Positions 1-51,904 of a stretch of 51,904 nucleotides of DNA are shown one piece after another. The notes under the pieces are model-generated. The model ran no database searches and was not told where the DNA came from. It worked only from the letters and a program-made list of their open reading frames with translations. The stretch covers positions 1 through 51,904 of the IMG/VR virus record IMGVR_UViG_3300036783_000038, one strand, 5' to 3'. The position numbers and the translations under genes were made by a program. How positions within the stretch are numbered: the first letter of the stretch is position 1; each line of letters begins with the position of its first letter. Source of the DNA: a virus (Duplodnaviria; Caudoviricetes).

Positions 1-1670
1 TCGCCGCCATAGCATTTCGCCAGGACGTTTTTACGCAGCTGTTTTACGGTAGAACGGGCAATAATGTGGTTGCCGATTGCAGCCTGGATAGCGATATCGA
101 ACTGCTGACGCGGGATCAGCTCTTTCATTTTCTCTACCAGCTCACGACCACGGTACGGCGCATTGTCGTTGTGCGTGATCAGCGCCAGCGCATCCACACG
201 CTCGCCGTTGATCAATACGTCCACCCGCACCATATTGGAAGCCTGGAAGCGCTTGAAGTTGTAGTCCAGCGACGCATAGCCGCGAGAGGTAGACTTCAGA
301 CGGTCAAAGAAGTCGAGCACCACTTCCGCCATCGGGATTTCATAGGTCAGCGCAACCTGGTTGCCGTGATAGACCATGTTGGTCTGCACGCCGCGTTTTT
401 CTATGCACAGGGTAATGACGTTGCCTAAAAACTCCTGTGGCAGCAGCATGTGGCACTCAGCGATCGGCTCGCGTAGCTCCTGGATGTTGTTCAGCGGCGG
501 CAGCTTGGACGGACTATCGACGTAAATAACTTCTTTCGAGGTAGTTTCTACTTCATAAACTACCGTCGGCGCCGTGGTGATCAGATCCAGATCGTATTCA
601 CGCTCCAGACGCTCCTGGATGATCTCCATATGCAGAAGCCCCAGGAAGCCGCAGCGGAAACCGAAGCCCAGTGCGGTAGAGCTTTCCGGCTCATAGAACA
701 GAGAGGCATCGTTGAGGCTCAGTTTGCCCAGCGCGTCGCGGAAGTTCTCATAATCGTCAGAGCTCACCGGGAACAGGCCGGCGTAAACCTGCGGTTTAAC
801 CTTTTTAAAACCAGGCAGCGCTTTATCTGCCGGGTTGCGGGAAAGAGTCAGCGTATCGCCGACCGGTGCGCCGAGAATGTCTTTAATGGCACAAACCAGC
901 CAACCTACCTCGCCGCATTTCAACTCAGTACGGTCAACCTGTTTCGGCGTGAAAATACCCAGACGATCGGCGTTATACACCTGCCCGGTACTCATCACCT
1001 TAATTTTATCGCCTTTGCGCATGGTACCGTTTTTGATACGTACCAAAGAAACAACGCCGAGGTAGTTATCAAACCAGGAGTCGATGATCAGAGCCTGCAG
1101 CGGCGCTTCCGGGTCGCCTTCCGGCGGCGGAATATCACGCACCAGGCGCTCCAGCACATCTGGTACGCCAACGCCGGTCTTCGCTGAACAGCGCACCGCA
1201 TCGGTGGCATCAATACCGACGATGTCTTCAATCTCTTCCGCCACGCGTTCCGGATCGGCCGCAGGCAGGTCGATTTTGTTCAGGACTGGCACCACTTCCA
1301 GGTCCATTTCCATTGCCGTATAGCAATTAGCCAGAGTCTGGGCTTCTACGCCCTGACCGGCGTCAACCACCAGCAAAGCGCCTTCACAGGCTGCAAGCGA
1401 ACGAGAAACTTCATAAGAGAAGTCGACGTGGCCGGGGGTGTCGATAAAGTTCAGTTGATAGGTTTCGCCATCAGCCGCTTTGTAATCCAGCGTGACGCTC
1501 TGCGCTTTGATGGTAATACCGCGCTCACGTTCAAGATCCATGGAGTCCAGAACCTGGGCTGCCATTTCACGATCGGAAAGGCCACCGCAAATCTGGATAA
1601 TACGGTCAGACAATGTCGACTTACCGTGATCGATGTGAGCGATGATGGAAAAGTTTCTTATATTCTTCAT
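1..1670 (-). CDS. lepA: Elongation factor 4 (LepA), 3'-truncated by the window edge
   Basis: Minus strand reads [23 protein letters not shown] from the ATG at 1670, contains [10 protein letters not shown], and reaches [11 protein letters not shown] at the window edge. It lies downstream of rseC once the prophage is removed. Confidence 0.98.
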
Positions 1671-1672
1671 AT
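1629..1672. repeat. att site (left junction)
   Basis: atcgatgtgagcgatgatggaaaagtt (27 bp, identical at 50684-50710) followed by tct-tatattcttcatat. 42/44 identical to 50684-50727. Confidence 0.95.
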
Positions 1673-1713
1673 ATAAGGATTTTTTAACCTTATTTCGTAA
1701 CGTTTTCTATTTA

Positions 1714-1733
1714 ATGGACACATCGGTGGACAC
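1714..1733. promoter_or_regulatory. Putative integrase arm-type sites (RTGGACAC x2)
   Basis: atggacac at 1714 and gtggacac at 1726. Four related copies occur at 50495-50554 on the other side of the reconstituted attP. Confidence 0.65.
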
Positions 1734-1767
1734 TATCGCAAACCTACCTGTCCGTATGCTGGCCTGC

Positions 1768-1796
1768 ATATTACACTGTAGCGCCTTAATCGTCAG
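1768..1796 (-). promoter_or_regulatory. Putative phage-supplied sigma70 promoter for lepA
   Basis: Minus strand CTGACG-17nt-TAATAT. Its context agtgTAATATgc resembles the displaced host promoter context agtgTAGAATgc (50804-50832). Confidence 0.5.
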
Positions 1797-1966
1797 CAAG
1801 GGATGCGTATAAGCAGAATACTTCCCTGCTTTACCTTCAGTGATAAATCGAGAACGACATATCCACGGTCAGTTGTGATGACGCGTGAGTTTGCAGTGAT
1901 GTTGCACAGAGAATTTACTGTTAACGCTGTTTCAATGTAATCAGCAGCCGGTGACGGAAAGCCCAT
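1793..1966 (-). CDS. Small UmuD-N-terminus-like phage protein (57 aa, possibly truncated)
   Basis: Starts MGFPSPAADY (UmuD-like GFPSPA motif), has a GAGG RBS and an upstream LexA box. Confidence 0.6.
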   Translation of the reverse strand: MGFPSPAADYIETALTVNSLCNITANSRVITTDRGYVVLDLSLKVKQGSILLIRIPC

Positions 1967-1987
1967 TATGTTGACCTCACATAAATA

Positions 1988-2003
1988 CTGTTTATGCATA
2001 CAG
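1988..2003. promoter_or_regulatory. LexA (SOS) box
   Basis: CTGTTTATGCATACAG matches CTGT-N8-ACAG. Confidence 0.85.
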
Positions 2004-2073
2004 TAATTTCATTGAGGGAGAAGATCAAGAAAGGCTACGGCTATCAATTTTCACGATAGCCGCATCATTTTGA

Positions 2074-4698
2074 TTACAACTGATTTATTGCGCTAGCCAT
2101 GCGACGAGCCATCAGTTCACCGCCTGCGGCGTTGGGATGGAGATTGTCACTGGTGTAGACGCTCAGGTTGTATAGATTCAGCCCGCTTTCAGCAAACAAA
2201 TCGCAGACGGGCACGCTGAACAATACGCATACCTCTTTGATTGCCTGAACATATTGCGGAAGGGTAAACCCGGCAGAGTTAGCTGCTGGGTAAACTGGCT
2301 GATTCTCAAACGCCCCGCGCTTGAGCGGTGTGCTGAACATCACTCGCACATTCGGTTTAAGAGTGTATATTTTGTCCAGAACGTAAAACACGTCGTAATA
2401 AAACGATTTTACAGTCGTGTCGTCATAATCCGCCCTGGCGTCTGCAATTGTCCCGAGCCGGCGATTTCCCCCATAATCGTTCGTCCCTCCCAGAATGGAA
2501 ATGAAATCCATCGCATCAATAGTGGTGGCGTTGAGTGAATCAGCCATTGTTCGAACTCCCTGCCCCGGTACGCCGTAGTTCGCAATCTGAACCATACCGG
2601 TCCGCGAAAGAAGCGGAGCAATGTAGTTTCCTGTGTTTGTTATGCTGTCACCAAGGAACCCGATCCCCTTTCCCTGCCAGGGCAATTCCTGTGCTTGCCC
2701 ACCGAAAGGGACATATCCAGCAGGAACAGTCTGACCTGGTGAAACCATCAGGCTGTTCAGGCGTGTCAGGTTGTAGACCTGGAACCGAACAAAATATGCA
2801 TTATCAGGAACAGCATAAGGCGTATTTGCGACCAGATTCTGGAACCCGCTGAGGAATGTACCATCAAGCCCGTAGAACGCTCCTCCCCCTGAACCATATG
2901 TCGACACGAACCAGTCACCGGGAGTGACCATCATTTTAGGCGTGGCAAAATACCCCGCTGAAGATGTCAGCCCACCGGTCTGATAAGAAACACCCGTATC
3001 TGTCAGAGCCAGCTCACTGTTATAGAGATTAACTGCCACTTTTTGCAGTGAGAGCGCAACAGAGCGTGCGGTGATTAGCGCCTGCCTATCGACGTAAGTT
3101 GAAGTCGGCGCCCCGAACGACAGATAGCTCGCAGGGAGTGCTGAGCCTTCAACCATCATCAGTGTGTTTTTTGCTGCAAGATTGTATACCTGAAACCGGA
3201 CATAAACCGCATCAGATGGCGTGGTAAATACGGTACCGTTAGCGATAGTTCCGTTTGAAACCTTCGCTTTATTGACATCAAAGAATACGACCACGCCTGA
3301 AGCAGCGTTCATGATGTATTGCTGCGATGGCTTGACGGGTATCCAGCCGGTAACAAAGTAGTTATTAGCAGCATAGGGTGTTCCGCCCGTTGACAGTGCG
3401 TAATTGTCAAGCGCGATATCCCTGTTGAACATATTGCGCACTGCTGCTAATGTGCCATCAGTAATTCCCCATGCTATTTTCTGTGAAAGCGTAGTTACTT
3501 CCGCGGTTGTCAACGTCCCGAACCCGATATACGAAGACGGAAGCGTAGTACCGCGAATAACCATCAGGCTTTCTTTGCCTGAAAGCGGCGTGCTCTGGAA
3601 ACGCAAGTAATAGGAGCCCGCCGGCACGGTAAAAGCCGTAGCAGCAGTGACAGTGATGTTTGACGTTTTGCTCAGGTCCGGATCGTAGAAGCAGAGCACC
3701 TGTGTGCCGGATGAAAGCATGTAACTCTCCCCCGGCAGTACGGGAATATAGTCAGTAACAAAATAACTGGCATTTGCCGTCAGACTGCCATTAGTCGAGA
3801 GTGCATATCCGTCGTTTGCCCGGTTTTTATCAAACAGGTTCCGCACCAGAGCGTTCGCACGCGCGCTGATATCAATCGCCTGAGCCAGTGCGGTACGTTT
3901 GGCCGAGAAAGGATCGACAAGTCCCGCTCCGACATAATCAGCCGGAACAGTAGTCCCTTTTAGCAGCATCTGAGCATTCTTTCTTGTGCTCAGAGTCTGC
4001 GAGAAACGGATATAACGCGTCCTGGCTGGCGTGGTAAATGCAGCACCCGCAGCGGCACCTGCAACATAGGAAATGAAGGTACCCTGCAAATCATAAAATG
4101 CCAGTTGCGAAACGTTAACGGCAAACACGTACTGCGTGTTACCCAGCGCGGGGATCATGTCACTTGCATAATACGCTGCATTGGCTACCAGAGAACCGGT
4201 TGTGCCCACAGCAAAACCATCCGTAGTCCGCTCTTTGTCGAAATAGTTAATGACCAGTGAGCCGCGCCCTACATCAGAATAAATCTGCCCAGTCACCGCA
4301 CTGACGGAATCCAGATATGACTGAGACGGCATTTTCCGTCCGGTTGCTACAAGCGTACCGGCGTTGTTGATATATTCATCAGCAAGTGAGGATCCGTCAG
4401 GACTTCGTACATAAGTTGACGAACCGAGGGGAATATTCGCAATATCGGCCTGTGCCGCCGCCAGCGTCATGTACTGACGGCTGAGGGGGATTAGGTTCTG
4501 CCGAGTCTCTTCAACTACTCTATCCCCTTCCGCCTTAATGCCGTCGATAGTGTAATGCTCACCGCCGAGGCGATCGGTGTATGTCAGCTCTGTACTGGTG
4601 GCAGCTTTATCCAGCATCGCTCCGGCATAAACCGCGTCACGGATATCTGTGCTCGGTACATCGTTATCTGTTGGGGTAGGTAGTGGTACTTGTGCCAT
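2074..4698 (-). CDS. Tail spike / receptor-binding protein with four tandem ~135-aa modules and a C-terminal SGNH/GDSL esterase
   Basis: Phage tail-anchor-type N-terminus. Repeats begin at aa 151, 287, 422 and 557. SGNH motifs FLGDSIT, GGTND and DNLHPN. Confidence 0.85.
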   Translation of the reverse strand: MAQVPLPTPTDNDVPSTDIRDAVYAGAMLDKAATSTELTYTDRLGGEHYTIDGIKAEGDRVVEETRQNLIPLSRQYMTLAAAQADIANIPLGSSTYVRSPDGSSLADEYINNAGTLVATGRKMPSQSYLDSVSAVTGQIYSDVGRGSLVINYFDKERTTDGFAVGTTGSLVANAAYYASDMIPALGNTQYVFAVNVSQLAFYDLQGTFISYVAGAAAGAAFTTPARTRYIRFSQTLSTRKNAQMLLKGTTVPADYVGAGLVDPFSAKRTALAQAIDISARANALVRNLFDKNRANDGYALSTNGSLTANASYFVTDYIPVLPGESYMLSSGTQVLCFYDPDLSKTSNITVTAATAFTVPAGSYYLRFQSTPLSGKESLMVIRGTTLPSSYIGFGTLTTAEVTTLSQKIAWGITDGTLAAVRNMFNRDIALDNYALSTGGTPYAANNYFVTGWIPVKPSQQYIMNAASGVVVFFDVNKAKVSNGTIANGTVFTTPSDAVYVRFQVYNLAAKNTLMMVEGSALPASYLSFGAPTSTYVDRQALITARSVALSLQKVAVNLYNSELALTDTGVSYQTGGLTSSAGYFATPKMMVTPGDWFVSTYGSGGGAFYGLDGTFLSGFQNLVANTPYAVPDNAYFVRFQVYNLTRLNSLMVSPGQTVPAGYVPFGGQAQELPWQGKGIGFLGDSITNTGNYIAPLLSRTGMVQIANYGVPGQGVRTMADSLNATTIDAMDFISILGGTNDYGGNRRLGTIADARADYDDTTVKSFYYDVFYVLDKIYTLKPNVRVMFSTPLKRGAFENQPVYPAANSAGFTLPQYVQAIKEVCVLFSVPVCDLFAESGLNLYNLSVYTSDNLHPNAAGGELMARRMASAINQL

Positions 4699-4782
4699 TG
4701 TGCATGTCGCCCTAAAAAATGGCGCACATAAGCATCAGAAATTAATCTGATGCAGTGCGCGAAGGTTGGTTATTTCTACGAG

Positions 4783-7257
4783 TTACTCGTAAATTGCGTC
4801 TGAATATTCAGTGAGTGAAAGCGTTTGAGTGTCGTCACCATTGGGTTTTGCACTGTCCACGCGCCAGATTGTTGAGTTCAGTTCTGTATCAGTGGCGATG
4901 AAATACCGGCTGGCGTTCTGAACGTTTACCCGGTCATAAATGTTGAGGTCGAAAGCATCGGCGGCAGCCTGAAACGCTTTTGCCTGGCCATCTACAGGAT
5001 AGGCACGCCACCGACCGCGGTAATTACCCAGGCTGTCTGTCATCACCACCCACATATTGCCCAGGGAGAAGTCAATGCGCTCTGACGTAGAGAACACATC
5101 GCCAACTCGGCCGGTGATATAGCCGTTCTGCTGAGCGTTATCGTACAGATCCGGGCATTGAACGACCGTACCGCGCACGACTTGCGTCGAATCCAGTACT
5201 TTTACCGTCATTGTGAGACGTGAGTAGAGAAGTTTCCGCGCCTCCAGCCAGGCCCTGTCCATTGCCTGCGCCCTGTTGCGGCAGCCGGACAAACTCACCT
5301 GCATTGCATTTACCGTCGCATCAGCAACTTCATTAATTCCGGAACTATCGATGCTTAGATAGATGTAATTCTTTTTATTGGTCGATGGGTCAACGTAGTC
5401 GAGCGTGACGCCGTCATAACCGCCGGGGAGAGACATTTGCCAGGCCAGCTTATATTCATCCCAGAACATATTTGAGCGTGCGAAAACTGCGTCAGGGTTT
5501 GCAGCTTTCTCATCGCGCCAGAACGTCAGTACGTCGCCAATCCAGTTGAAGCTCACCCGGGCCACATTACAGATGGTTTGTATGCGTTCGCCAAGCGGCT
5601 GCGTTGCGTCTGAAAAGGTCCAGTCAAAATAGCCCAACAGCACATCAGACAGGGAATCCTGGATAGCGTAAAGCGAAGGCAAGTCCAGCCGCGCCGGGTC
5701 CTGCTTTCCAGTCATCACCCATTCGTGCAGGACTGCATCAGCAAATGACCTGCTGGCGCGCAACGTGTAGTCAATACCACCGGCCGCCGACCACGAAATA
5801 ATTTTCCGCTGAGCCAGGCAGTTATATTTTCGATCTGATGCGACTGTCTGCGTTTCCGTTTGCCGAACAGTAACCCTGACTATTGTATCGTCAGGATATA
5901 TAACGTTTTGTCGAATAGTGACTGCATGGGCACCAGACAGATACAGCACTGAGTTATTGGCAGAGTTATTAGTGCGCTCGGCTTTAAAGGCATATCTCCC
6001 TGCTCCTGACGCTGGCACTATTTTGAAAGTCCGGTAAATATAATCCTGATTAGGACCGTCATTGTGGACATTAACGTCCATGCTTTCTTCGGTGCCAGCG
6101 ATCTGATCGTTATCATCATCCACCTGCCACCAGGTTAGCCTCGCCGGTCCGTCATAACCTCCAGCCTCATTCGCGTAAAGGTGAATCCAGAGTTGGTCAC
6201 CTTCCAGAGCCGCAAAGAATGGCCCTACCGCAATTGTCGCAAACTGAGTGATCGTAAAGAGCGTGCTATTTACCACCGTGTCAACTGGCAGCGCATCATA
6301 ATCCGCGCCTGACAGTGAACTGAACCAAAATTCGTAAAATTGCTGCGGGTCAATTAGTGCCCCATCGTCGGTAATCTCTGATCTGAAAAGGTTGGCAGAA
6401 ACGTTTACATCCCTCGTTACCGATCCACTTGCTGTGTTATATGTAACATTAACTGTTACCGTTACAGCAAAAGGTTTTGGCGTATCGCTGAACACGTCGA
6501 AATCGTTAAGTTTTTCTATTTTTGCATAAAACTGATTTCCCGCCAGCGTACTGGAAATCAGGTTGTCAGTAGTGGCCTGATTTACGATATCTGACGTTTG
6601 TTCGTTGGTGCCAGGGAGTTCCTGCCCGTCCACGTCATCAAACGCATAGCCCTGGATAATCTCAGGGATAACCGTTCCAGGTTGATAAATCTGATAACTG
6701 GCACCGGCCATCGATACAAGAGAGGATTCAGAATAACGGACAGAGGATATTTCATAATGACCGTATCCAATTTCCATCCACTCCGTCACAATTTTGTTGT
6801 TGTTGATGAACTCAAACATCGACTCTTGAATCAGGTCTGGGTAAGCGCGCACCAGCCCTAAAATATTGGGGCGTCCTTTGTAGAGTCGCGCCCGGTTTGT
6901 TTGCTGTGTGACGTCATTGTTGGGTGAGTCACCGGTTGCGACAGAAATGCCGCCAGCTTTTTGAGCCAGGCCAAGCAACTTCATGGCACCTGAAAGGATT
7001 TTCGTTACCGGTCGCAGTATGGTGCTGATTAATTTTCCTACCCCACCCTCTGGTTGATCGAACACCAGAACCACGTCATTTTTGCGCAGCGGATAAGCTA
7101 TATCGAAGTCGTCAGGAATCTCTCTGCCGTTGAGCTTAATCACAACATCATTATGCAGCTTCAGCGACTCCAAAAGATCAATTAGCGGCGTTCCTGCTTC
7201 AATGTTACCGCGCTGCTTCGGCGCGCCAGGCAGGCGCTGCAATTCATATCGAACCAT
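4783..7257 (-). CDS. Central tail tip / host specificity protein (J-like)
   Basis: Large ORF after the NlpC/P60 gene in tail-tip order. Likely start is MVRYELQRL at 7257. Confidence 0.8.
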   Translation of the reverse strand: MVRYELQRLPGAPKQRGNIEAGTPLIDLLESLKLHNDVVIKLNGREIPDDFDIAYPLRKNDVVLVFDQPEGGVGKLISTILRPVTKILSGAMKLLGLAQKAGGISVATGDSPNNDVTQQTNRARLYKGRPNILGLVRAYPDLIQESMFEFINNNKIVTEWMEIGYGHYEISSVRYSESSLVSMAGASYQIYQPGTVIPEIIQGYAFDDVDGQELPGTNEQTSDIVNQATTDNLISSTLAGNQFYAKIEKLNDFDVFSDTPKPFAVTVTVNVTYNTASGSVTRDVNVSANLFRSEITDDGALIDPQQFYEFWFSSLSGADYDALPVDTVVNSTLFTITQFATIAVGPFFAALEGDQLWIHLYANEAGGYDGPARLTWWQVDDDNDQIAGTEESMDVNVHNDGPNQDYIYRTFKIVPASGAGRYAFKAERTNNSANNSVLYLSGAHAVTIRQNVIYPDDTIVRVTVRQTETQTVASDRKYNCLAQRKIISWSAAGGIDYTLRASRSFADAVLHEWVMTGKQDPARLDLPSLYAIQDSLSDVLLGYFDWTFSDATQPLGERIQTICNVARVSFNWIGDVLTFWRDEKAANPDAVFARSNMFWDEYKLAWQMSLPGGYDGVTLDYVDPSTNKKNYIYLSIDSSGINEVADATVNAMQVSLSGCRNRAQAMDRAWLEARKLLYSRLTMTVKVLDSTQVVRGTVVQCPDLYDNAQQNGYITGRVGDVFSTSERIDFSLGNMWVVMTDSLGNYRGRWRAYPVDGQAKAFQAAADAFDLNIYDRVNVQNASRYFIATDTELNSTIWRVDSAKPNGDDTQTLSLTEYSDAIYE

Positions 7258-7639
7258 GCACCATATACTCCGCGCGACTGTAGACTTTAAGAAGCGCCAG
7301 CGGGTTATCGCTGCGCACAAAACCGAACTCCCCGCGGGCATGCAGACACTTAACGGGGCTGGTCATCACGCCGATATGTGCCGGGACTTCGCCGCGGTAG
7401 AAAATAGCGATACAACCCGGTACCGCTGCAGGAACCGGTCGCCAGTGATCCACCTCCTGCTCATGGCAGGTGATGAAGTCAGCCCCGGATTCGTAGCCCG
7501 GAACGTGGTGCAGCTCTAGCCCCAGCACATGCCGGTAATACAGAACAACCAGCGCCCAGCAGTCCATCTCGTCAAAACTGCAGGCGCGGTTAGCCCACGG
7601 CTTGCCGGTAACAAGCCGGATAAATTCGTCTTGTGTCAT
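7244..7639 (-). CDS. Tail assembly protein, NlpC/P60 family
   Basis: DCWALV...HIGV...CLHA catalytic pattern. Confidence 0.85.
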   Translation of the reverse strand: MTQDEFIRLVTGKPWANRACSFDEMDCWALVVLYYRHVLGLELHHVPGYESGADFITCHEQEVDHWRPVPAAVPGCIAIFYRGEVPAHIGVMTSPVKCLHARGEFGFVRSDNPLALLKVYSRAEYMVHGSI

Positions 7640-8106
7640 GAGGTTTTCAGCCCGGGATAGAGTTCTGTGGTGTAAATAATTGGGTTAGCAAGCGTCAGAG
7701 GGTTGGTGAATCCGGCGTTGACCGTCACGTTGTTAGCGTCAGCCGATACATCGCTTACAAACAATGTCCAGTCCTTCATTGATGCTGAATCTCCGATAGC
7801 GTCCCATTGTTGATAAAGACACTGAATCGGCGTCATACGTGCAGCGCCTTGCCATGTTTTCAGCGTCTGCCGCACATGATCAGTAGCTGCGACAAAGGTG
7901 ATGACCAGCGATATTGTTGCCGTTCCGTCCTGTGCAGGCTCTGTCACGCTGAAGCGTGCGGGTTCGAATGTGTTCCCGCCGAACGTCGCCGGACGAAACA
8001 GATTGTTCACTACGCGGTAATAACCAAATGCGGGGTGATAAAACTCCACCGTCTGTTTGATGTCGCTGGCAGGCCTGCGCTCTTTCCATTCTCTTAATGT
8101 CGGCAT
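7636..8106 (-). CDS. Minor tail protein (DUF1833-like)
   Basis: Position between the distal tail gene and NlpC; coupled stop/start codons. Confidence 0.65.
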   Translation of the reverse strand: MPTLREWKERRPASDIKQTVEFYHPAFGYYRVVNNLFRPATFGGNTFEPARFSVTEPAQDGTATISLVITFVAATDHVRQTLKTWQGAARMTPIQCLYQQWDAIGDSASMKDWTLFVSDVSADANNVTVNAGFTNPLTLANPIIYTTELYPGLKTS

Positions 8107-8582
8107 TAATCAGCCCTCGGCATCACTTCGGTGATCAGGTAATCCAGCCAGTAGCCGTACCCCGGTTGCGCTTCAACAATCCAGTCGTCGTAGTCTTCGG
8201 TGATGTCCTCGATACCGTTACAGATAACCGTTGCCGTCCAGGTGACAATGTTGCCGTTTTTGCTGGTCTGCACCGGCATGCTGACGAAATGAAGCGTCTG
8301 AAGCTGAACACCTTGCATGTCGCCGAGGTCTATCGACATCTGAAACCAGTTACGCCCACGGTCGCAATACGTCGGCGAGCGAAGCCACGACTTAAATCGC
8401 TCAGCCTGCGCCAGCGTAAATATCCACTGCAGCGTCCAGGTTGCTTTAAGGTCAGTTGTGATTGGGGTAAATATCGCAGGACCTACTGCCGTCTGCGTTG
8501 TCTGCCAGGCCGTGTCCTGCGTCATGTTCTGATCTGCGCGCTGGGGGAGCGGCAGGAACGGAGGGTATTGAACTGTTGCCAC
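8106..8582 (-). CDS. Distal/minor tail protein
   Basis: GTG start with GGAGG RBS; position after the tape measure gene. Confidence 0.65.
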   Translation of the reverse strand: MATVQYPPFLPLPQRADQNMTQDTAWQTTQTAVGPAIFTPITTDLKATWTLQWIFTLAQAERFKSWLRSPTYCDRGRNWFQMSIDLGDMQGVQLQTLHFVSMPVQTSKNGNIVTWTATVICNGIEDITEDYDDWIVEAQPGYGYWLDYLITEVMPRAD

Positions 8583-8693
8583 GTTTCCTCCGGGCATAAA
8601 AAAATCCGCAGCTGCGGCACTGATCGTTTATCAGGATGTTAAGAGCATTGATGCCAGGTTAGGCTGGTATACCCACAATAAAAGGAGTTTAAA

Positions 8694-8864
8694 ATGTCAG
8701 ATATCGTAGATCCCACCACAAACCCTGAGTTGGCTGCATTTCAGCTCGTTGTTGAAATAATTCGAGCAGAAAAGACCCCTATGTTTAGTGACAATGCCTC
8801 TAACATCCTAAAGATTTATGATCAAGCTGTAAGGCACTTCAGTGGTAAAGAGAAACAAAGCTAA
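8694..8864 (+). CDS. Small moron protein (56 aa, MSDIVDPTTNPELAAFQLVVEIIRAEK...)
   Basis: AAGGAG RBS and an open frame to TAA; opposite strand to the tail operon. Below the ORF-track length cutoff. Confidence 0.65.
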   Translation: MSDIVDPTTNPELAAFQLVVEIIRAEKTPMFSDNASNILKIYDQAVRHFSGKEKQS

Positions 8865-9028
8865 TTTGCTGAAAAAAGTTTGGTAAAGCACTCACGAACG
8901 GATACGGCGATGGCAATCGCTTTCTCCGTTCGTTCTTCATCCTTCCAGGCTACAATTCCCTGAATTTCATTCGCCAGCGCAATGGCTGCTTGTTCCTGAA
9001 TTTTTTCCGGTAGTTCGTTAAATTTCAT
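8861..9028 (-). CDS. Small protein (55 aa, MKFNELPEKIQEQAAIALANEI...)
   Basis: AAGGTG RBS; its stop codon overlaps the stop of the convergent 8694-8864 ORF. Confidence 0.6.
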   Translation of the reverse strand: MKFNELPEKIQEQAAIALANEIQGIVAWKDEERTEKAIAIAVSVRECFTKLFSAN

Positions 9029-9069
9029 ATTTTCACCTTAATAAAACCCGCCGGAGCGGGTTGGTTTAG

Positions 9070-9315
9070 TTATTCAATTGCCTGCGGAGACTTGGGAATA
9101 TCTTCGATGATAATGTCGAATTTTTTGATATCCCCATCCCGAGGCGTAATCTTAAACTCCGAGTTAGCCGGGATGATCCCCTCCACAACACTCCCGTTAA
9201 CCATTTCCAGACGGAATTTTACCGGTCTGTTTTGGCGGAAAATGGTCGTTTTGCCTATCTCCATATCCCTACTAAAACTTTCTCCAGGTCCATAGATATT
9301 TTCTTTTCCCATCAA
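9070..9315 (-). CDS. Hypothetical protein (81 aa)
   Basis: Coupled to the tape measure stop codon and followed by a hairpin at ~9043-9063. Confidence 0.6.
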   Translation of the reverse strand: MMGKENIYGPGESFSRDMEIGKTTIFRQNRPVKFRLEMVNGSVVEGIIPANSEFKITPRDGDIKKFDIIIEDIPKSPQAIE

Positions 9316-12300
9316 AACGCTCCATTTGCTTTACGAGATAACCCAAGCGTCGATTGTAGCGTGCTGATGTAAGGGCCATTGCGCTCGGCATCAGAAATCA
9401 GGAACTCAAGCACATAATTACCGTCACTTTGGGTTGTCCCCACATACTGCGGTTCAGCGTTTGACACTTGATTGTTGATGACCACCTGAACATTCAAACC
9501 ACCACCGCCCTGCATATCCTTATTGCTGATTACCCTGCCATTGTCTCCCGGTATCATGTACTGCTTACCGGTGCTGGCCTGATAAATCTCCGGCTTACCT
9601 TTCTCACCAACACGATACAGACTACCAGCAACTACCGGACCGCCGTTGTAACGAGCCCCTGCCAGCGCAAGCCCACTCGCCAGCCCAACGGTTGAGGTGA
9701 TGCCCGCCGATGCTGGCGCAGCGTTGGCTCCGAGTGTTGCGAGTGATGCCAGTGCTGCAGCCGGCGCCCAGGCCGAAGCGGTTGTTGCCGCCATGCCCGT
9801 AGATGCCGCCACGGAGGCCGCGCCAAGAGTCTGACCAAGGATATAGTTTTTCAGCGCCTCAACGCCCACCTGGACGATGCTGTTGATCACACTGTTCAGG
9901 ATGGTATTGCCGAGCGACCGCATCGCCTCCTGTGCTGACATTGTGCCGGTGATTAGGCCCGTAATGGCGTTGGAAGCATTACCACCGAATGCATCAACAG
10001 CACTCGTCAGCATGTCGTAGCCGAGGCTCATCTGACTTAGCTCTTCCCACTGCGCTTCCTGCCGCCTCTGCCGGTATTGCTCTTCTATCTGAGCGCGGGT
10101 CGCCTCAACTTCTGCAATTTTCTGCGGGTAGAGCATGGCGTACTCATCAAGTTGCGCCATTTGCTGCTGGAACTGGTTATCTAAAGCAAACACCGGCGAT
10201 GCCTGAGACTGTAGCCCGCTGAAGTTTTGTCCTGCCTGCTGTCGCCTCTGCTCTTCCTCGGCAACTGCCTTGATGGCCTGCTGCTGTTTCCAGATAGCCT
10301 CTGTTTGCGCGTCGCTTTGCTCAATGGCTTTGGTGCTGGCATTTGCACCCAGCGCCATTCGTGCATCGTACTTTGCAAGCTCCAGAGAGCCTTCGGCATA
10401 ACCGGTATTAAGGCGGTCAAGTTCAGCTCGCTGTCTGGAGAGTGACTGTGCCGCATCATCCGGCGATTGAGCAATTTTGCTGGTTGACTTAGATCCCGCT
10501 GATTCAGCCTCTTGTAAGTCATATCTTTTTGCTGCTGCCTCCTCAATCTGGCGAATCTGATTTGAATGCGCCTCAACGCCAGCATCAAGAGCCGATTGCC
10601 TTGCCTCAGCTATGGCTCTTTCCCTTTTATCGGTGATCGCTAATAGAGAATTTTGCCTCTCAATACTGGTGAGAAGTTTATCCCCATCTTCACTGCGAGA
10701 AACCATTAAGCTCGAAGAGTTAAAATTCTGCTTCGCTCTGGCGGCAAAATTAATCATATCCCCTAGCTTGCCCATCATGCCGGCAGCTATTCCTGCTTCC
10801 TGACCATCCCTACGAAGCAAATCAATTCCTTGCTTGAAGGTTCCATTAAGGGTTGCGTGTCCAATGTTGATCGCGTTCTGTGTTTGGCTAAGTCTGTTTT
10901 GAGCCTTTTCCAGTTCGAAAGTGGCGATATTAAGTCTATTCTGAGCGCCAGATAATGCTTCAGCAGCTTGCCTACCCCGGGTTGAGTTGCCGTAATTACC
11001 AATCTCTTTGTTGTAGTTTTTTACCGCATATGCTGCATCATCATAATTTTTCTTCGCTTCAGCAACGGCATCACTTAGCTCTGGAAGCTTCTCACTCAGC
11101 TTTCCTATTGTTGCAGCAAGTTCCGTGTTGGACATGGTCTTGAATTTAGAGCTTAATTCATTGACGCTATCAGCTAATGCATTAGCATCATCTCTTGCCT
11201 CTTTTGCTCGCTGTGAGAAGTAGAGTATTGCACTTGCAGCAAGGACAGCTGCGCCACCAACTCCACCGACTAATCTCAAGGCCTTGCTTACAAGGCCTGC
11301 CCCAGATGATGTAGCTGCCTGTGCAGCATTATTTGCCGCAAGGGAACGATTATAGTTATCAACCGCAGCAGCAGCAGCTATTCTGGCGGCAGATAATCTC
11401 TGCTCTGCGGCTGCGGCATTTGTTGCGCTGACTGCTGTCAATTTTTGCATTTCAGCCAATCGAATTTCATCAAGCGCTCGCTCCTTAGCTACTGTCGCGG
11501 CTCGCAGATCTGCGGCTGCTTTATTGGCTGTGGACTGAGCTGCCAGCTTTTCTTCTGCTGATAGTGTACGAGATGCGGCAGCAGTCTTTATTTTTGCAGC
11601 GGCCGCCATCGTTAATGCACCAACATAACGACTCCCCATGATTGCCGCCACCGCAGTGAGAGCTGCACTGAGTCCTCCAATATTTTCACTGACAGTAACA
11701 ACCGCATCACTAAAAATGGCCGCGCCTGTTCGAACTATGGAGTTTTCGCCAAAGAATTTTGTAATGTTGTTACCAGCAACCTGAAGAGCCTGGCTGATGG
11801 TGGTTGTTGTATTGGCAAATTCCGCGCCAATTACAGCCCCCTGGGAAAGAAGCCCGTTTACCACAACATCAGTGGTCAGTTTCCCCTGTGCTGCCATATT
11901 GCGCATTTGACCAATGCTGACCCCCATTGAGTCAGCAAGCGCGACGATTAAGCGATTTCCCTGCTCGTTAACAGAGTTAAATTCTTCGCCACGTAATGCA
12001 CCAGACGCCAGACCCTGAGATAACTGGATAATTGCATTTTCAGCTTCTTGTGCTGTTGCACCTGAAACGACAAACCCTTGATTTATGATTGTGGTTAACT
12101 TCGCCAGATCATCTGCGCTGGTCCCGTACTGCCTGGTTGCCCTTTCCAATCTTGCGTAGAGGGATGCCGTTGCATCTAAACTACTGCGAGTTTGCTGAGT
12201 AATGTTGAAAACCCTTTCAGTTACATCGGCAAGTTGTTCAGATGGGCGAAGAGAGTTTGATAATTTATTGTTAACAGTAGCCCACGCATCAGCGTATTCG

Positions 12301-12512
12301 GCTACCTGCTGAACTGACAATGCCGCGGTGAGAGCAACCGCTACACGTGACAGGCTAGACATTGAACGCTCAGTAGTATCAATTGAGCGCGTTGTTTTAT
12401 CAAAGCCGCGCTCCATCAGATCAAGGCGCTGATTAACGCGCTGCTGAGCAGTCAGTAAACCGCGTACATCCATCTCAATGTCGTAATAAATACCGCCAGC
12501 GTTCTCTGCCAT
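9312..12512 (-). CDS. Tail tape measure protein
   Basis: ~1066 aa, Ala-rich and helical, with the tape-measure domain QLSQGLASGALRGEEFNSV. Confidence 0.93.
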   Translation of the reverse strand: MAENAGGIYYDIEMDVRGLLTAQQRVNQRLDLMERGFDKTTRSIDTTERSMSSLSRVAVALTAALSVQQVAEYADAWATVNNKLSNSLRPSEQLADVTERVFNITQQTRSSLDATASLYARLERATRQYGTSADDLAKLTTIINQGFVVSGATAQEAENAIIQLSQGLASGALRGEEFNSVNEQGNRLIVALADSMGVSIGQMRNMAAQGKLTTDVVVNGLLSQGAVIGAEFANTTTTISQALQVAGNNITKFFGENSIVRTGAAIFSDAVVTVSENIGGLSAALTAVAAIMGSRYVGALTMAAAAKIKTAAASRTLSAEEKLAAQSTANKAAADLRAATVAKERALDEIRLAEMQKLTAVSATNAAAAEQRLSAARIAAAAAVDNYNRSLAANNAAQAATSSGAGLVSKALRLVGGVGGAAVLAASAILYFSQRAKEARDDANALADSVNELSSKFKTMSNTELAATIGKLSEKLPELSDAVAEAKKNYDDAAYAVKNYNKEIGNYGNSTRGRQAAEALSGAQNRLNIATFELEKAQNRLSQTQNAINIGHATLNGTFKQGIDLLRRDGQEAGIAAGMMGKLGDMINFAARAKQNFNSSSLMVSRSEDGDKLLTSIERQNSLLAITDKRERAIAEARQSALDAGVEAHSNQIRQIEEAAAKRYDLQEAESAGSKSTSKIAQSPDDAAQSLSRQRAELDRLNTGYAEGSLELAKYDARMALGANASTKAIEQSDAQTEAIWKQQQAIKAVAEEEQRRQQAGQNFSGLQSQASPVFALDNQFQQQMAQLDEYAMLYPQKIAEVEATRAQIEEQYRQRRQEAQWEELSQMSLGYDMLTSAVDAFGGNASNAITGLITGTMSAQEAMRSLGNTILNSVINSIVQVGVEALKNYILGQTLGAASVAASTGMAATTASAWAPAAALASLATLGANAAPASAGITSTVGLASGLALAGARYNGGPVVAGSLYRVGEKGKPEIYQASTGKQYMIPGDNGRVISNKDMQGGGGLNVQVVINNQVSNAEPQYVGTTQSDGNYVLEFLISDAERNGPYISTLQSTLGLSRKANGAF

Positions 12513-12607
12513 TTCCTTTTCTCCGGGCAATAAAAAACCCCGCCGAAGCGAGGTTTGGTTATCTTGATTGAGTTAGAGGACTATATTGGGAGGTAGGTTG
12601 TTATGCT

Positions 12608-13423
12608 CTAATTACAGAGTCTTTCCCATGAGTCGCTAAACGACTGGCCACCATCATCAATAGCCGACTGGCCGCCACTTGAAATATACCTAGCCTTTCC
12701 AGAATAAGCTCCAAAGCTGTTTTTGGCATTTACATAACCACAAACCGCCCCAGATTTAGAAACTTTTTCACCAGAAAATTCAGCGGATGATGGGTCTTTT
12801 AGTAACCCCTTAACCCCCATCTGAGATATGGATATCAATTTAACTACTTCATTTTCTTCTTTTCTAACTTCTTCTTTTACTTGCTTGTATTTCTGCTCTA
12901 GCTCATACCTTTCCCCCCATAAAGGAGAAATTGAGTTAACCCATGACAATGATAATGCGCACACGATTATGGAAAGAGTCGCTGGGACACCGACGTTCCA
13001 TTTCCATTTATCAGCGCCCCAAAAACAAAGCAAAACTAATGGAATTACGATGAAAAGAGCCACTGGCTCTCTAAAAGCAAAGAAGCACGTCACAAGAAAA
13101 ACAACCGCAGCTATAGAGAAAACTATCAACCCAATGGTTTTATTTGCTTTATTGGTTTTTAACGCCTTCTCTTTTATCGCATCGCCTTCCAGCTCTTGTT
13201 GTAATAAATATTCGCTATGTATGTACGTTTTGAGTGGGGTATAGTTTCCACTCTCATCCATATCACTAATAGCTCCATGAGAAATCATTTTTTCTATCAA
13301 CTGATTAACATCATCATCATTGATGTTCATACCCTTTTTTAGGTATTCGGAATCAAACTTTCCTATGGCAAAAACGAAGTTTATAGCCGATTTGTAAAGC
13401 GCTTCTAATTCGCTGCTTGTCAC
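12608..13423 (-). CDS. AT-rich moron membrane protein (N-terminal FtsK-gamma-like winged helix, ~3 TM segments, C-terminal LKDPxSAxF...VCGxVNAKNxFG domain)
   Basis: Central hydrophobic stretches, low GC, and flanking terminator hairpins (12531-12556, 13483-13505). Confidence 0.7.
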   Translation of the reverse strand: MTSSELEALYKSAINFVFAIGKFDSEYLKKGMNINDDDVNQLIEKMISHGAISDMDESGNYTPLKTYIHSEYLLQQELEGDAIKEKALKTNKANKTIGLIVFSIAAVVFLVTCFFAFREPVALFIVIPLVLLCFWGADKWKWNVGVPATLSIIVCALSLSWVNSISPLWGERYELEQKYKQVKEEVRKEENEVVKLISISQMGVKGLLKDPSSAEFSGEKVSKSGAVCGYVNAKNSFGAYSGKARYISSGGQSAIDDGGQSFSDSWERLCN

Positions 13424-13536
13424 ATCCCCATCCCCCTAAGTAAATGATAGGGGCAATCGTAGCAGGAATGCAGGGGAACGACAAAACCCGCAGTTAAGCG
13501 GGTTTGAGAATTCGAAGCACTAATTAGTGCTTCGGG

Positions 13537-14310
13537 TTAAAACATCTTGCGCAGGTCGACATCGTTTACCGCTTTCCATGCTTCTGCTGGCCAAGACTTT
13601 ACGGTGCCATACGTTTCATCTGGAACATCCTTTGGCACCATTCCATTTGCCGCACACCATTTCTTCAGAGGCCAGTGGCTGAATGGCTTTTTAATAATGC
13701 GCTGCACGGCCTTGATAGTAGCGTGCTTCTTACATTCTCCCAATTTCTCAGCCAGAGCGTTAGCTTTTCGCTTTTCCGCAGACGCTGTAGCCATCGCGGT
13801 AGCCTCCCGTTTCTCTGAAATCCATAGCTTTTCCTTCACAGCCCTATCACGCTGCTCAGCAATAATGCGATTCTCTTTCACCTTCAACAGAAGATCTTCG
13901 AGAGCCGCTTCGTAGGTCAGCGGGATGCCAACAGAATGGCCTGGTCGGAAATATGAATCCTCCAATCGCTCGAAGAATGACCACGCTTCATCGGTATCGA
14001 CAATCTTAGACATGCGGGCGGCGCCCTTCTCGGTCCATAAAACAACAGAGCGGGCTTTGCTCGAAATTTGTGCGTGACTATTAGTCACTCGCAAATCCTT
14101 CAGCTCTTGACCTTTGATGGTAAAGATGTGAATACCCTCAATGAAGCGGCTGGCGTTGCGCGAAAGGTTTTTCCTAATGTTAGCCTCATCCGAACCATAA
14201 CCTGCGGCCAGCGTTTCAGTCGTAACAACACGCAAACCCTTCCATTCAATCACCGGCAACGGCTGGGGATCGACATTTGGTTCATGAACTGCTAAATTAA
14301 ATGAAGTCAT
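13537..14310 (-). CDS. ORF6N-domain antirepressor-like DNA-binding protein
   Basis: RVVTTETLAAGYG...NLSRNASRFIEGIH...LWTEKGAARMSKIVDTDEAW is the ORF6N signature. Confidence 0.85.
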   Translation of the reverse strand: MTSFNLAVHEPNVDPQPLPVIEWKGLRVVTTETLAAGYGSDEANIRKNLSRNASRFIEGIHIFTIKGQELKDLRVTNSHAQISSKARSVVLWTEKGAARMSKIVDTDEAWSFFERLEDSYFRPGHSVGIPLTYEAALEDLLLKVKENRIIAEQRDRAVKEKLWISEKREATAMATASAEKRKANALAEKLGECKKHATIKAVQRIIKKPFSHWPLKKWCAANGMVPKDVPDETYGTVKSWPAEAWKAVNDVDLRKMF

Positions 14311-14369
14311 TAAGTGGTCCTTATGACAGATTAATGGATAGCCGGCAGCTGTGAACTGTCGGCTTTTCT

Positions 14370-14921
14370 TTAGTGCAGCTTTTCAATCGCATCTAATACC
14401 TTTCCTTTGATCTCCTCCTTAGTTGTCATTACGTAACCGTTCATCTGCATCAGTTCTACCAATGTTTTGACACTTATCAGACGTTCTCCTGGCTGCGCAA
14501 CTTTGGTATTGGTCATTACACCATTCTCAAACTCAAGCAGTACGCTACCTGAGAATAAAGGGCTGTTATTACCGTCATTTACCTCGCGATCGATGATATC
14601 CAGCACCCAGCGGCGGAACTCTTTAGCCTTTGGTGTTGAAGCAAACATCGCAACCAAGTGAGCACCTCGCAGCGAGTAAACTCTGACCGATTTGTTACGT
14701 AAGCTATTGTTTATCCCGTTGACCTTCATGTTGAGGGTCAATGACATGGATTCGGAAAACTCATCAGCATTACGGGCATAAATTTGGCTGATAGCATCAG
14801 TTTTTTTGTAGCCGAGAGCCTTAGCCAGTTCGGTGGAGGTAAACCAGATAGACCCGCCATCTGTTACTGGGTTAAAGGCGAATCCTTGGAAGTTGTAATC
14901 TGATTTTGCTACAATATTCAT
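14370..14921 (-). CDS. Bro-N domain antirepressor-like protein
   Basis: IWFTSTELAKALGY...YSLRGAHLVAMFASTPKAKEFRRWVLD. Confidence 0.85.
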   Translation of the reverse strand: MNIVAKSDYNFQGFAFNPVTDGGSIWFTSTELAKALGYKKTDAISQIYARNADEFSESMSLTLNMKVNGINNSLRNKSVRVYSLRGAHLVAMFASTPKAKEFRRWVLDIIDREVNDGNNSPLFSGSVLLEFENGVMTNTKVAQPGERLISVKTLVELMQMNGYVMTTKEEIKGKVLDAIEKLH

Positions 14922-14994
14922 GTCGATATTTCCTACGCGGATATTTTCGATAGAGACCCGGTTTGTGTTCGCGCACTGCCGGGTCTTGCCGTTT

Positions 14995-15168
14995 TTACTG
15001 ACCATTCACTCGATCCTCGCGCAAGCTCTTAGCTAGGCGCTGTACGATTGCAGAGTTAATAGAAATCCCGTCCATCTCAGCTAAGCGCCGGATATCCTCC
15101 TTCATTCGCTCTGGCAGGCGTAGCTGGAAGCTATCATTTTTACGACCGGTATATAGAACATCACTCAT
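14995..15168 (-). CDS. Arc-like ribbon-helix-helix repressor (57 aa)
   Basis: MSDVLYTGRKNDSFQLRLPERMKEDIRRLAEMDGISINSAIVQRL, with an AAGGAG RBS. Not in the ORF track. Confidence 0.85.
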   Translation of the reverse strand: MSDVLYTGRKNDSFQLRLPERMKEDIRRLAEMDGISINSAIVQRLAKSLREDRVNGQ

Positions 15169-15280
15169 TAACAAGTCTCCTTATTGGTTATAGCATCATT
15201 TTGATGCCTGACACCATTATGATGTCATTGTGGGTAATGTCAATATGATGCTACCGTGTTTCTATTAAAATTTACGGTTT

Positions 15281-15703
15281 ATGAAAATGACTGAAAAAGA
15301 TAACCCTAGCTTCATAGAGCGATTCACCGTCAGAATGCCGGATGGGATGCGAGACGCTATAGCTGAACGCGCCAAGGCCAACGGCAGGTCAATGAACTCA
15401 GAGATTATTCAGATATTACAGGATGCTCTTGCTGAACCATGCCAAGAGAGCCTAGCTAAGGCCAACTTTGCCGCTGAGGGCAATAATTTGCCGCCTGTCA
15501 CAGAAGATATGAAGGTATGGGCAGACCATTTGAGGAAGCAGGAAAACTCACCTGAGCTTGAAGGTCTTCTTCGCTCTATAGTAAAAATGCTTGCAGTTGT
15601 GGCCCCTGCGATTACAGGCGAAGAAGGGCTTCAACAGATACTAAAGAATTCCGCTAAGCCGGAGTCAATTGTTGATGCCATTTCAGATAAAAAGCCCACA
15701 TGA
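15281..15703 (+). CDS. Arc/Mnt-family repressor, divergent from the arc-like gene
   Basis: FTVRMPDGMRDAIAERAKANGRSMNSEIIQIL. Confidence 0.85.
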   Translation: MKMTEKDNPSFIERFTVRMPDGMRDAIAERAKANGRSMNSEIIQILQDALAEPCQESLAKANFAAEGNNLPPVTEDMKVWADHLRKQENSPELEGLLRSIVKMLAVVAPAITGEEGLQQILKNSAKPESIVDAISDKKPT

Positions 15704-15736
15704 GTGGGCTATTCAAAAACCAAGGATTGATGGGTT

Positions 15737-16291
15737 TCATGCTTCGGTAAGCGCGCCAGGAAAGCCGGGCAATGCCAACTGACCTTGCTTGTCCAGCTGA
15801 TCAATGCGTGAAAGTAACTGCGGCTTCTTCTCTTTCCCCCACCGGCGTAATAGGCGACCAGACATGCTGGCAACATCCTTCTCTTTCATGAATTCAAGCA
15901 TCACGGCGTTACGCTCAGACTCTAAATTGCGCGCCCCCTGTGCAATCATATCAGCCATCCAGTCGAACGCTGCAATGTACGCCTCCTTAAATGCAAAGGC
16001 GGCAGCACCGGTAAAGCTGAAGACCAGCATAGTCCATCCATTGCGAGTCATTCTGTAGAAGGGTTGAGGCTTTCCGTTCTGTAACTCATTGTTTTCATGG
16101 CAAAGCGTAAAATTGCGCTCTGCAAAATCTGGCGAACATGAGCTTATTACCTTTCTTGTCTTTCTCATGACATCCTTGTGTTCCTTGCTGAATGCCTTCG
16201 CCACTTTGAATGTATCTGTCGCAGACTCTGTGCCAGAGAGGAAAATCAGTTCACGAAAATCGAAGCCGTTAATAACAGTTGGGTATGACAT
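15737..16291 (-). CDS. rha: Rha family phage regulatory protein
   Basis: VAKAFSKEHKDVMRK...NF...YRMTRNGWTMLVFSFTG...FKEAYIAAFDWM. Confidence 0.85.
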   Translation of the reverse strand: MSYPTVINGFDFRELIFLSGTESATDTFKVAKAFSKEHKDVMRKTRKVISSCSPDFAERNFTLCHENNELQNGKPQPFYRMTRNGWTMLVFSFTGAAAFAFKEAYIAAFDWMADMIAQGARNLESERNAVMLEFMKEKDVASMSGRLLRRWGKEKKPQLLSRIDQLDKQGQLALPGFPGALTEA

Positions 16292-16470
16292 AGCGGTATT
16301 TCCTTTAGAAAGATGAGCCTGTTCGCACAGAAACGCCGCCCCGAGAAGGTCCGCACCTATACGGCGTTCCTCAGGCTCAGCTTTCTGAAAGACTCGGGAT
16401 TTAAATGCGCTGCGACGCGCGGGAGGTTTGTTGCGGGTATAAAAAAGCCCCGGACTATGCCGAGGCTGGT

Positions 16471-17175
16471 TTATTTGGTTTTGCTGTTTTGTTCCTGCTG
16501 CATCATCGCCTGCCAGCGGCGATCGTCTTCGTCCATAACCGTGTCGAATTCTTCACGGGTGAAGCCTTTCTGATTCGGGTATTTGGCGTTGAGCAGTAAT
16601 GCAAATTCGGTCATCGTGAGATTCTCTGCCTCTTCACGACTAATCCCGAAGTGGTTACGCGCCGCCATGATGTACTCAGCCGCCCGGAATTCAGAGGTCG
16701 TCTCGTTCGTCTCGTAGCGCTGAAGCTTGCGCACCTTGGCCTTGCCAACGATTCCATGCATCATCAGGTTTTGTGCAACAATGACCATGTTTTCCGGTGG
16801 CATGCTGCCCGGCCGCCAGACAAAGCCACGCTTTCGTGATTTCGCAGGCTTCATCCATCCAACCAGATTGCCGATATCGTCGTCGCAGCATGCGGTTAGT
16901 ACCGTATGCGCTGCCATGATGGCTTTGCGGGTAAGTAGCCCACTCTGAATGTATCGCAGGACACAATCAGGGAGGCGACTGTACTCGTCGCGAATATAGG
17001 CCTCAGCCGCGCGCTGTGCGAATGGCGTCGTCTCGTCATTGCACAGGTCATAGAACGTCTGGACGATTTCAGCAGATTCACCGATGCACGCCATGTTGCG
17101 GAATGACGGCCGGAAAAAGAATTCCCGGTCATCGGTACCGATAAGGCACTCACCTAATTCTTTAATGGGGGTCAT
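16471..17175 (-). CDS. Probable tail assembly chaperone
   Basis: Directly downstream of the major tail protein gene. Confidence 0.6.
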   Translation of the reverse strand: MTPIKELGECLIGTDDREFFFRPSFRNMACIGESAEIVQTFYDLCNDETTPFAQRAAEAYIRDEYSRLPDCVLRYIQSGLLTRKAIMAAHTVLTACCDDDIGNLVGWMKPAKSRKRGFVWRPGSMPPENMVIVAQNLMMHGIVGKAKVRKLQRYETNETTSEFRAAEYIMAARNHFGISREEAENLTMTEFALLLNAKYPNQKGFTREEFDTVMDEDDRRWQAMMQQEQNSKTK

Positions 17176-17242
17176 AGTCGCTCCATAAACAGTATCAAGG
17201 GCGCCGGAACGCCCTTTGTACTATTCACGAAAAGCCAGTGAG

Positions 17243-18007
17243 TTAGCTGATGGTCACCGTACACGCAACGGACGTGATTTTCACAGGCGTTGATGCAGAG
17301 TCGGTGACTTCGCATGTGTAAACGCCTGCATCACCGGAAACAGCGCTAGTCTTGTTGAAGGTCGCCGTTGTTTGCCCGCTGACAACCGATCCGTCTTTCT
17401 TCCACACGTAAGTGTAAGGTGAGGTGCCGCCATCGACCGCTACCGCCATATTAAGGGCTGAGCCAGCGGCTACCGTCTTGGTTGCAGTCAGGTTCGTGGT
17501 GAATGCCAGTGCTGGGCCAGCTACTTCAAACACGACAGTGTCAGCATCGTAGACTTTCCACTCACCGGAGAAGGTGGAAATATCAGAGGTGCCGAAATCA
17601 CCAGACCATGAGGTTGTGTTGAAATAACCCATGATATATGTGCCGGCATCTTCACCAGTAAAGTCGAAGCGAACCCAAATTGACGGCTGGCGACCGGCCT
17701 GCACCTCATCGAAAATATATTTCGAGATAGCAATGGCGCCGATTTCAGTCGTTTTATCCTGCTTACGGAATTCACCTTCACCGGAGATGGTGAAATCCAT
17801 GTTGTTGACCAGGTTCTCAACCAGCCCCTTCGTATCGTCAGCCTCAGAGGTGACGGTATTCATGGAGTAGTCGAACCCCTTGGTGGTTAGCGCGCCCAGG
17901 CGTTTCCATTCTGAAAGCGCCGGAACGGTATCAGCACAGCCCATGGCCATGCGTAGCACGGCCACCTTACCAATCAGCTTGCCGGTATCATTAGCACAGC
18001 CTTGCAT
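17243..18007 (-). CDS. Major tail protein with C-terminal Ig-like domain
   Basis: Tail-tube-like N-terminal domain; C-terminal YTYVWKKDG...DAGVYTCEVTD Ig signature. Confidence 0.85.
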   Translation of the reverse strand: MQGCANDTGKLIGKVAVLRMAMGCADTVPALSEWKRLGALTTKGFDYSMNTVTSEADDTKGLVENLVNNMDFTISGEGEFRKQDKTTEIGAIAISKYIFDEVQAGRQPSIWVRFDFTGEDAGTYIMGYFNTTSWSGDFGTSDISTFSGEWKVYDADTVVFEVAGPALAFTTNLTATKTVAAGSALNMAVAVDGGTSPYTYVWKKDGSVVSGQTTATFNKTSAVSGDAGVYTCEVTDSASTPVKITSVACTVTIS

Positions 18008-18064
18008 GTATACCTCTCAAATAAAAAAGGCCGCCAGATGGCAGCCTGTTAGTGATTCTGGCGA

Positions 18065-18448
18065 TTATTCGCCGTATGTGCAGGAGATGAGCAACCGCCA
18101 CACAAGCCGCCTCTCTTCAGTTGATATCGGTGCCGGGACGTTGCCGACAAGCCTCAGCGCACCGACACAATCATCCGCCCCCGATTGTGCGCTGATGTAC
18201 TCGACGATGGCGCTTACGGCAGCTTCGGCGGCATCAGGATCGAATTCTGAGCCGACTACATCGACCATTACGTACCAGTCGCCACCCATATCGTGGCTGA
18301 TATTTGTGCCACCTGACGGACGGAAAACGATGAACTGGTCTGAGGATTTGCCGCTATCCTTCCATTGCCGCCACTGCACCTTAAAACCTTCCGTCAGCTT
18401 CTCAGCAACAAACAAGTCCTTCAGGCGCATATACATAGCCGGGGTCAT
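18065..18448 (-). CDS. Tail terminator/completion protein
   Basis: Position and size in the head-tail joining block. Confidence 0.6.
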   Translation of the reverse strand: MTPAMYMRLKDLFVAEKLTEGFKVQWRQWKDSGKSSDQFIVFRPSGGTNISHDMGGDWYVMVDVVGSEFDPDAAEAAVSAIVEYISAQSGADDCVGALRLVGNVPAPISTEERRLVWRLLISCTYGE

Positions 18449-18813
18449 AGCGTCAGCTCCTTCTTAACCGCTGCGTCAATCTGACTGCGGGTATCTTCAA
18501 AGCCCTTCGTTAAGAACTCTTTCTGTGCAGTTGCTCGCCTAAAGTTTTGAGGAATGTTTGGGTCATGCACGTAGGTAGCATAAGACGCAGAGTAACCAAC
18601 ACGCCCGGTTACCCTGGTGCCGTTAGCCATGATTTCGCGGAACTGGCTGTTGATGAGCGTCGACGTATCGATCGGGGTGTAAATCGCTGCTTGCGCGCTG
18701 CCGATGAGCATTGCCGACCGCAACGCGCGCACGACTTTACGCCCCTGCACGTCCTTAATGATGCGGTCAAGATTGGCCTTCGCCTGGCGGATGCCGCGAA
18801 CTTTAGCGCCCAT
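18445..18813 (-). CDS. HK97 gp10-like neck protein
   Basis: PIDTSTLINS...YSASYATYVH pattern. Confidence 0.7.
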   Translation of the reverse strand: MGAKVRGIRQAKANLDRIIKDVQGRKVVRALRSAMLIGSAQAAIYTPIDTSTLINSQFREIMANGTRVTGRVGYSASYATYVHDPNIPQNFRRATAQKEFLTKGFEDTRSQIDAAVKKELTL

Positions 18814-18815
18814 AA

Positions 18816-19178
18816 TCAGACTCCCGTAATCAGTGCGAAATCGTCAGCCAGCCGCTCGAATGTATCGGCGTAGCGAATAACCTGCCGTATCTCATCGGCT
18901 TCATCCGGCGGCACCGCAGCGGTTGACGCGCCAATCAGGATATAATCTCCCTCCCGCGCCGTTGCGTGCTCGGTCCATATAGTGTTTTTAACCACGATTT
19001 CCCGACCAAGGTCACCGATTTTCGCAGAGAGACCGCCCTGGTAGTCGCAGAGGACAGCGATCGGCGCTTCCCACCCGTATGGCTGACCTCCGCCGTCGGT
19101 ATCGCTACCGTCAGCATCGCGTATACGCCGCCAGATTGTCGCTGTTGCCGTATATGACCAATTGGCTACCGAAGACAT
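18816..19178 (-). CDS. Head closure/adaptor protein
   Basis: Position in the head-tail block. Confidence 0.55.
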   Translation of the reverse strand: MSSVANWSYTATATIWRRIRDADGSDTDGGGQPYGWEAPIAVLCDYQGGLSAKIGDLGREIVVKNTIWTEHATAREGDYILIGASTAAVPPDEADEIRQVIRYADTFERLADDFALITGV

Positions 19179-19351
19179 CAGTCATCCCTCCATCTCAGCA
19201 CAGCGGCACCTGTGGCGCGTATGCGGTCGCAGTTAATGAACCACTCACCGTCGCTTTTCACATACGCCGTCGTTTGCTGGCCGGCATCGGTGATCACCCA
19301 CACCCTGGTAAACGTCCGCGGCAGCCGTTGCTGCACTGAAATCCAGGACAT
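19178..19351 (-). CDS. Small DUF551-like protein (57 aa, MSWISVQQRLP...)
   Basis: WISV..RLP start, with TGATG coupling at both ends. Confidence 0.6.
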   Translation of the reverse strand: MSWISVQQRLPRTFTRVWVITDAGQQTTAYVKSDGEWFINCDRIRATGAAVLRWRDD

Positions 19352-19731
19352 CAGCAGCCACCAACAACCATGAACAGACCCACGCTGTTACCAGCGCTTA
19401 TCGGCAACTCACTGGTGCAGCCGCTGGTATCCAGTTTCGCCAGAGAGTCACGCAGCCAGGTAATCCCATCTTCGCCGTAGTCGAACGAGCGCGACGCCCC
19501 TGATGGTGCCCCCTGCGATTTGATACGCCGGGCACCGGAAGACGTCGCCATGAGCGCAGCGGCATACATCAGGATGAGTTTTGCCGTGCATTCGTCATAT
19601 CCCGCACCATCGAGGCACGGGATAATCTTGTTCACCACGCAGAGAATCGGATCGAGCAGCACGCCGGGGATGGCGTAACCCAACTCACCGAGGAACGCCT
19701 GCACGTCTGCCGCTGTGATTGGGTCAGCCAT
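19351..19731 (-). CDS. Head-tail adaptor protein
   Basis: Position after the capsid gene. Confidence 0.55.
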   Translation of the reverse strand: MADPITAADVQAFLGELGYAIPGVLLDPILCVVNKIIPCLDGAGYDECTAKLILMYAAALMATSSGARRIKSQGAPSGASRSFDYGEDGITWLRDSLAKLDTSGCTSELPISAGNSVGLFMVVGGC

Positions 19732-19733
19732 GA

Positions 19734-19973
19734 TTATTTCGCCTTCTTCGTTTTGCTGGCAGATTCATCCTGCTGTTCTGCCTGCTCTGCAGCCTCAGCG
19801 CCCGGCGTAGCCACTTCAAGCGTCTTCTCTTCCACTTCGCTCACCACTGACACGCGTCCAGCAAAAGCCGCCGGAATGTCTGCCGCGACGAACTCATGGC
19901 CTACCGGCATCTGCTGGAAGACACCATCAATCATGCCCCAGCAGCCGGTTTTCTCGACCTTTAACGTTTTCAT
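19734..19973 (-). CDS. Hypothetical virion-associated protein
   Basis: ORF with RBS directly after the capsid hairpin. Confidence 0.55.
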   Translation of the reverse strand: MKTLKVEKTGCWGMIDGVFQQMPVGHEFVAADIPAAFAGRVSVVSEVEEKTLEVATPGAEAAEQAEQQDESASKTKKAK

Positions 19974-20005
19974 TCTTTCTCCCGAAGAGAAGGGGCCGAA
20001 GCCCC

Positions 20006-21061
20006 TTAACCTTGTGCGTTGAACACTTTCGAACGACCGTTGAAGTCGCGCTTAATCTGCAGACCGACAGCGCTCCAGACCAGAGAGTTGTAGTTGTCGA
20101 ACGGATTTTGACGCGGGATCATGAAGGTGCCCACCGGTGCGGCGATGCGCGTTTTGATGTACTGCGAGTTGCGTACATACGCGATGAAGTGGTTGCCGGT
20201 CAGTTTAAAGGTCTGGTTCACCGACTCGATGCGGCCGTAACGCAAGATATATTCCAGCACAGTGCCTTCTTTGAAGCCTGCGGAGTCAGAATACGGCTTG
20301 CTCATGTTGCGCATGATGTCAGGTGATACCCAGACCTTCACTTTCTCCTGCACGTAGTTATCGTCCAGAAGCTTCGCAAACGGCCCGGTAAAGAACGCGA
20401 CCATCTGGTCTGGCGTCGCTGTGGTCAGGTCGATGTTAAGACCGGAAGCGCTCAGATCTACTTGGTTGGTATTGGCGTGGTTGGTGATACCGGCACCGAC
20501 ATAGCCCTTAACCTTCACCTTCTCGTCACCAGACAGCATGTAGTCAGCCATATCCTCGCGGATGGCTGCAACGTGCGCTTCCTGGTCATCGGCCATTGCG
20601 TCAAGGTTTTCGGACTGCATGCCGTTCCACTCACGCCATTCGCGGCTGTAGCCGGTGTTGAAGATCGGGATTGGGTCACCAGCTTCGTCGTAGATGACTT
20701 TATCCAGTTCTTCCGGCACATGACCCGTCAGTGTGCGATGAACTTTCCCCGCGTCACTGGAAACGCGGTACAAAGCTGCGGTCTTGCCGATGGAGATCGG
20801 CGTACCGAGACCGAGCAGATCATCAAGCAGACCGTTACCTTCGTCATTGCGGAATACTCGGGTGGTAATGTTGTCAACTTCACGCCAGTAATCTTTCGAG
20901 ATCAGCGCGGCCTGGTTAACTTCCAGTGCGCCGCCGTACTGTGTGATGAGTGAGTTCTGGTTAACGTTAAAGGACTCGCGCTGCATCAGCAGCTGATTCC
21001 ATGCTTTCTTAATCTGATTATGTTCAGTAACCAGCTTTTTGTTAAATACGATCATGCTCAT
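20006..21061 (-). CDS. Major capsid protein
   Basis: 351 aa, follows the protease/scaffold and decoration genes, and is followed by the hairpin aggggccgaagcccct. Confidence 0.8.
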   Translation of the reverse strand: MSMIVFNKKLVTEHNQIKKAWNQLLMQRESFNVNQNSLITQYGGALEVNQAALISKDYWREVDNITTRVFRNDEGNGLLDDLLGLGTPISIGKTAALYRVSSDAGKVHRTLTGHVPEELDKVIYDEAGDPIPIFNTGYSREWREWNGMQSENLDAMADDQEAHVAAIREDMADYMLSGDEKVKVKGYVGAGITNHANTNQVDLSASGLNIDLTTATPDQMVAFFTGPFAKLLDDNYVQEKVKVWVSPDIMRNMSKPYSDSAGFKEGTVLEYILRYGRIESVNQTFKLTGNHFIAYVRNSQYIKTRIAAPVGTFMIPRQNPFDNYNSLVWSAVGLQIKRDFNGRSKVFNAQG

Positions 21062-21519
21062 GCGGTAGCTTTCCCTGATTTGCGGACTTTCACGAGCTGG
21101 GCCTCGGCGCCAACGGTGATTTTCTCGCGAGAGTAAAAAAGGACCACGTCAGTGTCAGGCGCAGTGGATTTTTGAAGAGTACCGTCGCCAGCGGAGACGA
21201 GACCTTCGTTTTCCAGCAAGACTTGTCCTGCTTTGACAAGCATGTGATAGTCAACGTCGTCTTCGCACATAATGGCGGCGCCAGTATCTCCGGCAGGAAC
21301 GGCGTAACGGATATCACCGCCGCCGATATAGTTGTGCTGGAGTGCCAGAGCAACACCTGAACCGCCTGCCGTACCGTGCACAGCCAACTTCCCGGCGCTG
21401 TCCAGCATTACCAATGATCCAGGATTAACATCTGCAGCCATGATTGCTTCAATGACCTGTGGGTCATTCTTGCGGGCCGGACCCGCGATTACGGTATGAA
21501 AACGAGGTGCAAGAGCCAT
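21058..21519 (-). CDS. Capsid decoration protein
   Basis: 153 aa, between scaffold and capsid genes. Confidence 0.6.
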   Translation of the reverse strand: MALAPRFHTVIAGPARKNDPQVIEAIMAADVNPGSLVMLDSAGKLAVHGTAGGSGVALALQHNYIGGGDIRYAVPAGDTGAAIMCEDDVDYHMLVKAGQVLLENEGLVSAGDGTLQKSTAPDTDVVLFYSREKITVGAEAQLVKVRKSGKATA

Positions 21520-22880
21520 TATTCAGGTGCCTCCATATTAAGGATTTCACTCTGAGCGCCATTACCCTGAAACGCCGGGTTCAGACCTGTGCTGGTCTGG
21601 CACTGTGAGTACATATCGTTCAGCGCATCGCCAGCCAGCGAGTTGATCGCCGCTTCGGTCATAAACGGGAATTTCGCTTTAACCGCATCACGCTTGGTTT
21701 TGATGTCTTTTTCTGCGTTGGCCTGTAGCTGAGTTTTCAGCGTGCTGATTTCGTCGGTCAGCGGCTTAATTGCCAAATTTACCGCAGCGGTAATCGCGTC
21801 AGAGTTAATCTGAGTGCCAGGCTGGTCATCCCCCCCTGCTTTCTTCTGCGCCTGCTGGTTGTAGGCATCCCAGACCTGATCGTCGGTCAGCCCTTCGGTT
21901 TTTACGCCTGCAGTATTGAGCGCGGCGATCATCTTCTCTTTCATCGGGTTCATTTCTCCGTTGGTTTTGACTTCGTACTCAGTTGGTTTGCGCACGACTT
22001 CTACTGGCTCACCGACCAGCGTTACCGCGTTTTCATCAATGAGGTATTTCTGCTGGAAGAGTTTCGAGCCCTCTTCGTAGATGAATTTGTCCGGCCAGAC
22101 TGTCACCACATAGCGATAAACGTCACTACCCGACGGCGAGCGGATGGCCTCACGCAGCATCTGGTAGATTTCGTCGAATGATGCGTCAGAGTTGTGGGTG
22201 AAGAAGAACTTCACCTTGTTCACCAGGCCGTCTTTAAGGCTGTTCGCCGCATCGATGAGGCTGACAGTTTCGACCTCCCCTTCCTGCCCGTCGGCGTTCA
22301 CGAACATGCCAACACCCTCTTCCGGCGTACCGGCTCCCGGCTCGTCCAGCAGGATGGCGATGTGGTCGAATTGCATGTTGTGGGCGACCCAGGAGTGTTT
22401 CTTCCCCTTCGACTCGCCAGCCTTTTGTTCTTTGTTCAGCAGCAGTCCGGTGGAGACGTGGATCGGGTCGGCATTGTTGCCGGTGATCATGTCGTCGAGA
22501 CGCTGAATCAGTCGCTTACCGTCAGGCTTGGTTTCTGCCACCGCCTTATTGACATAAACGTCCATCACGACCTTGTCGTTTGCCTTACTGACGTTCTGAG
22601 CCCACGCCCCGGCGTAATAATCATTCACCGCCTGCGGGTCGTTGGCGCTGACGTATTTTCCGCCAACCATCGGATGCCCGAGCGGCATTAACTTGCGCTC
22701 CATCGTCTGGTAGCTGTTGTTAATCTCCTCGGCAGGATAAAGCCCACCATTCATGACAATGTTGTCGACGATGGGAACCGCACCACGAATGACGTAGTGT
22801 TCCTGACCGTTGATGGTTGTCGTTGAAATGTTGGAGGCGTTAATTGCCAAGGATTTAACGTGGATGCTGGATAGCTTCAC
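21519..22880 (-). CDS. Prohead protease-scaffold protein (DUF2213-like)
   Basis: PLGHP, VSTG and DHIAIL motifs with a helical C-terminus; GAGG RBS before the GTG. Confidence 0.75.
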   Translation of the reverse strand: MKLSSIHVKSLAINASNISTTTINGQEHYVIRGAVPIVDNIVMNGGLYPAEEINNSYQTMERKLMPLGHPMVGGKYVSANDPQAVNDYYAGAWAQNVSKANDKVVMDVYVNKAVAETKPDGKRLIQRLDDMITGNNADPIHVSTGLLLNKEQKAGESKGKKHSWVAHNMQFDHIAILLDEPGAGTPEEGVGMFVNADGQEGEVETVSLIDAANSLKDGLVNKVKFFFTHNSDASFDEIYQMLREAIRSPSGSDVYRYVVTVWPDKFIYEEGSKLFQQKYLIDENAVTLVGEPVEVVRKPTEYEVKTNGEMNPMKEKMIAALNTAGVKTEGLTDDQVWDAYNQQAQKKAGGDDQPGTQINSDAITAAVNLAIKPLTDEISTLKTQLQANAEKDIKTKRDAVKAKFPFMTEAAINSLAGDALNDMYSQCQTSTGLNPAFQGNGAQSEILNMEAPE

Positions 22881-22932
22881 GTTGCGTCCTCATTTATGGA
22901 TTTCAGGCAATAAAAAAGGCCGCCGTGGCGAC

Positions 22933-23205
22933 CTATTTAATGTGTTTAAACTTCCATCGGAATGAACTGTAAATGTACTCCCCGCCCTCTTCCCTGTCGG
23001 TTAGTTTGGCAGTGATTTCAAACTGACTCCCTATGGGGAATACCTTCAAGTCAGACAATTTCTTAGAACACTCAACAGCCAGTGAGGTGCTAGCCCATTG
23101 GCCAGGGATTGGCCTAATATGAACTTTTCCCTTCTTTCCTGACATGCTGGTTGGGTAAAAGCTTTCTACAATCAACTTACGATACGGCTCATCTGGTTTT
23201 GCCAT
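22933..23205 (-). CDS. Moron-like hypothetical protein (90 aa)
   Basis: Lower GC, GGAGG RBS before MAKPDEPYRK, and its own terminator (22912-22933) inside the head operon. Confidence 0.65.
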   Translation of the reverse strand: MAKPDEPYRKLIVESFYPTSMSGKKGKVHIRPIPGQWASTSLAVECSKKLSDLKVFPIGSQFEITAKLTDREEGGEYIYSSFRWKFKHIK

Positions 23206-23230
23206 AAATCCTCCGCAAAACCTTTTTGTA

Positions 23231-24223
23231 TCATGCCGCTTCGACCAAATTCCACTGTTCACGTTCTTTCGCCAGCCGTTCCGCCAGCCCTTTGTTGAAT
23301 ATGCTACCGTCGTCATTAAGCAGCGCCGGCACCTGACTGCAATAACAGTTGTACCGGTTGCCGTTCTCGGCGTAGAAGTCTCGCACCTGCTCGGTGGTGT
23401 ACACCTTGCCGTGGCGGCTGGCGTGCCAGGTTCGCGTCGTCGGTTTGAGTGCCGATAGCCACAGTAGGCCGGTATTCAATCCAAGCCGATCCGCTGCCCA
23501 GTCCGTCTCGTTCCATTGCGCATGCCGCAGCGCACCGACCTGCTCAGTCTGAGCGATGGTCTTCGCTTTCGACATCGACACATCAAGGCGCTTGCTGATA
23601 ACGCTGGCCGTTTCTCGAGGATTAACGCCACGCGCTACCGCGTCGGTGATGATATTGGTCAGATCGCCGCGGGCTGCGTCGCTGATGACCTTCCAGTCAC
23701 TGAACGTTGTCAGCCTGGCTGCCGCTATCTGGTTCAGATAACCGGGGCTGCTCAGAAGTTGCGTGAAAGTCGTCTGGCTGGCGTACACCTGCGACTGCTG
23801 CGAGAGGTTGTTGAATGCCTCCAGCGTGCCGCGCTGCACCTCAGCGACGACGTAATCCATCGCCCACAGGTTTTTCTCACTACCTTCCAGCAGGTAATCG
23901 TCCAGAATGGTCTGTACCGCTTCAAGCAGGTCCGCCAGTTCCTGCGCTGACATGTCGTAGATGAACTTGCCGGCATTGACCTGGTAGAGCGTGGGCTCGT
24001 CGCCGTTAACGTGGCACAGGAAGTGCCAGTTGTGGCTGTTAACCTCTCGCTCTCGCCAGGTCAGACGCTGGTCAAACAGCGCTTTTAGTGCGTGTTTAAT
24101 ACCGAGATACCGACTCTCGATATCCCGAAACATAGCGGTAACCTGCTTTGCCGATCGAGTAGGGTCAACCTTGCTGCGCGGTACTACCGGTGTCCCGACT
24201 TTCGTCTTTTGCTCCGGCGTCAT
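23231..24223 (-). CDS. Head morphogenesis protein (SPP1 gp7/Mu F family)
   Basis: AKTIAQTE...TRTWHASRHG...NCYC. Confidence 0.85.
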   Translation of the reverse strand: MTPEQKTKVGTPVVPRSKVDPTRSAKQVTAMFRDIESRYLGIKHALKALFDQRLTWREREVNSHNWHFLCHVNGDEPTLYQVNAGKFIYDMSAQELADLLEAVQTILDDYLLEGSEKNLWAMDYVVAEVQRGTLEAFNNLSQQSQVYASQTTFTQLLSSPGYLNQIAAARLTTFSDWKVISDAARGDLTNIITDAVARGVNPRETASVISKRLDVSMSKAKTIAQTEQVGALRHAQWNETDWAADRLGLNTGLLWLSALKPTTRTWHASRHGKVYTTEQVRDFYAENGNRYNCYCSQVPALLNDDGSIFNKGLAERLAKEREQWNLVEAA

Positions 24224-25634
24224 CGGCCAGTGGATCATTGGTTGTCACCTTGTCATTCGGGTTAGGTGGTTGCTTTGGCTCTGGCAGAGGGTCGAGGCCT
24301 ACAATCTCGCGCAGTTCGTTGGCAGTAAATGGCGGCTCGCCACCATAGAAGCCAGAGGTTTTCTGGACGATGTCTGCCAGTTTCGAAGCGTTCTCGATTT
24401 TCTCTTTCTCGCCCGGAGCCAGCAGGTCGGTCCATGAAATGGTGACCTCTCCATTTGTCGGCGGTTCGATAATGCCAAGGGTCCAGAAGCGTTCCAGCAA
24501 TGCGGTGATTCGGTCAGTCATGAAGCCGTTGCGGCGGGTATTGCGGCGAATGGCCCAGTCGGTTTTATCCTCATCGCTCGCCAGGCGCCCGGTCTGCTGT
24601 CCAAACAGGATGGTGAAGGGGATTTGCACTGACGCTGCCAGCTCGTTCGCGGTGACCTCCCAAGTCGGCCCCGGGTCGCCTGGCGTCACGCTCAGAACAC
24701 GCATCTGCCCGGCCTGCATAACCGCCGCCGCATCGGTGCCGCGATTAAGCTTATTGACCTTGTCGCCCATCGCTTCGCCGAGGTCGGCATAACCAGCTCT
24801 CTTAGCCTGGTCAGCCAGCGTGGCCATATCTGTTTCTTTGCTGAACTCGACCGCGATCTGCCGGCTGGCGTTCTTCAGGAAGCCCTCTGCACCACCGCCA
24901 GAAATCTTCTCAAGGTCGAGCCCTTTGTTGTATCCGGCCTCAAGAAGCGGGATGCCAGACAGGACGTTGTCATCCTCTGAGCCTTCGCAGAACAGGATCA
25001 CCCTGCTTGGATGCACAGGCTCACCGCGCATCGGTCCGACGAAAGCCTCGTCTCCAACCGGCTGCTCGTTGAAGTTGAACATCTTCGGCTGGCCGAACGT
25101 CTTGGACTGGCGATCGTTATCCCATTCTGCAACCGTCAGTTGCGGCTCCCACACAGGGATCAGCTTAACCAGAGCTCCTTCACCGAGCCTCTTCACAAGA
25201 GTGGTGTCGACTTCCTCATTCCATGACCGGTTATCTTTGATCTGCAGTAACAGCGCGGAGTAGCGCCCCACCATATTGCGGCGGTCGGCATCCTTCACCT
25301 TCGGCCACCATTTTTTCATGAACCTGGTGACTTTCTTTTCCCATGGGTTGGTTTTCTTCGCCTCCAGGGATTCATCCCCATCAACGATAACCGGATAATC
25401 CTGCCAGCAACCATCCAGAAGACGATGCACCACGGCGAAACCAGCGGCGTTGCGCCGGTACATATTGTAAAAGTCATGGAAGGTAATGGTGCGCGGGTAG
25501 CCAAACTCCTGGTAAAGCGTCGGGCGCTTGGTATTGCCCCCGCCGATACCGATGGCGTTAAGGTAATTCGCTCGCCGCATTTCAGTGGCGAGATTGTTCA
25601 CAGCCAGTTGAAGGCCGTTATCTTGTTCGCTCAC
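24165..25634 (-). CDS. Portal protein (DUF1073-type)
   Basis: 489 aa after TerL; IPFTILFGQQTGRLASDED motif. Confidence 0.8.
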   Translation of the reverse strand: MSEQDNGLQLAVNNLATEMRRANYLNAIGIGGGNTKRPTLYQEFGYPRTITFHDFYNMYRRNAAGFAVVHRLLDGCWQDYPVIVDGDESLEAKKTNPWEKKVTRFMKKWWPKVKDADRRNMVGRYSALLLQIKDNRSWNEEVDTTLVKRLGEGALVKLIPVWEPQLTVAEWDNDRQSKTFGQPKMFNFNEQPVGDEAFVGPMRGEPVHPSRVILFCEGSEDDNVLSGIPLLEAGYNKGLDLEKISGGGAEGFLKNASRQIAVEFSKETDMATLADQAKRAGYADLGEAMGDKVNKLNRGTDAAAVMQAGQMRVLSVTPGDPGPTWEVTANELAASVQIPFTILFGQQTGRLASDEDKTDWAIRRNTRRNGFMTDRITALLERFWTLGIIEPPTNGEVTISWTDLLAPGEKEKIENASKLADIVQKTSGFYGGEPPFTANELREIVGLDPLPEPKQPPNPNDKVTTNDPLADDAGAKDESRDTGSTAQQG

Positions 25635-25646
25635 TGGCGATGCTCC

Positions 25647-27119
25647 TTAGAAGAATACAGTGCCGACCTGCTTACGGTTGTTCTTCGTCACTGCGAAGTA
25701 ACGGAAGCTGTCAGCGCCGTGTGATGTGAAGTCATGAAGTGGTTTATCTTTCCAGCAACCGCGCTTGTCGTCCCACTCCTTGCGGTAACCTTCGAGGTGG
25801 GAGATGCCAACAGCACACTTTTCCTCATCGAAAACGCAGGACTTGATGATTTCACGCACCGACTCTATGCCAGTGTCGATCCCCGCCTTAGGAACAACGC
25901 GGAAATTCATCGAATACATCTGGCCGTCAATCTCGTAGCCCTCGCGTGCTAGTTCTTTGCGTGACTTCGCGTCAGCAGCAAATTCGCGGTTCTCGATGTC
26001 GTGCGGGCCCCAGTGCTCGCCGTACTCGTAGCCGCGGTCTTTCAGCACCTTCATATAGTGCCTCAGCCCCTCTCCAGAGTTTTCGTAGTAGTCGATGATG
26101 TGAAACTCCTCTCCAACTTCGCGAACAAACCAGATCGCCGTGGAGTCGCCCACACCAATATCCCAGAACGTGTGAACCGGTAGATGTGAGTTATCCGGGA
26201 TTTGGCCGATCCGCTTGTTGGTGTAGAGCCAGCGGAATTGTTTGGCGTAGTACGCGCCCTCGACCGACTGCTGGAACGCCTCCGCCGGTATCGTCGGGTA
26301 TTCGCGCTTCATGTCGTCGCCGAGCGTCTTTTCTTTGGCGTAATACCAGGCTTTTTGGCGTTCGTTGACTACTACGCCGTGCTTCGCCTCCATCTCAGCG
26401 AAGTATTCAATCAGGCGTACTGGCAGCGGTTCTACCTGGTCAATTGCGTACTGTGGATTCTTCCACCAGGAGAAGAAGAAAAACTTCCAGTCCAGCGCAG
26501 ATAACGGCTTGCCCTGCAGTAACGCTTTCTCTGCCGTCTGACAGTAATCGAAGAAATAACCCGCCCGGCCCTCGGCTGTGCTCTCGATAGTAGCGAAGCA
26601 TCCAGCCGATACTGCCTCAAACGCACCAGTGACAATTTCTCGGGCTTTGTCAGGATATTTGGCACATATCTTTCCGAACTCGGAGACGTGCAGGTAACGC
26701 AGCGTACCGCCACGAAATGAGGTGCTGACGTAGAGTGATCCGCCCTTCTTAAAGACCAGCTCGCCAGCTGAGTCGTTGCTCGCCGGATTGGCCGCCTTTA
26801 TCTCAGCTGGCAGCTTGTCGTATGCATACTTCACCTTTTCTCGAAACAGGCGCTTTGCATCATTCAGCGTGTGGGCGATCAATGCACACTTTGCCGACTC
26901 GAACAGTGCCGCGTCGAGCTGGATGATGCACACCTCAGTCGTGAACCCGAGCTGGCGAGCCTTCAGAATGATGTTGCGGGTGTGGATACCCTCGAAGTAT
27001 TCCCGCTGTTCAGGCGTCATCCTGAAGCGTGTGGGCTTTCCTTCTTTGTCGGTGATCCAGTAAAGATTGTTCAGCCGCCAGTCTTTGTCGGACAGCAGCT
27101 TGAGGTGCTCAGGTTTCAT
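25647..27119 (-). CDS. terL: Terminase large subunit
   Basis: LKARQLGFTT (Walker A), LHVSE, ESTAEG, WDIG and SHGADSFRY. Confidence 0.92.
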   Translation of the reverse strand: MKPEHLKLLSDKDWRLNNLYWITDKEGKPTRFRMTPEQREYFEGIHTRNIILKARQLGFTTEVCIIQLDAALFESAKCALIAHTLNDAKRLFREKVKYAYDKLPAEIKAANPASNDSAGELVFKKGGSLYVSTSFRGGTLRYLHVSEFGKICAKYPDKAREIVTGAFEAVSAGCFATIESTAEGRAGYFFDYCQTAEKALLQGKPLSALDWKFFFFSWWKNPQYAIDQVEPLPVRLIEYFAEMEAKHGVVVNERQKAWYYAKEKTLGDDMKREYPTIPAEAFQQSVEGAYYAKQFRWLYTNKRIGQIPDNSHLPVHTFWDIGVGDSTAIWFVREVGEEFHIIDYYENSGEGLRHYMKVLKDRGYEYGEHWGPHDIENREFAADAKSRKELAREGYEIDGQMYSMNFRVVPKAGIDTGIESVREIIKSCVFDEEKCAVGISHLEGYRKEWDDKRGCWKDKPLHDFTSHGADSFRYFAVTKNNRKQVGTVFF

Positions 27120-27721
27120 TACGCCCCCTGAGACAAGGAATCCATCAGGTCAGAGAGTTGCTTAACAGAATTGTCGCCTTCCGGCCCGTCAATGTCATAA
27201 GCCTGGCGTTCGAGTCCGATCAGGTTCTTCAGCGCGTCGCTCAGCGCTTTTACCGCTTTCACGCGCTCTGGCATACTGATAATCGAATGGTAAATCTCGT
27301 TCAGCTTATCCCGGCCATTCTCATCGGGAGATAGCATCAATTCGCCAAGCTTTCGCAGAGAGTCAACATCTGCGCACTCGGCGCCGAGCTCATCAAAAAG
27401 AGCGTTCGTTATCTCCCTGGCACGCCGGATATCGCCGCGGTGCTCCATGCGCACAGCAGCAACCACCTCCGCCGTAGCCTCTATAAGTACGCGCTCAGAC
27501 AATGCTGTTTCGGTGCGTACCTGCTTGCGTACCTCTGCTTTGCGTACCAGATCGTCAGCGCGTTCCTTCACCTTTGCGGCCAGGTCGCGAGACCAGTCGT
27601 CACGCTTAGCGCGCTTACGGATAGCACCTTCGCTGATGCCGTGTTGTGCTGCAATTTCACGGAGGGACATCACCCCGGCCCGGTACGCCGTCTCGATGGC
27701 CTCCCAGTCCGGTTTTGCCAT
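27119..27721 (-). CDS. terS: Terminase small subunit
   Basis: N-terminal HTH SLREIAAQHGISEGAIRKRAKRDDW, directly upstream of TerL. Confidence 0.85.
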   Translation of the reverse strand: MAKPDWEAIETAYRAGVMSLREIAAQHGISEGAIRKRAKRDDWSRDLAAKVKERADDLVRKAEVRKQVRTETALSERVLIEATAEVVAAVRMEHRGDIRRAREITNALFDELGAECADVDSLRKLGELMLSPDENGRDKLNEIYHSIISMPERVKAVKALSDALKNLIGLERQAYDIDGPEGDNSVKQLSDLMDSLSQGA

Positions 27722-27778
27722 AATTTTGTCCTCGCCTTGACATTATCGAGCCACCTCTTGAAGTGGCTCTGTAATGCC

Positions 27779-28030
27779 CTACTGGCGTTTTGTTTCCGCC
27801 TGCCTGATGTCAGCCTTATCACGGTTGCACTGCCCCAGAGCTGATAGCAGGCTGATGTTCAAATCCAGGCTTTGGCCCCACGTGAGACTATCAGGGATTG
27901 CCGGTTGTGGGGTCTCAGCCGTCAGGCTGGCCGGGAGTGGTACCACCGGAACTTTGACGTAAACCGTTCGCGTATTGTTGCAGCCGCTTAACTGCGCCAG
28001 CAGGAACAGGGCGATTAGTGCAATCATCAT
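27779..28030 (-). CDS. o-spanin (Rz1-like lipoprotein)
   Basis: Lipobox LSGC, Pro-rich, ends CNRDKADIR; overlaps the i-spanin. Confidence 0.8.
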   Translation of the reverse strand: MMIALIALFLLAQLSGCNNTRTVYVKVPVVPLPASLTAETPQPAIPDSLTWGQSLDLNISLLSALGQCNRDKADIRQAETKRQ

Positions 28031-28304
28031 TCGCAACAGCAACCCGGATGCCAGCCGAGGCTCCCGATGCGTCCAGTGCGATCTGCTCTTTAGCATGCTG
28101 GTTAGCCTCTGCTATGGAATTGAAGATGGTCATGGTAGCCAGGGCGTTTGAGGTAATAGCCTGAGCGCTGGTTACCTGCTGCTCTGCGTTGTCAGCACGG
28201 GATTCCTGCTGCGCAGCAGTATTGTGGTAATGCATAGCCAGCCACCCAAGACAGACTATCAGGCAGATAACCACTGCGCTGAAAGTTGCTGTTAAACGGC
28301 TCAT
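27915..28304 (-). CDS. i-spanin (Rz-like)
   Basis: N-terminal TM followed by coiled coil, after the endolysin. Confidence 0.8.
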
Positions 28305-28804
28305 TTCTGTTCCCACAAACAAACTTCTCGCTCAATCTCACGGCGAGTCACCAGGCCTTTCCACTGCTTACCCTTGGCGTAGGTCCAGCGGCGCAACTGA
28401 TCACATGCACCTTTCTTGTCGCCCTGGTTGATTTTGCGCAGCAGGGTGGATGTCTGGAAGTTGCCAGCGCCGACGTTATAGGCGAACGAGTAAAGAGCCC
28501 CGCGCATTGTCTCTGGGATCTGCTTCTGGATGTACGGATCAATCTGGCGAGCGACGGTGTTCAGGTCTTTACTGAGAAGAGCACGGCATTCAGCCTCGGT
28601 GTACTTCTTACCGAGCATTATGTCTTTGCCTGTATGTCCATAGCAGACAGTCCAGACACCCACAACATCCTGATAGGGAGCGTACCGTACCCCTTCTAGA
28701 CCGTCGTTACCTGTTGGACCGGTGATGAGAGCAGAAGCAATGGCGAGCGCACCACCACCGCCGGCGACCACACCAATCAATTTTTTTCTCATTGCGGGCG
28801 TCAT
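28301..28804 (-). CDS. SAR endolysin (lysozyme, GH24)
   Basis: Gly/Ala-rich SAR N-terminus, [22 protein letters not shown] (E-8-D-5-T triad) and GLVTRREIE. Confidence 0.92.
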
Positions 28805-29121
28805 AACTGCTCCTGTACATCGCCAGCGATGCGCTTCATTGCCTCGGTAACCACCTCAGCAGATGCTGGGCGATCACTATCAGGCTTATGGGAAACATCA
28901 GCCAAGTAACTCGCCAAAAGTTGCGTGCGTTTTTTTTCTTCGTCAAGCCGCTCGCGCTCTTCCTTCCGTTTTGCGTAATAGGTCCTGATCGTGAAGTACG
29001 CCGATATCAAGGCGCCGATGATAAAGACATAATCCTGTAGACTCAGAACGGAGAAGAAACCAAGCAGCCCTGACCACCAGTACGGTAGGTTGTGACCATC
29101 GGTTGGGTTCATACGTTGCAT
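28801..29121 (-). CDS. Holin
   Basis: Hydrophobic N-half and charged C-tail; first gene of the lysis cassette; possible dual start MQRM. Confidence 0.75.
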
Positions 29122-29570
29122 CTCTCACCTCCGATTTAAACGGGGTGCTGTATCTAGTCATGAAAGGGTCAGGCCCGTCGGGCTGGATTTAACAACGAAG
29201 CGTATCGATGATGATTCCCGCGGGCCTGAAAATGAAAAAGTCAGCGCAACGGCTGACAATGAGGGTAAGGCGTTGGCTCTGTGGCCTGTTTTCCCAGCTG
29301 ACGGGATTGGGCTGTGGTGGCCGGTGCTGATCTCCGACATAACTACCGTTTCAATGAGTAGCTGTTGCACGCGCATCAGCCTGCGCATTCACCACAACGG
29401 AAAGAGCACTGCCGCGCCAGGGAAATGTGCCTGGTCTCACCGGGATGTGCGCACATGCTCAATGCTCTTACCTGTTGTGTCCGCTATCTGGTTCAGAACT
29501 CTCGCGTATGAGCTTCATACGTGTAGTGCGGCACGTATTCACTCAAGAGCCCTGACCGGATTACAGGCAT

Positions 29571-29600
29571 AAAAAAGCCCAAGGCGTTAACCTCGGACTT
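29571..29600 (-). terminator. Probable tR'-like terminator downstream of the late promoter
   Basis: Minus-strand hairpin aagtccgagg...ccttgggctt plus T-run, just downstream of Q. Confidence 0.6.
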
Positions 29601-29667
29601 AAATTTATCTTACTGCCAGTGCATACAACATTGGCACAATATCAGAATTACATGAAATGTAGGCTAA

Positions 29668-30357
29668 TTAATCCAGTTTTGCAAGACTTGCATCTAAATT
29701 TGTCGCCTTTTGTTGTGAGCGTGATCTCGTAACTTGCAAAAGTGCATCAGTATCAAGCTGGTTAAAGATGCAGAGCATTGCCTCCCAGCGCGCCGTGAAG
29801 GTTTCTGACCAGTTCTTTGACGTTACCCCTACCATAGCTGCAAGGTCTCTGTACTGATATTGGTCACGCCCGGCTAGCGCAGCTTTCGTATCCTGCGCCG
29901 CCAGCCAGATAAGCTGACGCAGACGGTCCACTGTTTTCTTTGCAATGCGCACTTCGGCCAATTGCTGGCTGAATTGCTCCCACGCCCAACGTGTTATCGT
30001 CTCCTGATGCTCCCAGCGGATATTGTCGCTGTAGTTCCAGAGCAGCCAGGCTTGCTCATGTTCTTCGAGCGACAGCAGCGCCCGGCGCCAGGATGCCGTC
30101 GCAAATTCTACCGGTTGCACCAGCGGGATATGGGAACCTTTAGCGTGTGACTGCTTGCCGGGAATCGGAGGATTATTCAGCGTTATCCACTTTTCGTTTA
30201 CCTCATCCCAGATGCGCGGCTTTTTCCGTTTGAATGTGTTTGTGTCAAACTTGGCGTTCTCCAGCCAGGCCATCAGTTGCCCTTTCGTCGCCCCACTCAG
30301 ATCTGCAGTGGACACTATCAGCCGCTGGCGAACAAATTCTAAATATTGCGCTGTCAT
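29668..30357 (-). CDS. Late antitermination protein Q (phage 82-like)
   Basis: ADLSGATKGQL and SWRRALLSLEEHEQAWLLWNY; position before the lysis cassette. Confidence 0.8.
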   Translation of the reverse strand: MTAQYLEFVRQRLIVSTADLSGATKGQLMAWLENAKFDTNTFKRKKPRIWDEVNEKWITLNNPPIPGKQSHAKGSHIPLVQPVEFATASWRRALLSLEEHEQAWLLWNYSDNIRWEHQETITRWAWEQFSQQLAEVRIAKKTVDRLRQLIWLAAQDTKAALAGRDQYQYRDLAAMVGVTSKNWSETFTARWEAMLCIFNQLDTDALLQVTRSRSQQKATNLDASLAKLD

Positions 30358-30494
30358 GCTGTTTCTCCCAAGACCTGATAGATGCGGACAAAGTTCTTCA
30401 ATATGCGATAGTCAACCAGTACGGTGCCGCGGGCCCGGAACAGACGGAGCTTTTGCCAGCGCTCCCGGATGCGCTCTATGGCGAGCTGGCTCAT
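30354..30494 (-). CDS. YlcG-family small protein (46 aa)
   Basis: RERWQKLRLFRARGTVLVDYRILKNFVRIY, with ATGA coupling on both sides. Confidence 0.7.
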   Translation of the reverse strand: MSQLAIERIRERWQKLRLFRARGTVLVDYRILKNFVRIYQVLGETA

Positions 30495-31072
30495 GCGGCC
30501 TCCCGTTGTTTTACGAGCGCACGGCGAAGCGCGCTGTAATGGCGCCTGATTCCTTCCAGTTCTTCGATGTTGTATCTGTGAGGGGTGTTGTTGTTTTCGA
30601 GGGCCTCGACGCGCTCAGCGCCGATTTTCTCTATCAGATTGATGCGGTATTGCTGCTGGTTTCCCGACAGCTGCACATTGCAGTGATGGCACTGCTTGTG
30701 AATATTGTCCTCGTTGTAGCGCAGGTGTGACGCCTTCCCGCGGGAGCGGTAATGCCCGGCTTCCCACTGGACCGTTTCGAACGTGCCGCAACTGATGCAC
30801 GGCAGATCGTGGTCACGCTCTCGGATATAGTCGTTTACGACACGCTGGGTCATATCTTCCCAGTGTCGGAGTGGCCTCACAGTTGCTTTGCGCTCGCGCC
30901 AGGCTGCACGCTCTTTCTTCGCTTTTTCCTGGGACTGCTTTTCGCGTTTCTTATCGAGTTCCTGCATGGCATATTCAGCGCCATGCCCAGGACAGCACCA
31001 GCGATGGTTTTCGAATGCAGGAGTGAATTTCTCCCGGCAGATTTTGCAGCGTCGTTGGGGTTTCTTGGCCAT
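30491..31072 (-). CDS. ninG: NinG/Rap-family endonuclease
   Basis: YIRERDHDLPCISCG...AGHYRSRG...NIHKQCHHCN. Confidence 0.88.
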   Translation of the reverse strand: MAKKPQRRCKICREKFTPAFENHRWCCPGHGAEYAMQELDKKREKQSQEKAKKERAAWRERKATVRPLRHWEDMTQRVVNDYIRERDHDLPCISCGTFETVQWEAGHYRSRGKASHLRYNEDNIHKQCHHCNVQLSGNQQQYRINLIEKIGAERVEALENNNTPHRYNIEELEGIRRHYSALRRALVKQREAA

Positions 31073-31074
31073 GT

Positions 31075-31284
31075 TCACCCCCACATCCTGTTACGCCAGC
31101 GAGAGTCTGGCCGCGGCGGTTTTTTGTCCTCCACCAGCTGCGCGCTGACAGCCCATGTCATAAAGTCAGGGTTTAAGCTTCGTTCGACCTTTACGCCCCG
31201 CTGACGATATCTCGCTACCAATTCTTCGGCCTGCTGCGTTGTGCATTCGAGATGGTGAAACCATGAGCGTTTCATCGGCATCAC
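31075..31284 (-). CDS. Conserved phage hypothetical protein
   Basis: Coupled ORF in the nin region. Confidence 0.6.
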   Translation of the reverse strand: MMPMKRSWFHHLECTTQQAEELVARYRQRGVKVERSLNPDFMTWAVSAQLVEDKKPPRPDSRWRNRMWG

Positions 31285-31877
31285 CCCGCGAAGCTTAAAA
31301 GTTGGTTGGCGGCGTTCTCAGCTTCCTGCAGGCTGTTGAAAGAACGAGAGAGGATCCACCGCCAGAGAACATCGAGCGATGCTTTGTACAATTGCTGAAA
31401 TTCGCACTCGTCCATGCTGGCGAAAGAAATGCTGCGGGGGTGTTTTTTCAGCGTGCCGTCTGGCAGCTGTATGGCGTCATAGTGGCCGGCTTCAACGATG
31501 ACCCACGCCCGGTAAGCATCGAAAGATTTGCAAATACTGATATAGCCGGATCGCTTCTCGGCTATTCGGTCGAGATATTGCCCGGCGGCATCAAGTAACG
31601 CCGATTCACTCCCGCCATATGCAGCAAGGTATTTGGCGTAACCTGTGATAAGCCTGCGCTCATTAGACGAAATCGCCCCGCCGGTAGGTTCCCAATATTC
31701 AAAACCGAGATTGAGTAAAGCAAAGTAACGGCGGTGAAACGCCGGATTACGGACAAGCTTATAATCGGCTTCAAGAACGGAGCCGAGCTTGCATTTTGAT
31801 TGCAGAAAATCACTGGTCTCCGGCGTAGCGGGGATCAGGATACCTTGAGATTGTTTTATTAAGTGAAGCTGCGCCAT
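31281..31877 (-). CDS. DUF1367-family protein
   Basis: RNPAFHRRYFALLNLGFEYWEP and SISFASMDE. Confidence 0.75.
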   Translation of the reverse strand: MAQLHLIKQSQGILIPATPETSDFLQSKCKLGSVLEADYKLVRNPAFHRRYFALLNLGFEYWEPTGGAISSNERRLITGYAKYLAAYGGSESALLDAAGQYLDRIAEKRSGYISICKSFDAYRAWVIVEAGHYDAIQLPDGTLKKHPRSISFASMDECEFQQLYKASLDVLWRWILSRSFNSLQEAENAANQLLSFAG

Positions 31878-31960
31878 CGTCTTCTCCGAAGGCGCATTAC
31901 TGTCAGGTGACTGGTTGTTCAGGCCAGTACAGCAAGTATGATGTAGTTAACTGTGAAGAG

Positions 31961-32182
31961 TCAATTTTTAGAGCCCATTTCTTGGATAACTTCAACCAGA
32001 GATGCTCTTGACCAGATGTGCTCATCTTTATCTATTTTTCTTGCGGTGATTTCTCCATCAATATTGGACAGCAGACGCCTGTCATCTTGACCTAACAGAA
32101 ATGAGCGCACCACCTTGCCAGATTCATCTGTTATGGTGGCCCAAAAATCCCCCTTCCGCATTGGTTCAATACCATCACTCAC
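31961..32182 (-). CDS. Small protein downstream of dinI; candidate SOS-induced antirepressor
   Basis: GTG start after AGGGGG, 73 aa, second gene of the LexA-boxed unit. The function is inferred from position only. Confidence 0.5.
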   Translation of the reverse strand: MSDGIEPMRKGDFWATITDESGKVVRSFLLGQDDRRLLSNIDGEITARKIDKDEHIWSRASLVEVIQEMGSKN

Positions 32183-32290
32183 ATTACCCCCTGAGAGACA
32201 AACTGACGCACTCACTAAAACGGGTAGCAGCATCAATGGTAACGCGAACGCGATGCTCTGAGAGAAAGGCCGCCACCAAAATAAATACAC

Positions 32291-32524
32291 TCAATAAAAC
32301 CAGTCCTCCGCGCTTTCCCAGGTCTCGCGGAGTATCTCCTGGATAACCTCCTTATCATCAGCGATGCCGCCATAGACACTCAACCCGTCAGAGCCAGCAC
32401 GGCGAATCGTCAGCTGGCAGTCTTCATAGTTCTGATTTAAGCGACGCAGCAGCTCTTTCTCCAGCGCCTGAACAGCGCCGGTGGGTAATTTTTTGTTCTT
32501 GTCGATTGTCACTTCGATTTTCAT
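32291..32524 (-). CDS. dinI: DinI-family protein
   Basis: MKIEVTIDK...LPTGAVQALEKELLRRL...ILRETWESAEDWF. Confidence 0.9.
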   Translation of the reverse strand: MKIEVTIDKNKKLPTGAVQALEKELLRRLNQNYEDCQLTIRRAGSDGLSVYGGIADDKEVIQEILRETWESAEDWFY

Positions 32525-32545
32525 AGTATCACCTCGCTTGATGCA

Positions 32546-32561
32546 CTGTATAAATACACAG
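32546..32561. promoter_or_regulatory. LexA (SOS) box
   Basis: CTGTATAAATACACAG upstream of dinI. Confidence 0.9.
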
Positions 32562-32975
32562 TAATTATTGTAATGATTTTTCAGAAATGCAATCAAAAAC
32601 AGAAATAAAGATTTTATCTTTTAATATCAATGGTTAATGAAAATTTTCGTGGGTTTTAAGATGATTTGTGCGAGTAGAATTGAGTGTTGTTTAGAAACCA
32701 CCCGGCTTCAAATAGGTTTTGTAGATCAATTATTGATATATTGATCGCTTTAAACGATCGATGCAATTAACTCCATGTATTTCAATAACTTGTTATTAGA
32801 TAAGCGCACAATAAAACAGATACCCTTCAAAACACATGAGAAGTCAAGCGATAGGCGCAGTAAATCGCTGGTGACGCCCGTCATCGGTGGAAAATATTGC
32901 TTTGTTTTTGTGGTTCATGCTCTCAGACAGGCATCAAATAACGCCTGTCCCTGATAAAACTGCAACGAGCATTGG

Positions 32976-33233
32976 CTATTTTTTGGCGTTCTGCTCAGCC
33001 ATTTCGGTATAGCGTGGGTCACTTGCTTTCGGTAGCTCAACGCTTTTTTCTCGGTAGTAACGCACGCGCTCCATGAAATAGTCGCGTAGGTGTTCTGGTT
33101 GTTCTCTCGCTACCACTTCCGCGACGACCGGCATGTTCAGGCGCTCTTTGTACGCGACGCCGGAAGCCGCCAGGTCAACGTTTACCTTGTCCTGCTCTTC
33201 CGGGCTTTTTGATGCAATATTCCACTTCGACAT
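32976..33233 (-). CDS. hot: DNA polymerase III theta homologue (HOT/HolE family)
   Basis: [36 protein letters not shown] closely matches the theta/P1 HOT core. Confidence 0.9.
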
Positions 33234-33315
33234 AGAAAAATCCCCTCTGGTGTTGAGGGGATTGTAACGCATTTGGATTGTCTTTCAGTGACTGGCTTTG
33301 CGTTCTGCGGGGGAT

Positions 33316-33633
33316 TTAGGCATGCTCCCGCTCCTTCTGGTGCTCGTCTTCGCTGCTGAAATCGTCGCCGTCTATTGGCATCAGGTACTGTGGCGGGTAA
33401 AGCGCCCAGCCCTTTCCAGCCCATAGCGGTGAATCTTCCCCAAACTTCGCCTTAACATCACCAGTGACAAACCAGGCTGGAATTTCTCCGGCATTATTAG
33501 AGCGTCGCCCCTGTGGTGAGGTGAATGTCCCACGCACGGGAATTAGCTTGATGAGGCTGACACACCGGCCAATCTCTTCTGGGCTGGCGCTATCAATGAT
33601 TAACGCCATACCTCCTGCGCGTAACTCAGCCAT
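33316..33633 (-). CDS. Hypothetical phage protein
   Basis: Coupled ORF downstream of the replication genes. Confidence 0.6.
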   Translation of the reverse strand: MAELRAGGMALIIDSASPEEIGRCVSLIKLIPVRGTFTSPQGRRSNNAGEIPAWFVTGDVKAKFGEDSPLWAGKGWALYPPQYLMPIDGDDFSSEDEHQKEREHA

Positions 33634-34333
33634 GGTTCACCTCCTGCGGTGCGGCTGCGATCATCAATTCATAAATTTCAGCCACCTCTCCCGTTTCGTT
33701 GTCTCGCATCGCTGACAGAATCATCTCTTTTGTCGGCTCCTTAGGAACCATCACGAACCCCTCTGGAATTACCGGAGAGTTGCCAGTCAATTTGGCGCGG
33801 GCTTGCCAAGCCAACCACGCAGCATTTTTGGCGCCAACCCCATCGATTGGTAAGTTGTCCTCGTTATTCCATGCGTTGAATGCTGCTCGCTCGTCCGGCA
33901 CTACCGTCTGCTGCGCGTGGCGATAGAGCGGCGTAGAATGCAGACCTAATATCCCCTCAGCATTGGCGACATAGCCGCTATCGGTGGTTAATTGGTCACC
34001 AGTGCGGGCGTGAACAATCCACGCCACCGGCTCTTGCTGAGTGATTGGCGGGTGGGCATAGAGTGGTTGATACAACCCCAGTTCGCTTGCCTCTTCGGAA
34101 AATGACCAGTGGGGGTTAGCGTTGCCTTTAATGTCAGTAGTGCGATAGCGCCACGCCACCGGCTCGCTGTCCTTCTCGGCCTTGCGGCGTTCCTGTAGCT
34201 CACGCAGTGCAGCAGATAATTGCCCAAAAAAGTCATACTGCTCGCTATCTTCTTTCGGGTCGTAATCTTGCTGCCAGTGACCAACGGCATCAATTAGGTG
34301 CTCAACCGTGGCTGTTAACTTGTTATTGGTCAT
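33626..34333 (-). CDS. Eaa/Ea22-type mosaic accessory protein
   Basis: Repeated EPVAW...PLY modules and NSPVIPEG...VPKEPT. Confidence 0.65.
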   Translation of the reverse strand: MTNNKLTATVEHLIDAVGHWQQDYDPKEDSEQYDFFGQLSAALRELQERRKAEKDSEPVAWRYRTTDIKGNANPHWSFSEEASELGLYQPLYAHPPITQQEPVAWIVHARTGDQLTTDSGYVANAEGILGLHSTPLYRHAQQTVVPDERAAFNAWNNEDNLPIDGVGAKNAAWLAWQARAKLTGNSPVIPEGFVMVPKEPTKEMILSAMRDNETGEVAEIYELMIAAAPQEVNHG

Positions 34334-34524
34334 TGCAACACCACCTTTGTACCGTGTTTTACTAATTCTCCGGCATCAATACCGACGTTCAGCCAAAAGC
34401 TCAGAGCCAACAAAATATCGTCCTCATTCTTGCAGTGGCAGGCGTTAACGAATTCCTGAACGGTTTTTACTGCCAGTTTCGCCATTTCCCCTTCGGTCAG
34501 GCGTTGCGGTGATTTACTGCTCAT
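34330..34524 (-). CDS. Hypothetical phage protein
   Basis: Coupled small ORF. Confidence 0.55.
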   Translation of the reverse strand: MSSKSPQRLTEGEMAKLAVKTVQEFVNACHCKNEDDILLALSFWLNVGIDAGELVKHGTKVVLQ

Positions 34525-35000
34525 TAGTTGGCTCCCTCGCGCAGCTGCTCAATTTCGAAGTCCAGCTCATCGGAAATGCTGTCCAGATACGGTTGCACCA
34601 TCGCCTCTTCGTACTGTCGATTTTCAGCAAGGCCGCCAGGGCAGATGTTATCGTGACACTGGAGGACAATTTCTTTCGCCTTCTCAAGTCCGCGCGCCTC
34701 GGCTTCGGCTACGATGCGATCGGTGGCGGGGAATGGGTTCTCTGCGTTAACGTCGCGAGAGACGTACATGTTGATTTCGGACACATAATCCAGTGGAACA
34801 CCGGCAAACATTCCGTCTTCGCCTTCAGAGTAATATTCAACGTGGTTCTCGCTGATATCGGTCAGCAAGCGAATCATCGCCACATTCTCCGCAGCCAGTT
34901 GCTTAAACTCCCTCGCCAGCTCCAGATACTTTGTCTCTTTGATCGACAGCTCGCCAGACTCCAGCGACTGAATGAGCTCGTTTACTGTTTCGGTGTTCAT
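34524..35000 (-). CDS. Ead-like accessory protein
   Basis: QLAAENVA...PATDRIVAEAEARG pattern. Confidence 0.6.
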   Translation of the reverse strand: MNTETVNELIQSLESGELSIKETKYLELAREFKQLAAENVAMIRLLTDISENHVEYYSEGEDGMFAGVPLDYVSEINMYVSRDVNAENPFPATDRIVAEAEARGLEKAKEIVLQCHDNICPGGLAENRQYEEAMVQPYLDSISDELDFEIEQLREGAN

Positions 35001-35302
35001 TTTCTCACTCCCGCCAGGCACTGGTTAAAAAGGTTGGTCAGCTTGTTGGCACCGCAATGATGATTGCTAAACTGAAAATCCGCCGACGTGCTTTCGGTTA
35101 CGGTTGTCTGCTCTGCAAGGGTGTAGCGATAGCCTTTGCGCTCACCTGCTCGCAAAACCCGGCCGTCATTGAAGGTGGCCCAGATAGCTGAGTTGACGAC
35201 AGAAGAGTGCAAGCCTGTTCCGGTGCGTATGTCTGAAAAAGTGCAACCAGGATTGCTGCCGATAAAATTGATGACGATTTGAGTGCCACTTACTTTTTTC
35301 AT
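34997..35302 (-). CDS. Winged-helix-like hypothetical protein
   Basis: NPGCTFSDIRTGTGL pattern and C-terminal NKLTNLFNQCL. Confidence 0.6.
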   Translation of the reverse strand: MKKVSGTQIVINFIGSNPGCTFSDIRTGTGLHSSVVNSAIWATFNDGRVLRAGERKGYRYTLAEQTTVTESTSADFQFSNHHCGANKLTNLFNQCLAGVRK

Positions 35303-36150
35303 GACCGGTTCTCCCGATAGCTGTCCCAGGTAAACGAAATCGTGCAGCCGCCGCCGTCGTTCATGCGGTCGATGACGCGCTCGCCGATAAACTGCGTCAA
35401 CTCATCCTTCGGCAGGTTGCTGATCAGGATCGTCGGCTTCAGGCGCTCGTAGCGGGTGTTGATAATTTCGAACATAATCAGCTTCTCGGCATCGCTACCG
35501 AACTGAACGCCAACTTCATCAACGATAAGCAGGTCTGGCCTGGTGAAGTGGCGGATCACCTCATCCTCGGTGCGAGTGGCTGTTTTTGCCCAAGTAGATT
35601 TAAACTCCCGGGCAATCTTCAGAGCCGTTGTGAATACGACTGAGCTTTGGTGCTGCTCAATCACATGTTTGGCGATGGCCAGCGCAAGGTGGTTCTTTCC
35701 GGTACCAGGCTTACCGCACATAACCAACCCACCACCCTGCTGGAGGCGATCAGTCCATTTCGAGGCATAGGCCTGGCAGACACGCAGCGCGCACTCAGAA
35801 TCTTTTCCAACCGGCTTGTAGCTATCCAGGGTGCATGATGCGAATCTCTCAGGGATCTCAAGTTGGCGAAGCAGTCTCTCGACGCTTTGTTGGCGAACCT
35901 GTTTTTCCCATCTCACTTTCTCAGCTTTCAGGAAGCTAAGTTCATCACGAAGGCAGCCTGGGCAGCGCGTAGGTGGTGATGGCAGCCTGACAGTGCCGTT
36001 CGTAAACATCCTTTTGCGTTGCTCATATTCACCATGCTTTTCGCAGAACACACGTTCACACACCAGCTCGCAATTCGGGATTTCCTCTGGTGGCTTACTC
36101 AGGATTTCGAGCATCTTCTTGATGGTTGAAATTTTTTCTTCCAGTTCCAT
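35299..36150 (-). CDS. DnaC/IstB-like helicase loader ATPase
   Basis: GKPGTGKNH (Walker A), LLIVDEVG (Walker B) and PTILISN. Confidence 0.9.
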   Translation of the reverse strand: MELEEKISTIKKMLEILSKPPEEIPNCELVCERVFCEKHGEYEQRKRMFTNGTVRLPSPPTRCPGCLRDELSFLKAEKVRWEKQVRQQSVERLLRQLEIPERFASCTLDSYKPVGKDSECALRVCQAYASKWTDRLQQGGGLVMCGKPGTGKNHLALAIAKHVIEQHQSSVVFTTALKIAREFKSTWAKTATRTEDEVIRHFTRPDLLIVDEVGVQFGSDAEKLIMFEIINTRYERLKPTILISNLPKDELTQFIGERVIDRMNDGGGCTISFTWDSYRENRS

Positions 36151-36152
36151 GA

Positions 36153-37052
36153 TCAGTCCCTCGCCCATGATGGGATTTCAGTCTGCCCGTAGTCTTTCGC
36201 TGCAAAGTTTTCATGCTGGCGCCCATTAGCAATCTTGCGAGGTGTCCGCGAAGACGCCTGCTTGTTCTGGTAGCTCAGTTTTTGGCTGGCGGTAATAAAC
36301 CAATTTTTCGGTTTCTCATGGCTGAATTCGATATCCAGCTTTTGAAGTTCGTACTGCAGGTCAATCAGCGGGTACAGGGTTAACCACGCCTGGTAGTCTT
36401 TGTGATTCAGACGAACCACAGAACCTTCGAATGCATATCGGCTAGCCATCTGATGAACAGTTGCCTGCTCAGCCCCTTGGTCACCTTCGCAAGTCGCGGA
36501 AGCGGCTTGGGTGTTATCCAAGGAATCAGGATCAGGGTTAAGGGAATCAGGAATCAGGTTAAGGGAATCAGCAGGATTTAAACTGTTCTCTACTGATGCT
36601 TGCACCATGTTTGCACCATGCAATTCTGGTGTTACTTTATTTTCAACAGCTTGACTTGATTCTGAATCCTTCTTTTCTTCCTCTTCATCTTCCTTGCACT
36701 GTTCTTGCCCGGTGCTTTTATCGTTCTCAAGAGGTTCAGGTATCTCGCTTGCAGCTTCTTTGCAGTGTGGGTTTTGGTGCTTCTTCCAGTTCGATATCTG
36801 GATGTAACAATCCCCATTGACCTGGTAGCGACTAATAAATTTATGGTCATTAAGTTGCTGAAGAAGAGCATCACAATCAGCCTCATCAAAAGGGAGAAGC
36901 ATCGCTTTAATTTTTTTAGGGCGATCATCAAGACGCCCTTCTTTATCTGCTATCGTCCAAAGACCAGCAAACAGAAGTCGCCCCAGAGGATGGCATTCTG
37001 CAAGCTCATCATTTGTGAAAAAGCCTGGTTTGATATTTCTGGATCTGGCCAT
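36153..37052 (-). CDS. Replication initiator (O-analogue)
   Basis: MARSRNIKPGFF...LWTIADKEGR N-terminus, internal iteron-like repeats, upstream of the DnaC-like gene. Confidence 0.85.
   Translation of the reverse strand: MARSRNIKPGFFTNDELAECHPLGRLLFAGLWTIADKEGRLDDRPKKIKAMLLPFDEADCDALLQQLNDHKFISRYQVNGDCYIQISNWKKHQNPHCKEAASEIPEPLENDKSTGQEQCKEDEEEEKKDSESSQAVENKVTPELHGANMVQASVENSLNPADSLNLIPDSLNPDPDSLDNTQAASATCEGDQGAEQATVHQMASRYAFEGSVVRLNHKDYQAWLTLYPLIDLQYELQKLDIEFSHEKPKNWFITASQKLSYQNKQASSRTPRKIANGRQHENFAAKDYGQTEIPSWARD
36521..36580. repeat. Iteron-like repeats (putative origin)
   Basis: GGAATCAG x4, including TTAAGGGAATCAG x2, inside the initiator gene. Confidence 0.6.
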
Positions 37053-37745
37053 TTAAAACTCCACAGGTTGTGTCGGTCCGTAAATGCCTTGGGACTCACG
37101 CTCAGCCCGAAAAGACTCATATTCTTCTCTGCGCTTCCTGAGTTCCTGTTCATCAGCTGGCTCGATGGCGTACGCATTCGAGTCATGCATGGCAATGACG
37201 ACGCCGTGTTTTTTTCTGATGTTCAAAACGGTATCTGCGCCGATGCGGATCAGCCGCTCAGCCGTAGCTAATTTGTCACCAAAGACGCTTATGCCAATGT
37301 CATCGAAGAGACTATTGACGTTGAGCTTCCCAAGGGTTTCGAAAGTGATGAAGTCGTTATAAACAGCGATGCTTTCAACGGACTCCCCTACTTGCGCTTC
37401 ACAGCTCTGAGAGCAGGCGTGAATGATTTCCCCTAAAGAAAGCTCGAAAAATTCTCTGGAATCATTTACGCGCCACTCAGATAAAACCTCATGGACTTCT
37501 TTTTCTGATTCCAGTGGGGAATGGGTATAAAAAGCAGCTTCAATTTTGAATGGCGCCGGAACGCCAGTAGCGGACGACAGCTCCCTCGCCCGAACTTCTG
37601 GGCTTGTCGTGGTCATGCCGACTTTGTAGATCCCCGGCATGCATGGGTTACTTAATACATAAACCCACCCTTCCATCCTGAATTGCTGCGGGACTTCCAT
37701 AGTCGTCATTACGCCGACTTGCTTTGTAATGGCATCAAGATGCAT
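37053..37745 (-). CDS. T5orf172 (GIY-YIG-like) domain protein
   Basis: GWVYVLSN...YKVGMTT...RARELSSATGVP...EKEVHEVL...REFF. Confidence 0.85.
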   Translation of the reverse strand: MHLDAITKQVGVMTTMEVPQQFRMEGWVYVLSNPCMPGIYKVGMTTTSPEVRARELSSATGVPAPFKIEAAFYTHSPLESEKEVHEVLSEWRVNDSREFFELSLGEIIHACSQSCEAQVGESVESIAVYNDFITFETLGKLNVNSLFDDIGISVFGDKLATAERLIRIGADTVLNIRKKHGVVIAMHDSNAYAIEPADEQELRKRREEYESFRAERESQGIYGPTQPVEF

Positions 37746-37830
37746 AATTACTCCTGTGAATTGATCCAGTTAATTCCACCTGAAAGCCGTTGGTGTCCTA
37801 CCACCGCGGCTTTCGCCATTTTTAACGTCT

Positions 37831-38367
37831 TCACATAACCCCCAACATCGATGTCACCATCGTCATCAGTGTTCCTGTTTGCTCAGGCATCAGCCTGAAC
37901 AGCGAAGCTATCCCCTCACTTACCTCCTTCAGTTTCTGGTGTTCCGGTGCGTTCAGCATCACGGCCTGCTTTGCTTCTGCGCACTCCTTAATGGCAGAAA
38001 ACAGGCGCGACAAAACATCGTCACGAGGCATCAGCCGATTGCGGTATTCCAGCGGAAGAACAGCCATGATTGCCGGTGTTAGAAGACGCACATTCTCCCG
38101 GTACCTTTCCGATTCGACCTGGTTATCCAGGTAACGAAAAAGCTTCTGACGGGCGCGACTGATATCAGCGGGGAATTCAATTTCATCCCCGCCCTGCTGG
38201 CGCCATTCGTCGATGATGTATGCGGAAACAACATCCTGACCTGCTGTTGCCGCCCAGGCGCGAACGGCAGAGCGAATGTTGTCGTGATCTGCCACTCTCG
38301 GCTGATTTCGCTTTATCAGAGCACCCGGGTTAAATACGGTATTTTGTTGAAAGGAAAGTGTTTGCAT
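37831..38367 (-). CDS. CII-position regulator (YdaT-like)
   Basis: IRSAVRAWA, RQKLFRYLD and KECAEAKQA; directly after cro. Confidence 0.7.
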   Translation of the reverse strand: MQTLSFQQNTVFNPGALIKRNQPRVADHDNIRSAVRAWAATAGQDVVSAYIIDEWRQQGGDEIEFPADISRARQKLFRYLDNQVESERYRENVRLLTPAIMAVLPLEYRNRLMPRDDVLSRLFSAIKECAEAKQAVMLNAPEHQKLKEVSEGIASLFRLMPEQTGTLMTMVTSMLGVM

Positions 38368-38374
38368 GGTTAGC

Positions 38375-38599
38375 CTACTCCTTAGGCAGTCCGTCGGTTG
38401 GGTTTGGATAGGCATTCGGGTCGATCTCATGCGGAGTAACCTGCCAATTCAGCAACTGACAGAGCGCCCGCACTCGAGATGTTGGTACTTTCCCCGAATT
38501 CATCCAGCGACTTACCGCTTGAGATGAAAGCCCTAGGGCTTCTCCAAGCGCAGTTTGCGTTGTGATGGATTTAACTTTGTTTTTTAGCTTTTCGTTCAT
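38375..38599 (-). CDS. cro: Cro-like HTH regulator
   Basis: TQTALGEALGLSSQAVSRW and VTPHEIDPNAYPNPTDGLP. Confidence 0.85.
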   Translation of the reverse strand: MNEKLKNKVKSITTQTALGEALGLSSQAVSRWMNSGKVPTSRVRALCQLLNWQVTPHEIDPNAYPNPTDGLPKE

Positions 38600-38632
38600 G
38601 GCTCCTCCTTAGATTGAAAATAAGCATACACA

Positions 38633-38700
38633 TTGAAACTGAACGTTTCAATAAAATTACTCCAATTTATTTCAGTTACTTCTGAAACCTGTGGTTGTAA
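38633..38700. promoter_or_regulatory. OR: three 19-bp operator-like sites
   Basis: ttgaaactgaacgtttcaa (38633), ttactccaatttatttcag (38657, inverted) and ctgaaacctgtggttgtaa (38682). Related sites occur at PL. Confidence 0.65.
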
Positions 38701-38710
38701 AATGGAAAGT

Positions 38711-39124
38711 ATGAATACAGAAACCAATCAAGTTTTTGCTTATAGGTTCAACCAAGCTATAACGGAGCATGGTTGGAATCTTTCCGATTTAGCCCGTCGC
38801 GTTGGTGTTACGCCACAGGCAGTTCAGAAGTGGGCGAAAGGAAGTTCAATCCCGCGCGGTAGGAAGTTGAAGCTTCTTGCTGAAGTAACGGGAAAGCCCG
38901 AGCATTGGTATTTCATGCAGCCCGACACTGAAGATCCAGAGCTGTTAGCACAACTAAGTATTCCTAAAAAACTTGATGTTACAGAAGAGGCTCTTCTTGC
39001 GATCTTCAACCAGCTTCCTGAAACAGAAAAGCATCGATTAATCCTTCATGCGAAGGGTGTGCTAAGAGATCTCCAAGCGCTCAAAGATGATGTTAGTGAT
39101 CTGATAAAAAACCTTAACCGCTGA
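38711..39124 (+). CDS. CI-like repressor lacking the S24 autopeptidase domain
   Basis: HTH NLSDLARRVGVTPQAVQKW, divergent from cro, only ~137 aa. Alternative start at 38702. Confidence 0.85.
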   Translation: MNTETNQVFAYRFNQAITEHGWNLSDLARRVGVTPQAVQKWAKGSSIPRGRKLKLLAEVTGKPEHWYFMQPDTEDPELLAQLSIPKKLDVTEEALLAIFNQLPETEKHRLILHAKGVLRDLQALKDDVSDLIKNLNR

Positions 39125-39242
39125 ACCCCTACTCTAACGCTGGCATATTCATGGGGAGCCGGATTAGGGTGATAGCGAGTAAAGTACCCAGAAATACAGA
39201 AAGCATGGGTAGCCAGTAGGCTGGTGAGGCACATAGGTGATG

Positions 39243-39269
39243 AAAGGTCGCAGAAATGCGGCCTTTTTT
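39243..39269 (+). terminator. Rho-independent terminator after the repressor
   Basis: aaaggtcgca-gaaa-tgcggccttttt. Confidence 0.7.
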
Positions 39270-39368
39270 ATGCGCTAAATAATGCAAGCATAAAACACAA
39301 AATATGCTTGCTTTTATTCTTATGCATTGTTTATTATGCAAGCACATTTCACAGCATGGTACTTGCAT

Positions 39369-40346
39369 ATGTCAGGCGATAAAAAAGAACCAAAAGGGAA
39401 AGCAAAAGGGGGAGTAGCTCGCGCGAAATCTCTTACCAAAGAACAGCGAGCTAATATTGCCAAAAAAGCAGCAGCGGCGCGATGGAGTGATAAGCCACTT
39501 AAAGCAACTCATAAAGGAAACTTCATGGATGAATTTGGCATTGATGTTGAATGCTACGTCCTTAATGACGAAAACAAAACCGCTGTGGTTTCTGGTGCTG
39601 GTCTTGCGCGACTGCTTGGCCTTGGTGACCACATGATAGCTGTCACTCGCCTCCTGAACGCGCAATATATGTCCGACTTCATAGGTACAGTTTTGCGCGA
39701 AAAAATGGAAAAACCATTTAAATTTCAATGGCACCATGGCGGATCAGTTTTTGGCTCAGGTGAAGCTAATGGCTATGATTTAACTGCCGTTGGCGACATG
39801 GCGATTGCCATTTTAAATGCGCACCAAGCAAATGCACTCCCTCAAACACGAGCCAAAGCTGCAATGATGGCCCAGAAACTGGCTGGTGCATCTATGAAGG
39901 CTGGGCTCAAGGGGCTAGCATATGCAGTAGCCGGTTATAGGCCGGAAGTACAAGAAGTAATCGATGCCTTTAAAGCATTCGTTCGCGAAGAAGCGCGACA
40001 GTATGAAAGAGAATTTCCTGACGAGCTGTATGAAGAATGGTACCGGTTATATGGACTTAATCGCCCGGAGAAAGGCAGGCCTATCCGTTTTGGTCAGCTT
40101 ACTAATATGCAAATTTACGTTCCTCTCGCGAAAAGCAAAGGTAAGATTCTTGAACAGATCCGAGCGAGTCGTGACGAGAATGGTAAACAATCAGACAAGC
40201 TACACCTGTTCCTGTCCGAAATTGGCGTCAAGGCGTTACGACAACATATCGGCAAACTTCTTGGTGTTGCTGCGATGAGCGATAACAAAGAAGAGTACGA
40301 GGCTGGAATTGAAAAGGTCTTCGGGAGAATGAAGCCAGAGTTCTAA
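39369..40346 (+). CDS. P63C-domain protein
   Basis: N-terminal KGGVARAKSLTKEQR..IAKKAAAARW; C-terminal YEREFPDELYEEWYRLYG...GQLTNMQIY...KLHLFLSEIG. Confidence 0.8.
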   Translation: MSGDKKEPKGKAKGGVARAKSLTKEQRANIAKKAAAARWSDKPLKATHKGNFMDEFGIDVECYVLNDENKTAVVSGAGLARLLGLGDHMIAVTRLLNAQYMSDFIGTVLREKMEKPFKFQWHHGGSVFGSGEANGYDLTAVGDMAIAILNAHQANALPQTRAKAAMMAQKLAGASMKAGLKGLAYAVAGYRPEVQEVIDAFKAFVREEARQYEREFPDELYEEWYRLYGLNRPEKGRPIRFGQLTNMQIYVPLAKSKGKILEQIRASRDENGKQSDKLHLFLSEIGVKALRQHIGKLLGVAAMSDNKEEYEAGIEKVFGRMKPEF

Positions 40347-40357
40347 TGACTGCAACC

Positions 40358-40383
40358 AACCCGGCCCCCGCGCCGGGTTTTTA
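40358..40383 (+). terminator. Rho-independent terminator
   Basis: aacccggc-cccc-gcgccgggttttt. Confidence 0.7.
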
Positions 40384-40565
40384 TTACCCCTTCCTCACAA
40401 ACTCCGCCGTATCCCGTAGCAATCCCTTGTGAATCACATTGCCAACGGCCCTGCGCTTTGACTCCAGCGCATTAACAATTGCATCCCAACTTATCACTAT
40501 CCGTTCGCTATCAAACAGGCAACAGCCACCATTTGTCCAGACATCAATACCTCACGATCTTCCTG
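40383..40565 (-). pseudogene. Degraded small phage gene
   Basis: Minus strand reads QEDREVLMSGQMVAVACLIANG* and, in a shifted frame, VISWDAIVNALESKRRAVGNVIHKGLLRDTAEFVRKG*. Confidence 0.4.
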
Positions 40566-40622
40566 TAGTTAACCTCTTTCCTCAACACCTCACCAGCTGA
40601 CGCCGGTTTTTTTTGCCTCCTT

Positions 40623-40674
40623 CTACTAAATTTAGTTTCAATCATTTGACTATTGAAATTATTGGTTGTAAATT
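40623..40674 (+). promoter_or_regulatory. PL promoter with two OL operators
   Basis: TTGACT(40646)-17-TAAATT(40669). Operators ctactaaatttagtttcaa (40623) and ttgaaattattggttgtaa (40653) match the OR sites. Confidence 0.75.
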
Positions 40675-40749
40675 TAGCACATCGACAACAAACGCATTGT
40701 TGTCAGGTGATAAACGTTCCGCTGGCCGGCGACAAGGCAAGGTGAATAG

Positions 40750-41523
40750 ATGAATACTGTAGAGCTTCGGAAGATTTTAGATGAGCACAAAGTATGGGTT
40801 GAGTCATTCAGGCATCAGGGAGCCCGTGCCAACCTGTGCGATGCCGACCTGCGCGATGCCGACCTGCGCGATGCCGACCTGCGCGGTGCCGACCTGCGCG
40901 ATGCCAACATGCGCGGTGCCAACCTGTGCGGTGCCGACCTGCGCGATGCCAACATGCGCGGTGCCAACCTGTGCGGTGCCAACCTGTGCGGTGCCAACCT
41001 GCGCGATGCCGACCTGCGCGATGCCGACCTGCGCGGTGCCGACCTGCGCGATGCCAACATGCGCGGTGCCAACCTGTGCGGTGCCAACCTGCGCGATGCC
41101 AACATGCGCGGTGCCAACCTGTGCGGTGCCGACCTGCGCGATGCCGACCTGCGCGATGCCGACCTGCGCGGTGCCGACCTGCGCGATGCCAACATGCGCG
41201 GTGCCAACCTGTGCGGTGCCAACCTGCGCGATGCCAACCTGCGCGGTGCCGACCTGCGCGGTGCCAACCTGCCTGATCTCACCTTTGTCATTATGGGAAT
41301 GGAATACACCATCACGATTACGAATGGGGAGTATCTCCAGGCTGGCTGCCAGAGCCACAAAATCGAAGACTGGCGCCAGTTTTCTAAGCGAGATATAGCA
41401 AAAATGGACGGCCGTTGCGCACTGAAGTTCTACCCTCGCCTGCTGGATGTTATCGACTTCTATATCAGCAAAGGCTCTCGTCCTGAGTGGCTTAATGAGC
41501 CAGAAGCTGAGGAGTGCGAATGA
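40750..41523 (+). CDS. Pentapeptide-repeat protein
   Basis: 30 consecutive A[DN][LM]x[DG] units plus a C-terminal GCQSH..EDW domain. Confidence 0.92.
   Translation: MNTVELRKILDEHKVWVESFRHQGARANLCDADLRDADLRDADLRGADLRDANMRGANLCGADLRDANMRGANLCGANLCGANLRDADLRDADLRGADLRDANMRGANLCGANLRDANMRGANLCGADLRDADLRDADLRGADLRDANMRGANLCGANLRDANLRGADLRGANLPDLTFVIMGMEYTITITNGEYLQAGCQSHKIEDWRQFSKRDIAKMDGRCALKFYPRLLDVIDFYISKGSRPEWLNEPEAEECE
40828..41277 (+). repeat. 15-bp tandem repeat x30
   Basis: gcc-(a/g)ac-(c/a)tg-(c/t)gc-g(a/g)t units; the last unit is degenerate. Confidence 0.95.
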
Positions 41524-41551
41524 TGTTCAGCTTTCAGTGCTGGGGTGGCGT

Positions 41552-41662
41552 ATGAGCCGAAACGGTATTCGTTCACTGGTTATCGTGCTGGCTGTCAGTC
41601 TAGTTATCTGGTCAGCGGTGATTATCAAAATTCTGCATGTTGCGGGGGTGTTCAATGGTTAG
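41552..41662 (+). CDS. Small single-TM protein (36 aa)
   Basis: MSRNGIRSLVIVLAVSLVIWSAVIIKIL, GGGGTG RBS. Confidence 0.55.
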   Translation: MSRNGIRSLVIVLAVSLVIWSAVIIKILHVAGVFNG

Positions 41663-41861
41663 TCATCATTACGGTACCCAGACCGTTAACCGCGGCGCCG
41701 TTATGCCAGGAATGCTCGTAAAGCATCGGGAAGGCACCTGGACCGCATCAGCAAACAAACGCGGTCGCCTCTACCTGCATCGCGGCATTGAGCGCACTTA
41801 CACAACCGATTTGCTGGTTGAGGTTTATCTAAACGGGTTAGGCCAAGGCCTCAGTCAGTAA
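41655..41861 (+). CDS. Conserved early-left small protein
   Basis: HYGTQTVNRGAVMPGMLVKH; overlaps the end of the previous ORF. Confidence 0.6.
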   Translation: MVSHHYGTQTVNRGAVMPGMLVKHREGTWTASANKRGRLYLHRGIERTYTTDLLVEVYLNGLGQGLSQ

Positions 41862-41940
41862 TCGAACTAAGAATTTAACTGAGTTATCAGGCGGATTTTA
41901 TCGCGCCGGGGATTCTTACAACCAAATTTCAGGGGAAACC

Positions 41941-42945
41941 ATGAGCGAAATAACGGATTTAGTCGTCATTGAGAAAAGCAACGCGATGGCGGTTTTCACC
42001 AATAACGACCAGCTCGACCCTCTTATTGAAGCGATCGAAAAAGAGGCTCGCAGCCTGGTACCTGACGTGACCACCAAAAAAGGTCGCGACGCCATAGCAT
42101 CCATGGCTCACAAGGTCGCTCGTTCTAAAACGTACATCGACAACGCAGGTAAAGACCTGGTCGCTGAGCTGAAAGCTCTGCCAAAGCAGATCGACGAAAG
42201 CCGCCGCGTTGTCCGCGAGCGTCTCGATGCGCTGAAAGATGAAGTGCGTCGCCCGCTGACGGAATGGGAAGCAGAGCAGACTCGAATCGCAGCGGAGAAG
42301 GCTGCTGAAGAAGAGCGCTTGCGCATTGAAGCCGAGCAAAAAGCGGCGCTCGAAGAGCTCAAAAAGCAGATTGAAACCGACCACGAAATGGCTCTGCTGA
42401 TGAATGACACTTTCGACCGTGAGCAGGCCGAGAAGAAAGCAGAAGCCGAACGCCAGCGCATTGCCCGCGAAGAAGAGATTAAGCGCCAGGCAGAAGAGAA
42501 AGCGAAGCGTGAGGCAGCAGAACAGGCGCAGCGTGAAATTGACGCCGCGGCCGCCAGAGAGCGTGAGGCGATTTTGGCGAAAGAGCGCGCAGAACGTGAG
42601 CGCATTGAAGCTCAGCAGCGGGCCGAGCACGAACAGCAAGAAGCAGCTGAGCGTGCGGAGCGAGAAAAACAGGCAGCCGTGGAAGCTGAGCGTCGCAAGG
42701 CGCAGGAAGAAGCCGACCGAATCCGCCACGAAGCTGATCAGCGCGAACAGGCCCGGCTGGCAGAGGAGAAGCGCAAAGCCGATGAACAGGCGCGCCGCGA
42801 AGCCGACGTTAAGCACCGAAAGGCCGTAGGTGTAGAGGTTGTTAAGGCTCTGATGGCCAATACCAGCCTTACCCGCGATCAGGCTATCGAGGTGCTCACC
42901 GCGGTTAAAGACGGCCGCATTCCTCATACCGGTATCAGCTACTGA
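41941..42945 (+). CDS. Coiled-coil E/A/R-rich early protein
   Basis: VPDVTTKKGRDAIAS N-terminal domain and a long charged helix. Confidence 0.75.
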   Translation: MSEITDLVVIEKSNAMAVFTNNDQLDPLIEAIEKEARSLVPDVTTKKGRDAIASMAHKVARSKTYIDNAGKDLVAELKALPKQIDESRRVVRERLDALKDEVRRPLTEWEAEQTRIAAEKAAEEERLRIEAEQKAALEELKKQIETDHEMALLMNDTFDREQAEKKAEAERQRIAREEEIKRQAEEKAKREAAEQAQREIDAAAAREREAILAKERAERERIEAQQRAEHEQQEAAERAEREKQAAVEAERRKAQEEADRIRHEADQREQARLAEEKRKADEQARREADVKHRKAVGVEVVKALMANTSLTRDQAIEVLTAVKDGRIPHTGISY

Positions 42946-42952
42946 GGTGCTT

Positions 42953-43150
42953 ATGAACATCAAATGTGAATGCACAGACATGCGCACATCTGTAGGCCCG
43001 CATAACACGTTAACCGTCGAGATGGAAGACGTGGTGCTGTCGGGGACGGTTAACAGTCGTGAAGTCTTCATGCAACTGGATTGGGGCGTGGTGATCGAAT
43101 GTCTGGCGGAGCATGGCTACGTCATTACTCATCGGGAGAAAGCGGCATGA
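42953..43150 (+). CDS. Hypothetical protein
   Basis: GAGG RBS; coupled ORF. Confidence 0.55.
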   Translation: MNIKCECTDMRTSVGPHNTLTVEMEDVVLSGTVNSREVFMQLDWGVVIECLAEHGYVITHREKAA

Positions 43151-43305
43151 GCGCGGCGGAAAAATGGGATGACGACGAATTCATTCAGCTGATGAGCAAT
43201 GCGATCGGCGAACGTGATTTCGACGATGACGAACCAGTAAACCTTTCTGCAGAACGGCAGAACCCGGTGATCAGCTGGGATGAATTTGCGGGGAATTTTC
43301 AATGA
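43147..43305 (+). CDS. Small acidic protein (52 aa)
   Basis: MSAAEKWDDDEF..., ATGA coupling. Confidence 0.55.
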   Translation: MSAAEKWDDDEFIQLMSNAIGERDFDDDEPVNLSAERQNPVISWDEFAGNFQ

Positions 43306-43955
43306 CGGAGAAAAAAGTATACGTCGCTATCAGCGCTGTGTCCGGGGAGTTGGCTGAGAAAGGCATCAGCAAGGCCAGAAAACAGGGCAGCCAGGTCAAC
43401 TACGCATTCCGTGGGATCGATGACGTTTACAACGCTCTGGCCCCTGCGCTGGTGAAGCACAAGTTGCTGATCCTCCCGCGGTGTACTGAGCGGTCATCCT
43501 GTGAGCGAACAAGCAAAAATGGTGGCGCGTTGTTTTATGTAACCGTCCGTGCAGAGTTCGACTTTGTCAGCACGGAGGACGGCAGCGTTCATACCGTCGT
43601 CACCTACGGCGAGGCGATGGACAGCGGCGATAAAGCAACGAACAAGGCCATGTCGATTGCGTACAAATATGCTGCCTTTCAGGCGTTCTGCATCCCTACA
43701 GAAGAGACGACTGTGGACCCTGACTATGAGGCTCACCAGGTAAGGCCAGCCGACGCAGATCAGATTCTCGCTGATTTCTCTGCTTACGCAGGCTCAGAGA
43801 ACGATCCGAAGGCCCTCCAGGATAACTACGGGAAAGCATGGAACGACCTTCATGGCTTCCCTGGGCATCAGACGAAGTGCAGGGACGTTACCGGCATCCG
43901 CCTGAGAGAGCTGAAACAAGCCGCAAGTGGTGGCAGCAATGAAAATAACAGCTGA
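43302..43955 (+). CDS. Erf-family single-strand annealing recombinase
   Basis: YAFRGIDDVYNAL...GEAMDSGDKATNKAMSIAYKYA. Confidence 0.85.
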   Translation: MTEKKVYVAISAVSGELAEKGISKARKQGSQVNYAFRGIDDVYNALAPALVKHKLLILPRCTERSSCERTSKNGGALFYVTVRAEFDFVSTEDGSVHTVVTYGEAMDSGDKATNKAMSIAYKYAAFQAFCIPTEETTVDPDYEAHQVRPADADQILADFSAYAGSENDPKALQDNYGKAWNDLHGFPGHQTKCRDVTGIRLRELKQAASGGSNENNS

Positions 43956-44229
43956 GTCAATCCTGTCCATCCTGCGCAAGGACGCGCGTAACAACATTAC
44001 AGCGTTTCACCGCTGGCAGACAGCAAAGGGCGCTCTCGGTCACACAGCCGGAATAACTCTCAACTACCACGAGCCTTATTACGAAGGGTGGGCTCCGGCT
44101 CTTGAAATGCACGAGGTATTCATTTCAGCACCTGAACTTGAGCAGGTAATTCCCTTCCTCTCTGTAGAGAAATGGGGTGACGGGGTAATTGGTGGAGAAA
44201 TTTATCGAATCCCACGGGAGGAAAAATGA
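43939..44229 (+). CDS. Hypothetical protein
   Basis: Coupled ORF. Confidence 0.55.
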   Translation: MKITAESILSILRKDARNNITAFHRWQTAKGALGHTAGITLNYHEPYYEGWAPALEMHEVFISAPELEQVIPFLSVEKWGDGVIGGEIYRIPREEK

Positions 44230-44384
44230 AACATCACCGCGACGGAATCACCGTGGGAATTATCACTCTGCCCTATTCCATCAATCGCCGGGGATGGATC
44301 GCCCCAAGCGGAGACGTTATCAAAAACCCATTAAAGGCTCAGCGACTGGCTGAGCTGATGAACAGTAAGAAGGTGCTGGCATGA
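44226..44384 (+). CDS. DUF1317-like small protein (52 aa)
   Basis: ITVGIITLPYS..RRGWIAPSGDVIKNPLKAQRLAELMN, with ATGA coupling on both sides. Confidence 0.65.
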   Translation: MKHHRDGITVGIITLPYSINRRGWIAPSGDVIKNPLKAQRLAELMNSKKVLA

Positions 44385-46372
44385 GCGGAAATATCCCCCT
44401 GATTTACGGATCTGTATGTAGTGGTATCGAAGCAGCAACAGTAGCCTGGGAACCGCTCGGATGGAAAGCGGCCTGGTTCTCAGAGATTGAAGCTTTCCCC
44501 TCTGCTGTGCTGGCTGAACGCTGGCCAGAAGTCGTGAACCTGGGCGATATGACAAAAATCGCTGCTGCGGTTCGCGCTGGAGAGGTGCAGGCACCGGATG
44601 TGATGGTCGGCGGCACGCCTTGTCAGGCGTTCAGCATTGCCGGTCTGCGCAATGGCCTTGCAGATGCCCGCGGTCAGTTAACCCTTTCATATGTGGAATT
44701 AGCTAATGCAATTGACGACAAGCGCATCGAGCGCGGAGAAGAAGAAGCAATCTTCGTCTGGGAAAACGTCCCGGGCATCCTCACAAGCCACGACAACGCG
44801 TTTGGTTGCTTTCTGGCAGGACTTGCCGGAGAAAGCTGTGAACTTGAGCCATCAGGGGGAAAATGGACGCACGCAGGTTGTGTGTCTGGACCACAAAGGA
44901 CTATTGCCTGGCGCGTCCTTAATGCTCAATTTTTCGGAGTGGCCCAACGCCGCCGCCGTGTGTTCGTTGTCGCAAGTGCTCGAAAGGGATTCGATCCCGC
45001 AACGGTACTTTTTGAGCTCGACAGCGTGCGCCGGGATACTCCGCCGGGCAGAGAATCGCAACAGGAAACTGCCATTCATGCTGGAAAATGCACTAACGGC
45101 GGTAGTCACTGGGACAACCCGACCAACCCACACCCAACCCTGAATCAGTCAAACAATATTGGCGGAATCGGTGCCAGTAATCAGGAATTATTCAGCCAGC
45201 GCGGTTCTGGCCTCGTATCGTATTCATACTCAGATGTGTCCAGAACTCTTCTTGGAAAGGAAAACGATAGCACCGCAGAAGACCTAGAAACTTATGTTGT
45301 TCATGGTACTCAAGACCCCGATATTAACCGAGAGTTGGCGCACCCACTCGGGCGCAACAACGGGCAAGAAAATGCCTGTATTGCGTTCAGTTATAAAGAT
45401 AATGGAGCAGACGCATCAGAAGACCTGTCTCCGACATTGCGCGCTGGAAATTCAGATAACAGCAACGCTAACAGCGGGCAGCCTCCGGCGATTGCTTATG
45501 CATTCAAACCGGGGCAAGGTGCTAAGGCAAGAGGCATTGGATTCGCTGAAGAGCAATCAACAACGCTTACAAGTGCCAGCAGCGGTACAAATTTAACACC
45601 TGCCGTTATGCATGGGGTATCCGTTCGGCGTCTTATGCCGGTTGAATGTGAGCGTCTGCAGGGATTTCCTGATAACCACACACTGATCTCATGGTGCGGG
45701 AAAGAAGCGACTGAATGCCCGGATGGCCCCCGCTATCGCGCTATCGGCAACAGCATGGCAGTACCGGTCATGCACTGGATTGGCGAGCGTATTGCAGCCG
45801 CATTGCCGGCTAAAAAATCTGCGAGTAATTACGGCGGAAGCAAAACGCCAGTTGAGCAGAGAAACCTGTGGCAAACACCGCTCCCTCTGTTCGTCGCTCT
45901 GGATGCTGAGTTTTGCCTGACACTGGACGCCGCAGCATCAGCTGATAACGCGCTGTGCAGCCGCTATATCACGGAAGAGCAAAATACGCTGACCACCCCA
46001 TGGGCTGACTTCCTGGTAGCGCCTGGATATGTCTGGATTAACCCTCCTTACTGCGATATCACGCCGTTTGTTCAGAAAGCCGCTTCTGAATCTAAAAACC
46101 AGATCGGCACGGTGATGCTTGTCCCGGCTGATACGTCCGTTGGCTGGTTCCGTGAGGCAATCAAGTCTGCCAGTGAGGTACGTTTCATCGTAGGAGGTCG
46201 CCTTGCCTTTATCAACCCGGTAACCGGTAAGCCAGTATCGGGAAATAACAAAGGCTCAATGCTGATTATCTGGCATCCCTATCCTCGCACTCACTGCCAG
46301 TTCACGACCGTTGAGCGCGATGCCCTGATGAATTTCGGTGCCCGATTGATAGCCAAGAGGGAGGCGGCATGA
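44381..46372 (+). CDS. Fused C5-cytosine DNA methyltransferase and phage Dam N6-adenine methyltransferase
   Basis: C5 motifs CSGIE, GTPCQ, WENV, QRRRRVF, RRLMPVECERLQGFP and IGNSMAVPV (aa 1-475). Then WQTP, LDAAAS, NPPY and GRLAF (aa ~482-663). Confidence 0.9.
   Translation: MSGNIPLIYGSVCSGIEAATVAWEPLGWKAAWFSEIEAFPSAVLAERWPEVVNLGDMTKIAAAVRAGEVQAPDVMVGGTPCQAFSIAGLRNGLADARGQLTLSYVELANAIDDKRIERGEEEAIFVWENVPGILTSHDNAFGCFLAGLAGESCELEPSGGKWTHAGCVSGPQRTIAWRVLNAQFFGVAQRRRRVFVVASARKGFDPATVLFELDSVRRDTPPGRESQQETAIHAGKCTNGGSHWDNPTNPHPTLNQSNNIGGIGASNQELFSQRGSGLVSYSYSDVSRTLLGKENDSTAEDLETYVVHGTQDPDINRELAHPLGRNNGQENACIAFSYKDNGADASEDLSPTLRAGNSDNSNANSGQPPAIAYAFKPGQGAKARGIGFAEEQSTTLTSASSGTNLTPAVMHGVSVRRLMPVECERLQGFPDNHTLISWCGKEATECPDGPRYRAIGNSMAVPVMHWIGERIAAALPAKKSASNYGGSKTPVEQRNLWQTPLPLFVALDAEFCLTLDAAASADNALCSRYITEEQNTLTTPWADFLVAPGYVWINPPYCDITPFVQKAASESKNQIGTVMLVPADTSVGWFREAIKSASEVRFIVGGRLAFINPVTGKPVSGNNKGSMLIIWHPYPRTHCQFTTVERDALMNFGARLIAKREAA
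44706..45143 (+). CDS. Overprinted +1-frame ORF inside MTase 1 (putative accessory subunit)
   Basis: 145-codon frame with a protein-like core CSLSQVLERDSIPQRYFLSSTACAGILRRAENRNRKLP. Confidence 0.55.
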   Translation: MQLTTSASSAEKKKQSSSGKTSRASSQATTTRLVAFWQDLPEKAVNLSHQGENGRTQVVCLDHKGLLPGASLMLNFSEWPNAAAVCSLSQVLERDSIPQRYFLSSTACAGILRRAENRNRKLPFMLENALTAVVTGTTRPTHTQP

Positions 46373-47433
46373 CGCCAGTCGCCTACTACAACGAGATAGA
46401 CCCATTCGCGGCGCAGTGGCTGCGCAACCTGATCGCCGCCGGGCATATCGTCCCGGGCGAAGTTGACGAACGGAGTATTGAAGATGTCACACCTGACGAC
46501 CTCAGAGGATTTACCCAGTGCCACTTTTTCGCCGGTATCGGCGTCTGGTCCCATTCCCTCCGCCTCGCCGGATGGCCTGACGATCGCCCGGTCTGGACTG
46601 GTTCCTGCCCTTGCCAGCCTTTCAGCGCGGCAGGCAAAGGAGATGGGTTTGCTGACGAGCGGCACCTTTGGCCCCACTTCTTCCATCTCATCAGCGAGCG
46701 CAGACCTCAGCATGTATTTGGCGAACAGGTTGCAAGCGGTAACGCAAACACATGGTTCGACCTTGTACAAGCAGACCTGGAAGGAGTGGGATACGCCTTC
46801 GGGCTTGTGCCGTTTACGTCAGCGGGCATCGGTGCGCCGCACATCAGAGAACGGGCCTACTGGGTGGCCGACGCCAACCACGATCGACAACAACCAGGTC
46901 AGGGGGCTGGGTGCCGCTGCCAATGCGCCGAACAGGGGATCGACATTGGGAGGGGCGGCCAGAATGGCGGGTTGGGTAACTCCAACGTCGCGCGACTGGA
47001 AAGACTCGTCGGGAATGACAGCACTGCGGAACGGGAAGGAGCGACTGGACCAGCTGCCGCGCCAGGCTTTCACGACGGGATGGCCAACTCCTCAAGTGAG
47101 CAATATCACCAATGCAACGACAGTCCAGATGAGCGGGGATGGTCGAGAAACTCCGAACAAAATCGGCTGGGCGGCGAGCTTATGCGGCCCCTTGAGGTTA
47201 ACGGTTTTTGGCGAGATGCGGACTGGCTCTTATGTCGAGATGGCAAATGGCGTCCAGTTGAACCCGGCACATTCCCGTTGGTTGATGGGGCTGCCGCACG
47301 AATGGGACGAGTCGAGCCCGGGGTGGCAAGAGTGGCAAGCAGCAACCGCGTCGGCCGCCTGAAAGGGTACGGCAATGCCATAAATGCCCAGGCTGCAGCG
47401 GCTTTCATTCGCGCTTATATGGAGGTCGCATGA
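46369..47433 (+). CDS. C5 DNA methyltransferase, alpha subunit (EcoHK31I-like; no motif IX)
   Basis: FFAGIG, GSCPCQPFS, GEQV, HIRERAYW and LKGYGNAI are present. No RxLxPxExxRLxGxP in this frame. Confidence 0.85.
   Translation: MTPVAYYNEIDPFAAQWLRNLIAAGHIVPGEVDERSIEDVTPDDLRGFTQCHFFAGIGVWSHSLRLAGWPDDRPVWTGSCPCQPFSAAGKGDGFADERHLWPHFFHLISERRPQHVFGEQVASGNANTWFDLVQADLEGVGYAFGLVPFTSAGIGAPHIRERAYWVADANHDRQQPGQGAGCRCQCAEQGIDIGRGGQNGGLGNSNVARLERLVGNDSTAEREGATGPAAAPGFHDGMANSSSEQYHQCNDSPDERGWSRNSEQNRLGGELMRPLEVNGFWRDADWLLCRDGKWRPVEPGTFPLVDGAAARMGRVEPGVARVASSNRVGRLKGYGNAINAQAAAAFIRAYMEVA
46484..47362 (+). CDS. C5 methyltransferase beta subunit overprinted in the +1 frame
   Basis: GGAG 8 nt before ATG 46484 (the ORF extends to TTG 46463). 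Carries motif IX-like QLNPAHSRWLMGLPHEW and three GW(P/V)TP repeats. Confidence 0.8.
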   Translation: MSHLTTSEDLPSATFSPVSASGPIPSASPDGLTIARSGLVPALASLSARQAKEMGLLTSGTFGPTSSISSASADLSMYLANRLQAVTQTHGSTLYKQTWKEWDTPSGLCRLRQRASVRRTSENGPTGWPTPTTIDNNQVRGLGAAANAPNRGSTLGGAARMAGWVTPTSRDWKDSSGMTALRNGKERLDQLPRQAFTTGWPTPQVSNITNATTVQMSGDGRETPNKIGWAASLCGPLRLTVFGEMRTGSYVEMANGVQLNPAHSRWLMGLPHEWDESSPGWQEWQAATASAA

Positions 47434-47455
47434 ACAAAAGGTATGGAGTGGAATC

Positions 47456-47800
47456 ATGAGCAAGTCATTAAACGCACGTTGTATTCGTCGCTGGGAAGTG
47501 GAATTCAAACCTTTCTGTGATTCAAAAGTTAACCCCTACTGGCGCAAGCGTGACCTGCGCGGGTATATCCGCGACGCTGCGCTCACCACCGCTTACAGCA
47601 TGGTTGAGAGCATGGCTGAACGTAACGCCAAAGTTGACTTTGACGGCTCCCTACAAGGCTGGACTCCTGAGTTTTCGGCCTGGTATCGGGAACGCCATGA
47701 GCAATACCTGAAAGAAGCGCGGGACTACCTGAATGAAGAAGCCACCAACGACGAGATTGACGAAGTAATAGAGAATGAACTGGAGGCATGGAATGACTGA
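47456..47800 (+). CDS. Hypothetical phage protein
   Basis: GGAG RBS before MSKSLNARCIRRW. Confidence 0.65.
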   Translation: MSKSLNARCIRRWEVEFKPFCDSKVNPYWRKRDLRGYIRDAALTTAYSMVESMAERNAKVDFDGSLQGWTPEFSAWYRERHEQYLKEARDYLNEEATNDEIDEVIENELEAWND

Positions 47801-48404
47801 TATCGCCACATTCACTAATGAACAATTAATCGCCGTGTGCCGTGCTGATGTGGCGGAAATGTCTAAGTTTTTAAAAGAGGGTGAATTCAGCAATCCGTCC
47901 CGCGCGGCCCTGTATTTGCGTATTACTGAAATCGCACTGGCAGCGCTGATGGCTGAGTCCGCGTTTGATCGCGATCAGGTTCGCCGCGAACACGCTGACT
48001 GGTCACAGGCCACCTTCGGCAATGTTGGTCCTGTTGGCCCACTGAAACACCTCAGCAAAGAGGCAATGGAAGCCGCTGCCGAACCCGGCGACCTCTCCGA
48101 GTGGGCCGACATGCAATTCCTTCTATGGGATGCCCAGCGCAGAGCGGGAATCACTGACCAGCAGATTACCCAAGCAATGATTGAAAAGCTGGCGGTGAAT
48201 AAAGCGCGCCAGTGGCCCGAGCCAAAGGACGGGGAACCTCGGATGCATTTTCGAAGCGAAGAGGAATCACTCAACGCAAGGCGCCGCCGTAATCGTGAAT
48301 CTAATGCGCGCGCTCGCGAACGTGAAACGCCAACACAACGCAAAGCTAGACTGGCGAAAAACAGATCGAGAATGGCTCTTCGTCGCAAGGGAGGTGCCAA
48401 ATGA
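47793..48404 (+). CDS. DUF550 dATP/dGTP pyrophosphohydrolase-domain protein with basic C-tail
   Basis: HADWSQATFGNVGPVGPLKHLSKE...EWADMQFLLWDAQRRAG...KLAVNKARQWP. Confidence 0.8.
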   Translation: MTDIATFTNEQLIAVCRADVAEMSKFLKEGEFSNPSRAALYLRITEIALAALMAESAFDRDQVRREHADWSQATFGNVGPVGPLKHLSKEAMEAAAEPGDLSEWADMQFLLWDAQRRAGITDQQITQAMIEKLAVNKARQWPEPKDGEPRMHFRSEEESLNARRRRNRESNARARERETPTQRKARLAKNRSRMALRRKGGAK

Positions 48405-48709
48405 GCCTAAAACACCGCCTGCCAGACCTGGAAGCCAGCATTGATCCTGCTGCTTTGCGCGCAGCAGCTGATGAGTATTCCGATCTGCTGCTGACGCTGT
48501 GCCTTTGCATGAAGATGACCGGCCCCACCCGGACGAATGTACGCGCCTGCGCCACTGAACTGAAAAAGCGTCTGACTACCTGGCATAGTCAGAAAGAACT
48601 CAACGCCATTCTGTCCAGTTGGGATCCGGTTGGTTACGTGCTTGGGCTCCGCCGAGAAGCGAATGATAACGCTCGCGCTGCCGGCGACCCCGTTGACGTC
48701 TTTGTGTGA
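48401..48709 (+). CDS. Hypothetical phage protein
   Basis: GGAGG RBS, ATGA coupling. Confidence 0.6.
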   Translation: MSLKHRLPDLEASIDPAALRAAADEYSDLLLTLCLCMKMTGPTRTNVRACATELKKRLTTWHSQKELNAILSSWDPVGYVLGLRREANDNARAAGDPVDVFV

Positions 48710-48716
48710 GGTTAGC

Positions 48717-48956
48717 ATGCGACTAATAAACCGAAGCAAACAATCTCCGCTGGGGCGTCAGGCATGCTATGCGGCACTGGCGAAGCATTTTGAGCGTTAT
48801 GGGAATTATGGACACTGCGAAAGAAAAGTGACTTACACCGTAGAAGTTGAAGGAGTGAAAGTCTGGGTTGAGGTAGTCAATCGCCATAAAAGTTACGTCG
48901 CCACAGCGATGACAGGAATGCGCAGACTGAGAAGTCTCCCGGGCCAGACTGACTGA
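48717..48956 (+). CDS. DUF4060-like protein
   Basis: MRLINRS...SYVATAMTGMRRLR. Confidence 0.6.
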   Translation: MRLINRSKQSPLGRQACYAALAKHFERYGNYGHCERKVTYTVEVEGVKVWVEVVNRHKSYVATAMTGMRRLRSLPGQTD

Positions 48957-48981
48957 TTAGAGATGGCCCTGTAAAGGGCCA

Positions 48982-49272
48982 GTGGAGGAAATGATGGGCA
49001 ACGAACTCGAATTAATGAAAACTCGCGATATTTGCGAACAACTGAGCATCACACCGCGGACACTCGATCGCTACCGGAAGCGAAAGAAAAATGATAATCC
49101 ATTCCCTGCACCGGACTGCTCCTATATGGGCGGTCCAAATAAGTGGCTAAAGAGCAAGGTCACCGAGTGGCAGGAAAAAGAGATGCGACGCAGAACGCGC
49201 CGCCCTATGTCACACCTCAACGATCTGGTAAGGGATGTAAAGGGGCGCCTTACCCGGCATGCCTCGGCGTGA
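48982..49272 (+). CDS. xis: Excisionase-like HTH protein
   Basis: LMKTRDICEQLSITPRTLDRYR...PFPAP...NKWLKSKV; convergent with int. Confidence 0.75.
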   Translation: MEEMMGNELELMKTRDICEQLSITPRTLDRYRKRKKNDNPFPAPDCSYMGGPNKWLKSKVTEWQEKEMRRRTRRPMSHLNDLVRDVKGRLTRHASA

Positions 49273-50479
49273 ACTCCAGCACATCGGGCTCGATGATGCT
49301 CATCAGTCGAGCCCACCATCTGCTATAGGCATCACGCATTTCTTCGATATAAGTATGCTTGTCATAGACTGACCAGACGCCGGGCAATTTATGCCCCAGC
49401 ATGATTTCTGCAATATGCGGCTGCGTCAGCTCTGAAAAGTTAGTTCTCGCCGTTCTGCGCAGATCGTGAACGGTAAAGTGAGGGACCTGCTCACTATATG
49501 ACTTCAGCATAAACTTAACCAGGTTGCTGCTGATACTTAAGTGGAAACCTTCACTCATCGGCTTATCCTCGTACCTTGAGAAGACATACTGACCGGGTGC
49601 CAGTTCAATGGCCCTTTTTAGCAATGGTAACATTTCTGGGATGATCGGCCTTATCAGCGGCTTTTTGGTCTTGCGGCCAGTCTTGTGGTTTTCCCATGGC
49701 ACTGTCCAGACACCTTCCTCAAAGTCAAAGTGCTGAACTTCTGCTAAACGGATCTCCCCAACCCTGCAAGCCCAAACCAGGCATAGCTTGTACATTATCT
49801 TGTTTCTTTCCATGAGGCGCGAATCTTCAATGGCACGCCAGACAATGGCCAGTTCTTTGCGATTAAGCGTCCGCTCCCCCATCTTTTTCTGAATGCCAAA
49901 GTCGCGCCCGGAAAGCTCTGACAGTGGGTTATTTTCCAGTAACTGGCGCTTAACTGCCCAAGAGTAGCACTGCCGGCCGTTACTGATCACCCGCTTCGTT
50001 ATTTCTGTGTAACCTTCGGCGAGTCGGTCCAGAACGGTTAGCCAATTATGTAACGTGAGTTGGTTAGCCGGGTACTTCCCGAGCTTTGGGAATACATGAA
50101 GTTCGAAAGTTCTGAGGATCTGGTCAGCTGTTTCCTTTTGAATACAGACCATCTCGTGCCATTCACGAAATAATTCTTCAAACGTGTGCTGACTGTTTAT
50201 TTTTGCTTTGTCCAGACTCTGGCGGATTCGGGGATTCTCACCCCGAGCAAGGATAGCCGACCATTTAACGACCTCATCACGAGCGGCCTTTAGCCCAAAC
50301 TCAGGGTAACTACCGATTGTCATCTTGTCCTGCTTACCAAGAAAACGGTAACGGTAAAAAAAGGTCACCGCCCCCTTCCGGGATATGCGAACCCATAGGC
50401 CATCGCGATCTGATTTCTCTTCGACCTTCTCTCTTTCACGCCCGAGGCAAGACTTTAGATAACTATCTGAAATAGCCAT
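49250..50479 (-). CDS. int: Tyrosine integrase (arm-binding N-domain)
   Basis: DRDGLWVR..IGSYP N-domain; catalytic R (CRVGE), HDLRRT, LGH and Y. Start MAISDSYLK. Confidence 0.95.
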   Translation of the reverse strand: MAISDSYLKSCLGREREKVEEKSDRDGLWVRISRKGAVTFFYRYRFLGKQDKMTIGSYPEFGLKAARDEVVKWSAILARGENPRIRQSLDKAKINSQHTFEELFREWHEMVCIQKETADQILRTFELHVFPKLGKYPANQLTLHNWLTVLDRLAEGYTEITKRVISNGRQCYSWAVKRQLLENNPLSELSGRDFGIQKKMGERTLNRKELAIVWRAIEDSRLMERNKIMYKLCLVWACRVGEIRLAEVQHFDFEEGVWTVPWENHKTGRKTKKPLIRPIIPEMLPLLKRAIELAPGQYVFSRYEDKPMSEGFHLSISSNLVKFMLKSYSEQVPHFTVHDLRRTARTNFSELTQPHIAEIMLGHKLPGVWSVYDKHTYIEEMRDAYSRWWARLMSIIEPDVLEFTPRHAG

Positions 50480-50494
50480 AGAAAATAATCCACC

Positions 50495-50554
50495 ATGTCC
50501 ATCAAAAATGTTGTGATCGTGTCCATCATAGTTCATGGACGCGGCTATGGACAC
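50495..50554. promoter_or_regulatory. Putative integrase arm-type sites
   Basis: atgtccat 50495 and gtgtccat 50519 (inverted copies); atggacgc 50535 and atggacac 50547. Confidence 0.65.
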
Positions 50555-50585
50555 AAAAAGAGTGGCTTACGTTGTCTTAGGTTGT

Positions 50586-50601
50586 CTGTATATGTAAACA
50601 G
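50586..50601. promoter_or_regulatory. LexA (SOS) box upstream of int
   Basis: CTGTATATGTAAACAG. Confidence 0.75.
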
Positions 50602-50683
50602 TAGTTTTTCAGAGAAGGTTGATTCTGGCGGGCCTTGAGCGGGTAATTGTCTAAGGTTGGCTTAAGGTGTCATGGTATCAATT

Positions 50684-50727
50684 ATCGATGTGAGCGATGA
50701 TGGAAAAGTTACGTATATTCTTCATAT
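50684..50727. repeat. att site (right junction) holding the original lepA start
   Basis: Minus strand ATG AAG AAT ATA CGT AAC TTT TCC ATC ATC GCT CAC ATC GAT then AAT TGA. Confidence 0.95.
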
Positions 50728-50803
50728 TTAGAGTTAATTATGCCTTACGCGAATCATGAGGCCGCTGTTCTGTGCCTGACGTTTTTTAATCCGAAAACGC
50801 CGC

Positions 50804-50832
50804 ATTCTACACTACATCCACGAAACCAGGAA
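50804..50832 (-). promoter_or_regulatory. Probable native lepA promoter, now pointing into the prophage
   Basis: TTCCTG-17-TAGAAT about 80 nt upstream of the displaced lepA ATG. Confidence 0.55.
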
Positions 50833-50910
50833 ATGCTCTTACTGTTAGCATAACCGGAGTAAATGACGAGTTCTTGCAGGAGTGGTAAATAAAGATAAGG
50901 GTCAGTGAAA

Positions 50911-51390
50911 TCACTGCCCCAATTGTGAGGAAGTCGTCTCGATGCGGACTAAATCTGGCGGCAAACCGACGCTAATAATAACTGGCTGCCACGACTGCCG
51001 TGAGGCTAATCCAGGCGAAAGACCGCGAGCCACCAGAAACCCGCCAGCGCCGCCCAGTATAGCCCCGCACAACGAAGCGAAGTCGTTGGCAAACAGCACC
51101 TGGAATATCGATGCCATCACGAACAATCCGACTAACGGTGCCATATAGACTAATACTGCCGACCCAAGCAGGCTGCTCTCGGCAATGCCCAGTTCTACTT
51201 TTTGCCCGACCGACAACGGCTGCTCGCAGGGAACGCTAATGGTATGGCTGGTTTGCGGCCCAAGCTTATTCAGTACCCGGCTTCCACAACCGACGCGGGA
51301 AGCGCAGCTGCTGCAGGATGCTTTAACATCACAGCGCACCAGCGCAACGCCATTAACCCAGGAAACGACCGTCGCCCACTCTTTAATCAT
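50911..51390 (-). CDS. rseC: SoxR-reducing system protein RseC
   Basis: MIKEWATVVSW, CSSCASRVGCGS and two TM segments. Confidence 0.95.
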   Translation of the reverse strand: MIKEWATVVSWVNGVALVRCDVKASCSSCASRVGCGSRVLNKLGPQTSHTISVPCEQPLSVGQKVELGIAESSLLGSAVLVYMAPLVGLFVMASIFQVLFANDFASLCGAILGGAGGFLVARGLSPGLASRQSWQPVIISVGLPPDLVRIETTSSQLGQ

Positions 51391-51904
51391 TGTACAGCCC
51401 TGAATTTAATACTGTCGGAAACACGCTTGGCCGTTTGCGGAGGCAGCTCACCTACAATGGTTATCTCTGCGTTATCGCGCACGGTAGTCGCTACGGTACG
51501 ACGCCCGGTACGCAGTAGCTGATCGCTGCTATTTGCCGTGGCGCGATTGATATTGATAGAGAAACTAAACAGCCCATCGGAATACAAACGGGACTCGACC
51601 GGGCCATCGAAAGTAGGTAGACGACGCTGGCTGCTGGACACTTCGACAACGCCCTGCGGCAGCCAGGTTGGTGACCAGTTAAAGTTAGCCTTATTGCCCC
51701 CCTCTGGAACCGACAACTGCGGAGGTAGGTTGGCCTTAGACAGGGTTTCCATACTGGCGCTAACGTTATTGCCAACATTGAACGCAACAACCCGGAACTG
51801 CTCAAGCGTTTCGCCATCTCGATCAAGCAGATCAACGCGCAGAGGCAGCTTAGTTTCAGCATCTAACCATGCGATATAGCTATAGCGGGTACCATCGCGA
51901 GCCA
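51387..51904 (-). CDS. rseB: Sigma-E regulator RseB (5'-truncated by the window edge)
   Basis: ESRLYSDGLFSFSIN...EITIVGELPPQTAKR, upstream of rseC. Confidence 0.95.
   Translation of the reverse strand, partial: ARDGTRYSYIAWLDAETKLPLRVDLLDRDGETLEQFRVVAFNVGNNVSASMETLSKANLPPQLSVPEGGNKANFNWSPTWLPQGVVEVSSSQRRLPTFDGPVESRLYSDGLFSFSININRATANSSDQLLRTGRRTVATTVRDNAEITIVGELPPQTAKRVSDSIKFRAVQ

Follow-up and report, generated by a model that had tools for sequence, protein, structure and literature searches.

A nested +1-frame chain with variable cassettes in a probable two-subunit cytosine-5 DNA methyltransferase gene of a phage

The window analyzed here is a stretch of 51,904 nt (positions 1 to 51,904 of the IMG/VR virus record IMGVR_UViG_3300036783_000038; Duplodnaviria, Caudoviricetes). 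Our interest was in one of its genes, whose main reading frame (alpha) wholly encloses a second frame shifted by +1 (beta). The features of the locus are collected in Table 1. The alpha ATG overlaps the stop codon of an upstream methyltransferase gene (ATGA), other methylases are found among the neighbors, and no restriction enzyme was seen near the alpha/beta gene. The region has a G+C content of 0.60 and contains further long alternative-frame ORFs.

Table 1. Coordinates of the alpha/beta gene, its parts and the upstream gene in the window
Feature	Position	Strand	Description
Upstream methyltransferase	44381..46372	+	single-chain C5 methyltransferase fused to Dam-type N6-adenine methyltransferase; PF00145 plus PF05869
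Alpha ORF	46369..47433	+	354 aa; open frame; C5 cytosine methyltransferase catalytic chain, motifs I, IV (PCQ), VI, VIII, X
Shine-Dalgarno-like core for beta (GGAG)	46472..46475	+	8 nt before ATG; formed by alpha Arg-Ser codons
Beta ORF	46484..47362	+	292 aa plus stop; +1 frame, nested wholly within alpha; proposed small-domain/specificity subunit
Beta residues 1-43	46484..46612	+	Ser/Pro/Ala-rich, weakly conserved; passenger of alpha motif I-IV region
Beta residues 44-126	46613..46861	+	conserved helix and beta-hairpin; predicted alpha-binding part; overlaps alpha motifs IV-VIII
Cassette 1	46862..46969	+	GWPTP TTIDNN type, 36 aa; catalog type 2, seen 33 times
Alpha linker, residues 181-270	46909..47178	+	unconserved, predicted disordered; overlaps beta cassettes
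Cassette 2	46970..47077	+	GWVTP TSRDWK type, 36 aa; type 0, the commonest, seen 90 times
Cassette 3	47078..47185	+	GWPTP QVSNIT type, 36 aa; type 6, seen 42 times
Alpha C-terminal segment	47179..47433	+	motif X (YGNA) and stop codon; conserved block
Beta motif-IX-like segment	47255..47305	+	QLNP...WLMGLP..W; doubly coded with alpha conserved C-terminal block

Alpha resembles a cytosine-5 (C5) methyltransferase from which a part has been removed. PF00145 matches it above the curated cut-off (49.5 bits against 22; E 5.5e-13), and the match is confined to residues 76-170, or positions 65-163 of the 324 in the profile, thus the main frame is without the usual C-terminal half of the family. TIGR00675 scores 36.7 bits, under its cut-off of 100.65, while in PHROGs alpha corresponds to phrog_363 (E 1.7e-93). 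Eight residues never vary among 62 sequences (P81, C82, E119, Q120, R160, R162, G335, N336), and we take them to be the catalytic Pro-Cys of motif IV and residues of motifs VI, VIII and X. Nothing like motif IX was seen in frame 0 of alpha. This agrees with an earlier sequence-only reading of this DNA, which had listed motifs I, IV, VI, VIII and X for the main frame and reported IX as absent from it. The variable recognition region and the motif IX that a C5 methyltransferase carries in the same chain are not found together in alpha. The AF2 model of alpha is confident at residues 1-178 and 335-354, and its top Foldseek matches (M.HhaI, M.HaeIII, DNMT1 and DNMT2, the best being M.HhaI 2z6u_A with E 1.6e-9 over ~200 columns) give it an M.HhaI-like large-domain fold. 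Residues 181-270, which had been read as linker-like, have a pLDDT below 50.

The nested ORF with its own GGAG was found as the earlier reading had described it. It could start at TTG 46463 or at ATG 46484, and its stop codon lies at 47360-47362. At the Arg-Ser site of alpha, 49 of 72 distinct contexts have the GGAG-forming codons (A/C)GG-AG(T/C). In 84 of 113 distinct start contexts an SD-like core precedes the first or second beta ATG, compared to 10.5% of control windows; at the first in-frame ATG alone it is found in just 45 of the 113, and the position of the start varies among lineages. These signals suggest that beta is translated from its own ATG. The first 43 residues make no confident contacts in the complex model described below, and in phage N15 a stop codon lies within this region. 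The part that follows holds the invariant residues L75, L79, L83 and G91 and the near-invariant W99 and K100, with a helix predicted at 70-89 and strands at 95-117. Beta folds poorly when modeled alone (pLDDT 56.7). It corresponds to phrog_1008 in PHROGs (E 9.4e-32) and gave no match in Pfam, NCBIfam or the PDB sequences. Its relatives are numerous, with 6077 among 8000 candidates scored and 9921 representatives at 50% clustering.

Toward the C-terminus of beta the +1 frame reads QLNPAHSRWLMGLPHEW, in which L259, P261, W266, L267, P271 and W274 are invariant. The ORF had been said to end in this sequence; it is present, but 18 residues lie beyond it. On the further claim that beta carries motif IX the evidence points both ways. 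A conserved pattern and its predicted packing on motif X speak for it, but the profile methods give no confirmation: PF00145 matches 0 of 62 beta sequences, and although hhalign places the beta motif on motif IX of the upstream enzyme in the correct register, 5 of 30 column-shuffled controls scored at least as high as its 13.6.

Modeling of alpha together with beta, part of a check proposed with the sequence-only reading, supports binding of the two chains to each other, with a score of 0.91 compared to 0.00 for the best of 3 controls. Among benchmark cases, 58 of 80 solved complexes scored as high, as did 2 of 110 mismatched pairs; these counts apply only roughly here because custom alignments were used. 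At least 58% of contacts are shared between the model runs, and the partner pLDDT is at least 58. In these models beta 43-117 contacts alpha 101-168, and cassette 2 touches alpha through residues 159-172 and 186-200. The motif-IX-like segment contacts alpha 13-24 and 334-341, where it meets the C-terminal motif X segment. The pass may reflect likeness to solved single-chain structures, alpha and beta being in effect a split of that fold.

Between these two conserved parts, beta consists of three 36-aa units that begin GWPTP, GWVTP and GWPTP, with Trp codons at 46865, 46973 and 47081. The units had been described as three exact 108-bp cassettes. Their length and exact 108-nt spacing stand, but they are not DNA repeats, as their DNA is alike only over the first 14-16 nt (79-81%). 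The equal spacing is peculiar to the three unit types found here, and commoner types in relatives are ~29-45 aa long. When we cataloged the 684 cassettes of 235 loci we obtained ~113 types in 151 architectures. The cassettes share one layout, in which a hydrophobic end leads into G-W-x-T-P. The prediction that homologues would vary in unit number while both frames stay open was borne out, with 1-6 units per protein and both frames stop-free in 234 of 237 complete loci. Among relatives these are thus tandem modules varying in number and kind, as in the multispecific phage C5 methyltransferases. The cassettes probably read DNA sequence. Whether each is an autonomous recognition unit, which would make the enzyme multispecific, we regard as almost an even call.

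An alternative with an appreciable chance, if one clearly below even, is that the two-subunit enzyme is real and its cassettes are not independent. They could together build a composite domain that binds DNA with a single specificity, or there could be one reader accompanied by spacers or structural repeats. A shared layout is what structural repeats have. In addition, the TSRDWK-like type occurs in most proteins (90 of the 684 cassettes; 70 occurrences among the first 89 loci) and is the cassette that contacts alpha in the complex model. However, 20 of the 235 proteins have a single cassette, and in the Kagunavirus-like phages, where alpha is nearly identical, each protein has one cassette and the types differ. 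Given that these sole cassettes include types other than TSRDWK, no single type is indispensable. The number of types and architectures also resembles an assortment of autonomous units.

The arrangement of the two frames was compared in 243 loci, of which 228 come from IMG/VR and 14 from GenBank, the last being that of the window. Their hosts include Salmonella, Klebsiella, E. coli, Burkholderia, Edwardsiella, Aeromonas, Xanthomonas, Rhodobacter, Erythrobacter and a cyanobacterium. In 237 of the 243 the alpha-N and alpha-C HMMs fall in relative frame 0 and the beta-N and beta-C HMMs in +1, which supports the earlier proposal that a C5 methyltransferase is split here, with one subunit nested in +1. 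The remaining 6 loci are truncated at contig ends and fit the same frames. In the 237 complete loci the alpha-C HMM is always in frame 0, and the variable middle, which ranges from 75 to 669 nt, is always a multiple of 3. Stops in the +2 frame of these loci number 17 on average and never fewer than 7. Stops in one of the two frames occur in 3 loci, in alpha for L024 and in beta for L031 and L215.

It is improbable that beta is real but unrelated to the alpha methylase, for example an independent anti-defense or DNA-binding protein that happens to share its DNA. Such a role would fit the lack of any methyltransferase signature in beta by sequence methods. However, alpha is without the small domain and motif IX that its fold needs, and the two frames are never apart in the 243 loci. 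The conserved ends of beta are also predicted to sit on the motif X helix and the N-terminal helix of alpha, although here the score, 0.91 against 0.00, is the pass that may reflect fold likeness. Still a little less probable is a single chain made by two programmed ribosomal frameshifts (frame 0 to +1 and back to 0), with the nested ORF not a separate protein. This would suit the order of the parts, with alpha motifs I-VIII, the beta cassettes and IX-like segment, and alpha motif X collinear with ordinary C5 methyltransferases. Frameshifting does not require the alpha linker to be open, yet it is stop-free in 236 of 237 loci where 8 stops are expected by chance. Beta is moreover open and conserved over the ~80 residues that precede the supposed shift site, and its own ATG comes with SD-like sites. 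Finally, the C-terminal block of alpha and the motif-IX-like block of beta share the same nucleotides, which makes serial reading impossible.

Selection on the two frames can be seen in the distribution of synonymous changes. In five cassette types diversity peaks at the third codon position of beta, with values of 0.21-0.43 compared to 0.02-0.16 at positions 1 and 2 (for cassette 1, 0.36 compared to 0.09 and 0.05). Codons that differ are synonymous in 49-80% of cases in beta and in 5-8% in alpha; cassette 2 gives 80% and 8%, and cassette 3 gives 55% and 5%. Beta is thus under purifying selection; in the cassette region it is the selected frame and alpha the passenger, so that the earlier description of the cassettes as lying in the overprinted frame had the relation the wrong way round. 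The first 91 loci gave 76 and 67 distinct sequences, on which the third-position diversity of alpha outside the cassettes was computed. This diversity is 0.32 before the beta start, 0.18-0.26 over beta residues 1-43, ~0.1 from motif IV onward over beta 44-126 and 0.007-0.08 in the doubly coded C-terminal block, and it returns to 0.317 past the beta stop. The synonymous variation of alpha collapses where conserved beta overlaps it. In 20000 shuffles of the synonymous codons of beta the alpha frame never stayed open (mean 8 stops), and in 20000 shuffles of those of alpha the +1 frame stayed open across the beta span 58 times (p ~0.003, for this one sequence). That the +1 frame is open merely through composition (60% G+C and codon bias), with no functional protein, is barely credible: long alternative-frame ORFs do occur elsewhere in the region, and gene callers take any long ORF, so many database "proteins" are no proof of expression, but neither the p value above, nor the beta frame staying open in 234 of 237 diverse loci where +2 has at least 7 stops in each, nor the placing of cassette variation at beta third positions is expected from composition.

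We therefore think it highly probable that this phage gene encodes, in two frames, a two-subunit DNA (cytosine-5) methyltransferase of the M.EcoHK31I kind whose variable recognition region lies in beta. The analysis shows that the frames are conserved, in which direction selection acts and that cassettes are shuffled, and it shows the fold of alpha and the start-site signals. Alpha would be the complete large catalytic domain, with motifs I-VIII, a probably disordered linker of ~90 residues and motif X, and beta would supply the parts that it is missing. The helix/hairpin part of beta would dock on alpha, the three-cassette array would occupy the usual place of the variable target-recognition region, and the motif-IX-like C-terminus would pack on the motif X helix and the N-terminal helix of alpha. 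One mRNA would give both chains, and the modeling suggests that these could physically assemble into a single enzyme, which may shield phage DNA from host restriction. Cassettes would be gained, lost and swapped in multiples of three bases, so that both frames remain open, and in this region selection would act on beta with alpha merely kept stop-free.

The closest known system is M.EcoHK31I of E. coli HK31 (YGGCCR). It is described as having beta wholly within the alpha gene in another frame, both chains being required for activity, with motifs I-VIII and X in alpha, motif IX in beta and a beta N-terminus that matters for association (PMC2836561, PMC3404938). It has already been used as a split methylase for targeted methylation, according to one of these accounts (PMC2836561). 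Going by that published description, our locus is alike in having the second ORF nested in the first, in +1 in all 237 complete loci. However, the M.EcoHK31I literature places the target-recognition domain in alpha and only motif IX in beta, whereas here the variable units are in beta and their alpha counterpart is the unconserved linker. M.EcoHK31I is also part of a restriction-modification pair, unlike this phage gene among methylases. Other splits are less similar. M.AquI is described as a natural two-chain enzyme divided near the variable region, the small chain having the distal variable region and motifs IX and X (PMC3404938). In our case motif X remains part of alpha, and one gene lies within the other in a different frame. 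The genes of M.AquI are not known to be nested. For M.SssI, M.HhaI and M.BspRI, inactive N- and C-terminal fragments are reported to reassemble into active enzyme, and for M.SssI the best C-terminal fragments begin between motif VIII and the recognition domain (PMC3404938). The beta cassettes begin at the equivalent place; those splits, however, are engineered and non-overlapping, whereas this one is natural and keeps motif X in the N-terminal chain by means of the linker.

By description, the multispecific C5 methyltransferases of Bacillus phages (SPR, phi3T, rho11s type) also have tandem short modules between catalytic motifs. Their recognition modules are reportedly independent and roughly 40-50 aa long. 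These enzymes are single polypeptides in one frame, whereas here the array is in a separate chain encoded in the nested +1 frame. More tentatively, and with a chance that we put somewhat below even, the family could be to phages of Gram-negative bacteria and cyanobacteria what these enzymes are to Bacillus phages, only placed in a second frame. Its cassettes would be autonomous target-recognition units, arrays of 1-6 would allow a single catalytic chain to guard phage DNA from several restriction systems, and unrelated phages would exchange cassettes at G-W-P-T-P junctions in multiples of three bases, with the passenger linker kept open.

The system had been called invisible to standard annotation, which is only partly so. 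PHROGs has phrog_1008, two GenBank phage records annotate both nested ORFs and two more annotate beta only, but PGAP mishandles alpha by splitting it into two "incomplete" pseudogene pieces. A literature search for this family found no description of it, and we found no methylation specificity for any of its members. Pipelines that call one frame or flag the gene as broken leave one subunit missing from most phage and prophage annotations.

If the family is such a counterpart of the Bacillus enzymes, few same-strand dual-coding regions of phages would be as long or as widespread (~880 nt here, and thousands of database clusters), and the textbook placing of the M.EcoHK31I recognition domain in alpha may need revisiting. 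The selected frame switches along one gene from alpha to both, beta, both and alpha again, which makes it a clean natural case, and modular recombination at the locus is constrained by two frames simultaneously. With their exchangeable cassettes, natural alpha/beta pairs could be put to use as split methylases that direct methylation to chosen targets. A specificity subunit built from cassettes would also aid in assigning orphan 5mC motifs in methylomes, and would account for the retargeting of one methylase by phages, temperate and virulent, of many hosts.

The catalytic chain alpha and the ORF beta nested in its +1 frame are both open in the window, and their positions are collected in the table together with those of the neighbouring genes. 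In Pfam the PF00145 match on alpha is confined to residues 76-170, corresponding to profile positions 65-163 of 324 (E 5.5e-13), and in PHROGs the family phrog_363 'DNA methyltransferase' takes in the whole protein. The nested frame proposed by the sequence-only reading, with a GGAG and three W-x-T-P units, is present as described. The GGAG is found at 46472-46475 with the ATG of beta 8 nt further on, and the three units, each of 36 residues, open with GWPTP, GWVTP and GWPTP and have their Trp codons at 46865, 46973 and 47081, a spacing of exactly 108 nt. The same reading called these units three exact 108-bp cassettes, of which the exact spacing holds but the repeat does not. DNA likeness among the three is confined to the first 14-16 nt (79-81%), which excludes that the units are built on tandem DNA repeats, so that 'cassette' cannot denote a repeated DNA unit. 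The motif segment QLNPAHSRWLMGLPHEW lies in beta at 47255-47305; the sequence-only reading had the ORF end in it, but 18 residues of beta are still to come after it.

Alpha, beta and neighbouring genes in the window
Feature	Position	Strand	Remarks
Erf-like recombinase gene	43302-43952	+	
663-aa C5 methylase (PF00145) fused to phage Dam-type domain (PF05869)	44381-46372	+	stop overlaps alpha ATG as ATGA
alpha	46369-47433	+	open frame, 354 codons
beta	TTG 46463 or ATG 46484 to stop 47360-47362	+	+1 frame, wholly within alpha
ORF of unknown function	downstream of alpha/beta		
dATP/dGTP pyrophosphohydrolase domain (PF04447)	47775-48401		E 6e-41; two genes downstream of methylase cluster
DUF7740 protein	downstream of alpha/beta		
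integrase	downstream of alpha/beta	minus	

An open alternative frame can arise by chance, and at the G+C of the window (0.60) a single such frame is weak evidence, so that comparative data have to decide. We permuted synonymous codons among themselves in 20000 trials, keeping protein and codon usage. When the alpha codons were shuffled, the +1 frame stayed open across the beta span in 58 of the 20000 trials, and when the beta codons were shuffled alpha was open in none of 20000, with a mean of 8 stops. For the comparison we used 243 related loci, namely the window, 14 from GenBank and 228 from IMG/VR; the latter came from four scans with the alphas of the window, BcepC6B, K1ind2 and RcSalem as queries. 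Four HMMs were built, for the alpha N-terminal domain, the conserved N-terminal part of beta, the beta C-terminus and the alpha C-terminus, and in 237 of the 243 loci they fall in relative frames 0, +1, +1 and 0. The remaining 6 end at contig edges and are consistent as far as they are present. Among the 237 there are 210 distinct alpha N-terminal sequences, and 234 have no stops in either frame over the cores, while the +2 frame is interrupted there by 17 stops on average and by at least 7 in each locus. The middle varies from 75 to 669 nt in length and is divisible by three in all 237. An unsplit relative with all parts in a single frame was not seen among the loci, which were gathered by their likeness to alpha. 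The dual-coding gene is real and strongly conserved.

Single-frame stops occur only in three of these loci, one in alpha of L024 and one each in beta of L031 and L215, which may point to prophages in decay or to errors in sequencing.

The two frames are also distinguished by where they vary. Third-position diversity in alpha was calculated from the first 91 loci, with 3 loci skipped and odd-length blocks omitted (2 and 5); the two blocks contain 76 and 67 distinct sequences. It is 0.32 before the beta start, 0.18-0.26 over the first ~45 residues of beta, which are poorly conserved, about 0.1 from motif IV onward and 0.007-0.08 in the C-terminal block that is conserved in alpha and beta alike, and directly past the beta stop it is 0.317. 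Within the units, examined for five unit types with 18-47 distinct DNA sequences per type, diversity is maximal at beta position 3 (0.21-0.43, versus 0.02-0.16 at positions 1 and 2), and 49-80% of codon differences are synonymous in beta versus 5-8% in alpha. This pattern indicates that beta is a protein under purifying selection and that alpha over the units is a passenger, only kept stop-free. Together with the shuffles and the two open frames across the loci, it rules out a chance open frame. We also considered a single chain made through two frameshifts, with no separate nested protein, and reject it. Such a chain would need neither the open linker of alpha nor the 80 conserved residues of beta upstream of the units, and the conserved C-terminal blocks of alpha and beta are the same nucleotides and cannot be read in series.

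Beta translated as a protein of its own would have a start site at hand. In most lineages its first ATG is formed by Asp-Val codons of alpha, 32 nt upstream of the Gln codon in QCHFFAG, and alpha Arg-Ser codons provide the GGAG; other lineages have it displaced by 18 nt upstream or by 12 nt downstream, and at each of these positions a separate GGAG or GAGGA accompanies it. Of 113 distinct contexts, 84 have an SD-like core 5-17 nt ahead of either the first or the second ATG, and 45 have one ahead of the first; in control windows from the same genes the rate is 10.5%. Among 72 distinct contexts, 49 have the codon pair (A/C)GG-AG(T/C), which forms GGAG. A stop in phage N15 cuts off the first part of beta and the ORF restarts just ahead of the conserved region, which suggests that residues 1-43 of beta in the window are probably dispensable.

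By megablast the gene is present in Salmonella phage epsilon15, several Klebsiella phages and 13 of 5426 E. coli genomes, with partial matches in Edwardsiella, Burkholderia, Aeromonas, Erythrobacter and cyanobacterial phages. All 14 GenBank loci have alpha in frame 0 and, in +1, a beta that shares the C-terminal motif and has between 1 and 4 W-x-T-P units. In Edwardsiella phage eiAU (1610-3034) the beta frame continues stop-free into an annotated N-6-adenine methyltransferase CDS (2489-3034), sharing its frame and stop, so this phage may make a 474-aa beta-Dam fusion. In the IMG/VR Kagunavirus-like contigs L190 and L200 the alpha C-terminal block and the beta C-terminal motif are both swapped for a different version, with the remainder of alpha still a near relative; the doubly coded C-terminus seems to have been exchanged as one piece.

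Cutting the beta middles of 235 loci at every W-x-T/S-P/A/T gave 684 units, 453 of them distinct, which greedy clustering groups into about 113 types in 151 different architectures. As the sequence-only reading expected, the number of in-frame units varies while both frames stay open, from 1 (20 loci) through 2 (51), 3 (101), 4 (58) and 5 (3) to 6 (2). Unit types recur in distant phages, one of them being common to BcepC6B, Xanthomonas PhiXhv-18 and cyanophage Cr-LKS3. Kagunavirus-like phages with near-identical alpha have a sole unit of differing type, so no type is indispensable and one unit can suffice. The multispecific enzymes of Bacillus phages carry autonomous recognition modules, and the unit repertoire of beta fits modules like theirs. 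The cassettes could by this analogy be autonomous recognition units giving multispecificity, a reading we hold tentatively and at somewhat less than an even chance. A serious rival is that the cassettes together make up one composite domain with a single specificity.

Structure prediction bears on how the two chains might work together. An AF2 model of alpha from a 62-sequence alignment is confident at residues 1-178 and 335-354, and has pLDDT below 50 at residues 181-270, exactly the part that overlaps the beta units. Foldseek matches it best to M.HhaI (E 1.6e-9, ~200 columns), M.HaeIII, DNMT1 and DNMT2. Beta modeled alone reaches a pLDDT of 56.7, which does not suffice for a fold search. The alpha-beta model, another check following from the sequence-only reading, scored 0.91 against 0.00 for the best of 3 controls. 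Among solved complexes 58 of 80 attain this mark, and among mismatched pairs 2 of 110, although these counts are rough since custom alignments were used. The runs agree in 58% or more of their contacts, with a partner pLDDT of 58 or higher. Residues 255-289 of beta are predicted to contact alpha 13-24 and, at 334-341, its motif X helix, residues 43-117 of beta to contact alpha 101-168, and contacts from the three units come mainly from the middle one. The model supports alpha-beta binding but does not show it, and the pass may partly reflect likeness to a fold with solved single-chain structures, of which the pair would be a split.

Profile methods do not confirm a motif IX in beta. Searched alone or as a 62-sequence profile, beta has no methyltransferase match in Pfam, NCBIfam or PDB sequences; none of the 62 beta sequences matches PF00145 even at E 10, and the only PDB matches for the profile are chance ones to dipeptidyl aminopeptidase (E 0.31). 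Profile comparison of the whole beta alignment with the upstream single-chain methylase gave nothing, and ESM Atlas returned unnamed viral clusters only. With hhalign the C-termini of beta and of the upstream methylase align with motifs in correct register at a score of 13.6, which 5 of 30 column-shuffled controls equal or exceed. Alpha itself matches the upstream enzyme weakly by BLASTP, at the N-terminus alone (E 0.062). The beta segment may be a motif IX on account of its conserved pattern, its position and the geometry of the model.

Standard annotation handles this gene unevenly, and the claim that it is invisible there holds in part. In E. coli 914033, PGAP leaves out the cassette region of an intact 1170-nt alpha ORF (1489-2658) and calls the two parts on either side 'incomplete' DNA cytosine methyltransferase pseudogene pieces, and Cr-LKS3 and PhiBt-E264.1 have beta alone annotated. 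On the other side, PHROGs holds alpha as phrog_363 and beta as phrog_1008 and phrog_31772, all labelled 'DNA methyltransferase', phage K1ind2 (GU196280) lists both nested ORFs as 'C-specific methylase' and 'Mte8-like protein', and both are annotated in Xanthomonas phage PhiXhv-18. Gene callers have deposited beta-frame proteins, with 6077 matches among 8000 candidates scored and 9921 representatives at 50% clustering. A description of the phage family as dual-coding or modular was not found in the full-text literature searched, which does not extend to REBASE, subscription journals or supplements; 'Mte8-like' has a single passing mention there, and the overlapping-gene reviews and papers among those retrieved make no mention of the family.

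Upstream and downstream genes give the setting. Close relatives of the methylase fusion at 44381-46372 have PF02086, another adenine-methylase domain, at the C-terminus instead. A listed 138-aa ORF at 47384-47800 overlaps the alpha end by 50 nt; its PHROG match begins at residue 25, which suggests that the true start is probably ATG 47456. Further upstream, a 257-aa ORF (40750-41520) matches phrog_7713 in four separate stretches and looks internally repetitive; it also matches many other PHROGs without an assigned function and, at a weak level, a tail-fibre family. No restriction enzyme is evident in the alpha/beta neighbourhood, and tblastn of plasmids gave prophage-like copies only, with no restriction-linked copy.

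A precedent for this arrangement is M.EcoHK31I, whose beta lies entirely within alpha in another frame; motif IX is ascribed to beta, and the recognition domain to alpha along with motifs I-VIII and X, activity requires both chains, and silent removal of the beta start codons abolishes it (PMC2836561). M.EcoHK31I and M.AquI are given as the two known two-polypeptide C5 methylases (PMC3404938). We consider it very probable that the phage gene is a dual-coding gene for a two-subunit C5 methylase. It would be of the same kind as M.EcoHK31I, but with the variable recognition region shifted to the nested chain and built of exchangeable cassettes. In the phage it appears to belong to a cluster of orphan methylases, which may serve an anti-restriction role.
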